Assembly: GCF_006345805.1 (NCBI RefSeq)
Contig: NC_043002.1
Location: 40,858,001 to 40,922,000 of the forward strand
Length of the DNA: 64,000 nt
Direction: 5' to 3'
Source: Octopus sinensis
Taxonomy: Eukaryota
Shown: piece by piece, positions 1-64,000 of the stretch
Numbering within the stretch: the first letter of the stretch is position 1
How the letters are laid out: every line of letters starts with the position of its first letter
The notes under the pieces: model-generated
Database searches by the model: none
What the model was told of the DNA's origin: nothing
Seen by the model: the letters and a program-made list of their open reading frames with translations, nothing else
Program-made: the position numbers and the translations under genes

Positions 1-397
1 TGTTTATTGTTATGAATGAGAACTAAACATATTTTTTTTTTCTCCAAATCCCTTTGATCAGCTTAGGAATTATTTACATTTACCTGTACAAGATAGAAAA
101 AGAATCTTTCCAAGTTGAAATTTGTTCAAAACAAGTGAAAGTACTACTAAAGATTGGTTTCAAATTTTGGTGCAAGGCAGCCAGTAATTTCAGGGGATGG
201 GGTAAATCAATTACATTACATTGGTCCCAATGCTCAGCTGGTGATTATTTTATCAACCCCAAAAGGATGAAAGGCAAAGTCAACCATGGCAGAATTTGAA
301 CTTGGAACATAAAGATGGATGATATATGCCACTAAGCATTTTGCCTGGCATGCTAACAGTTTTGCCACCTTACCACTTTGGTACTACTAAATATTAC

Positions 398-844
398 AGG
401 GCGAGGTGAGGGTCTACATACGATTGCGGGATCGCCGACTTTCGTGGACAAGCCATGTGTCCAGGCAGACGCTGCGGGCTTGCCTAAATGCCTGGTGTAT
501 TTGGGTGGGGTGGTGCCACCGGGCTGCCAGGTAACCGAATCACCTCCAGGATCGACGCCTCAGTGGATGTTGGGCAACGGTTTACGGGCCGGCTCGTACC
601 CGCGGGTAGCCCCTTCCGTGGCCAATCCCACGGAGTGGGCTTTCTTGCTACTCGGGATGACCCACCGACATCTCGAGCCCAGGCTTGACGAAGGCCGGGG
701 GACGCGTTTGGTACCTTTGGTTACCCTTGTACGGGAATGACATGCACGAGTTGGGTGAGAGCCATCACGAGCTGCCCCCTCCACCAAGGGCCTAAGCTCT
801 CTCACCACAACAAGGTAGTACCGGGTATCCGCATCATCCTTGCC

Positions 845-875
<31 letters not shown>
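398..875 (-). mobile_element. Ectopic GC-rich segment headed by 28S rRNA target-site sequence; candidate 5' end of an rDNA-specific non-LTR retrotransposon (R2/R4-like)
   Basis: Sharp GC/CpG-rich island in AT-rich intron. On the minus strand it begins with TTAAGGTAGCCAAATGCCTCGTCATCTAATT and then diverges from rRNA. No TSD, poly-A or RT ORF seen. Confidence 0.5.
845..875 (-). rRNA. 31-nt 28S rRNA fragment spanning the R2 insertion site (not a gene)
   Basis: Reverse complement reads TTAAGG^TAGCCAAATGCCTCGTCATCTAATT, the conserved 28S sequence at the R2 site. Flanks do not continue as rRNA: expected upstream GACTCTC and downstream AGTGACGCGCATG are absent. Confidence 0.85.
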
Positions 876-1003
876 TAGACCTATTGAAGAATATGATTGC
901 AACAATAGTAGCTGTCAAAATCTTTGCTAATATCTTAAGAAGTTGTGAAATCTTAAGTGTAACTGGAACTTGTTAATATCATTTTATTGCTTTTTCTCTA
1001 CAG

Positions 1004-1142
1004 GGTGCTCAATCGATACTATGAAAAGTCTTTCTGCGACAATAATAGCTACTACCCCCAATAGAAGTCTGGCCAGTATTGCCAGCAAAACACCAAGTCC
1101 TTTAGCACAACTGTTATCTCCAGCTATTCGACCTTCAACTAG
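1004..1142 (+). CDS. Gene 1 internal exon (S/T/P-rich: CSIDTMKSLSATIIATTPNRSLASIASKTPSPLAQLLSPAIRPSTR)
   Basis: Pyrimidine tract + cag acceptor, AG|gtaaga donor, open frame, phase 1->2 matching next exon. Confidence 0.8.
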
Positions 1143-1212
1143 GTAAGATTTTGTTTCATATTTTGAAACCCACTTTTTTCAAAGTTATTTTTCTAAGCAA
1201 ACATGGATGAAA

Positions 1213-1437
1213 TTAACTCTTTAGCATTTAAACTGGCCATATCCAGCCAAATTATTCTAGATGTTTTATATTCAGACTGGCCAGGTCGGGCCTCTCCCAT
1301 CTACCCTATAATGTTATTCTAAAAATAGACAATTGCATCATCAAAATTTCAAAGTGACAAAATAATGCTTGATTAGTTCAAAACAATATGAATTAATAAG
1401 TATATTTAACAGAATAATCTGAACACTAGAGGGTTAA
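1213..1437. mobile_element. TTAA-flanked MITE family 1 (piggyBac-like); further copies ~11640-11815, 45790-46010, split copies 2182-2934 and 36366-39492
   Basis: ttaa(c)tctttagc...ctagagggttaa termini and a shared ~225 bp body. Confidence 0.75.
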
Positions 1438-2619
1438 TTTTACAGCAAAGGGGCTGGATGCCCTTCTTTCATTTTAGGGCAAAATAGTTTGGTTAGTTAA
1501 ATGAATCAGGTAGATGGTGATGTACTGAATGATGTATACAGTTTGTCAATGAATTGAAATTTGCCTCTTAGTTGGAGAATGAAAACAAAGACCTAACAGC
1601 CATTACTAGGGATTCTCAAAGAAAAAGGTAGATATGATTGAATATATCTATAGCTGCCATCATGCCTGATTGAATATGTCTATAGCTATCATCATTCCTG
1701 CTAATAAAGATCAGATATTTTCATTGGTAAAAAAACCAGGCAATGAATTGAGTCTTAATCCACAGAGAAATAGCTGTAAAACAGTAAATGTATTGAATTA
1801 ACTGCTAAGATTTATTTTCAATGTAAACTGATATTAGTTTCAAATTTTGGCACCAGACTAGTAATTTCAAGGGAAGTGTAAGCCTTTCAAGGTGGTCATG
1901 TTAATTTCATGAATGGCTGTTCTATTGATTGGATCAACTAGAACCCTCATCATTGTAATTGACAGTGCTAGTTTTTTCTTGGCTGTGACTTGGAACAGAT
2001 TATCCCCCTCCACACACTATTTATATGTATTTCAATTATATAATGAAAAATTTTGCCGACAAACAGTGCTCTAGAACAGATTATGTTTGTATATAGTAAC
2101 CCTATTTATTTACCACTTTCTGAGCACCCATTGTATTGATTTACATTATGGAGTGCCATTTTACCTTCTGAAGTTAGGTACTTAACCATTAGCATTTAAA
2201 CTTGCCATTCCGTCCCAAATATTCTACCTGTTTTATGTTCAAACTGGCCAGACTTGGCCTCTCACACCTACCCTATAATATCATTCTAAAAATTATGAAT
2301 GGCATCTTTGAAATCTCAAAAAGGATAAGACATGATTAATTCGCCACCAGCTCCCATGCCAGTGGCATGTAAAATGCACCATTCAAGCATGGCTAATACC
2401 AGTGCTGCTTGACTGGCTTCCTGTGCCAATGTCATGTAAAAAGCACCCACTACACTCTTAGAGTGGTTAGTTTTAGGAAGGGCATCCACCTGTAGAAACC
2501 TTGTCAGATCATATTGAAGCCTGGTGCAGCCTCCAGGCTTGCCAGTCCTCAGCCAAACTGTCCAACCCATGGAAAGCGGACGTTAAACAATGATAATGAC
2601 GAATGTGAATAAATATGCA

Positions 2620-2880
2620 TTATAATAATAATAATAATTGTGTACAGTGCTCAGGTGCACTACACCTCATCTAAAGTGTATATATAATCAGGTGTAGTTT
2701 CGGCAGATTTCGGAAAGCATGAGGGCCTTAAAGGATGCAGTGTCATGGCAGTCAACAACTGACGCAGGCAGTTTATTCCATGCTTCAGCAACTCTGAGTG
2801 TGAAAAAATGTTTCCGAAAGTCATGGGAGTTGTGTTGTTTTCTGACTTTGTAGGCATGTCCACGTGTGTTAGACACATGG
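2620..2880 (-). mobile_element. CR1/L2-group LINE 3' fragment; related 3' end at ~4705-5095
   Basis: ORF ...KHFFTLRVAEAWNKLPASVV is a typical CR1-type C-terminus; (ATT)n tail. Confidence 0.7.
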
Positions 2881-2981
2881 AGATCAAAAAGGTGTTATAT
2901 TTGGCAGAATAATCTGAAAGCTAAAAACGTTTAATAAACAAGTTGTGTTATTTAACAGGAAGGTATTTCATCTTGTTTCAG

Positions 2982-3175
2982 AGAGGCCAGCCACTTAAAT
3001 TTAGCTGGCGGAGCCACAATAACCAAATCAAAACCAACTTTTCCTTTGAAAATGTTAAATATAAACAAGCCAAAAGGTATGATTGTTAGCGCTATGACAG
3101 CGTCAGCAAAGGAAAATATCAAGGATTTGCATCGCTATAAAACATCATCAATGTTTGAAAGAAGTACAGTATATG
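2982..3175 (+). CDS. Gene 1 internal exon (EASHLNLAGGATITKSKPTF...SSMFERSTVY)
   Basis: tcttgtttcag acceptor, G|gtaaat donor, 64 open codons, phase 2->1. Confidence 0.8.
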
Positions 3176-3499
3176 GTAAATTTAAAAGTTTCTTCACTTC
3201 CTTGATAAATGTTAGTGTGTAAGTGTGCTTTCTTTGTTGTAACTGACTGTTGGTTCACTTTCTATCTTGTTCATCTTTTTTTTCTATCTGATGCTTATTT
3301 TCTTATATATGAATATAAATATATACATACATTATCAGTCAAGTACTGGGGTCAGTATAGTCAACAACTTAACTCCCTTCAAAACTACTGACCCCGCTGT
3401 TTAAAATAGAAGCAACTATTGTCATTAGTCCATCAAACAAAATTCTTGGCAGCATTTCTTTCAGGTTTATATGTCCTGAGATCAAATACTATGGATGTC

Positions 3500-3912
3500 A
3501 ACTATCTTGAATTCCTCTATTATTGCCTGGAGGACTACGATGAACAAGAGGGGGCTGAGGACTGATCCTTGGTGAACCCCTACTTCTACTTGGAATTCTT
3601 CACTATACTCATTGCCAACCCTCACCCTACTGACAGTACCCCTGTACATGTCTTGTACAGCTTTCACCAACCACCTGTCTATCCCTACTTTCCACATTGA
3701 CCACCAGATAAGGGATCAGAGGGCCCTGTCAAAGGCTTTCTCCATGTCAACAAAAGCCAATTCCTTTGGCTAGGAATTTCTCCTGCAGCTGTCTTACCAG
3801 AAATATAGCATCAGTGGTGCTTCTACCTGGCACAAACCTAAACTGCATCTCGTCTAAACTAACTCTCTCCTTAATTAGTTGGGCTATGACCCTTTCTGTG
3901 ACTTTCATCAAA
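3500..3912 (-). mobile_element. RTE-clade LINE reverse-transcriptase fragment
   Basis: VGVHQGSVLSPLLF motif; upstream STTDAIFLVRQLQEK; disrupted frame. Confidence 0.85.
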
Positions 3913-5121
3913 GGCAAAAGAAAAGATAAAAGGGGTGAGCTGGCATGATTGTTAGAATATCAGAATAAATGCCTTGTTGCATCTCTTCTGAGTTCAAATC
4001 CCACTGTGGTCAACATTTCCTTTTATCTAACTAGGGTTGGTGGTATCAATTAATTTCCTAATTTCAGATCTTGTTTTTACTCTAGGAATGTTGTTGTTGT
4101 TGCTGTTGTTGTTGTTGTTGATGTTGTTTCTATCAGTCAGACATATTGCATCTCACTTTCCAAATTCATGGATTTACTAAAATAAATTAAGTGAAAAAAA
4201 AAACCATTATATTTAATTCAAAATTTTCTACAGAGAGGTAATTGCATGATTTGCCAATGTTGGAGAGGGAATGACTAATTCATGAAGAAAATATTTTATT
4301 CATTTGTAAACAAATAAAATGGCTTCTTCAAACATGAATATCTCAAAATTTTTAAAACCAGAATGAGAAGTTGAATAGAAAGAAATTTTTTTTTTTTACT
4401 ACAAAACACATGCATTTTGTAAGAAAACAAAAGTGACACTTCTGTAGACGCCAACATCAGTGGGAACATTTATACTGGCAAGTTTGACAACTCTTTCTCT
4501 CTCATTCACTCATTCACTAAGTCAAAATGTTAATAGAAATGGAAGTAGTTTCACTGACATTTATGGGTATGGATAAATCTAGAGAAGGGAAAGGAAGCAA
4601 GGTTGTGGTGTGTCACCAAAGAATGTTTCTGTGTAAGAATAGTAACAGGGAAAAAGGACATAGCTCTACCTCTTGAAAAGCAGAAATTTGATAATGATAA
4701 TGAAATTATTGTATACAGTGCTCAGGTGCACCACAACTTGTCAGAAAGTGCATATAAAGTAGATGCAGTAATGTAGAAATGTCTGGAAAGTGAACAGTGT
4801 ATGAGTCAGATACGTGCTTGTGTGTGTATGGAGGGGAGAAAATCAAGTGTAGTGTTGGCGAATCTCAGGAAGCATGGAAGTTTTGAAGGATGCTGTGCTC
4901 CGACCAGTGTGCCTTCAAAAGTGAAACTAAAAGAAGCACTGTCCAGTGTATCGTGATTTGTTTTCCTTTGACTATAGCAGGGTGTATGTGTACAGGAGTG
5001 TTTGCCTGGTTCTCAAGGAGGAGTCGAGCTGGTGTATCACACATCTTTCTGTAGTCTTGTAACATAATGCATAGGCCAGCACATTAAGGTCACAATGAGC
5101 TGGTTGTGAATACATCACTGA

Positions 5122-5500
5122 TGCAGGAGTGGCTGCGTGGTAAGTAGCTTGCTTACCAACCACATGCTTCCAGGTTCAATCCCACAGTGTGGCACCTTGG
5201 GCGAGTATCTTCTACTATAGCCTTGAGTTGAACAAAACCTTGTGAGTGGCATTTGGGAGGTGGAAACCGAAAGCCCATCGTTTATATATATATGTGTGTG
5301 TGTGTGTGTTTGTCCCCCCCCACCCCCACCATCGCTTGGCAACCACTAGTGTGTTTATGTCCCTGTAACTTAGCGGTTCGGCAAAAGAGACCGATAGAAT
5401 AAGTATTTGGTTTGCAAAGAATGAGTGCTGGGGTCGATTTGTTCGACTAAAGTCGGTGCTCCAGCATGACTGAAACAAATAAAAGAGTAAAAGAGATAAA
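5122..5500 (+). mobile_element. SINE family A (tRNA-like head GGAGTGGCTGTGTGGTAAG, internal (TA)n(TG)n, AAAGAGT tail); ~20 copies, e.g. 6505-6880-, 15085-15522-, 21574-21985+, 34610-35030-, 36830-37240-, 39530-39910-, 43862-44255+, 50595-50900-, 59785-60150-
   Basis: Highly similar repeated body with A/B-box-like head (GGTTCAGTCCC); coordinates approximate. Confidence 0.85.
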
Positions 5501-5847
5501 ATATGCAACCATGACACAGCTCATCATTAAGGCAGAGATAAAAAAAAGGTTAAAGAGTAATGTGACTGGTTGTGCAGAACAAAAAAGTTTAATGGTTACA
5601 CTTGTGGCAGTTAGAATCATTTGAGGGATTTTGTTCTAAGGAACTAGAAAAGAAATAAGTGATGGAGAAGTGTGACTGGAGCAGAACTGAAAGCAACAGT
5701 AGGTTCCAGAAACTGCTATTAGAACAGTACCACTAGTCACACCATTAGTTACAGCTTCACTCTTTTTGTAGTATCATTGTATCCTTTTGCAACAATGGGG
5801 GTGAGAGTTGTGCAGTGATGTCAGTGAAAATTGTTGAAAGCAAATAA

Positions 5848-6166
5848 CGATAAAACGTCGCCCTTTTCAAGCCTAGCCAGGCTCATGGGCCCGGTTTCCT
5901 GGTTTCTGTGGCGTAGGGGTCCCCCCCTCCCCAGCTGGATGGGACACCAGTCCATCGTAGTGTTACTCAAGAAACAGGAAGAGAGAGTGAGAAAAAGTTG
6001 TGGTGAAAGAGTACAACAAGGGTCACCACCACCCCCTGCCAGATCCCCGTGGAAATTTTAGGAGTTTCCGCTCAATAAACACACACAGTGCCTGGTCTGG
6101 GAATTGAAACCGCGATCCTCCGACCGCGAGTCCACTGCCCTAACCATTGGACCATTGCGCCTCCAC
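5848..6166 (-). mobile_element. SINE family C (head GGAGGCGCAATGG...); other copies 18016-18302-, ~57835-58042-, variants ~48650-48880+, ~59300-59550+
   Basis: tRNA-like head; 12-bp TSD GAAAGCAAATAA at 5836-5847 and 6167-6178; CpGs retained. Confidence 0.8.
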
Positions 6167-7019
6167 GAAAGCAAATAAAGGGTATGTAAAATACAGAAAG
6201 AGTAATTCTCCTCCTTCTTGTCGGTGACATATGGTTCACAATTGTGTGATAAAGCAAATGTAGTCCTTAGAATGGAGCTGGTTAAACAGTGGTGATTTGC
6301 TTTGTGGGTGGATTCCAAGAGGCACAATTATGATAGAATGTTGTTAAGGATCACATAATTGGTCGGTCATATGGTCAAACAAACTTTACCAGAAGACTTT
6401 GGATGCTTTCCATTCTGTTGAATATAAAAGTGCTCGTTGGCAGCTGTGGTTTTACTGTCAAATGAAAAAATAAAACTAGTCATAAATATCAACTTCAGTT
6501 ATAATACTCTTTTACTTGTTTTAGTTGTTTGACTGTGGTCATGCTGGAGCACCATCATGGAGGGTTTTATTTGAACAGTTGACCCTGGGACTTATTTAAG
6601 CCTAGTACTTAGTTTAGCAGTCTCTTTTGCTGAACTGCTAAGTTATGGGGACATAAACACACCAGCACCAGTTGTCAAGTGATGATCGGGGTCAGACACA
6701 CATAGATGTATACACACACACACACACACAATGGGCTTCTTTCAATTTCCATCTTCCAAAGCCACTCCAAGGCTTTGGTTGGCCTGAGGCTATAGTAGAA
6801 GATATTTGCCCAAGGTACCTTGCAGTGGGACTGCACTCGGAACCATGTGGTTGGGAAGCAAGCTTCTTATCACACAGCTTTGTGTATTTTTGCTTTAGGG
6901 TTCAGTTGAAATATAAACAATTGTTTTTTGTTTCTTTTTTTTTTGCATTTATTTTTTAGCTTCATTTGTGTCACATCCTCTCTGTCACCAATTCACTTCT
7001 TTTTTTTTTTTTTTTGCAG

Positions 7020-7104
7020 CTAAGAAACTCCAAAGGAGTGATTCCCAGAAACTGAAATCTCTACACAAATTTCCGATGCGTTTAGGACCACAGGGCATTA
7101 AAGA
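7020..7104 (+). CDS. Gene 1 internal exon (AKKLQRSDSQKLKSLHKFPMRLGPQGIKE)
   Basis: (T)n-gcag acceptor, GA|gtaagt donor, phase 1->2. Confidence 0.85.
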
Positions 7105-7737
7105 GTAAGTGTTTGAATGACTTTCACTTCCAGTGTATCTCTCTTCTTATTTAACACATAGAGAGATGGGAGGAAGTATAGGGGTGTCATTGTAGCATTT
7201 TTTTCAATTTGTTTCAGTTTTGTTTACTTGGCTGTTTACTTTTCAGGTACTCTGCTAAGTGCTATCAGATTTAACTTCTGATTTGTTTTGTGCCAGTTTT
7301 TATGTTGAATGGAACTAGGGAAATGACAAAGGACATTGTATATTATGAACTAGAGTGAATAGCATAAACATTGTCAATGAATTTAAAGACAGGCGGTTAC
7401 GCATGTGTGCACACATATGTACACGCGAATTTATACATGAACACGTGGTGGGGTTCTGTACAGTTTCAATTTACCAAATATCATCTACAAAGCATGAATC
7501 AAGCCTTGGCTTGAAAATATTTCAGAAGTGTTTTTGAAGAAGACACTTGTCCATATTGCGACATAGTCGGACCAAACACAAAATCACATGGTTCTAGAAC
7601 AAACCTCATAAACCACATAGTATGCTTCAGCCTGTAAATTTCAATCCTTTTATTGTGTTTAAGGAGAGCTTGATATGCAGTTGGATTACTTGTTGAATGT
7701 TTAGAATTAAAAGCACATTTCAATCTGTTTATTATGT

Positions 7738-7967
7738 TTAACTCTTCCGTTACCGTATTTATTTTGAGATGCTCTGTGTTTCTTTCAATTAATTTTAAAT
7801 ATAACAAAGAATTTAGTAAAATAACTTAGTTATCATTAAGCTAGTGTTAGGAACATAAATTGTGACTAAAGTTTGGCAAAAGATTTTAATTCAAAACTTA
7901 TGTAAACAAAACATTTGTACTACAGAGCCAAAGGCAGTTTCAGCTGGGTTGGTATCGAAAGGGTTAA
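7738..7967. mobile_element. TTAA-flanked MITE family 2 (piggyBac-like); second copy 56564-56793
   Basis: Two near-identical ~230 bp copies, both bounded by TTAA. The second interrupts a repeat whose uninterrupted form is at ~57770. Confidence 0.8.
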
Positions 7968-7989
7968 GATGAGCTTGATATTCAGTGGG

Positions 7990-8218
7990 CGGCAAGCTGG
8001 CAGAAACATTAGCATGCCGGGCGAAATGTGTAGCCGTATTTCGTCTGCCGTTACGTTCTGAGTTCAAATTCTGCTGAGGTTGACTCTACCTTTCATCCTT
8101 TCGGGGTCGATAAATTAAGTACCAGTTACACACTGGGGTCGATGTAATCGACTTAATCCGTTTGTCTGTCCTTGTTTGTCCCCTCTATGTTTAGCCCCTT
8201 GTGGGTAATAAAGAAACA
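7990..8218 (+). mobile_element. SINE family B (head GGCGGC(G/A)AGCTGGCAGAA); other copies ~140-375-, 10010-10200-, 33930-34530+ (three), 42775-43190+, 55255-55460-, 57285-57460+, 60895-61275+, 62670-62880-
   Basis: 13-bp TSD GATATTCAGTGGG at 7977-7989 and 8219-8231; GAGTTCAAATTC B-box. Confidence 0.85.
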
Positions 8219-8304
8219 GATATTCAGTGGGATTACTTGTTGAATATTTAGAGTTAAAAGCACATTTCAATCCTTTTATCACGTTTAAAGAGAGCTTGAT
8301 ACAC

Positions 8305-8670
8305 AATCATCATCGTTTAACGTCCGTTTTCCGCGCTAGCATGGGTTGGACGGTTCGACCGGGGTCTGGGGAGCCAGGGGCTGCTCCAGGCCCCAATCTG
8401 ATCTGGCAGTGTTTCTACAGCTGGATGCCCTTCCTAATGCCAACCACTCCGCGAGTGTAGTGGGTGCTTTTTACGTGCCACCTGCACAGGTGCCAAAGGG
8501 GTCTGGCATCGGCCACGATCGGTTGGTGCTTTTCATGTGCCACCGGCACAGAAGCCAGTCGGGGCGGTGCTGGCATCGGCCACGTTCGGATGGTGCTTTT
8601 TATGTGCCACCGGCACAGAAGCCATTCGAGGCGGGGTTGGCATCGGTCACGTTCGGATGGTGCTTTTTAT
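8305..8670 (-). mobile_element. Family D: (GAT)n-tailed RTE-related non-autonomous repeat with internal GTGCCACCGGCAC minisatellite; many copies (e.g. 16040-16310, 23630-23815, 31160-31330, 36530-36705, 39020-39185, 47995-48470, 51250-51825)
   Basis: Shared catcatcgtttaacgtccg...gcatgggttggacgg...ctggatgcccttcctaa body. The RTE link is inferred from the (GAT)n tail. Confidence 0.75.
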
Positions 8671-8943
8671 GGGATTACAATGGGATTACTTATTGAATGT
8701 TTTGAATTAAAAGCACAGTAGCTGTGAGGTTAGGTGCCGATCTACTGATCACATGGTTACTAGTTCGAATCTTATTACTACATGGTTTTATATTGTGTTC
8801 TGAGTAAGGTACATAACAATATCTCTTCAATTCTGTCTATTGATAAAAACAGCTTCTATTCCATACTCACTCTCCTTCTTTGTGTATCTTGGTTTTAATG
8901 TGACCTTATATGTTTTTTTATTTTTATGTCTATTCTCTACCAG

Positions 8944-9012
8944 ATCACAGATTACATTATCTTCAAGTAAAAAGCCCACCTCTTCCTCTTCAAAATTCAT
9001 TGGGAAGCAAAG
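8944..9012 (+). CDS. Gene 1 internal exon (SQITLSSSKKPTSSSSKFIGKQR)
   Basis: ctctaccag acceptor, AG|gtaagt donor, phase 2->2. Confidence 0.8.
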
Positions 9013-11894
9013 GTAAGTTTTTAATCAATTTACATATCCTTTTTTTGTAATTTATAATGCTGTTTATTATTCTCATGACCTTCATAGTGTCCAAACGGTC
9101 ATATTTCTGTCATGTTTTGTATAGATTGGACAATAGCATTTTGCTCGGCCTTCCCTAGCATCATCTTTACTCATCAGATTTTATTCTAAAAAAACTGAAT
9201 TGTTGAGGTTAATTATTAAGACACTCTAGTCACATGGAACACAATAGTTAGGTTAGCACACATAATAATATAGTGAACATCAAATCTAATTACATATACA
9301 TACGTGCTGAGGAGACTGTCAACTTTCTAGATTTTTGATGCTCACTATGATAATTTAATACTAACTAAATTATCTATCTTTTAGAGCGACTTAATTAACT
9401 TCCTAATGATGTTCTTGTTCCCTAGATTCTCGCCAGTGCATAGCAGTGTACCATTGCTCAACAATAGTCTCTATTTCCAATTATAGGGTAACATCTACAC
9501 AGTCTTTCTTGCTTCTGATACCCACTTCCTTAACATAGTTTGTTGCTTGTGTTCACATTGTACATCCAGCTTCATTTCTTTCAAGTTACTACACATCTTC
9601 CTATTTTGTTACTATAAACCATTACCACCACCATCATCATCATACAAAAGGCATTATACAACATAAATTTTTTATTTACTTCATTTTGTATCCTAGATGG
9701 ATTACTTCTCCATCCCAGCACTAATTAGGATATGTAAATAAAACTTCTCTACAGCTGCCAGTTAATGACTGTTTCAGTCAGAAATTCCTTGCTTTGTTGC
9801 TTGGCTGTTACTTCTGTTTAACTATATTACTTACTACTGTTTAACTATATACCTCCCTCCTGAGTGTGGCTATTCCTCTTGTTATCAGGTTTGGGACATT
9901 GCAAGTATTCATGCTGGTATTGGTTGGCTGGTCTGAGAGGATCTGACAAGCATCAGGGCTGCACCTAGCTCCATTATCAGCTTTGGCACAGTTTCTTATT
10001 TCTTCATTGCCCACAAGGGGCTAAACATAGAGGAGACAAACAAGGACAGATGAAGGGGTTAAGTCGAACTTAATTTATCGATCCTGGAAGGATGAAAGGC
10101 AAAGTTAACCTCGGTGGAATTTGAACTCAGAATGTAACAGCAGACAAAATACTGCTATGCATTTCGCCTGGCATGCTAACGTTTCTGCCAGCTTGCTACC
10201 TTTTGGCATAGTTTCTACAGTTGGATGTCCTTCCTAGCACCAACCACTTTGCTGTGTGTAATGTGTACTTTTTCATGTCCCCAGCATTAGTAAGGTTGCT
10301 AGGTAACTTGCTTGACAGAAAATGAATGGAAAAAAAATGAGAAGGTAAAAGCTAAAGGTGTGTGTGTGAGAGAGTATTTGAGAGTGGGATCTGGTCTTAT
10401 GTCAACTCTTGAAAAGCTAAAATATGAGAGAAAGACAAGCATAAATATCTTGCTATAGAGGGGACACACGGCTACCCAGCATTGTGTAGGGACGGGTGGA
10501 AGTAGTTGAGAAGGAGACAAAGCTGGTAGCGATGGAGTGCTAGAAGAAACACTTGAGGTACAAGAAGGTAAGCATAAGAGAGGATACAGACAGTGGATCA
10601 GTGGATGGGAGGGGAGGGGAAGTACTTACATAAGAGTGTTTGAGTGGGGAGGAAATTTTGGATTGTCCTGGTTTTAGAACTAATTCTGTCTAACTTTGAT
10701 TTAAAGAATATGAGTCATAGAATAAATAATGTAATTGTAGTATGGCTTAGATAATTAGGAAAGGCATTATTTACCATGTTTTATGGTAAATAATGCCTTT
10801 TCTAATGATCTGTATCATGACTACCAACCAGGAGTTGATTAAATCAGCTTAGACATATTGGAGTTTGATGAAGAAAGCTGTAAGCTTCAGATATCTTCCT
10901 CTGCAAAATATAAAAAACAAGTCACTCCTTACTTCAGAGTTGGATGGTTGATTTAAAACAACCAAAAAATTTTACTTCAGCATGTGTATGCCTGTAAAAG
11001 TGTTATAAATAAAACATTGAGCATCCAATGTACTAGGTCAAATGTCATTTTCAACCATTGTAAATCACGAGCTTTCTATTCCCAAACGTCACATAATTTG
11101 TTATTAAATGGGTCTATGTTTAAAGAGATGGAGAGATACACTGAGAATAGTTTCAAAGCCTGTGACATCCACTTCTTTGTGGTTTTAACATTACGCTGTG
11201 CTTACTTCCTCTATATAGGAAACGGGTAATATTAGTTACGTAGTTAGAAAGTTAATAAACACAAGGTAGATAACTCTTTAAAGACCTAATCACTTCATTC
11301 TCGCATTGGCATCTCAGGAATTTTTAACCCAAATCAAATTATACATTACTATTAAGTTCTCTTTCTCTCTCTCTCACTCACACCGTGGTTAGCTACAACA
11401 AAATTTAGTGGTGTAATCAGCTTTCCACTGAAATTAGTTTTAACAAATACACTCATGTTTGATCTCTGTTTTTACAAAAAGTTGCAGTTATTTTCAGATA
11501 TGTCTCAAAGATTTTCCAGTGTTCGCTTTGTCCAATCTGTATTGTTTGAACCACTTTCCAATCTATCCTTTTCACATAACCAGCAAGAAAATCGAATGTA
11601 AAATTGGGGATATTATTTTTTTCATAGTAACCATTTTATGCTTTGAATCAATTGTGCATTATCTTATAGCTTCCAGATTTCAATGATGTGATTGTTTAAT
11701 TTTAGAATAACACTGTAGGGTAGGTGTGAGAGGCCAGATCTGGCCAGTTTGAATGTTTGACAGGCCAAATATTTGGGCCATATATAGCTTGTTTAAATGC
11801 TAAAAGGTTTTTTAAAAAAACAACTAATTTCAATTTTACTCTATTTTGCTTCTTTATTATATATTTTTTTCTTTTTATCTTTATTATTTTGCAG

Positions 11895-11937
11895 GTCATT
11901 ATTTCGAAGCAAATCTGTCAGTGATCTGCGTAATTGA
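11895..11937 (+). CDS. Gene 1 probable last coding exon (SLFRSKSVSDLRN*)
   Basis: Long pyrimidine tract + gcag, phase 2 compatible, TGA at 11935-11937. Weaker alternative acceptors at 9426 and 9697 also give short in-phase ends. Confidence 0.6.
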
Positions 11938-12554
11938 CCTAAATGTGGACATCATAGGACAAATCTGATTTGCAACCTTGCCTCCTGGTTACAATTTTTC
12001 AAGCTTTTTACTCAACACAAATTAATATTTTCGTGATTTGGTGTTTTATCTCCTCAAAAGTTCTCTACGCATTTCACCAATTCTTTTTAAATGATAAAGA
12101 CAATGTTTGTCTTAAGATAAGCTGAAGAATTTCGCAAAAATCTCAATAGAGATTAGAGGACCATGAGCAGAGTATATCAAAACAAGTAAAGATTTTAACA
12201 TTATAGTCCCCAATATCTTAAAGATGTCAGATCATAGTTTACTCTCTTAGCTCTTGATCTGTGTGCATGTGGGTATGTATATATGTACATATGGAATCAT
12301 AGAATAAAAGACTGTCCTTTCTGTGAAAGGGCTTATATCTTGCTCTAATGGAAACTTTTGTAACTAAACAAACCTTCTGTTTTGGAATACACGCATACAG
12401 ACACACATACACACATGTGGATAATACATACATATATATATGTATGTATGTATATATGTGTATGTATCCTATTTATAATATTTCAGGACTATGTTGTGAG
12501 GTCATTATTGTTTTAATGAAAATGATATAAAAAAAGAAATCTCATGGGCCAAAT

Positions 12555-14653
12555 GTACAGACATATAGCTGATTCCATGAAAAGGAATTTTGGAACCCAT
12601 GATCTCAGATTTTCATCAAATTTTGACCAGTTCTTTCTATCGGTAAGAACAGAAAAAGTGCAAAATTTCAGACTCAATCTCCCAAAGGTATGCCGATTTG
12701 AAATTTGACTCAAATCATTCACTTTTAGGCCTTGAATTTGAAAGCCACAATAAATGATGTAATTACTCTCAATCCACATGGACTATTTTTCTGAAAATTT
12801 GTGAATTTCTGTGCTGAATCTGAATTTAAAGAGAAAAGAGTGTATTTCTCATGGCAAAGTGCTTGTTTTCTTGAATCAAAATGAAAACACTTCGTTTTTT
12901 TTTCTTGATACTGCTGTGTGCTGAAAGTGAAATTCCCCGAAGTGCCCAAATCCTACATCTTCAAAACAGTTTGCTCATAAACTGAACATAATGTTTTACT
13001 TGTGTGCATCCAACATTGAAGGCAAGTCACAGTTCAAGAGGTAATAATGCGACAAATATCATTTTCAGACTTAATATTGCTTACATATAACATTTCTGAG
13101 TCATATTAATCCTGTTGTGATTGAGGGACTTTGTACCCTCCTGTCCACACCAAATTTTCACAGGTTCCAGGAATGTTTATACCATGACAAAACTCTACAC
13201 ACATTGTCATGCTCTTTTCCACTCTCACAAAATCTTTTTTCCTGGGCATTTTTCAGGAAAATTCATCATCACAAAAGAAAGTTGTAGTTGCATCAAGAAT
13301 CTCTTGATTGAGCCTCTGTCGTGGAGCAATATCAGGACATCCAGTGATGCCTTTATCATCATGCAGCAACCTGGCTTTTTGAATGGTACTTTTTGACACA
13401 GAATTCTTTTGCAGCTTTTCTAATAGACCAAGAATTTGGAACCAAAGTCAAGATCTGAATTTCTTGCCTTTGCCCAATGCTTTTAATTTTTTCCTTCATA
13501 CACTGCACCAAGTAATCTAGATCATTTGCTTTTGACTGTGTCTCTTTGCCAATGTTCACTAGATTTTCTTCTTGAAGATCAGAATCATTGACTTTTAGCA
13601 CACAAACAAGTTTTTTTGCGACTGCTTTCTCAACTTGCTTCAATGTTTTCAAATGATAGTCTTTGCCATGCAATACACTCACAGTGCATGATGTTTTTAT
13701 TTTGGACCTTCTTATCAGGAATTTTGGTTATCTGTGTGGAATTTAAAATATAATATTGAGGCAACACATTGATAAGAGACAGTCACAGGTTAATACTTTA
13801 ATTGGAAAGGCTGAAGGAAGCCCGACTGAAATTTGAATTCATACTTCAATCTCTTGCCCTGGTGATCAAAACACAGAGAAGCTGAAGAAAATTCATTAAA
13901 ATCACAAATGGGGCTTCCCTTTTCATGACAGGGAAACATGCCGATCAAGATGAATGCTTACACGTGATGAACTGACAACACAACACAACTCAAACCAACA
14001 CCAGAATCACCTGTGCTGATATGAACATTGTGAGAACAGGATTTGAAGAAGAAAACAGGATGTGACAATTTCATCTGACTTCTGTGTTTACTGTGATTGT
14101 GGTTGGAAAATATCAAATGAATGGCTCAACTTGGTGGTTTGTAACTTTTGATGTTTTGAGAGTACCATTAAGATTTTTTCACACACAAGTAAAAGATTAT
14201 GTCCAATTTATGTGCAAACATTTTTGAAGCTGTAAGATTTGGGCACTTCCGGGAATTTCGCTTTGAGTACACAGCAGTGTCAAGGAGAAACGGTGAAGTG
14301 TTTTCATTTTGAAAACAAACACTTTACCATGAGAAATACACTCTTTTCTCTTCAAATTCAGTTTCAGCACCCCAAAAAATGATCAGGTACAAATGTTTAG
14401 AAAAATAGTCCATGTAGATTGAAAGTTATTACATTATTTGTTGCAGCATTGAAATTCAAGATGGCAGCTGCTAGCCTAAAATTGGGTGATTTGAGCCAAA
14501 TTTCAAATCAGCATAACTTTTTAACCTGTTGGGAGTTGGGGTCTGAAAGTTGGCACTTTTTTTGTTCTTACTGATAGTAACAACTGGTCATAATTTGATG
14601 GAAATCTGAGATGGTGGGCTTCATGCCTGTCCAACATTTATATGAAATTACCC
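12555..14653 (-). mobile_element. Defective DNA transposon with ~430-bp imperfect TIRs and transposase remnants (family unassigned; Sola-like possible)
   Basis: ~12590-12985 is the reverse complement of ~14205-14615. Internal minus-strand pieces read ...EKIKSIGQRQEIQILTLVPNSWSIRKAAKEF and ...FCDDEFS*KMPRKKDFVRV. Confidence 0.75.
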
Positions 14654-15284
14654 CTATACCATATATATACATATGGCTGTACGTGCATGTGTACATATAG
14701 ATTGCTGCTACAATTGAAAACAAAATGATAATAATACATTGAGATTGCTGACTTTCATTAGTAAATCCCTCTTTTGTTACTTTTCCTTCAACATATTAAA
14801 TAAATTTTTTTAACTTCTAATATACAGAATTTCTTAATTTGATTTTGAGCTCTGTTCAGTTCAATCAACCCAGGAATTTTACATATGACTACCCTTACAC
14901 AACACAAAAAAAATACAGAAAGTCAAAATAGCAAACCTGTCTTGTACATATACAGACAAATGCACACGCTAGAATTGCATACATTTTATATAAATTATGA
15001 ATAAAAGCATGAAGCATGTATTAGTGTTTGTTGTTATGTACTACACACACTCACACAAAAAATTTTAGATATTTTTATTCTCTCTCTTTTTACTTGTTTC
15101 AGTCATTTTGACTGCGGCCATGCTGGAGCACCGCCTTTAATCGAGCAACTCGACTCTGGGACTTATTCTTTGTAAGCCCAGTACTTATTCTATCAGTCTC
15201 TTTTGCCGAACCACTAAGTGACGGGGACATAAACACACCAACAATGCTAGGGGGACAAACACAGACACACAAACATACATGCAC

Positions 15285-15336
<52 letters not shown>

Positions 15337-15599
15337 TATATATATATATACATATATACGATGGGCTTCTTTCAGTTTCCATCTACCAAATCCACTCACA
15401 AGGCTTTCGTCGGCCCGAGGCTATAGTAGAAGACACTTGCCCAAGGTGCCACGCAATGGGACTGAACCCGGAACCATGTAGTTGGTAAACAATCTACTTG
15501 CCACACAGCCACTCCTGCACCTATGTCTACTTTCCATAGTCATGGGTTGAACATTTTGACAGGATCCATTGGGCTGGAGAACCATGTCTTGTTTCAGTT

Positions 15600-15850
15600 T
15601 TACAGTTTTACTTAGAAGAAATTATAGAGTAATTAAACTTTTGGATTAAGTTACAAAGGTCATAAAGAACGTTATAGCACAATTGGTCTGTGACAGAGCA
15701 GACCTAAATGAGATGAAGTTTGGTTTGATGCCCAAAGTACCACAAATGCTATCTTCCTAATGAGGCAGCTGTAGAGGAAATACTTTGCTCAAAGTAAGTC
15801 ACTATTCCTGGAATTTGTTGACTTGGAGAGAATGTTTGGTACCAAGTTCA
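15600..15850 (+). mobile_element. Degraded RTE RT fragment
   Basis: RRNYRVIKLLD*VTKVIKNVIAQL...TNAIFLMRQL. Confidence 0.65.
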
Positions 15851-16941
15851 GTAATTTGGTGGTCACTAATGAAACGAGGTGTAGATGAGTGACTTGTGAT
15901 TGTTATACAAGGTTTTTTTTTAACTAGCTTGTGAGTTGCCCAGTTTGTGCTTGGGCATGTACAAAAATGCAGTAAGGAAAGTGAAAGTCTGATTTCAGTG
16001 GCAAATCTAGCATGAAGCTAGAAGTCCATCAGACTCTCAGCATCATCGTTTGACGTCCGTTCTCCATGCTAGCATGGGCTGGATGGTTCGACCGGGGATC
16101 TGGGAAGCCAGAAGGCTGCACCAGGCTCCAGTCTGATCTGGCAGTGTTTCTACAGCTGGATGCCCTTCCTAACGCCAACCACTCCGTGAGTGTAGTGGGT
16201 GCTTTTTACGTGCCACCGGTACAGGTGCCAGGTGAGGCTGGCAACGGCCACGGTCGGATTGGTGCTTTTTACATGCCACCGGCACAGAAGCCAGTCAAGG
16301 CAGCGCTGTGAGAATTACTATATATTGATGATCCAGTTATCATAGCTATATCACTCTTGCATACAAACACATGTGCATGCATGTGTGTGTGTGGATGGGT
16401 GTCTCATATATATACATATATTTATATATACAGAAAAGAGACACCCATCTGCACACACATAGGTAATAGGGATTAATAAATCCAAGCAGATATCTTGTAC
16501 ACGCTCATTGACTAGGCAAGCTTTGCTAACTACATCAAGTGATCAGATACAAATAGATTCAAAGAGAATTCACATCCACAGATATACCTCTTGTACGATA
16601 AGTACATCCAATATGGATTGATTTCTATTTTGTACCTTTTTTTTCTATATCTAAAAATGCTTACACAATAGAAATGATTACTGGACTAGTATGTGATATT
16701 ATATATCAAATACTAGTTCAGTAAACAAATAATTTGATATTATTATCCATTCTCCATGCTATCATGGGTTGGATGGTTTGACAGAAGTTGGTAAGTCAGT
16801 GGGACTGCACCAAGCTCCAATGTCTGCTTTGGCATGGTTGGATGCCCTTCATAACACCAACCACATTACAGAGTACACTGGGTGCTTATATATATATAAT
16901 CATCATTTAGCATCAGTTTTCCATGCAGGCATAGGTTAGAC

Positions 16942-17207
16942 CAGTGGTTCTCAACTAGGGTCCATATAAAATTTTGGTAGGTCAATGCAACAAAATAGTA
17001 AATTGAGGATCCACAATAATATTTTAAGGGCCCTGAAAAAATTTTGTTTTAGATGTATGTTTTGATATGTATTGCAAGAAACGGCTAGTTTTTTTATAGT
17101 TGACATTCTATAAAACTAGATTTTAAACATAGAATGGCTATGGGGGTCCACCAGAATAAAATAGTAATGAAATGGGTCCATAGATAAAAAATAGTTGAGG
17201 ACCTCTG
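16942..17207. mobile_element. hAT-type MITE inserted in a family D copy
   Basis: TIR CAGTGGTTCTCAAC / GTTGAGGACCTCTG; 8-bp TSD ggttagac / ggttagtt. Confidence 0.7.
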
Positions 17208-18339
17208 GGTTAGTTTTACTGGAACTGGTAAGCCAGAGATCTGTCTGATTTGGCTTGGTTTCTATGGCTGGATTTCTTTCCTAACACAACCCACTTTGCT
17301 GAGTGGACTGGGTGCTATATATATAAATATATCATCATTGCCATCATCATTGAGTGTCTGTTTTCCATCCTGGCATGCGTTAGACAGTTTGACTGAAACT
17401 GGTAAGCCAGAGATCTGTACCAGGCTCAAGTCTGATTTGGCCTGGTTTCTATGGCTGGATGCCCTTCCTAATGCTAACCATACCAAGAGTGTTAGAGGGT
17501 TCCTTTTGTGTGTCACTGGCATTAGCCACAGCTATGATTTCACTTAGCTTGATAAGTCTTCTCAAGCACACTGAGTCACCAAAGGTCTCATTCACTTGTC
17601 ATTGCCTCTGTGAAACCCAACATCTGAAAATCATGCTTCACCACCTCGTCCCATGTCTTCCTGGGTCTACCTCCTTCACAAATTCCCTCTACATTTGTGT
17701 CAATATGAATGCATGTATGTTGTGTGTTTTCAGGTCATCTCATCATGACATGTGCTAATTCAAAAACAAATGTTACTGTCATACCAGTGACACCATTTTT
17801 TGACAAATTTCCATGAAAACATAGCTGGCCTTTGTGGTGCTTGTATTTGAAGGACTATGAAAAAGATTACCTTGCAGATGAGAGATGACAAGAAGAGCAT
17901 CCAGCCTTAGAAAATCATCCTCAAAGAATTTTATCTGAGTCATGCAAACATGGAAAAAAAAAAGTGTAAACACTGATGATACATATACATAGTAGTTATT
18001 CATTTTGTTTTTATTCGCTTTTTTCAAGCCTAGTCAGGTTCATGGGCCCGGTTTCCCAGTTTCTGTGGCGTATGTATTCCCCCCAGCTGGACGGGATGCC
18101 AGTCCATCGCAGCGTTACTCAAGAAACAGGAAGAAAGTTGGGGCGAAAGAGTACAACAGGGGTCGCCACCACCCCCCTGCCTGAGCCTCGTGGAGCTTCA
18201 GGCGTTTTCGCTCAATAAACACACAACGCCTGGCCTGGGAATCGAAACTGCAATCCTCCGACCACGAGTCCGTTGCCCTAACCACTGGGCCATTGCGCCT
18301 CCACTATACACAGTAGTAGGTCTTAAAATGAACTGCATG

Positions 18340-18880
18340 CAAATGAAAGATATAACACAAGGCTGAATAGAGAGGGGAATCAATGAAATTGAGGAGGTAA
18401 AGAGGTATATTTTCTTAGGGCACACACAGATATAAATGTTGAAATCTCGAAGAGTATGAGGGCAGGATGGAAGGTATTTAACTCAATAAAGGAAGTGCTC
18501 CAATCAAAGCCAAACAATGCCGTATGTGCCAGATTCTTCAATAGTACTGTCCTACCTGTGCTCTTATATGCGAGAAGGGAGCTACTAAGAAGAGGATAGA
18601 ACATCAATAGGCTGCAATGCAAAGGGCCATGAAATGCAGTAAATGATGTGATTGCAGGGTACCAAAAGCACAAATTCTGCAGGGTCAGACATGTTGCAAG
18701 GTTCACAGATAACAGGTGGGCCTGTGCAGTTACTGAGTGGTATCCAAGAGATCAGAAAAGGCTTCTATGATGATGGGAAGACAATTTAGTGAAGCAATTT
18801 GGATCAAGATGGTAAAGAATGACAATAAAGACAGAATTGGAAGTGGAGTGTGTAACAGCATCTGACGGCCTGGTCAATGT
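18340..18880 (+). mobile_element. RTE-clade LINE RT C-terminal fragment
   Basis: YIFLG...RAGWKVFNSIKEVL...FNSTVLPVLLYA...HVARFTDNRWACAVTEWYPRD. Confidence 0.8.
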
Positions 18881-19238
18881 TGTGGTATATAACATGACTC
18901 CATACCATTTAAAAGAAATGAATAGATTGGATAATGTAGCCAGGTGTATACTGCAGCTATAAGCAAAAATAGTAGATGGGGGTGGTCATGATTAGAGTGC
19001 CTTTGCTCAAAGGCCTCCACAATAATAGCCATATTGTAGAGAAATCTTAACTTATTATTTTGTGCAGGCACAATTGTGGCTGTGAGGCTAAGAAGTTTGC
19101 TTTCTAGCCTCATCGTTTTGGGTTCAGTCTCCCTGCATGGCACCTAGGGTAAGTGTCTTTTACTATAGTCCCAAGCCAACCAAAGCCTGGTGAATGGATT
19201 TGGTAGATAGAAACTGAAAGAAGGCAACCATGTGTGTG

Positions 19239-19277
<39 letters not shown>

Positions 19278-19519
19278 GTGTGAATGTTTGTGTCTGCTTA
19301 TTTTGACTTTGTGTGACTGCTGTAAATGGATGTCATTCATTTCCAATATTCGTGAAAACGTAGCTGGCCATGGAGAAATATCATTTTGCTTGGGAACAGG
19401 TGAGAGTTGGTACAAGAAGCTTATTTGACCATAGAAAATATGCCTCAGTAAACTCTGAACCATGCAAGTATAGAAAAGTGGTTGTTAATGTACCTCACTA
19501 TGTATATATGTATTTCTAG

Positions 19520-19594
19520 GTGAATTGCATCGTCTACTATTGTCTGAGAAATGGATACAATGCAAATTAAGGCATCATTTGCTTTTCCACTCAG
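19520..19594 (+). CDS. Gene 2 candidate exon (ELHRLLLSEKWIQCKLRHHLLFHS)
   Basis: tttctag acceptor, G|gtattt donor, phase 1->1. Confidence 0.45.
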
Positions 19595-20170
19595 GTATTT
19601 GCATCTGGTAAAGCCAGGAACAATTGACAATCCTAGATTTTTATCATAATTAAATTTTATTTCAAAACTTTGCTTGAATAACTGTCTAAATTCATTAACT
19701 CAGGCAGACAAGCTTAATTAGACGTGTAATTTTATTAAGATAATTAATTCTTAACACTGAGCTGCGATCTCTCGTTTCAAGTCTGTGGTTTACGCATTCC
19801 GCAAGAGTTACACTTTAGTTTTCGTCTCCAACTATATTGTAATAGAGCTTCAATAGTTCTCTCTGGAATTCTCTGGAAATAAGCTAACATCTCTGTTTAG
19901 TGTGTTGCTGGAAAAGCTTTTAATATACATATATTATTCAATATTTGTGTTCCATCGTCATCGTATCCTTCTTCCGGGTATAACGTTTGAGATAACAAAT
20001 AGGAAATGATCAGTTTCCATATTTCCTTTCATATATAAATCTAGCAACCGAATATATATAAAAAAAGTATTCAATGTAAGGGACACAACCGTGCTTTGAC
20101 TAATTTGCTATAGCTTCCAATTTTTGTCTCCAGTCGCTATCGCAGCGAACTTATAATCTTTTTGATAAAG

Positions 20171-20250
20171 ACCAAATTTATAAAGAAGTGCTGCAGTTTA
20201 AATTATACTCGCCGTTTGCGTTACGTTATGTCTTCGATACATTACCCTCC
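20171..20250 (+). CDS. Gene 2 candidate exon (DQIYKEVLQFKLYSPFALRYVFDTLPS)
   Basis: Acceptor ataaag, donor TCC|gtaaac, phase 1->0 chaining to the next two exons. Confidence 0.5.
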
Positions 20251-20411
20251 GTAAACAAATATTTCGCTAACTGCATCACTTACCGCTAGTCAAACTGTGT
20301 CCACTGGATTCTTTATTCTGCAGTGTTGTTACACGAGATGAAATATTGTTAAAGTGTATTGCTTGTATTAACTGAATTGGTGAATTCTATTTATAATATG
20401 TTTTGATACAG

Positions 20412-20482
20412 AAGCTTTTCTTTTCCTGCCTTATTGCAATAACACAAAGGGAGATGAAGCCAGTTTACTCGTACCTCGAGGG
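20412..20482 (+). CDS. Gene 2 candidate exon (KLFFSCLIAITQREMKPVYSYLEG)
   Basis: ttttgatacag acceptor, GG|gtagga donor, phase 0->2. Confidence 0.5.
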
Positions 20483-20607
20483 GTAGGAGAAGGGGTTGTT
20501 AAAATACTGACCGTTTTTGATACTTATTTCATACAAGAGGAACTTGTCGGTACAAGCTTTCACGGGAATAAAGAAAGATTTTTACATCATGTTATTTTCT
20601 TTTCCAG

Positions 20608-20633
20608 GCGTTTCTGTGATCTTTTAGAAATTG
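20608..20633 (+). CDS. Gene 2 candidate 26-nt exon (RFCDLLEI)
   Basis: ttttcttttccag acceptor, TG|gtattt donor, phase 2->1. Confidence 0.5.
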
Positions 20634-21731
20634 GTATTTTTGATAACTATTTAGAGCGGGGAAGGTGGAGTAGAGGAAGAGAGAAATAGTCAATCACTTG
20701 GACTAAAGAACTTTAGAAGTATACAGTTTTTATCTCTTGTCATTCCAAGTTCAGTTATGTTGGAGTTTCCCTTGATCTTTTCATAATACCAGAGTTGATA
20801 AAATAAGTGCCTGTGAAACCAACATGGGAATTTGACCTGCTAGAGAAAGCAGTCAACTTACCCTTAATTTAAACCCTACTATTAAAAAAAAAAAATGGAT
20901 GCATTGCATAATGTAATCTTATACATAGAGTTGTGATGTCTTTGATCATGCGTCTGTTCAACCAGGGTCTCTATCCTAATTCTTTTTCCCAGCTAAGGAT
21001 GAATTATTGGAATATGCAGATATTTGACTGGTACTTTATTTTATTAATGCCAGAAGGATGAAAGGAAAAAATTAGATTGGAAAGATTTGAACCCAGAACA
21101 TAAAGAGCCACATAATTAAGTATTACAAGACATTTTCCCAATGTTCTAACAATTTTGTCAAACCACCATTTTTGTGATCTTCACGAAATTATCGTTTTCA
21201 TTTTGGGCCCCACATAGCTCAACAAAAACATTAGATTGTGGACATGTTGGGACACTACATTAACGGGTTTGTCTAGTAGGCTGAATGAATCAACCCCAGC
21301 ATTTATTTTTTTGAGCCTGGCACTTATTGCATGAGTCTCTCTTGCCAAACCACTAAGTTATGGGGACATAAATACACCCACCAACACCAGTTGTCAAACA
21401 GTGGTTGGGACACACACACACACAATGGGCTTCTTTCAGTTTCTGCCTATCAAATCCTCTTACAAGGCTTTGGTCGGTTCATGAATATAATGGAAGACAC
21501 TTGCCCAAGGTGCCATGCGGTGGGACTGAACCCGGAATCATGTAGTTGGGAAGTAAGCTTCTTACCACACAGCAGGAGTGGCTGTGTGGTAAGTAGCTTG
21601 TTTACCAACCACATGGTTCCGGGTTCAGTCCCACTGCGTGGCACCTTGGGCAAGTGTCTTCTACTATAGCCTCGGGCCGACCAAAGCCTTGTGAGTGGAT
21701 TTGGTAGACGGAAACTGAAAGAAGCCCGTCG

Positions 21732-21763
<32 letters not shown>

Positions 21764-22018
21764 TGTGTGTGTTTGTGTGTCTGTGTTTGTCCCCCTAGCA
21801 TTGCTTGACAACTGATGCTGGTGTGTTTATGTCCCCGTTACTTAGTGGTTCGGCAAAAGAGACCGATAGAATAAGTACTGGGCTTACAAAAGAATAAGTC
21901 CCGGGGTCGAGTTGCTCGATTAAAGGCGGTGCTCCAGCATGGCCACAGTCAAATGACTGAAACAAGTAAAAGAGTAAAAAGAGAGCCACGCCTGTGCTTA
22001 TATTTGTGACACTTTCAG

Positions 22019-22115
22019 AATTACATTAATACCAATCTTCAGTTTGTTGTAAAGACCTGTGATCTTGCTTGGACCAAAACATTCATCAGTATCTCTCAAC
22101 TTCTTTGTTCTCAAG
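22019..22115 (+). CDS. Gene 2 candidate exon (NYINTNLQFVVKTCDLAWTKTFISISQLLCSQ); alternative donor at 22140
   Basis: actttcag acceptor, single open frame, AAG|gtggct donor. Confidence 0.4.
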
Positions 22116-24224
22116 GTGGCTGTAAAATCCTCATCATTAGGTTTTAATGTCTACTTAATTGAGATAGATATTCTACAGCTAGATGCCCTTTCTCATGTTT
22201 TCAAAGAAAGAAATATTTCCCCATGGCCAGACATGTTTTTGTATAATGTTAGAAATGAAGGACACTGCTTATATGACAGTGGCACTTATTTACAACTGTC
22301 ACAGAATGTCAAGACAAGGGCACACACACATAATGATGGGTTTCTTTATAATTTCTATCTACTAAATCCGCTCACAATACTTTGGGGCTACAGTAGAAGA
22401 CACTTGTTCAAAGTGCTGTGCAGTAAGATTGAACCCAAAACCATGTGGTTGGGAAGCTAAATTCTTAACCACTTAGCAACCCCTGTGTAAAACATCTTAA
22501 TGGTTTTGGCAATAAAGTTAGAATCAGTCAACACCAGTTCAGATCCTACCAGCAATACTATTTGCTATGAAGTAAATAATTCACAAACATGGAAATTTAA
22601 ATGGTGCCATGAGAAAGCATCTGTGCTGGTGTCATGATAAAAGCACCTGTACTGGTGACACATAAAAAGCTCTGGTGCTGGTGCCTTGTAAACCTAAGAC
22701 CACTGGACCTAGGCTCTTGTGGTTGGGAAACAAACTTTTACAACACAGCCATGTTAAAATAAATAGCAGGACATATTGGCTAATATTATCATGAGTATAC
22801 TATATCTGGAAATAAGATGAGATGGTCATAGCTGGAATGCTTTGATTTTTACATCCTTGCTGCAAACAGTAAGGAATTGTTGAGAGGAATTATAAACCTT
22901 TAAGCTAACTATGGGTCCTTATTGTTGTGATTTATCCCCAGAGCAGCACTTAGGATGAAAAAAAATTCCAGCCATCATCACCTATCTTTTTCCTATATCT
23001 AAGATATTTGTCCTTCAGATAGAGTGCAATTTCAGGGAAATTGGGTGCTATTTCTAGCATGTTACATGACAATATAGAGCAATGATTCCCAAATGTTCTT
23101 ATGCCTCACACTCCTAGAAAATGTTTGATTAATTTTCTCACCCCTTACAAAAGTAATACCACATTTAAAGATGAAAAAGTCAATTTTGTAATAATTAATT
23201 AATTTTTTTTTTTAAATTGGACAACATGCAGTACCATGGAATAATTAAGTTCTTGGTGTGCTTAATAGAATAAAGCTGTTTTCAAGAGTAAGATAATAAT
23301 TGCTTTATTAAAAGTGAATTTAATAAAAGTATATTAATGTCTGGTTAAGAAGCTTACTTTGCAACCATGTAGTTTCATGTTCAATCCCACAGCATGGCAC
23401 CTTCAGCAAGTGTCTTCTACTATAGTCCTGGGCCAACGTATATCTTCCCAATGAATTTGGTAAACAGAAACTGTATGGCAGCATCATGTGTGTGTGTTTG
23501 AGTGGTTTGTGCATGTGTATATATATATATGTGTGTGTGTGTGTATATATATGATGATGATGATGTCTGTTTGTGTTGTGCGTATGTATATATATATTTA
23601 CATATATATATATCCAGTACCACCTGAGTGGCTCTCATGCTGGTGTCATGTAAAAGCACCCACTACACTCTCAGAGTGGTTGGCATTAGGAAGGGCATCC
23701 AGCTGTAGAAACTTTGCCAGATCAGATTGAGCCTGGTGCAGCCTCTGGCTCACCAGTCCTCATTCAAACCATCCAACCCATGCCAGCATGGAAAGTGGAC
23801 GTTAAATGATGATATATGTTACAATGTTAAAGCTAAGTGCACACGCACAGCAACGTTTAAGATCAATCTGTGCCAAGTGGCCTCACTCTGTATGCTTCAG
23901 CTTTGTTACTATGGCAACAGTCCGAATACTTATTGATCAGACCTTGTATGTATGTATGTATGCCTGTGTGTGCATCTTTGTGTTTATGCTTGTTTCCCCC
24001 ACTGCATGACAACCAATGTTAGTTTGTTTACACCCCTGTAATATAGCAATTTGGTAAAAGAGTCAGATAGAATGAAGGGATAAGTGTCAGACTTAAAAAA
24101 TAAGTAATGGGGTCAATTTGATCAACAAAACCCTCCTAAGTGGTGCCACAGTCTTGTGACTGAAACAAGTAAAAGCTAATAGAAGACAAAGATACCTCTT
24201 TGTTGCACCCTCTAAAATGCTAAT

Positions 24225-24844
24225 TCCCAACTAGGCCTTTCGCAATATCCTTAAAGCCAGGTGCTGAAAAGTTCCCAGCTTTGGGTAAAAGAAAATACTG
24301 GAGGATCAGTTAATTATGATTTTATCCAACGTATTTCCCCCTCAAATTCACACACTTACTGCAGTAAGCCTTCAGTCTTTCTAAGCCCTGTAAAAGAACT
24401 TGGAAGTCTTCCAACCAGGCCTTTTACAATACCCTTAAAGCTAGGTGCTGAAAAGTTCCTGGCTCTGGGTAAAAGAAAATACTGGAGGATCAGTTGATTA
24501 TGATTTTATTAAACGTATTCCCCTCTCAGATTCACACACTTACTGCAATGGTCCTTCAGTTTATCTGAACCCTGTAAAAGAACATGGAAGGTTGGGCTTC
24601 CAGCCGGGCCTTTCGCTATGCCCTTAAAACCAGGTGCTGAAAAGTTCCTGACTATGTGTAAAAGAAAATACCAGCGGATCAGTTAATTATGATTTTATTA
24701 AACGTATTTCCCTCTCAAATTCATACACTTACTGCAGTGGTCCTTCAGTTTTTCTGAACCCTGTAAAAGAACTTGAAAAGTTAGGCTTCCAGCCGGACCT
24801 TTCGCTATACCCTTAAAACCAAAAACTTTTCAGCACCACCTTGT
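24225..24844. repeat. Head-to-tail array (~185-189 bp, 3 units + partial) of a mariner-type MITE
   Basis: GGTGCTGAAAAGTT unit starts at 24260, 24444 and 24633; only the last unit keeps the right TIR. Confidence 0.85.
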
Positions 24845-25288
24845 ACTGTCTGTTGCTTTACAACCGTATTCAATATCTAATGTAGTTACCGATTTCACTC
24901 ACCAGACATGTAAATACCTCTACTCTTATCTTATAAAGTGTCAAAGTAATTATGAAAGCTCAAAATATTTCAACACCATACTCTGTCTAACTGTTATAGA
25001 AATGTTCAAATTTGTCTAAACTATTGTATCTATCAAGCCAGCACAGAATAATTGGATGTTGTTAACAATAAATAAATGCATAATTAACTAAAACTAATTA
25101 ATTAATTATTTTAAGTAAATAAATAAAAAAAAATCATTAAGTATTATGTTTATTTTATTATTTATGATTGCTAAATGAAACATAAAAGAGTTGATCATTA
25201 AGTTGTATTATTCCCATACATGCATGTATATATACATACATACATATGAACATACACACATATATATGTATATATATAATTATGTATG

Positions 25289-25319
<31 letters not shown>

Positions 25320-25689
25320 ACTCACACTTATACATACATATATATACATATATATATATACATATATATGCACAAACACATACATGCATTGTGGAACTAA
25401 TTACTTTACATTTTGTTTAATTAACATAAACAAAAGAATTAATAGTTAAAACCATTTTATATATTTGCGTATATTATGTACATGGTCTGAGAGTCTAATT
25501 ACTTCATGTTTCACCTCTGTTTTGTCTGCAGATAATATTTCCTTAGAATTGTCACCTCCTCCGATACCTGGGCTTTTAAAATGTCTGCTCAGGCAGGCTT
25601 AAGCACCACTAAAAGCCAGGAAGATACCGCTTTAGTTGTTTTGGTTGTTAAAGCCAAAAGCAGATATGAAATAAGATTTGAAAATGTAC

Positions 25690-26370
25690 ATTTGTATGCG
25701 TGCACCTAAGTTTTTCTGTATGTGTATCTGTGTGTGCGTGTGTACGAGTGTGTATGTGTATGTGCGTGTATATATGTTTATACGTGTTTATGTGTGCCTG
25801 TTCATGTGTGTATATATATGTGTGTGTGTACGTATGTGTGTGCATGAGTGTGTATGCGGGTGTGTGTATATATGTGTGTGTGTACGTATGTGTGTGTATG
25901 CGTGTGTGTGTGTATATATGTGTGTATGTATATGTGTGCATGTGTATGTGTGCCTGTGCATGAATGTGTATGTGTGTGTATATGTGTGTGTATGTATATG
26001 TATGTGCCTGTGTGTGTGTTAATGTGTTATATATATATTATATATATATGTATGTAAGTGTGTGTATGTGTGTATATATATATAGATATATGTGAGTGTA
26101 TGTTTGCCTGTGTGACTATACGTGTGTGTATATGTGAGTGTGTATGTATGTATGTGTATGAGTGCATATGAGTGTGTGTGTATGTATGCATGTGTCTGTG
26201 TGATTGTGTGTATATATATGTGTGTATGTATGTGTATGAGTGTGTGTATGTGTGCACCTGTGTGTGAGTGTGTGTATATATATATGTGAGTGTGTATGTA
26301 TATTTGCATATGTGTGTGAGTGTATGTGTATATATATATGTGAGTGTATGTGTGTATATGTATTTCTGAA
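25690..26370. repeat. Compound (TG/TA)n microsatellite; other long tracts 38030-38425, 47090-47240 (ATCT)n, 47580-47690 (ATGT)n, 53945-54300, 61690-62345
   Basis: Direct reading. Confidence 0.95.
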
Positions 26371-26584
26371 TGCATTTCAAAGCAGACCATTTATAAATAC
26401 GTGGTCATATACACAAATATAACCAACGTTCCTAATGAAAATAGATAAGAAAATAACAAATGTTGAGTAATTAAGCATTAGCCGTGGTTTTATCTTTATA
26501 TAAAGAGTATAAGATTTAAAGAATTGGTGCCAAAATCTTTTTAGAACAATAACATCCTATGCAGAAGTGACTGGAAAGACCAAA

Positions 26585-27870
26585 ACTCTGATAATGTCAC
26601 ATGACATCTAAGCAGTGTTGGTAGTTATGATGCCAATTCTTGGAAACAAAGAAAGTGAGAGAAAGAATTTGGCTCAATAGTATCTCTGTTTGGCATTTCA
26701 TAGTGGTGTGTTCAAACCAAGTTAACTTTTTAACATTCAGACAACTCTATCAAATGCAATGCTTATTTATTCATTCTTGAATTAATGATGCATCGTCTTG
26801 TAGCTTCAAGATTTCAATGATATGCTTTGTTTATTTTTTTAGAATGACATTGTAGGATAGGTGTAAGAGGCTGGATCTGGCCAGTTTGTACACAAAGCAG
26901 GTAGAATATTTTAGCAGGATATGGCTGGTCTAAATCCCTAAATGATTAATGAAACTCTGATAATGCCACATGGTATCTAAGCAGTGTTGATAGTTATTTT
27001 GCCAGTTCTTTGGAACAAGAAAGATACAGAAAGAATTTGGCATAATGGTATCTTAGTTTGGCACTTCATAGTAGTGTGTTCAAACCTTGATGAAGGTCAG
27101 TCAAGTTAACCCTTTAGCATTCAAATTACTCTGTTAAATGTAATGCTTATCTGTTCACGTTGTTTTGAATTAATCATGCATTGTCTTGTAGTTTTGAAGA
27201 TTTCAATGATGTGATTGCATATTTTTTAGAATGACATTGTAGAGTTGTCATGAGAGGCTGGATCTGGTCATTTTGAATATAAAACAAGCAGAATATTTTG
27301 GCAGGATCTGGCTAGTTTAAATACTAAAGGATTAATGTCACATGATATCTAAGCAGTGTTGATAGTTATGATGCCAATTCTTTGGAACAAGAAAGATAAA
27401 GAAAGAATTTGGCATAATGGTATCTTAGTTTGGCATTTTATAGTGATGTGTTCAAACCTTGATGAAGGTCAGTCAAGTTAACTCATTAACATTCAGCTTA
27501 CTCTGTCAAATGTAATATTTATTTATTCACATTGTTTCGAATAAACTATGCATTATCTTGTAACTTGAAGATTTCAATGATGTGATTGTATATCTTTTAG
27601 AATGGCATTGCGTAGAAGGTGTGAGATGCTGGATCTGGCCAGTTTGAACATAAAATAAGCAGAATATTTTGGTAGTACATGGCTGGTCTGAACACTAAAG
27701 GATTAATGGCATTCAGACGACACATCACATATAAGTAGTGCTGATAGTTATATGATGCTAATTCTTAGGAATACTAAAGATACAGGAAGAATTTGGCACA
27801 ATGTATCTTAGTTTAGTGTTTCATAGTGGTTGTGTTGAACCTTGTTGAGGTTAGTCATCAAGTTAACCTT
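26585..27870. repeat. Tandem array, ~370-bp unit (3 full + partial), each unit = TTAA MITE family 1 + ~140 bp spacer
   Basis: Anchor CTAAGCAGTG at ~26608, 26977, 27349 and (degenerate) 27732. Confidence 0.85.
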
Positions 27871-28340
27871 TTCAATATATTTTGGGTAAATACAATTCCC
27901 TTGAATATAAATTTTAGAATAGCAGTAAATAAATGATGAGATTCTTAATTACAGAACTTTTTCTTTAAATGGTCGTAATACAGAAATGGAAAAGGTTAAA
28001 TGGCAACAACAAATGTTAACAACAAAATAAACACACGCACTTACAGCTTTCCTCCGGTATATATATATATATACTGAATGTCTCTTCTCATATAAGCAAA
28101 ATTTACATACACAATATAATATGTGTGTGTGTGTGTATATATTTATATACAGACACACACACATATATGTATATATAAAAAGCCTATCTAATCTATGATA
28201 TAAATTGGACATGGGCGATTGTTGTATTCTTTCTTGTCTTGAGGTTCACAGCCAAACGGCTGGGTGGATACATGTGAAAAATGGCACACATGTGGAGATG
28301 GGTGCATAGATTGGAATGCAGTTTGTATTTTTTTTTCTAG

Positions 28341-28417
28341 CTCCCATACTTACCGAGAAAATAGATTATAACTTTTCTAATGGAATTCCCCTGTTTGTTC
28401 CGCCATTAAAACAACTA
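28341..28417 (+). CDS. Gene 2 candidate exon (PILTEKIDYNFSNGIPLFVPPLKQL)
   Basis: (T)n-ctag acceptor, CTA|gtaaat donor, phase 1->0. Confidence 0.45.
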
Positions 28418-28959
28418 GTAAATATATAAACAGGGCAGATTTACCAATTTCACAGTAGATTGTTAAAAATGAACAACCTTAATCGATTTTTGAACTTTAT
28501 TGGGTTCTCATCAAAGATGTCTACATCAATTTATATACATCATCATCATCATCATCATTGTTTAATGTCCATCTTCTATACTAGCATGGGTTGGATGGTT
28601 TGACAAGAGCTTCAGTGTCTGTTTGGGTATGGCTTTTTTTTTTATGACTAGATGCCCTTCCTAACAGCAACCACCTTGTAGAGTGGGCTGAATGCTTTTT
28701 TGGTGGCACCAGCACAGGGAGGTCAGTTTTGGCATGGTTTTTACAAATGTCAACCACTTTACAGTGTGGACTGGGTACTTTTTACATGGCACCAGCACTG
28801 GCAGGGTCATCAAGTAACTTGCAAGACAAGGAATTTTGAGAGGGGAAGGGCATTAGAAGAGGGGATCTTGTGTCAGATGAGGAAAGGTTAGAGTGTGACA
28901 GAGAGACAGAGATGCAGAAACAGGCGTCTTGCTATAGAGAAGGTACATGGTTACTCAGC

Positions 28960-29013
<54 letters not shown>

Positions 29014-30260
29014 AAGAAAGAAAGAGAGGGTTAACAAGAAAGAGGACAGAAATAGGTGTGTGATATGTGTTCTGACCAATTACACCAACCTACCCACTCA
29101 CTACTTCCTGTTAGGTTTAAGAGCTATAATCTCAAAGTGTTTTTTTTAAACAAACAAGCATGTGTGTTTTCTGCATTAAATGGAGAAACATTGACAAATG
29201 ACAATTCTGTTAATAATAATAATAATAATAATAAAATAATAATAATGATAATAATAAAATAAATAATAATAATAATAATAAAAAAAATAATAATAATAAT
29301 AAAAGCTTATAAGTGATCACCGTGTATTGGCTAAAGAAAGTAGTTTAATATTAGGGCATATAAGCCCTTGATGGAAAAAGTGGGAGTTAGTACACATGGG
29401 ATTTGAACCCACACATATATATATGACTTTAGTCTTTTACTTGTTTCAGTCATTGGACTGTAGCCATGCCGGGGCACTTTCTTGAAGGATTTTAACTGAA
29501 TGAATTGAACCTAGTACTTATTTTTATGTTTGGTACTTGTTTTTTTAGCTGAATTGCCAAGTTACAGGGATGTAAACAAACCAACACCAACTGTCAAATG
29601 ATTGGGGAGGATATATGCAGACACAAAGACACACACATATGATGAACTTCTACACAGTTTCCATCAACTAAATTCAGTCATGAGGCATTGGTTGGCCCAG
29701 GGTTGTAACCAAAGAAACTTAACTAAGATACTGTGCAGTGGGACTGAACCCAAAACAGCATGGTTGCATAGCGAGCTTCTTAACCACACAACCATGCCTA
29801 CACACACACACACACACACATGTTGCAATGAATATTTGTGTTTGATTTGAAAAAGGAGAAAAGCGATCCAATATCTAATTCACAGATGAGGTTTTTGTTT
29901 ACTGAAACAACCTTAGAAAGTCAATAATCTAACCCTTTAGTCATTTATCTCAAAATAAATGCCGACAATGAGGCTGTTCTTTGTCTTACATTTCAAATAC
30001 ATTACATTTTGGAAATAGAATATAAAATATATAACATGTTAAATACTAACTGCACTTATTTCTCAACTCAATACGAAACATAAAGCAGTAAATCATTGGC
30101 TTTTACTTCAGCTTGGAGAGCTAGAAATAGAACTTTTAATGCATGCAGAATGAATATTTTCTTTACATCAATTTAATTGTCAATTCATCTCAAGTGACCT
30201 CCTCAAAAGGCATCAGTATCTTAGTCGTTTTATGATTGGAGCCTTTCAAACTCTTGTTGG

Positions 30261-30299
<39 letters not shown>

Positions 30300-30876
30300 C
30301 ATCATCCTTATTATTATTTTTATCATTATTATCATCATCGTCATCTTTATTATTATTATTATAATTATGTAGTGTAGCAACTATAGAACCTATTCTTTGC
30401 TATTACATTTCTGTAATAACAACGCTATAATTTTCAAGAACTTCAAGTCTCTTGTCAGTTAATTGAATAGCTATATATATTATAGCAATAGACTCAAAAA
30501 AAGATTGTGTCGATATTGTATTTATTGTACTTCAAATTTAAAATAAACATTATTCTTTATTATTCAAAGTGCTACTTTTCTCTATAAGTTAGATTTTCTC
30601 AATTGTTTAACAACTAAAAGAAAAACTGAAAACATAGAAATGAATTCTTCTTGTTTTTTACTGTGATATCTCATTTACTAAAATTGTCATAGTTGCCTTC
30701 ATCACTGCCATGACCAATGTCATATGTATTTCCAACGATGATATAGATTGGATGTGGAGCATTTTCCTCTTCCAGCTATCACCACTATCATTTTTGTTTT
30801 ATGTCTGTTTTATCACACCAGTATGGGTTAGGTGAATCTCTCTACTTGTCAGTCCTTCATTATTAGACATATACTA

Positions 30877-31093
30877 CAAAGGGGTGCTGAAAAGTTCCTG
30901 GCTTTGGGTAAAAGAAAATACAAGAGGATCAGTTAATTATGATTTTATGCAACATTTTTCCCTTCCCAGATTCACACATTTATTGCAGTGATCCTTCAGT
31001 CTTTCTAAGCCCTGTAAAAGAACTCAGAAGGTTGGGTCTTGAACCAGGCTTTCACAGTACCTTTAAAGCCAGGAACTTTTCAGCACCCCCTTA
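30877..31093. mobile_element. Tc1/mariner-type MITE (solo copy); second solo copy ~31469-31685
   Basis: TIR GGGGTGCTGAAAAGTTCCTGGC / GCCAGGAACTTTTCAGCACCCC; TA flanks. Confidence 0.85.
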
Positions 31094-31330
31094 TATATAT
31101 AAGTATATGTGTGTGTGTGTGTGTGTATGTATATATATATATCTATCTATCTATATATATATTATCATCGTTTAATGTCCGTTTTCCATGCTAGCATGGA
31201 TTGGACGGTTCGACCGGGGTCTGGGAAGCCAAGAGGCTGCACCAGGCTCCAGTCTGATCTGGTACTGTTTCTACAGCTGGATGCACTTCCTAACGCCAAC
31301 CACTCCAAGAGTGTAGTGGGTGCTTTTTAC

Positions 31331-31371
<41 letters not shown>

Positions 31372-32052
31372 AGAATGGACGTTAAACGATGATGATGATG
31401 ATGATGATATATAACGAGAAGCTTTATGAAAATAAACAAAAGACGAAATATATATATATACATACATATAAGGGAACACTGAAAAGTTCCTGGCTTTGTG
31501 TAAAAGAAAATACAGGAAGACCAGTTAATTATAATTTCATTCAACATATTCCCCTCTCCGATTCACACACTTATTGCAGCAGTCCTCCAGTTTTTCTAAG
31601 CCCTGTAAAAGAACTTGGAAGGTTGAGTCTCCAACCAGGCCTTTCACAATACCCTTAAAGCCAGGAACTTTTCAGCACTCCCTCATACAACAGAAAAACG
31701 AAAACTGGTCAAAACTTTCACAGTGTATGTTCATGTCATTTTTTGTCATGGTTTTACTGGTAGATGCCCTTCTTATTACCAACCACTTTGCAATATGAAC
31801 TAGGTGTATTTCATCATGCTACCAGGACTAGTGAAGTTATCACTAACATGAGTTAAAGAAAACAGTCCCTTGTACTCTACCGTGTCTCCATTTGTTTCTT
31901 TCTTCTTTGTTTGTATTTATTTGTTTGTATTTATAGTTTATAGTTATATTTTTTGTCAGTTAATATTCTGTTATTTAGATGATAAACTCTTGTAAATAAT
32001 TGAGATGTAAATAATTGTAAATAATTGAAATGTGTTAAACTATGAAAGATTA

Positions 32053-33420
32053 CACAACGTAACAATTTTCAAAACAAAATTTGTTTATTGTATTTTTTTT
32101 TGTTTATCAAACCATTTTTTCTGCTGATTCCAAAAATGAAATTATTTTTTGTGTATCATCAACAGTTAAAAAAATATGTCAACTTTCAATGTTATTATAT
32201 ATTCGATATTGTTATTATGTTCCGCTACTGAATGTATGTCTAATTTTCTCTTTCAGACCAATTACTAAGTTCTGCTATTTTCAGGATGGCTACTAGAGTG
32301 TGTACAAATTCTCCAGATACATTTTGCTATGTGTGTGGTTATTATATTGGGAAAAAGCAGGTATTACATAAGATCGTGAAAGGTGCCAAATTGTGGATAG
32401 CATACAGACTCTATTTCGGAATTCCCATGGGTGACCAGGACAAACCATGGGTCCCACATGTGATATGTGGAAGCTATCAATCTACTCTAGAAGGAAGGTT
32501 AAGAGGTACAGGAAGGTTAATGTCTTTTGCCAGTCCAAGAGTATGGAGAGAGCCAAAGAACCATCATGATGACTGTTACTTTTGTATGATCGATGTGACA
32601 AAATACAGAAAAGTGAAAGGAAGACAAGCTCTTCAGTATCCAGACATACCATCATCTAGAGCACCTGCCCCACATGATGAGTTTACAAGTACCACTACCA
32701 CCAGAAAATATTTCATCTGAAGAGTCAACAAGTAGCAGCAGCCAAGAAATGGAGGAAGCTTTCGTATCGAGAACGATTTCGGAGCCTCACTTTCCAAATC
32801 AGAGTGAGCTAGATGATTTAATCAGGGATCTGGGTCTTACTAAATCAGGAGCTGAACTTCTTTCACCAAGGTTGAAGGAATGGAATCTACTGGGGGAAGA
32901 CTGCAAGATATATGTGTACTGGAAATGCCTTGAAGTGAGTATCATGGTGAGAGATTTCATCAGGACATTGCAACTATGGAAAGAAGATACCAAGGACGAG
33001 GGGATACTGCTATGATGGCAGATTATATATGGTTTCTAGTCAGAAGAGATGAAGGTATACACTCCAGAAAATCTCAATCGTCAAAGCACTTCTCATCTTA
33101 AGAAAAGAGTTATCAAGGCATCTACAGTGCAGAGTTTTATTGTTTCTTTTTGTTCTAACTAATATTATACTTCCTACATACCTTTTAATATATGAAAAAG
33201 TTCTAAATGTTGTGTAATTATCCTTACAGTACTAGAATAGATTGAACCAACAAAGAGCTGTAGAGAAAAGTTACAAATATAACGAGCAAATATGAAATTA
33301 GGAATAAATAAATAACCATCAATGTTATGTCAAAATGAATGTGATTTTTGAATTTAGTGGCAAAAAATGCATATATGAACATTAAAAAATACAAATAAAC
33401 AAAACATGTGTTACATTGCG
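32053..33420 (+). mobile_element. Internally deleted Chapaev3-like (CMC superfamily) DNA transposon
   Basis: N-terminus CTNSPDTFCYVCG...GDQDKPWVPHVIC...VWREPKNHHDDCYFC; C-terminus HGERFHQDIATMERRYQG...MADYIW (stop 33099-33101); TIR CACAACGTAACA / TGTTACATTGCG; TTA TSD at 32050-52 and 33421-23. Family name recalled from motifs. Confidence 0.8.
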
Positions 33421-35249
33421 TTATCAGTCATCATCATCATCACATGCTTCTCCTGGGATGCTGTGTTACTAAGTTTGTCAAACTCCTTTACATGGAGAAC
33501 ACTTATTGTTGTTGTTGTTATCATTTTCTTTTAATTTGCATGTTTGTTACAATCACTTGCTGAGACACACCCAGCATCCTAGAGCAAGTGAAGGATAAGA
33601 GATGTTACAGCATGATTGAAAGCTTGGAGAGGGAAAGTGGCAGGGGCAGTAATGAAATATCTTCATGTAATACAACACAGGCATTTAAATTGATAGAGTT
33701 TTTCTGAGGATGTGGGCAGTATTTGTCAGCACAATCTTTTAGATTTCTCTGAAACATGGTTCTCCTCAGATGTTATCTAGTTGTCTCTGACATCCCTTTT
33801 TTTATTATACCTAGGGCACCTACAATAACAGGAACAGTTCTTGCTTTAAGATGCCACATCTTCTGTATTTCAATTTCTAGGTCCCCAAAACTGCTGGTCT
33901 TGTGCCAAAATCTGAATTATTATTATTAAGGTTGTAAGGTGGCAGAATCATTACCATGCTGGACAAAATGCTTAGCAGCATGTTTTGAGTTCAAATGCCG
34001 CTGAGGTAAACCCTGCCTTTCATCCTTATGGGGTCAATAAAATAAGTACCAGCCAAGAACTGGGGTCAATGTAATTGACTTCTTTCTCGCCTCAAAAACT
34101 GCTGGCTGTGTGCCAAAATCTGAAACCACTAGTATTATCATTAAGATGGTGAGCTAGCAAAATCGTTAGCACAGAGGACAAAATAGTTAGTGGCTTTATG
34201 CTAGCGGCAAAATAGTTCCTAGTTTATGTTCTGAGTACAAATTCCACAAGTCTTTTTTTGGGGATGTAACTGTTTTATTAACTTAGCCCTTCCTTTACAA
34301 TTGCTGGCATTGTACTAAAATTTGAAACCATTATTATAATTCTAATTATTATTATTATTAAGGCGGCGAATGTCAGAATCATTAGCATACCGAGGGAAAT
34401 GCTTAGCAGTATTTCATCCCTTATTACATTTTGAGTTCAAATTCTACCAAGGTTGACTTTGCCCCTTTCATCCTTCCAGGGTCAATAAATTAAGTACCAG
34501 TGAAACACCGGGGACCAATGTAATCAACAGTTGAAAATATGGAAATTGCAAAAAGAAATGTTGTCTATCTACCAACCTACCTACCTACCTACCGACCTAG
34601 CTATCTCTCTCTTTTACTCTTTTACTAGTTTCAGTCATTTGACTGTGGCCATGCTAAAGCACCGCCTTTAGTTGAGCAAATAAACCCCAGGACTTATTCT
34701 TTGTAAGCCTAGTACTTATTCTATCGGTCTCTTTTGCCAAACTGCTAAGTTACAGGGACCTAAACACACCAGCATCAGTTGTCAAGCAATGTTGGGGGGA
34801 CAAACACAGACACACGAACATATACGCACACACACACACATATGTATATATATATATATACACACACACATATATATGACGGGCTTCTTTCAGTTTCCGT
34901 CTACCAAATTTACTCACAAGGCTTTGGTCGGCCCAAGGCTTTAGTAGAGGATACTTGCCCAAAGTGCCTCACAGTGAGACTGAACTCGGAACTATGTGGT
35001 TGGTAAGCAAGCTACTTACCGCACAGCTATCTATCTGACAGTTTTTCTGTCTGTCTGTCTATCTATCTACTTACTTGCAAAAAAATGTGATAACATGTGA
35101 CATTATTGACTGAGGTTACCGTGGTCTTTTCCGTAGGCTTTTCTTTTCACGGATAAACCTTATCTGTTTCCTCCTTTACATTTTACATCATGACATTTCT
35201 GTAATACACGATCGCTATTGATGGTTTTTTTTTTTTACGATCTCTTTTG

Positions 35250-35830
35250 ATTGAAAACCTACCCCCACTTTGTTTTTCTCCCCAAAAAGAAAAGCTCTAC
35301 TTTGTAATTTGTCCCCTCTGTGTTCAACCCTGTGTCTCCACACCAGCCAGCTCCATCATTACACATACACATTACACCTTCAAGACTGGAGAACCAATTG
35401 GGGGCTCGCTGGATCTCTCTTGCAGTGGCCTTCTCCCCCACCATTCCAGCAAACCGCAAAATTGCACCAGCCAGCATCATCAGCAGCTCCATAGTCCGCT
35501 ACAGAGACAGCAACTCAGTCTAATAGTTTCCAACCACCAGCACAGAATACTTTGCTGCCTTCTTCGGAAGACACCCCCAATTCAACACGGTCAATTACAA
35601 ACAACACTCAAACTGGTTAGCAGGACAGGCAAACTCAGAGGGAGCCCACTCCCCCAAAACTTCAGGCATTGTGCATACAGTAGAAAATATGACAATGATC
35701 ACCATGATCACCACCACCACCACCACCAGCCATTCAAGAATTTGGACCTGGAGATCTCCATTTCCAGCAATTTCGAGGGCCACCTCCCAGTGGTGTTGGG
35801 CATCAACGAAGAGCCTACAACAAGACGACC
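35250..35830 (+). mobile_element. Possible degraded LINE endonuclease-region fragment
   Basis: GC-rich; HYTF...GSLDLS and GHLPVVL resemble APE motifs; weak. Confidence 0.3.
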
Positions 35831-37028
35831 AAAGATTTTTTTTTTTCCCCAAGGTCTGGGGTGTCCCGCCCCTAAGCCCTAGACCATCACCTAATCACCC
35901 TTACCCGGCTTGTTGCTTAACAACCACCACCACCACCACCACCACCAACAACAATAACCAACAACAACAATAACAACAGCAACAATAATATAATATTCAA
36001 TGTTCACTTTTCTATGCTTGTAGAGTAATCAATTAATAGCTAGCCATGAAATAGAATATGTTAATACATTAGACTGCATTGTTATTTTAAGAAGTAGATG
36101 TTCTTCCTGTAAGCAACTTTGTTGTCATTTTGATCAATTACATTTTACACATCACCAAGTCATAGGTCAGACTATTTTTCAGGCAATCTTTCCATAGTTT
36201 GTCAGAAGATACTACAAAATAAGCTGGAGTGATATTTGAGATGTTTAAAGTCACACCTTCACTCATAACTTCCTTTGCAGTGCCGTTTTTCTCTGTTCTT
36301 CTTTCTACTTATTCCATCAGGACCAAGAAACTCTTCACTTCTATTTTTATCAAAACCAACCTGATTTAACCCTTAGCGTTCAGGTTAATCTGTTGAATAC
36401 AAATATTTGTTCATATTGTTTTGAATTATCTTTTTGTATTTTATTTATTTCAGTCATTAGGTTGTGGCCACGCTGGAGCACTGACTTGAAGAATTTTTGT
36501 CAAAAGAATCAACACCAATACATCATCATCATCATCATCATCATCACCATCATCATCGTTTAACGTCTGTTTTCCGTGCTAGCATGGGTTGGACAGTTCA
36601 GCCAGGGTCTGGGAAGCCAGGAGGCTGCACCAGGCTCCAGTCTGATCTGGCAGTGTTTCTACAGCTGGATGCCCTTTCTAACGCCAATCACTCCGTGAGT
36701 GTAGTGAAAATATTACTGGAATGTAAACACATTACCATTGGTTGTCAAGCAAAGGTGGGGACAAACACAAGTACACATACACACATATATATATATATAT
36801 GTTCATATATACATATACATATATATACTCTTTTACTTGTTTCAGTCATTTGACTGCGGCCATGCTGGAGCACCACCTTTAGTCGAGCAAATCGACCCCA
36901 GGACTTATTCTTTGTAAGCCTGGTACTTAATCTATATGTCTCTTTTGCTGAATCGCTAAGTTACGGGGATGTAAACACACCAGCATCGGTTGTCAAATGA
37001 TGTTGAGGGGAGAAACACAGATACACAA

Positions 37029-37076
<48 letters not shown>

Positions 37077-37693
37077 GACAGGCTTCTTTCAGTTTCTGTC
37101 TACCAAATCCACTCACAAGGCTTTGGTCAGCCCAAGGCTATAGTAGAAGACACTTGCCTAAAGTGCCACGCAGTGGGACTGAACCTGGAACCATGTGGTT
37201 GGTAAGCAAGCTACTTACCACACAGCCACTCCTGCGCCTATATATATATATAAGGCAAATAAGAAAATGGAGAGTATAATCAATTGACAAACATCAGCCT
37301 GTAAACATTCATTTAGATCTATTTATTAATTGATTCCAATCATATGTATAAGTAATCAAAATAAACAAATGAAATAAGCAAATAAACAAGTAAATAAAAA
37401 TAAATACATGAATTAGAATAAATGAGTGAAAAAACTCTTACAGTTGTTTCTGTTATGGGGTTGTTTAATCTGCCAAGTTTTCCACAGTTATTTTTCCTGG
37501 TGAAATTGAAATAGGATGTAACTCACATAACCAGTGGAAATAACCCTTGTAAGTGACTTTCTTTACCATAAGATGTAATCCCATAGCTTATGGATATCAC
37601 CTTGGAATTGACGTTTTTACCATTCCTTTCTATTTCTATTATGCTATTATTTTGTTTTATTTTATCGTTTTACCTTACTTCCTCACATGTTAG

Positions 37694-37796
37694 ATACCAA
37701 ACATTATGGTCTCTCTGATGAAGCTTTGGGGCTCAATCATTGTCCAACCCCTGTTCAATGTTTGTTCAACCTTTGTACAATCCCTGTATATTACTG
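37694..37796 (+). CDS. Gene 2 candidate exon (two open frames; one extends to a stop at 37957)
   Basis: Long pyrimidine tract + ttag acceptor, TG|gtatgc donor; frame ambiguous. Confidence 0.35.
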
Positions 37797-38027
37797 GTAT
37801 GCTGTGGAAAACTGGGCAGATTAGACAACCCCATAGTATGAACAGCTGTAAGGGTCTAGTATTTTTTCACTCATTTATTCTTATTTGTTTATTTTTATTT
37901 ACTTATTCAATTGCAATACTGTCCCGCAATAATAAGCACTTGGATATAAATACATAGGTATACATCTGGTAGTATATTGGATATTTATTATCTCTTAGAT
38001 GGTTACTGTAACCTCTAACTCATACAG

Positions 38028-38060
<33 letters not shown>

Positions 38061-38148
38061 AATATATATATGTATGTGTATATATATGTATATATATGTA
38101 TATATAAATATATATATGTATATGTATATATATGTATATATATGTATA

Positions 38149-38193
<45 letters not shown>

Positions 38194-38302
38194 AGAATTC
38201 ACGAAAAAACAAAAGACTAAGACAGGTGGTGTAGAAAGCAAACAGATGTATTAATATAACACTCGGGAATTGAAAAAGTCTTTAATGTTTCGAGCCTGAG
38301 CC

Positions 38303-38424
<122 letters not shown>

Positions 38425-38439
38425 CTGCTCTAAACTCTG

Positions 38440-38975
38440 ATCACCTTATACTGTAGGATTAATAGCAGAACTTGAGGTGGTTCAGCAAAACTACATCAAA
38501 GCAACAGCTGAGCTACTGGGAGAGACTGAAAGAGTTATGAATGTACTCCCTGGAGCCAAAATGGGAGAGGTATGCAATGATATATGTGTGGAAGATACTG
38601 GAGGGGCTGGCACCAAACTATGGAATTGAGTGTTATACCAGACCTTGAATTAGATATCACTGCACTGTTCCAAAAGTCCTATTTGTCACATCTAAGGTGA
38701 GGACCAAGTACTGTAATAGCTTGGGATTCAAGGGCCCACAGCTGTTTAACCTCTTGCCAAAACAACTGAGGGATCTCCATGGAGTGGGGGTAGATATTTT
38801 CAAGAAACAACTTGACCTCTTGCTATCCAAGATCCCGAATGAACCAATATCAAGGCAGGAAACTCAAAAGAGGGCAGTGGTATCAGACTCCCTCCTTCAC
38901 CAAAAGCCAATCCCATATAATTGGCCAATTAAAAGGTGATTACACTGGTGGTGCCCCAGCCCCAAGGCTGAAACA
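38440..38975 (+). mobile_element. CR1-group LINE 3' fragment
   Basis: LSYWERLKEL*MYSLE...YVWKILEGLAPN...NSLGFKGPQLFNLLPKQLR...FKKQLDLLLSKIP. Confidence 0.8.
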
Positions 38976-40522
38976 TATAAAAGACTATATGTATGTATGT
39001 ATGGCGTTAGGACCATATGTATGTATGTATGGCGTTAGGAAGGGCATCCAGCCGTAGAAACACTGCCAGATCTGACTGGGCCTGACGAAGCCTTCCAGCT
39101 TCACAGACCCCAGTTGATCCGTCCAACCCATGCTAGCATGGAAAGCGGACGCTAAACGATGATGATGATGATGATGATGATGATGATATATATATATACA
39201 TACAAGTGGTTCTTTCAGTTTCTGTCTATCAGATCCATTCATAAGGATTTGGTAACCCTGAGTTTATAGTAAAAGACACTTGCCTAAGGTAATGCACAGT
39301 GGGACTGAGCCTGGGACCATGTGGTTGGGAAGTAGGCTTCTTATTACAACTTCGAGATTTTGATGATGTGATTGTTTATTTTTAGAATAACATTGTAGGG
39401 TGGATATAAGAGGCCAGATCTGGCAGGTTTGAACATAACACAATTTGAATATTTTGGGTCAGATATGGCTTGTTTAAATTCTAAAGTGTTAAATGATGAA
39501 GTACCAGTCTAAAGAAATTGTATTCTTTTATTCTTTTACTTGTTTCAGTCATTTGACTGCGGCCATGCTGTAGCACTGCCTTAAAGGGTTTTAGGTGATG
39601 AAATCGATCCCAGGACTTAATCTTTGTAAGCCTAATACTTATTCCATTGGTCTCTTTTGCTGAAGTGCTAAGTTACGGGGACATAAACACACCAGCATCA
39701 GTTGTTAAGCAATGGCGGGAGGACAAACACACACACACAAACATATACATACATATACGACAGGCTTTTTTCAGTTTCCATCTATCAAATCCACTCACAA
39801 GGCTTTGGTCAACCTGAGGCTTTAGTAGAAGACACTTGCCCAACGTGCCACGCAGTGGGATTGAACTCAGAACCATGTAGTTGGGAAGCTAGCTTCTTAC
39901 CACACAGCCATGCCTTTATGAAGAAATATCATTGTATTAATGTCCAAATTTCCATTGGTCAGATGGAATTTCCTAAGACAGATTTTCTATGGCCAGATGC
40001 CCTTCCTGTCACCAACCCTCACCTGTTTCCAACTAAGTTAATATTTCCCCATGACCAGACATGTTTTCACAGAATATTGGAAATGAAGGACATTGCTTGT
40101 ATGATGGTGATAATTATTTGCAACTATTGTGTAATGTCAAGACAAAGAGACAAACATGCTTATATTTTCTTTCAGTTTCTGTCAACTAAATCCACTCATA
40201 AGGATTTGGTCAGCCCAGGACTATAGTAGAAGGCACTTGCCCAAGGTAGAGCATAGTGGAACTGAACTACAAGACAATATGGTTCAGAAGAAAGCTTCTG
40301 AGTCACAGAGCCACTTCTGTGCCTGATATAGGTTTTAAAATCCTGGATATATAAGGCGCAAGAACGGCTGTGTGGTATGAAGTTGCTTCCCAACCACATG
40401 GTTCTGGGTTCAGTCCCACTGAGCGGCACCTTGGGCTAGTGTCTTCTACTATAGCCTTGGGCCAACCAAAGCCTTGTGAGTGGATTTGGTAGATAGAAAC
40501 TGACTAGAGCCCATCAGGTGAA

Positions 40523-40574
<52 letters not shown>

Positions 40575-41165
40575 TCCCCATCACCACTTGACAACTGATG
40601 TTTGTGTGTTTTCATTCCTGTGGCTTACTGGTTCAGTGAAAGAGACAGACAAAAGTACCTGCATCAAAAACATAAGTCTTGGGGTCAATTCATCCAAATA
40701 AAATTTCTTGAGTGCAGTGCCCCAGCATGGCTGCAGTATAATGACTGAAACATGAGAAAGATAAAAGATAAACGATATAAGAATACTGGATGATCATAGC
40801 TGAAACATTTTTGATTACAGATCTACTCAAACAGGACTGATGCAATTCTTAGTGAATAAGAAAGAAAAAGAAACTATGAAAAGCTAAGTTCTGACATGGC
40901 TATCTAGTTATTGGCATAACAACAACAAGAACATTAAGATAGAACACATTTATCGAGTGTCACTAGTTTGGTAAATACATCAGTTGATCAGTTGCACTTA
41001 GAAAACCACAATAATTATAAGGTTCATTTATTGCCAAACAATGCTAACTGGATGCTGCAATTAACCAACAATTAGTATCAGCACTAATGAATATGGAGAA
41101 AATTATATTTCAGATTTTTATGGTTTCCATTGACAGCCATAACAATTTGGAAATGAAGTTCTTTT

Positions 41166-41182
41166 TCACCAACTCTTAATTC
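41166..41182 (-). CDS. Gene 3 candidate last coding exon (GIKSW*, or ELRVGEKELHFQIVMAV... if phase 0); AATAAA at 41027-41032
   Basis: gtatcttttcag acceptor on minus strand; frame unresolved. Confidence 0.3.
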
Positions 41183-41458
41183 CTGAAAAGATACATATAA
41201 ACCAACTGATGATATCAGAACAATAACTAATGGGATATTATCAAGTTTGATATTAAAACATTATGACACGAAATACAAAAATATAAAACACACTTTATCA
41301 AAGACATTCTTGAAATACACATACTGCACTAACACAATCACACACACACACAAGCACATACATACAGACAAATATATGCACACTATATCCTGTTCTCATT
41401 CTGAAAGAAATTTTAAATGGAAATATTTGAAACCATTTTACTGGTATAAACACATAAC

Positions 41459-41573
41459 CTGTAGAACAATAAATATTTGCATTATTTGCACATGAGTAAC
41501 AAGTGGAACTATAATGGTATGCCATTTCTTTTATGAGATATTCGTCAGAAATTTCACATATTTCCTTTTGTTC
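41459..41573 (-). CDS. Gene 3 candidate exon (EQKEICEISDEYLIKEMAYHYSSTCYSCANNANIYCST)
   Basis: attctcttccag acceptor, CAG|gttatg donor, 38 open codons, phase 0->1. Confidence 0.5.
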
Positions 41574-41849
41574 CTGGAAGAGAATCTGATAAAATTAACT
41601 GATTTTTATCTTTCATATTTTGTCTTTAGCTATATTTATATTATCAAATAATATTTGTGTGGCACCTTGGGCAAATGTCTTCTGCCACAGACCTTGGGTT
41701 GGCCAAAACCTTGCAAGTGAAATATTATAGATGGAAACTGCATGGAAGCCATTGGAAAGAGCTTGTGAAACCTTTGACAACAGGTTGCTGTCCACTTTCA
41801 CAGAAGTAACTGGAAAAGTAAAATGATGATGATGATGATGATGATGATA

Positions 41850-42130
41850 ACTGAAAAACTAGACATTAGAGGAATCGGATGTTGTATGCAAGAAAAGAAG
41901 ACTGCACTGGTATGGACATGTGATGAATATGGATGAGGACAGCTGTGTGAAGAAGTGCTGATTACTAAATGTGGCCAAAACATATGGAAGGAAACCCAGG
42001 AAGACATGAAGAGAAGTAGTTGAGACTGACCGCAAGAACCTGAGCCTGATGAAGGAGATAATAAAGGACCAGGATCTCTGTTGATATGAAGTTCTTGAAA
42101 AGACCCACCCTTGTCAGCAAAACTGAGTTC
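41850..42130 (+). mobile_element. RTE LINE 3' fragment; similar piece 42655-42775 interrupted by the SINE dimer
   Basis: EKRLHWYGHVMNMDEDSCVKKC...RKPRKT. Confidence 0.75.
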
Positions 42131-43818
42131 TGGAAGTTTTATGTAAAGTGCTCTCCACCCATGTTACAGTGACTCATCTCCATTCCTACCACCAATGCAT
42201 TAGACCTGTCTCTTCTCCCTGCCCTGCCCCACTGCAGCTCCTGCAGACTACCAGCCATGTCATCTCTCTCTTGTCTTCCACTCTCACCAATAGCTGTATC
42301 ATCTTCACTACTCCTACTGCATGCCTCACACCACTCCCAAATCCCTTCTGCATTCCTCTAACTGCCCCAACTCATCTGCCCTTCAACCCTACCAATTCTG
42401 GCAGTCTGTCTCCCGAATCTCATAATTCTCCTTCTTATACAATCTTGCAAACAAATTCTTCAACTGACATTGTGCTTTGTGGGGCCATCTAGGCACCACA
42501 TCACCTTTATCTGTCTCCTGCAACTTCTACAGTTCATTTTTTTCTTTCTTGATGTAAGTAGCCATGTAAACCCTCCACAAGAATCTGCACTTCCTCACCT
42601 TAACAGCACAGGTAGCATGAAGAAAGTACCTAATCCATGCTGTAAATAGTAATAATAATTGAAAAATTCGGCATTAGAGGAATCAGTTGCTGTGTGCAAG
42701 GAAAGAAGACTGCACTGGCATGGACAGGAGATGCATATGAATGAAGACAGCCGTGTGAAGAAGAGCATATGGAAAAGTGGTGAGCTGGCAGAAACGTTAG
42801 CACGCCAGGCGAAATGCTTAGCGGTATTTCGTCTGCTGTTATGTTCTGAGTTCAAATTCCGCCGAGGTCAACTTTGCCTTTCATCCTTTCGGGGTCGATT
42901 AAATAAGTACCAGTTACACACTGGGGTCGTTATAATCGACTTAATCTGTTTGTCTGTCCTTGTTTGTCCCCTCTGTGTTTAGCCCCTTGTGGCTAGCAAA
43001 GAAATAGGTATTCTGTCTGCTGTTATGTTCTGAGTTCAAATTCCGCCGAGGTCCACTTTACCTTTCATCCTTTCGGGGTCGATAAATCAAGTACTAGTTA
43101 CACACTGGGGTCGATGTAATTGACTTAATCCCTTTGTCTATCCTTGTTTGTCCCCTCTATGTTTAGCCCCTTGTGGGCAATAAAAGAAATAAGAACATAT
43201 GGAAGAGGGAGACCATCTATAGGCACTACCTTACCATTATCTGTCTCCTGCAACTCCTACTGTTCATTTTTCTTTCTCTCTCCTTTTCTTTCTCGATGTG
43301 AGTAGCCATGCAAACCATCCACAAGAACCTGCACTTCCTCACCACCTTCTCATAGTTCAATCCCTTGCTTGCTAATATGAAGCTGACCCCCACCTCCAGT
43401 GTGTAATTCTGCAAGCTGTATGGTGACCTCAATCGTTCAGGTGGCATGAAAAAAAGCACCTGATCCATGTTGTAAAGTGGTTGGCATTAGGAAGGGCATC
43501 TAGATGTAGAAACCAAGCCAAAACAGATATTGGAGCACAATGCTGTCCTTGGACACATTAGATCCTGTCAGACCGTCTAACCAATACCAGTATGAAACAC
43601 GGACATTAGACAACAATGACAGTGGAAGCAATGATCATGATGACAACAATGACGATATACATATAATGGGCTTCTTTCAGTTTCCGTCTACCAAATCCAC
43701 TCACAAGGCTTTGGTCAGCCTGAGACTATAGTGGAAGACACTTGCCCAAAGTGCCATGCAGTGGGTCTGAACCTGGGACCATGTGGTCGGGAAGGAAGCT
43801 TCTTACCACACAACAACA

Positions 43819-43864
<46 letters not shown>

Positions 43865-44027
43865 AGTGGCTGTGTGGTTAGTAGCTTGCTTACGAACTAC
43901 ATGGCTCTGGGTTCAGTCCCACTGCGTGGCACCTTGGGCAAGTGTCTTCTACTATAGCCTCGGGCTGACCAAAGTCTTGTGAGTAGATTTGGTAGATAGA
44001 AACTGAAAGAAGCCTGTCGTATATATG

Positions 44028-44059
<32 letters not shown>

Positions 44060-44675
44060 CACATTTGTGTGTCTGTGTTTGTCCCCCCAACATCGCTTGA
44101 CAACCGATGCTGGTGTGTTTACATCCCCGTAACTTAGCGGTTCGGCAAAAGAGACCGATAGAATAAGTACTAGGCTTACAAAGAATAAGTCCTGGGGTCG
44201 ATTTGCTCGACTAAAGGCGGTGCTCCAGCATGGCCACAGTCAAATGACTGAAATAAGTAAAAGAGTAAAGAGTATATATACACACAATTATGTGGGCTTT
44301 GGCTGGCCCGGAATTATAGTAGAAGACACTTGCTCAAAGTGTCACATAGTGGGACTGAATCCAAGATCACATGTTTGTAAAGCAAGTTTCTCAACCACAC
44401 ACCTGTGCCTTTTACTAACTTTAAAAATATTAAGACTGATTGTACCTAACTCCATGAATTAAAATTAGAATAATTAGGTTAAATGTAAATGAAAAAGATA
44501 CCATATTAAATGCTTTGGGACTTTCTATTGTTTTTAATATTTTCCCTTGATTAGAAAAAGCAAAATATCCAATAATTGAGGAAGTGTGTATAATTAATTA
44601 ATTGCATATAAATATCACTGAACTGACGTTGGTTCTTATTGTATCAAGTTGATTGAAGAGGAAAAATATTTTAAC

Positions 44676-44742
44676 CTGAACAGGACACCATTCTACTGCT
44701 GCTGACTTTCTTTTGTAGGCAATTGGTGCCCTGTACTGCAGG
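44676..44742 (-). CDS. Gene 3 candidate exon (LQYRAPIAYKRKSAAVEWCPVQ)
   Basis: tgtctcatcag acceptor, CAG|gttaaa donor, phase 2->0 matching 41573. Confidence 0.45.
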
Positions 44743-44959
44743 CTGATGAGACATTAAACAATTCACTGTGATAATACAGTTGCTTTCAACTAGAGTCGCT
44801 CCTACCATGTGGGACCTACTTGCAGCTAAGTGGACTGAGCCATTTCAAAGTTCAGTGTGTCTTGAATGATGAAAGGCAAAGTTGACTTAGTGAGACTGGA
44901 ACACTAAATTCAAAGAGATAACTAGATAGATATATAGATAGAGGTAGAGAGGTAGAGGT

Positions 44960-44998
<39 letters not shown>

Positions 44999-46579
44999 AG
45001 GGAGGGAGAGAGAAATAGAGATAATGAGGGAGAAAGAAAAAGAGGAAGAGTAAGAGAGAGGGGAAGGGGGGAGAGGAATAGAGATAATGAGGGAGAAAGA
45101 AAGAGAGGAAGAGTAAGAGAGAAAGAGATTAAGTAGAGTAAAAATTCTTTATTAATTTTGGCACAAAGCCAGCGATCTTGAGGGTGGGGGAAGTCAATTA
45201 CATCAACCCAATACTTGACTAGTACTTTATTTTCTCAACCCTCAAAGGACAAAAGGTAAGTTGACCTCAATGATAATTGAACTCAGAACATAAAGAGGCA
45301 GAAGTAATGCCTCTAAGCATTTTGTCTGATGGGCTAATGATTCTGTCAGCTTGACACCTTTTAGAGAGCAAAGTCAATCTTAGTGAGATTCGAACTTAAA
45401 GAACTAGAACAAGTTCTTTAAGGGTTTGTTTTTTTTTTTTTTGCTGCTCTTATGATTCTGCCAAACTATCATTTCTTCAATTTCCCCATCCCACTTCTGT
45501 TATGTAGTTAACCCTTTCCAGATCAAAAGATTCCATAAGTATCTTTTCCAGACAATAAGACTCAATGTCATTTTCTCTTGTGCTATACAGATGAGAGATA
45601 CATTTCCACCTGGATAGAATACCAATATTGTAAATAGCTTTTCTCATAGGAGGAATTGAATTTAGAACTGCAAATGAATCAATGAACCAGTGCAGAATTA
45701 AGCTACCCTGTAGTACCCACATAAAATGAGATGGACTTGAGTTATTGTAAGTTAAGTAACTTGTTTACTGATTTAAAGAAGTATTAATGTTAACCCTTTA
45801 GCATTTAAAATGGTCATATCTGGCTCAAATATTCTATGTGTCTTATGTTCAAACCAGACACATCTAACCCCTCACACCTATCCTAAAATATCATTCAAAG
45901 GAAACGACCATTTCATCAAAATCTTGAAGGTATGAGAAAATGCATGATTAATTTAAAATGATGTAAATAAATAAGTATTACATTTGACAAAGTAATCTAA
46001 TGCTAAAAGGCAATGGAACAAACTATCAATCACTTACCTGGATGGCTACCTGTTGACAATAAATGAGCCTACAAACTATCAATCACTTACCTGGATGGCT
46101 ACCTGTTGACAATAAATGAGCCTTTGACCTCTTACCTGGTGACAAATTGTAAAGGGTCAACCTTTGACAATACGCTATAAAGTCAAACAGTGAATTTAAG
46201 GCATGGCTATTAAGTGGTGACAAGTCACAAGCTGTCAACCTTTTATCAAGATGTCCAACCTTTGACAAGAAGTGTATAAACTGCAATATCTCAACTAGTG
46301 ATAAGATATGAACTGTTTTCCTTTGATCTGGATATCTGGTGACATATATGTGTGTGTGTGTGTGTGCATGCATATATACAAAATAAATATCTATACTGGC
46401 TATAATCTTTATGGTTACCAAACATTAATGTGATGCTATGGAAACAAACAAAAAATGGTGGTGATGGAGAGGGGAGAATTTCCAAGTACAAAGGGTGTCC
46501 ATTAAGGAAACCAAGCAAAATTAATAACAGTAGGTGAATGGACTGTTTTATTGTTGCCCATTGTTTTAATCTTTGTTAC

Positions 46580-46647
46580 CCAACAGTAGCATGGGTTAGT
46601 GAAGTCAACGTAGACACACTTGGCACTTGGCCATTTGGACAAAATAC
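46580..46647 (-). CDS. Gene 3 candidate exon (two open frames)
   Basis: cttatctcttgccag acceptor, TGG|gtaaca donor; boundaries approximate. Confidence 0.35.
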
Positions 46648-47123
46648 TGGCAAGAGATAAGTTATTAACTTGTCTTATTGTACGTGTATGTGTGTGCATG
46701 CGTGTCTGTGTGTGTGTGAGGAAGAGAGGGAAAGAAAGAAAGAAAGAAAGACAGGCATGTTTGTGGTTCTGTATGTAAAATATCACTTTATATATTTCAG
46801 TGAAAGAGTAAAACATGTTTATGGGGACAGATATTTTTACAGCTGGTCACCTTTTGTACTTGCACACACAGACACAGACGCATATACATCCATACATAAG
46901 TATTCATATATTTGTATGTAAAGACACATGCACATATACATATATAAACTCATTTATAAAAGACATGTGTGTGTGTGTATTTGTAACTATATATTGAGAG
47001 AAAGAGAGAAAGAGTACAATGAATTTATAGAGGCATAGAATTTTACACAAACACACAAATACACATGTAGCTATATGTATATATATCTGCATCTATCTAT
47101 CTATCCATCTATCTATCAATCTG

Positions 47124-47243
<120 letters not shown>

Positions 47244-47317
47244 CATATACATATATACACAAACACATACATACACACATATATATACTATATACATAAA
47301 ACCCTAGCCATTGCCTA

Positions 47318-47377
<60 letters not shown>

Positions 47378-47657
47378 TATATATAAATATATATATATAC
47401 ATACAGGTAGATAGATAGATATATATATAAACTCTTGGCCCTAGTATTAATTTTGCAACTTTTCTGCCAATTAAAAACAATATATATATTCATATTTTTC
47501 ATGTATTTAGTTATATTTCTTCCACACTCACACATGCACTTACATATACATACACACACACATAAAACCCTAAGACTCTCCTATGTATGTATGTATGTAT
47601 ATGTATGTATGTATGTATGTATGTAGTATGTATGTATGTATGTATGATGTATGTATG

Positions 47658-47689
<32 letters not shown>

Positions 47690-49483
47690 TTTACTTATGT
47701 GACGATGAATGAGAAATAGTAAGTCTATCAGATTTGACAATGACTTAGCAACTGCCAAAAAAAAAAAAAGAATGTAAATATATGAAAAAAGAGAAAAAGA
47801 AATGAGGAAGAAACAAAAAGAAAATACCTAAAGTTACTGTGTTCATCCACTGTTGATCTATGATGATAGTGACTTCAACTATACAGCACTACTGCAAGGA
47901 ACACATCCAGGGAAGGGACCAAAAAATCACAACTGTTACTCCTGCCAATAATATACTTTCTTGCACCTGATGCTACAGAATTGATATTATTTCATCATCA
48001 TCATCAACATCATCATCATCATCATCATCGTTTAACATCTGCTTTCCATTCTAGCATGAGTTGGATGATTTAACTGAGGTCTGGCGAACCAGATGGCTGC
48101 ACCAGACTCCAATCTGATCTGGCAGAGTTTCTACGGCTGGATACCCTTCCTAACGCCAGCCACTCCGAGAGTGTAGTGGGTGCTTTTACGTGCCACCGGC
48201 ACGAGGGCCAGTCAGGCGGTACTGGCAGTGGCCATGCCCAAATGGTGCTTTTTATGTGCCACCTGCACAGGAGCCAGTCCAGCGGCACTGGCAATGACTT
48301 CGTTTGAATGTTTTTTCACGTGCCACCAGCACCAGTGCCAGTAAGGCGACATAGGTAACGATCACTCTCGAATGGTGCCTTTTTATGTGCCATCGGCATG
48401 GAGGCCAGTTTGTTGCTCTGGCAACGATCATGCTCATATGGTACTCTTAGCGCTCCACTAGCATGGATGCCATGCGACACTCCCTCAGAAGCTAACAAAG
48501 GTCCATCATCTGTGGCTCTAAGGTGTTTAATCAATGAAGTCCTTAACTATGTAGCACTTCAGCAGGAGATTAACTTACATGATATGGGGGCAGAAAAACC
48601 ACAACAGCTTCATCATATACAACTACACCTTCTCTGCACTTGGTGCAGACACATGGCTTAGTGGTGAGGGTGTTGGACTCATGATTGTAAGATTGTGGTT
48701 TCGGTTCCTGGACTGGGCAATGCATTGTGTTCTCCAGGAAAACACTTCATTTCACATTGCTCCAGTTCACTCAGCTGGTAAAAATGAGTAATCCTGCAAA
48801 GGATTGGTGTCGTGTCCAAGTGGGGAATATATATGCCATGAAAACCAGGAAACTGGTCTTTATGTGTTGGTATGACTTGAGAAAAAAACTTTATCTTGGC
48901 ACCTGAAACTATGGAAGTGGTGATATTTCATTGACACAGATGTATGAAATACCTCAGCTATCACAACAAGACAATTTGAATTTTGGTTGGCGGTCTGTCA
49001 ATACTGTGTGATACAGTCTTATTTGCTAGACACCGATGCTAGATTAGCACAAGGTTTATTAAAGTGAGAAAGAGCTGCATGTATACATGTTATACATGTA
49101 CATCAGGCCCAACTCTCTTGTTCTCATACAATACACACAGTGGCAAGATAAAGTCAAAACCACAGAGATTAAATGAGATTGCAGGAGGGAATTGGCTGTA
49201 GAAAATCTGCCTCAGTGAATTGTCTGGCCCAATGTGTACATTAGAATGATGATGGTGAATCAATAATGATATATATCTGTATATGTGTGTGTGAATATAT
49301 ACATACATATATATATATATCATCATCATCGTTTAATGTCCGCTTTCTATGCTAGCATGGGTTGAACTGCATATATATATGTTTGTATGTATAATATATA
49401 TGTACGCATGTATATATATATATAAATATATATATATAAGCTTGAGCTTTTCTGGGTTTATTTAGCCACCCAGTAACCAAAAA

Positions 49484-50130
49484 AAAAAAAAAATTTGGTC
49501 AAATTCCAGTATTTGAAAAGTAGTGCAATAGGTGTAAAATAACATGTAGTAAATGAATATGAAAAAAAAATGTGTGCTGGCAGGGACAGGGGAGAGGACT
49601 TGGAAAATTCACATCAGGAATGTTCCAAGTCCTCTCACCACTAGCCTGTTCATCGGTGAAATTTTTTTCTTCATATTCGTTTACTAAACATTATTTTACA
49701 CCTAGTACACTATTTTTTTATTCATTTTTTGCGATGGAGGGTGGGGTGTGGACTCAGATAATTCACATGATCCAGTTACCCCACTTCGACACCTGGTCTC
49801 AAAAACGCAAAAAATAGTGTAATAGGTGTAAAACAACATGTAGTAAATGAATATGAAAAAAAATGTGTGCTAGCGACACTATTTTTTTTTCATTTTTGTG
49901 ACTGGGTGTTAATATTGAGTCCTCTCCCCTGCTCCTCATTTGCCAGCATGCATTTCTTTCATATTAGTTTACTACATGTTGTTTTACACCTATTACACTA
50001 TTTAAAAAAAATTTTTGTGACCAGGTGTTAATGTTGAGTTTTTGGATTCTGTGAGATTGATTGTGTGAATTTTCCGAGTCCTTTCCTCCACCTGTTCGCC
50101 AGCGTGCATTTTTTTTCATGTTTTTTTGCT
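49484..50130. repeat. Foldback segment with alternating direct and inverted ~60-bp subrepeats
   Basis: AATAGGTGTAAAA(T/C)AACATGTAGTAAATGAATATG direct at ~49527 and ~49820, inverted at ~49670-49710 and ~49960-50000. Confidence 0.75.
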
Positions 50131-50229
50131 CGGGTCAAACACTGTTTGCCTAGTTCAGGAATCGAAACCACAATCTTACAATCACGAGTCCAACACCCTC
50201 ACCACTCAGGTCAAAACAGTAACCAAAAG

Positions 50230-50700
50230 GGCAGATGTAAAGAATGCGGACCGCACCCCCTTTCGTTTTTCTTTTTTTAACATAATCTTCCATTTCTGAG
50301 TATGGAGATTCTGATTCTGCAAAACCCCACCCCAAAAATAACAGCATTTTAAAATTTTAATTTCACCACCAATTCTTCAATTTTCACTTTTTTCAGAAAT
50401 TTCTGTTTGCAAAATACTTAGGAAAATACAGAGATAATGATTCTGAAAAAAACAAATTTTTCTAAAGTTTCAATTTTTAAGAAAAAAGTGTAAACTGAAG
50501 AATTTGGGAGGAGTTTGGGGGTGGGGGAAATAATTTTAAAATGCTGTATTTTTTTTTTAGAATCAGGATCTCCGTACTTGAAAATGGGGGATTACTCTTT
50601 TACTAGTTTCAGTCATTTTGCCGAACTGCTAAGTTATGGGGACATAAACACACCAGCATCGGTTGTCAAATGATATTGGGGGACAAACACAGACACACAA

Positions 50701-50733
<33 letters not shown>

Positions 50734-50945
50734 TACACATATATATGATGGGCTTCTTTCAGTTTCTATCTACCAAATCCACTCACAAGGTTTTGGTCAG
50801 CCCGAGGCTATAGTAGAAGACACTTGCCTAAGGTGCCACGTTGTAGGACTGAACCTGGAACCATGTGGTTGGTAAGCAAGCTACTTACCACACAGCCACT
50901 AAAAAAAAAAAAAAGCAGGTGCGGTCCACATTCTTTATGTCTGCC
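50230..50945. mobile_element. MITE with GG..CC ends, long TIRs and 8-bp TSD (Merlin/MULE-like), carrying a SINE A insertion
   Basis: GGCAGATGTAAAGAATGCGGACCGCAC / GTGCGGTCCACATTCTTTATGTCTGCC; TSD ACCAAAAG at 50222-29 and 50946-53; inner inverted arms ~50288-50395 / 50480-50590. Confidence 0.75.
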
Positions 50946-51946
50946 ACCAAAAGAAGAAAAAAATAAACAACAACAAAAAAGCTGAAAGGAAACAACCACT
51001 AATTTTTTGAATAATTTATGCGAGTGTGATTAGCAAGTTCATGTTGTACCCAACATGTTTTCAAATTCAGTCCACTGCAAAAATATCTTGGGCAAGTGTC
51101 TGCTACTAGAACTCTAGAGTGACCAATGCCATATAAGAGAGCTTCAGATACAAAAACAGCAGGGAGCCCAGTGTGAGTAAGTATGTGTGTTTGTTTGTGT
51201 ATGAATGTTAGGCAACTGTTACTTGTTACTTGTCCTGTTTTCCATTTGTTTCTCTCGTTGTTTGTGTATTCAACTCATTTGTTCTCGTATTTCATGTTGT
51301 TTACTGCTTGTGACTGCGAAGACCTCTTGGGGCAAGTGAAATCGAAATTGAACCAAATTCGATGACTGGCACCCGTGCCAGTGGAGCACTAACAGCTCTA
51401 TCTGAGCGGGATCACTGACACAGCAGCTGTCTGGCTTCTGTGCCGGTTGCACGTAAAAAGCACCATTTGAGCGTGATCATTACCAGCATCGCTTTACTGG
51501 CACTTGTGCCAGTGGAATGTGAACAGAACATTCGAGCGAGGTCATTGCCAGGGCCTCTGGAATAACTCCTGTGCATGTGGCATGTAAAAAACACCATTTG
51601 AGCGTGACCATTGCCAGTACTGCCAGAGTGGCCCTTGTGCCAGTGGCACGTAAAAGCACCCACTACACTCTGAGTGGTTGGCATTAGGAAGGGCATCCAG
51701 CTGTAGAAACTTTGCCAGATCAGATTGGAGCCTGGTGCAGCCATCTGGTTTGCCAGTCCTCAGTTAAATCGTCCAATCCATGCTAGCATGGAAAATGGAC
51801 ATTAAACTATGATGATGATGATATATATATATATTATTCATATCATTATTTGATTGAACTCTACACATCCATTTCCAAGCATATATATACATGCATGTAT
51901 GTATACATATATTTATATATGTACGTATATACATATATATATATAA

Positions 51947-52135
51947 TGGGAAGGTTTACGAAAATAAACAAAAGACGAAGGCAGGTGGAGTACAAACAAA
52001 CAAATGTATTAGTATGGCGCTCAGGAATAGAAATAGAACAAGTCTTTTATGTTTCGAGTCTACGCTCTTCGACAGAAAGATACACAGAAAAGAAACAAGG
52101 AGAGAAAAAAAGGAGAGAAAAAAAGGAGAGAAAAA
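51947..52135 (-). mobile_element. Penelope-like terminal fragment with hammerhead-like motif; truncated relatives at 38189-38300 and ~31415-31450
   Basis: Shared gaaaa(t)aaacaaaagac...caggtgg...gtattag...agtcttt(t/a)atgtttcgag; abuts (TA)n. Confidence 0.55.
52043..52080 (-). ncRNA. Minimal type I hammerhead-like motif (variant)
   Basis: TCTTT-CTGTCGA-A-GAGCGTAGACTC-GAAAC-ATA-AAAGA: stem I TCTTT/AAAGA, short stem II, GAAA core, A6->U deviation. Confidence 0.5.
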
Positions 52136-52964
52136 ATGCGTGTAGGAGCTAACAGTCTATCATGGCGTTCTGACATTTATATATATATTGTATATATGTA
52201 TATAGATATGTGTGTGTGTGTGTGGTGCATGTATGTAATATATGTATGTAATATACATACAAATATAATATAATTATATATATGTCTGTGTGTGTTTATT
52301 TATTTATTCATTCATTCTATATTTTGTAGCACAACACAAATAAAAAAAAAAACTCAACACACCTTTGTATTAGAAATGTGTCATGTCTGATGTATGTAAA
52401 TCCTCTTTAACATCCATATGACATACATATATTTATGAGGTATGCCAGTGTTTTGTGAGAATACATACATATACACATTTATCCATACATATATATATAT
52501 GGATATATGTATCAGTAAAGTACTGCTAATATTATAGGTGGTCTTTTTTTTTTATTACCTAAATAACATTACAGGTATAGCAGGGTGAATGGAATGTAAG
52601 GTAAGTCAAGCTGCTGCTTATTCAATCAACTGGCCCCCAGCTCCCGTTCCAGCCCCCAACGTCGTCAGCTCCAGCCCATGGCCCTCTGTTCTCTGCCGTG
52701 TCTATCAACTTCTATTATGATTACATACAGCTGAAGTGATCTATTCCCATGCATTCCACTTGAAAGCCGCTGTACACACTATATGCAGCCAGCTGCCAAT
52801 TTCTCTCTGAGCCTGAGCTTTTCAGGGTTTTATTTAGTCACCCAGGAACCGTAACAAAACAACAACAATACTAAACAACAATAACAACGAAAAGCTGAAA
52901 GAAAACAACCCTTAATAATTCTAGTGTAATTTATTATTTTTTTTTAATATCATTGTTCTTGTTC

Positions 52965-53380
52965 TTACTCTTCTTCTTCTTCTTCTTCCTCATCCTACCA
53001 CCACCACCACCACCAGTACTACTATTACCACTACATACCTCCCTTACACCACAACTACTACTACTACTACAACTACTACAACCACCACCACCAGTACTAC
53101 TATTGCCACTACATACCTTCCTTACACCACAACTACTACTACTACCACCACCACCACCACCACCACTACAACCACTACTACTACCACTACTACTACCACT
53201 ACAACCACTACTACTACCCCAAATCACCACCAGTACTACTATTACCACTACATACCTCCCTTACACTACTACTACTACTACTACCACCACCACCACCACC
53301 ACCATCACCACCATCACCGCCACTACCACCACCACTGCCATTGATGCAGCCACCGCCACCATCACTACTGCTCATCATTG
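52965..53380. repeat. (ACC/ACT)n trinucleotide tract with a higher-order repeated anchor
   Basis: CAGTACTACTATT(A/G)CCACTACATACCT at ~53014, 53092 and 53231. Confidence 0.85.
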
Positions 53381-53455
53381 ATTCAGAAGAAGAATATAGT
53401 GCAGCAAATATTGCAAAGTGCTTGGCATTTTTTTGGCTGAAACTCTTCCAAAAAA

Positions 53456-53490
<35 letters not shown>

Positions 53491-53951
53491 AATAAGAAAA
53501 AGGAACATTTTTGCGCTGACAGATATCATTCCACTTCTGATGGTTAATTCGTCTTTAATTAATACCTGTAAATGAAAAGTAAACACTACAATAAGAGAGA
53601 AGATGGAGAAAATTTCAACAATGCCTTTGACAGATGCCATGAATAGATAACTCCCGATAAATAGACAAGAGTCATGCAATATAAACCAAAAAGCAAAAGC
53701 AGAGTTGATGGTGGGGTGATGATGATGGTCGTGGTGGTAGTGGTGGTGGCGGCGGCGGGTGGGGGGACAATTATTGTAAGTGAGAGGGAGGGAGGGAGGC
53801 AGGGAGGAGAGAACAATGAATATTACAGATGGAACCCGCCACAAAAAACATCGAAATTTTTTACTATTACACAAGCAGAAAAAAGCTAAAGCAAAAAAAA
53901 AAAAAGGAATATACATACATGTGTGTGCGTGCACGTGTGTAAGTATATACA

Positions 53952-53990
<39 letters not shown>

Positions 53991-54001
53991 TATATATATA
54001 T

Positions 54002-54050
<49 letters not shown>

Positions 54051-54051
54051 C

Positions 54052-54083
<32 letters not shown>

Positions 54084-54111
54084 ATACATATATATATATA
54101 TATATATATAG

Positions 54112-54163
<52 letters not shown>

Positions 54164-54667
54164 TATATATATATATATATATATAGATATATTATATATA
54201 TATATACATATGTTATATATATATAATAATATATATACATATATATACATATGTTATACATATGTTTTATATATATACATGCACACATACATACATGTGT
54301 GTGTGTGTGTGTGTATACATACTCGCTAGAAAATGGTGATATATTAGCTTAGCAATAACAGAGAAAAACAGATTTTGCTAAATATTGGAGAAACTTTAAA
54401 GCAAGCACAAATGATGCCAAAATATAAATAAAAACTATCTGAAGTAATATATACACACATATGCATACACACACACACATACACACGTATGTATGTATGT
54501 ATGTATGTATGTATGTATGTAGTATGCATGCATGCATGTATGTATGTGTGTATGTATGTGTATGAGGCGATTTTGAATTCTCTTTATCATTTAAATAGTG
54601 TATACACTTTTTATTTTATTACAGTTCTGTTGTTAAGTATTTTCAATACATCTTTGCTGTTCTGGTC

Positions 54668-54714
<47 letters not shown>

Positions 54715-54723
54715 TATATATAT

Positions 54724-54754
<31 letters not shown>

Positions 54755-57700
54755 CATATGTAATATATTATTTCATATATTTTAGAAAATTGTTATTATC
54801 AGAAGACAAGAGAATATTCTATTCATTATACTAAATATGCCACATAATGAATCAAGTGTAAGAGTCCAAAGTCTGTGGAAGCAAGAGATACATCAGAACG
54901 CTACTATCCATGCCACCATTTGCACCCCCTAAAATTCGGGGGAGGGGAGCAATGAAAACACTTTGAACATTTTGGGTTGGATTTGGGTTTGCACCCTCTA
55001 AAAAATTTCGTTTCCACACTTATTTGTGATACTTTCAAGCAATTTAAAACTACAGATACAGTTGAAGAGCTGCTTAAGTCTGGAGGACCAACTAATCACA
55101 GTGAAACCCAGCCTCTATTATGATTCACTTTCAACAAAATCTATGCAGTTCAATACATCAGGCTGCTTTAAATGTGCCCTCTGGTTCCTGTAGTTATATT
55201 CAAAGCTAAAATTTAGTGACATGAAAAGTTTTCATTTGTCAATGGTTCAGATATTGGTTCCAAATTTTGGGACAAGGCCAGTTAATTCGGGGGATGGATG
55301 GGTTACTCAATGACTTAACTGGTAATTGCTTTATTGACCCTAAAAAGATGAAAGGCAAAACTGACCTTGGCAGAATTTGAACTCAACACATTAAGATGGA
55401 CGAAATACTGCGAAGCATTTTGCCTGGTGTGCTAACAGTTCTGCCAATTTGCCACCTTATCAATGGTTCAGATATTACCTTGATGATGTGAAATGCATAA
55501 GACTGGCAATATGTATACACATCATTGACTCAAAAGCCAGTGAGACAGACTACTTCATGAAGATTTTATTAGGTTATGAAGCCATATTTCATATTGGGGG
55601 TAGTGTCGACAAGTTAAATTGTCAACTAGGAGGTTATGAAAACCTCCAGGAAAAAAACTTTATCCTTCTTTCAATGAAGAAGAAGAAGAAGAAGAAGGAG
55701 GAGGGGGAGGAGGAAGAGGAAGAAGAAGAAGAAGAAGATATTATTTACAGCAAACTAATCATCTTCACTTACAGCTGTTTCAGTTAATACTCACTAAATA
55801 TTAAATATATATTTATATGATTTGTGCATTATAGGTTCATTATAGCAGACTGTTATAATGAATCCATAAACACATATAAAACAACTAAGAGTATAGTTTA
55901 TTTTCCTCTCTGAAGATATTATGCTCAGTCATATAAATATAAATTTAATATTTACTGGGTATTCATTGAAACAACTGTAGGTGAAGGTTATTAATTTGCT
56001 GTTAATAATAAACAATTATTAACTTCTCAATCTCCATTCTCTTTTTCTTCTTTTGTATGAATATGAACTATGTTTTTATATTAATTTTAAGGAAATTAAT
56101 TCCCCCAAAATACTAGGCATTAAACCAGTATTTCATAGGATGAAACCATCCTTTCTAATCGAATTTAGTTATATATATATATATATATACATATATAACT
56201 TCTCCCTCCTTACCTTTTTGCTCTCTTGCCATGTGTGCATCTATGTGCATATCTATGAGTGTGAAAGCAAGTATACATGCATGTGTGTGCCTGTGAATGT
56301 TGGTGCATGTGCATATATGTTTTATGTGCAAGTGTTTGGAAGCATGTGTGTATTTGCATGCGCATGTTATGAATTAATGGCGTATGTATCTTTGTTTAGT
56401 GGTTTATATGTGCCCCCATCTCTATCGCTTGCACTGATCATTATTATGAAACTAGCACTCCATCAGTTACAACAATGAGAATTCCAGTTAATCCGATCAA
56501 TGGAACATTCTGCTTGTGAAATTAATGCACAAGTGGCTGAGTACTCCATAGACACATGTACCCTTAACCCTTTTGTTACCATATTTATTTTGAGATGCTC
56601 TGTGTTCCTTTCAATTAATTTTAGAGATAACAAAGAATTTAATAAAATAACTCAGTTATCATTAAACTAGTGTTAGGAACATAAATTGTAACTAAGGTTT
56701 GGTGGAAGATTTTAATTCAAGATTTATGAAAACAAGACATTTGTACTACAGAGCCAGAGCCAGTTTCAGTCAGGTTGGTATTGAAAAGGTTAATGCAGTT
56801 CTCAGGGAGATTCAGTATGACACAGAATGTGACAAGGCTGGCCCTTTGAAATACAAATACTACTCATTTATGTCAGTCGAGTGGACTGGAGCAATGTGAA
56901 ATAAAGTGTCTTGCTTAAGGATACAATGCCCCACCAGGTATTGAACTCATGACCTTATGACCATGAGCTGCACTCCCTAATTACTAAACCACATGCTTTC
57001 ATTATTAGTATTACTGTTGTTATTGCTTTTATTATTATTGGTAGTCTCATTAATCATGACTGAGATGGCAGAATTGTTACTACACCAGAAGAAATGTTTA
57101 GGGGTATTTTTTCTGATTTTTTACATTGAGTTCAAACCTTGCAGAGGTTGACTGATCCTTTTGGGGGTTAATAAAATAAGTACCAACTGAGCACTGGAAT
57201 CAATGTAATCGACTAGCTCCTCTATATAAATTTCAGGCCTTGTGCCTATAGTAGAAAGGATTACTATTATTATTATTATTATTAAAGTGGAAAACTGGCA
57301 GAATCGTTAGCACGCAAGGTAAAATGCTTTGCGGTATTTCGTCTATCTTCGTGTTCTGAGTTCAAATTCCACTGCGGTCTACTTTGCCTTTCATCCTTTT
57401 GGGGTCAATTAAATAAGTACCAGTTACACACTGGAGTCGATGTAATCGACTTAATTCCTTCCCCACTATCTCCCCACTGAGATAGAAGGTATTAAATGGT
57501 TTTAGTTACATTGTGTTCTGTTATCAATCTGTAAGAATTCTTCAATGCAAGTGTCATCTATATAGTTATCATTAGAGTGAGTGTATATCTAATTTTTACT
57601 ATCTACTGTATGTGGTTTTACTTCTTACATGTGATATAATTATTGAATATGCAAATACACATTTTGATATCGTGGCACTCCATCGGTTATGGCAACAAGG

Positions 57701-58548
57701 GTTGATCCGATCAATGGAACAACCTGCTTGTGAAATTAACATGCAAGTGGATGAGCACTTCACAGACTACGTTTAATGTAGTTCTCGGGGAGATTCAGCA
57801 TGACACAGAGTGTGACAAGGCTGGCCTTTTGAAACACAGGTACAACAGAAACAGGAAGAAAGAGTGGGAGAAAGTTGTGGTGAAAGAGTACAGCAGGGTT
57901 CGCCATCACCCCCTGCCAGAGCCTCATGTAATTTTAGGTGCTTTAACTCAATAAACACTCACAACGCCTAGTCTGGGAATTGAAACTGCGATCCTATGAC
58001 TGTCAGTCTGCTGCCTTAACCACTGGGCCATTGCACCTGCACAGTTGATGTATATCAAGTCTGAAATGTGTATACTACTCCTGATTACAAGACTGAGCTT
58101 TCAAAGTCCTCTTCGTGGCTGTACAGTTATTAACTTAGCTTCTCAAGCACATAAGCTTGAGATCAGTGCCACTGCATGTCACCCTGGGAAAGTGTTTTCT
58201 ACTACAGCTTCAGCCCAGCTAAAAACTCGTGAGTGAATTTGGTAGGTGGAAACTGAAAGAAGCCTGTTACAGCTGTCTCTATCTAGCTGTCTGTGCATAC
58301 ATATATCATCATCATCATTGTTTAACATCTACTTTCCATGGTGGCATGGGTTGGATGGTTTGACATGGAGCTGTCCCGGTTCCAATTGTCTGTTGTGGCA
58401 TGATTTCTATGGCTGGATGCCCTTCCTAACATCAGCTACTTAACAGAGTGTGCTGGGTACCTTTTACATCCCACCAGCACAGGTGCATTTACAGACCTCC
58501 AGTACAGGTACTTTTATGTGCACTGTGGCACTGCACCTGAAAGACAAG

Positions 58549-58599
<51 letters not shown>

Positions 58600-58804
58600 C
58601 TTTATTTAAAAGCAGCAGAAATATAACAAAAGCTGTTACTCAGAGTTTCACATTCCTGTTTTGTCAGACAGTTGAACATGAACGTGAAACTCTGAGTAAC
58701 AGCTTTTGTTATATTTCTGTTGCTTTTAAATAAAGCATATTATTCTACCTCTGGTATTTGAGTACTCTTTTTCCACCTTTTTCACATTTATGTGCTTACT
58801 CCGG

Positions 58805-58810
<6 letters not shown>
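58600..58810. mobile_element. Penelope-like inverted terminus: 52-bp inverted arms (58600-58651 / 58684-58735, one mismatch) between (TA)n tracts
   Basis: Direct inverted-repeat reading; contains a hammerhead core. Confidence 0.65.
58633..58671 (-). ncRNA. Minimal type I hammerhead ribozyme relic
   Basis: CTGT-CTGACAA-A-ACA-GGAA-TGT-GAAA-CTC-T-GAG-TA-ACAG: all three stems pair, GUA cleavage triplet, G8->A substitution. Confidence 0.65.
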
Positions 58811-58837
<27 letters not shown>

Positions 58838-60592
58838 TATTTTATATATATTGAGGCAATGAAGAAAACAGAGAGAGAAGGGCATGTTATAACAAAAGTT
58901 ATATTAGTTTAATGCTTAGAAAGAAGACAAAAAAGTTTTGCTGTTTTGGACAATAGTCCTTCATCAAAAGAAAAAAAAAAATGAGTGCCTTGATGTCACA
59001 TGATATTTTTAAATGAGTATCATTTTCATATAAGCAGCATCATTAATTTCCAATATTCTGTGAAAGGATGTCTGGCCATGGTGTAATAATACCTTGCTTA
59101 AAAATAGGCGATGGTTGGCAACAGGAAAGGCATCCAGCCTTAGAAAATCTACCTCAATGAACTCTGTGTGACCATAGAAAAGTGGATGATAGAATGATGA
59201 TGATTTTATACTTTAGTCTCTCTAGTTAGTGGTCTTATGGTCCAAGCAGCAATGATTACTTTGATTCTGCTGTTATTATTATTATTATTATTATTGAAGG
59301 TGCATGGCTCAGTGGTTAGAGCATTGGGCTTTAAATTGTAAGTTCTATTCCTGGACTGGGCTGTGTGTTGTGTTCTTGAGCAAGACATTATTTCATGTTG
59401 CTCCAGTTCACTCGCCTGTAGAAATGAGTTGTGACAATACTGGTGCCAAGCTGTGTAGGCCTTTGCCTTTCCCTTGGATAACACTGGTGCTGTTCAGAGG
59501 GGAGGCTGGTATGCATGAATGACTGCTGGTCTTCCACAAACAGCCTTGCCTGGTCTTGAGTACCAGGGGCCAATGTAATTAACTCATTCATTCTCCTCAA
59601 AAACTGTTGGCCTTGTGCCAAAATTTGAAATCAATGTTCTTCTTATTCTCTCTTTCTCTCTCTCTCTCTTTATGTGTGTGAGTACATTTCCTTTTATGTG
59701 CACAAAGAGAGGAAAAGTCTTTATGTCAATCATGTTCAATAAACTGTAATGTTCTCTCTCTCTTTCTCTCTCTCTCACTCTCTCTATCTGTATTCTTTTA
59801 TTCTTTTGTTTGTTTTAGTAATTTAACTGTAGCAAATCGACCCCAGGATTTATTCTTTGTAAGCCAAGTACTTATTATATTGGTCTCTTTTTGTTGAACT
59901 GCTAAGTTACGGGGACATAAACACACCAACATCAGTTGTCAAGCAATGGTGGTGGGACAAACACAGACATACAAACATATATATATATATATGATGACCT
60001 TCTTTCAGTTTCCATCTACCAAATCCACTCACAAGGCTTTGGTTGGCCTGAAGCTATAGTAGAAGACACTTCCACAAGGAGCCACATTGTGGAACTGAAC
60101 CTGGAACCGGGTGGCTGGTAAGCAAGCTACTTACTACACAGCCACTCTTGCGCCTATAGTCACTCCTGCACCTATAAAGCCACTCCTGCATGTTATGAGC
60201 CACTCTTGCACCTATGTATGTGTATATTTCTGTGTGTTTATGTGTATGCATATTTACCTCCAGTGCCAAAATGTACAGTTGTCAAAACAGGTTCTGTGTT
60301 CAGTCAACTATGTCAAATCGCCAGTGTCCAAACCGTCACACCCAATCATCAGATTCCATCTGTAACTGCACAATTTATATTTTCACCTTCTACACAATTG
60401 TTTTGTTATACTCTAGAATGTCTAATTTTACACTCTAGTATGCACACTTATTTTATATTGCAAGCCTAAACACAATAAATGTGCAGCACCTTGCAATGGT
60501 AAGTTCTGCAAAGCATTATAGGTAGATGTGGCAGACAGAACTTGAAAACCCATATGGATGTGTGTGTATGTGTGTGTGTGTGTGCGTGTGTG

Positions 60593-60667
<75 letters not shown>

Positions 60668-61334
60668 TTGAGGGTGAATGGCCTAGATTGCTAGATTGTG
60701 GTTTCAATTCCTAGACTGGGTGATGCGCTGTGTTCTTGAGCAAAATGCTTCATGTTGTGTTGCCTGCAATCACTTCAACACCTGACGCATGGTACACAAT
60801 GCACCTGTTCAGATAACATCGATTTGTTGGAGAGAGTGAGCTAATGTGTAGCACAAGAATTTGATCACTATAAACGAATCATTTATGCAGGTCATTTGGC
60901 AGAAACGTTAGCACGCTGGGTGAAATGCTTAGCGGTATTTCGTCTGCCTCTACGTTCTGAGTTCAAATTCCGCCAAGGTCGATTTAGCATTTCATCCTTT
61001 CGGGGTCAATAAATTAAGTAACAGTTACACACTGAGGTCGATGTAATCGACTTAATCCATTTGCCTGTCCTTGTTTGTCCTCTCTGTGTTTAGCCCCTTG
61101 TGGGTAGTAACGAAACAGGTATTTCATCTGCTGAGGTCGACTTAGCCTTTCATCCTTCCGGGGTTAATAAATTAAGTACCAGTTACACACTGGGGTTGAT
61201 GTAATCGACTTAATCCTTTTGTCTGTCCTTGTTTGTCCCCTCTATGTTTAGCCCCTTGTGGGCAATAGAGAAATAAAAAAAGCTGTCGTCTTTGATGGGA
61301 GAGTTCATCATGTGTATGTGTGTGTGTGTATTTG

Positions 61335-61382
<48 letters not shown>

Positions 61383-62030
61383 TATATATATATATATGTG
61401 AGCATGCATGTGTTGGCTTGTTTGTTTACATTTGTGGTCATTTGTATGAAAATTACACCAAGCAGTATTGCTGTCATCTGTTTCCCTTGTCAAAATTTCA
61501 TGCAATCATTTTGTGTCTTTCAAAGATGTGTAGATTAAAAGATCCCTTATTCGAAAAACAAGTAAGGATTAGTGTTAGGAAGGGTATCCAACCTATAAAA
61601 CAATATCTCAAGTAATATATTTGTCCGACACCTGTGGGCATAGAAAAACATATGTAAAAACAAGTAGAATGAAAGGAATGTATATAAACGTGTGTGTGTG
61701 TGTGTGTGTGCACATATTTGTGTGTGTTTACATATACATACACAAACATATATACACATACATACACAGCATCACATGCATATGCACATAGACATACACA
61801 TATATACATACATACATACATACATACATACATACATACATACATAAATATCTATGGTATATGTGTTGTTTGCATTTTGTATGTGTGTATGTAAAGAAGC
61901 AGCTAACACTACAGATGGGAAATATTTGTGTGTGTATATATATGTGTGTGTGCATATATAAATACACACACACATATATATATGCACACACACATGAACA
62001 CACACATAAACATATATACAAACATGTGTG

Positions 62031-62062
<32 letters not shown>

Positions 62063-62479
62063 TATATATATGCCCACACACATAAATATATATACATACA
62101 TACATGTGTGTGTATATATATATGCATGTATGTACACATAAAATATATATATGTATATGTATGTATATATAATATATATCCATATGCATATACACATGTG
62201 TGTATGTATATAGATACACAGACAGCACATGCACACATACACATATATACATATATATATCTATATATAAATATATATCCATATCTGTGGTGTATGCATT
62301 ATCTGTGTTGTGTGGGTGTGTGTGTGTATGTGTGTGTGTGTGTCAGTGTGTATCTAAAGAAGCAACTACCGCTACAGATAGGATAGAGGATGCATGCTGC
62401 AAATAGAGCATGACTAATGTCATATTGAGGGACAAAGTACAACTACAGGTACGACAAGAGGAAGTAAAGAAAGACTCAC

Positions 62480-62527
62480 TTGGTGAATCGTCCACTTGAA
62501 GTGTGCAGGTGATACGCTGGAATCCGA
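62480..62527 (-). CDS. Gene 3 candidate 48-nt exon (all three frames open, e.g. GFQRITCTLQVDDSP)
   Basis: Very long pyrimidine tract + caag acceptor, CAA|gtgagt donor. Confidence 0.45.
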
Positions 62528-62955
62528 CTTGAGGCACAAAAGCAAAAGTGGAGGAAGAAATTGTTCAGTTGTAGGCGAATAAGTTTACAAAATGTGTATG
62601 TTACAGAAGAACAAACTAAACCCTGCTGTTTCCTATGGAAAGTTGTAACCTGCAGAACATGCACAATATATTTCTTTACTACCCACAAGGGGCTAAACAC
62701 AGACAGGACAAACAAGGACAGACAAACAGATTGAGTCGATTACATCGACCCCAGTGTGTAACTGGTACTTAATTTATCGACCCCGAAAGGATGAAAGGGA
62801 AAGTCGACCTCGGCGGAATATGAACCCAGAATGTGACGGCAGTTGAAATACGGCTACGCATTCTGCCAGCTTGCCGCCTTAGAACATGCACAATAGATAT
62901 ATGTGTGTGTGTGTGTACAAACATATATTTGTATAAATGTTTACGTACATGTGCA

Positions 62956-63017
<62 letters not shown>

Positions 63018-63591
63018 CATAGAATAAAAGTATGTACCAGGAAAACAGAAAATAGGACAAAAGAAAACACAACAGGGACAGGAATATATATATATGTTTT
63101 CATTCATCAATTGTTTATTGAAGTGCTGCAGCTTTGGTACATTAACAACATGACTGTTCACTTCAGGGTGTCAATAGACTTAACAGTAATTATATATATA
63201 TATATAAGAAACAAGTTTAAAATATTGGTCATTACATATTTTTCCTTTATTGGAGCAAATTTGGCTAACAGTTGTTTCCAGCGGTCATTATAGATACATT
63301 ACTGATAAGTTTACTCAATTGATCTATTGATCTATTGAAGAAACTTGAATGACCTAAAAAAATTAATGGTACTTTCATCAGAGCCATTTCTGGTTACAAC
63401 AAGCAGAGCACTTATATATATGTATAAAATTTCAGCTTTCATTTTACTGTAATGTATTTACAGTTTAAGTAATACTGAAGGGTCCTGAAAAGCTTGAAAT
63501 AGTACTATGTATGATTACCACTAACTAGAAACTGTAATAACTTTGTCATAGAGAATATATATATATACATAAACACACATACATACATACA

Positions 63592-63640
<49 letters not shown>

Positions 63641-63695
63641 GGTCCAACCCATGCTAGCATGGAAAGCGGACGTTAAACGATGATGATGATGATGA

Positions 63696-63737
<42 letters not shown>

Positions 63738-64000
63738 TCATCATCATCATCATCATCGTTTAACATATATATATATATATGTTCATACATGTGAAATCTT
63801 CATATCCTTTTCATCTTCCTTGATTTTGAATTCGAATTTCTAAGCTGGTCTCATGTTGCAAAGAGATAGTTACTTTGCTTGGTATTAATGGCCATTTAGA
63901 AGGCATCATGCATGTTTGAAGAACTTTAGTTGAAGTTTCGTGAAAATCCATTTTAATGTCGGATGTTGGTCAGAGCATGTGTGTTTATGAATGTAAGCCT

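Follow-up and report, generated by a model that had tools for sequence, protein, structure and literature searches.

A 28S rRNA stretch spanning the R2 nick site joined to a GC-rich block in Octopus sinensis: a candidate orphan copy of an R2-type retrotransposon's 5′ junction

How does a short piece of 28S rRNA sequence come to lie outside the rRNA genes, and what is the unrelated sequence fused to it? This question is raised by a GC-rich feature of ∼480 bp at positions 396 to 875 of a 64-kb window (the whole stretch of DNA that we analyzed) from Octopus sinensis contig NC_043002.1. Read on the minus strand, positions 875..845 of this feature are TTAAGGTAGCCAAATGCCTCGTCATCTAATT, which is identical in 31/31 nucleotides to eukaryotic 28S rRNA and consists of 6 nt upstream of the R2 nick (TTAAGG) followed by 25 nt downstream of it (TAGCC...CTAATT). 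A preliminary description of the locus had reported this exact stretch over AAGG^TAGC and the 25 nt beyond it, and both the sequence and the alignment to a large-subunit (LSU) rRNA model described below bear this out. That description had also given the order as 28S first and GC-rich sequence second, which is true of the minus strand; on the plus strand, the 28S piece is found at the right end and is antisense. In 28S sense, the processed RNA would start at AAGGUAGCC, and the sequence at the junction between 28S and the GC-rich part is CATCTAATTGGCAAGGATG. We take the 31-nt stretch to correspond to approximately positions 1925 to 1955 of Escherichia coli 23S rRNA, a count with the Tetrahymena intron site and m5U1939 as anchors.

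The identity to 28S is recovered by a covariance model as well, with positions 885 to 827 of the minus strand aligning to positions 2264 to 2316 of the Rfam eukaryotic LSU model (LSU_rRNA_eukarya; 23.5 bits, E = 4e-4, 166 nt searched). Speed filters caused the same match to be missed when Rfam was searched with 901 nt or with the whole window, and for this reason little weight attaches to the other Rfam negatives on long stretches. Here, we read the 28S stretch (845..875, minus strand) as the 28S leader of a co-transcript, while its first 2 nt (TT) could alternatively be host sequence.

The leader is followed by a noncoding body of 447 to 449 bp (396..844, minus strand), which we delimited by composition and self-BLAST. 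Its positions 398 to 844 have a GC content of 60.6% and an observed/expected CpG ratio of 0.78, with 32 CpGs, versus 36.7% GC and a ratio of 0.33 in the whole window. These values agree with the earlier report of a ∼450-bp GC- and CpG-rich segment, whose characterization as unlike the host is overstated, given that four or more further repeat copies rich in GC and CpG are present in the window (at 8.3, 16.1, 18.1, and 48.1 kb), none of which is related to the block. Both ends of the block are abrupt, its two flanks share no direct repeat that could be a target site duplication, again as reported earlier, and no A- or T-run is present at either end. The left boundary, previously set at 398, lies at 396 to 398; the dinucleotide AC at 396 to 397 is outside the target site duplication of a neighboring short interspersed element (SINE) and is only doubtfully part of the insert.

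To our searches, the body is an orphan. BLAST against the 64-kb window returned only the block itself and no further copies, and neither the body nor the junction matched prokaryote genomes, viral contigs, plasmids, or phages. No open reading frame (ORF) in the body exceeds 120 amino acids. Exact look-ups of two body ORFs among protein clusters gave no match, and a homology search of five concatenated body ORFs against 5.8 billion protein clusters, among which the host's own proteins are apparently absent, returned nothing. No ORF for a reverse transcriptase or endonuclease is found in the 449 bp, a length that could be wholly 5′ untranslated region (UTR), and no homologue was found for any frame of the body; R2 itself has a single ORF with zinc-finger/Myb, reverse transcriptase, and restriction-like endonuclease domains. 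None of the Rfam ribozyme or intron families is matched by the block. The idea that the body is diverged 28S was rejected, since no local alignment in either orientation beats shuffles when the comparator is a yeast 25S sequence. A 20-mer across the junction has a single match in the JGI metagenomes (L001 906-925), located on a bacterial-looking coding contig without rRNA similarity, which we attribute to chance. The far part of the insert also forms an 11-nt inverted repeat (10/11) with the 28S leader (486-496 versus 854-864), which could pair with the downstream 28S flank in an rDNA copy. Complementarity of distal segments to the leader (this repeat, and nt 322 to 349) is not significant, with 12% of shuffles equaling it.

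The near part of the body, on the other hand, is related to the leader by base pairing. Its first 34 nt are complementary to the 28S leader via two nested helices, giving an imperfect hairpin of 64 nt (811..874, minus strand) that we delineated from the minimum free energy (MFE) structure in RNAfold, duplex statistics, and the LSU alignment, which runs through the junction. In the RNAfold structure, helix 1 joins UAAGGUAG (874-867) to CUACCUUG (818-811), and helix 2 joins CGUCAUCU (856-849) to GGAUGAUG (839-832) with two G-U pairs. The leader/body duplex has an energy of -23.3 kcal/mol compared to a shuffle mean of -13.0, a value reached by 0.3% of 2,000 shuffles, and the pairing of the first 34 nt with the leader is the best among ∼380 windows of the insert. 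The pairing also has a polarity: the two G-U pairs exist only in 28S-sense RNA, and the folding energy of the hairpin is -21.0 in 28S sense versus -18.1 in the opposite sense. Moreover, helix 2 mimics the native 28S hairpin CGUCA..UGACG, which the insertion interrupts, and it is because this helix rebuilds the native rRNA hairpin that the LSU covariance model aligns across the junction. Complementarity and hairpin mimicry are what one expects of a sequence that evolved inside 28S and was co-transcribed with it, and neither is predicted by a random fusion of 28S to unrelated DNA. Taken as a whole, the minus-sense RNA does not exceed shuffles in stability (z = 0.0 and +0.5), and the plus strand folds slightly better than shuffles (z = -2.35 with the 28S piece and -1.4 without it).

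Descriptor searches further showed that an HDV-like ribozyme topology can be accommodated by the leader together with ∼100 nt at the start of the body, P1 being placed on the 28S leader. The resulting candidate occupies positions 744..873 of the minus strand, and its pair list was checked. Numbering the RNA such that nucleotide n is window position 876 - n, the descriptor places the predicted cut between U2 and A3 (874/873) and P1 at A3-G9 with C58-U64 (873-867 with 818-812), a helix of seven Watson-Crick pairs whose strand in 28S is AAGGUAG. The predicted P1 is followed by J1/2 (nt 10-36; 866-840), P2 (G37-A42 with U127-C132; 839-834 with 749-744), P3 (U43-C45 with G55-A57; 833-831 with 821-819), and L3 (GGAUACCCG; 830-822), the last of which contains U827, C825, C823, and G822. 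P1.1 is formed by C51-G65 and A50-U66 (C825-G811 and A826-U810), P4 by G70-G77 with C115-C122 (806-799 with 761-754), and J4/2 spans 753-750 (CAAC) or 754-750 (CCAAC), so that the putative catalytic C at 753 or 754 comes directly after P4 and is followed by AA. All helices of the nested double pseudoknot (P1, P2, P3/L3, P1.1, and P4) can thus be placed in canonical order, with P1′ directly after P3′.

How often such a fit arises by chance depends on the descriptor. A first, loose one was uninformative, with 50 to 600 matches per shuffle. The HDV-like descriptor, for which we assumed a spacing of the L3 motif, has its sole match at this site on both strands of the 64-kb window (128 kb) and matches 1.25% of composition-matched shuffles of the insert. 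When the leader was kept fixed, 0 of 4,000 shuffles placed the start of P1 at leader nt 1 to 4 under this descriptor, which had been refined after the candidate had been seen; we therefore take as the fair figure the ∼1% (32/3,000 shuffles) obtained with a topology-only descriptor that has no L3 sequence rule. The predicted cut lies 29 nt upstream of the junction and 2 nt from the 5′ limit of the copy's 28S identity. The preliminary description had proposed DNA-level capture or a template switch as the origin of the block, both of which are possible; that the copy's 5′ end lies no more than 2 nt from where self-cleavage is predicted speaks for an RNA intermediate.

The candidate fold also has weak points. 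P3 includes a G-U pair, P2 has 4 to 5 bp with a mismatch, L3 is 9 nt long, and position +1 is occupied by A. At -38.0 kcal/mol, the nested part of the fold is 12 kcal/mol worse than the MFE of -50.2 (nt 1-135), because the rRNA-like hairpin competes for the strands of P2 and P3. None of the HDV-type Rfam families gave a match at E ≤ 10 on stretches of 166 nt and 461 nt. Since there is no such match and cleavage is predicted only, we call the structure a candidate, and not a member, of the HDV-like ribozymes; that the element carries a working ribozyme is conceivable from the modeled fold, at somewhat less than even chances. The earlier interpretation is supported in part: the leader complementarity, the G-U pairs specific to 28S sense, the rebuilt hairpin, and the ribozyme topology speak for the 5′ junction of something that resides in 28S and is read in rRNA sense.

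To the left of the block lies a SINE-like repeat on the plus strand (∼153/156-380, or 141..395 with its duplications), as defined by multiple alignment and sequence. Its target site duplication is GTACTACTAAAGATT (141-155) versus GTACTACTAAATATT (381-395), with 14/15 positions identical, and its family has at least 15 further copies across the window (67 to 85% identical), several of which end in (TAA)n. The insert begins 0 to 6 nt past the right SINE duplication, an adjacency that is unexplained and may reflect a shared nick or hot spot, or coincidence. Two apparent connections at this border were discarded: the “tactactaaatatt” beside the insert, which might be taken for a Dong-like (TAA)n target, is the SINE target site duplication and not a microsatellite tail, and the resemblance of the SINE 3′ end (TTTTGCCACCTTA) to antisense 28S was judged coincidental after alignment to the SINE consensus.

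On the other side, ∼130 bp to the right of the insert, an exon-like block on the plus strand (∼1003-1143) has splice-like borders (...ctacag|G ... AG|gtaaga, with a polypyrimidine tract and “ag” upstream) and a single open frame for a peptide rich in Ser, Thr, Pro, and Ala. This peptide has no homologue in the protein collection searched, which apparently lacks the host's own proteins. Given this exon-like block nearby, the insert is probably intronic and in antisense orientation relative to the gene.

Several other features of the window were recorded. A second GC- and CpG-rich repeat family, unrelated to the block, is present at 8300-8680, 16040-16310, and 48030-48450 and appears also in ORF translations at 31109-31414, 36497-36853, and 51412-51744; it starts with catcatcgtttaacgtccg..ctagcatgggttggacgg and continues with tandem subrepeats of ∼60 bp (ggtgctttttacgtgccaccggcacag...). 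The GC-rich patch at 18030-18310 has a tRNA-like B-box region on the minus strand (gggaatcgaaac on the plus strand) and is probably the head of a tRNA-derived SINE; ARAGORN and Rfam called nothing there. At 32286-33015 on the plus strand, two overlapping ORFs encode 144 and 113 amino acids. The 144-amino-acid ORF (32286-32720) is cysteine rich and has 141 relatives at 74 to 85% identity and, in addition to these, relatives in a shrimp, a tunicate, and a locust that are annotated as “uncharacterized” proteins; no Pfam domain was found in any of these relatives, and the region is probably a fragment of a widespread invertebrate transposon. Finally, long (TG/CA)n and (TA)-rich microsatellites at 25600-26400, 53300-54800, and 61500-63300 generate spurious ORFs of the “YIYIYI” and “CVCVCV” type.

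Which explanation accounts best for this arrangement? We put at about even the chance that the block is an orphan, nonfunctional copy of the 5′ junction region of an R2-type retrotransposon that resides in 28S and is co-transcribed with it. In the rDNA, the 5′ junction of such a parent would lie 25 nt downstream of the R2 nick, by a 25-bp duplication or a staggered second cut. In the folded co-transcript, the initial ∼35 nt of the element would be paired with the 28S immediately before them, and cleavage by an HDV-like ribozyme whose P1 includes the 28S AAGGUAG would take place 29 nt upstream of the junction, so that the element RNA would keep a 28S leader. A cDNA extending to that 5′ end would then have been joined into the intron at a non-rDNA site. 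On this reading, the body would make up the initial ∼449 nt of a longer RNA from an rDNA-resident element, comprising ribozyme and 5′ UTR, or else would be a whole short internally deleted derivative of such an element. As a variant of these steps, a full or short insertion (like the short internally deleted elements of Drosophila) may have lost its distal part later.

The manner of integration is suggested by what the ends lack. With neither a target duplication nor a tail, and with nothing 28S-like at the target, the copy was probably captured at a break or nick and not inserted by site-specific target-primed reverse transcription. The high retention of CpGs and the unmutated leader, together with the fact that the SINE duplication already has one mismatch, suggest that the insertion is younger than the surrounding repeats, including the neighboring SINE. 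Against the R2-type reading stands the retention of the 5′ end with no recognizable 3′ end, which is not the usual outcome of target-primed reverse transcription.

A related possibility, which we consider unlikely, is that the ∼480 nt are a complete nonautonomous element of an undescribed rDNA-specific family, with P1 on the R2 nick and both ends pairing with 28S, in which case the intact CpGs and unmutated leader of the copy would make it young enough to imply an active parent that lands outside rDNA now and then.

Similarly improbable to us is that the block is a DNA fragment of rearranged rDNA, i.e., 28S joined to its own GC-rich spacer (IGS, ETS, or ITS) or a rearranged repeat, used as filler in the repair of a break. 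This would suit a block that is GC and CpG rich like rDNA spacers, that has no target duplication, tail, or ORF, and that finds no relative in any collection searched. However, the junction falls in the most conserved core of 28S and not at a spacer boundary, the body has no similarity to 28S, and a random fusion predicts neither the complementarity of the leader nor the ribozyme topology.

It is also possible, with a still lower probability, that a reverse transcriptase working on an unrelated GC-rich cellular RNA jumped to 28S and copied 31 nt of it, producing a chimeric retrocopy comparable to the U12, tRNA, and U6 chimeras. Template jumps by the R2 and L1 reverse transcriptases are documented (PMC3414825), rRNA is abundant, and the block adjoins a SINE insertion site. 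Yet such jumps usually land on the 3′ end of the acceptor, while both ends of the 28S piece are internal, and the piece spans the R2 nick site exactly. The complementarity between leader and body would have to be a coincidence at the ∼0.3% level, and the poly(A) and target duplication are missing.

Even less probable is the opposite polarity, with the block being, in plus sense, the 3′ end of a 5′-truncated LINE that finishes in 31 nt antisense to 28S, which might represent a target-homology tail or else result from read-through by an element lying antisense in 28S. Target-primed reverse transcription does keep 3′ ends, the plus strand has the weak stability given above (z = -2.35 and -1.4), and one plus-strand frame runs open from the left edge over 114 codons. 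This frame has no homologue, however, and a chance expectation of ∼3 to 8% as estimated from base composition. Only in 28S sense can the terminal hairpin form its G-U pairs, the plus strand has no match to the HDV-like descriptor, and there is neither a tail nor a target duplication. We know of no rDNA element that is antisense to rRNA.

An assembly chimera, or a contaminant read joined into the scaffold, would explain the sharp composition boundaries, the single copy, and the missing integration signature, but we hold it to be very improbable: on either side the block is flanked by ordinary host sequence (intron and SINE), its length of only 480 bp is well inside read length, and prokaryote, plasmid, phage, viral, and metagenome collections gave no match. 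Least probable of all is a group I intron or similar at what we take to be LSU position ∼1951, carrying 27 nt of 5′ exon from own or foreign rDNA, for although CGUCAUCU/GGAUGAUG would make a textbook P1 with a terminal U-G pair and then a 9-nt loop, ∼450 nt is a typical size, and the terminal G could be supplied by the G at 397 (minus strand), Intron_gpI was not matched at E ≤ 10 even with the insert alone, no P3-P9 core was found, the RNA has no excess stability, the first 4 intron nt would have to match the 3′ exon fortuitously, a group I fold has no place for helix 1, and nuclear group I introns are not known in animals.

If the R2-type reading is true, the stray copy would offer inexpensive access to an rDNA-specific retrotransposon of a lineage with none characterized, set against the 10 R2s catalogued in all Mollusca (2026 review). 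The 449 bp would serve as a probe for the parent, the junction would give the size of the second-strand stagger, and the candidate ribozyme would add a case of P1 on the nick site. The element type itself (R2-like, with a 28S-embedded P1 and a junction duplication) is known already. The sole unusual points are the ectopic site and the missing 3′ end, which may reflect only capture during break repair.

Several known systems can be compared with the block. The short internally deleted Drosophila R2 and R2/R1 elements (SIDEs) are found in the 28S R2 or R1 site (PMC3414825), whereas the block is in an intron; SIDEs consist of a ribozyme joined to the 3′ end of their parent, and a 3′ UTR in the last ∼300 nt of the block would be hypothetical. 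R4, which inserts midway between the R2 and R1 sites of the gene for large-subunit rRNA, is on record for a mollusc (table in PMC10946416). It makes a 13-bp duplication (PMC6895275), compared to the apparent duplication of 25 nt and the junction at +25 in the block, and, like Dong, it self-cleaves at its own 5′ end (PMC3774820), while the predicted cut of the block is in the flank. Because of this 13-bp duplication and the cut at its own 5′ end, R4 fits less well than R2. Dong targets (TAA)n, and the TAA-like flank of the block is the target duplication of the SINE. Filler DNA or cDNA captured at breaks and dispersed rDNA fragments likewise have no duplication, no tail, and an arbitrary distal end, and are single orphans. 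Capture alone would leave unexplained that the 28S sequence starts within 2 nt of the predicted ribozyme cut, which hints at an RNA 5′ end.

The closest likeness is to R2. HDV-like ribozymes, in whose L3 a G, a U, and a C are conserved, are found at the 5′ ends of R2, R4, Dong, and other non-LTR elements (PMC3774820). In the earwig, every R2 5′ junction has 22 bp of the 28S downstream of the R2 site duplicated, and the R2s of other species have duplications of a characteristic length of 21 to 26 bp (PMC3774820). A junction 25 nt past the nick is therefore ordinary R2 behavior; the new R4-like target at +25 that the preliminary description had considered is not needed, and its other option, an R2 making a 25-bp duplication, has a direct precedent in the earwig. 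In contrast to R2 in rDNA, which has 28S on both sides and a 3′ UTR that the element's protein recognizes, the block is in an intron, ends after 449 bp, and has no recognizable 3′ junction, ORF, or 3′ UTR. In R2 as in the block, 28S sequence runs through the nick and for ∼22 to 25 nt more before the element starts; a long J1/2 and a variable P4 are common to R2 ribozymes and the candidate structure. Most R2 lineages form P1 with 28S and are cut 9 to 36 nt upstream of the junction, which leaves a 28S leader (PMC3774820). The element's 5′ end in the block is likewise predicted to pair with 28S as P1, and the predicted cut at -29 falls inside this range of 9 to 36 nt. With respect to the R2 site, the earwig R2 is cut at -28 and the block is predicted to be cut at -4, with P1 on the nick itself. 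Current models are not overturned by the block, which fits the picture drawn by Eickbush of P1 stems embedded in 28S and characteristic duplications at the junction.
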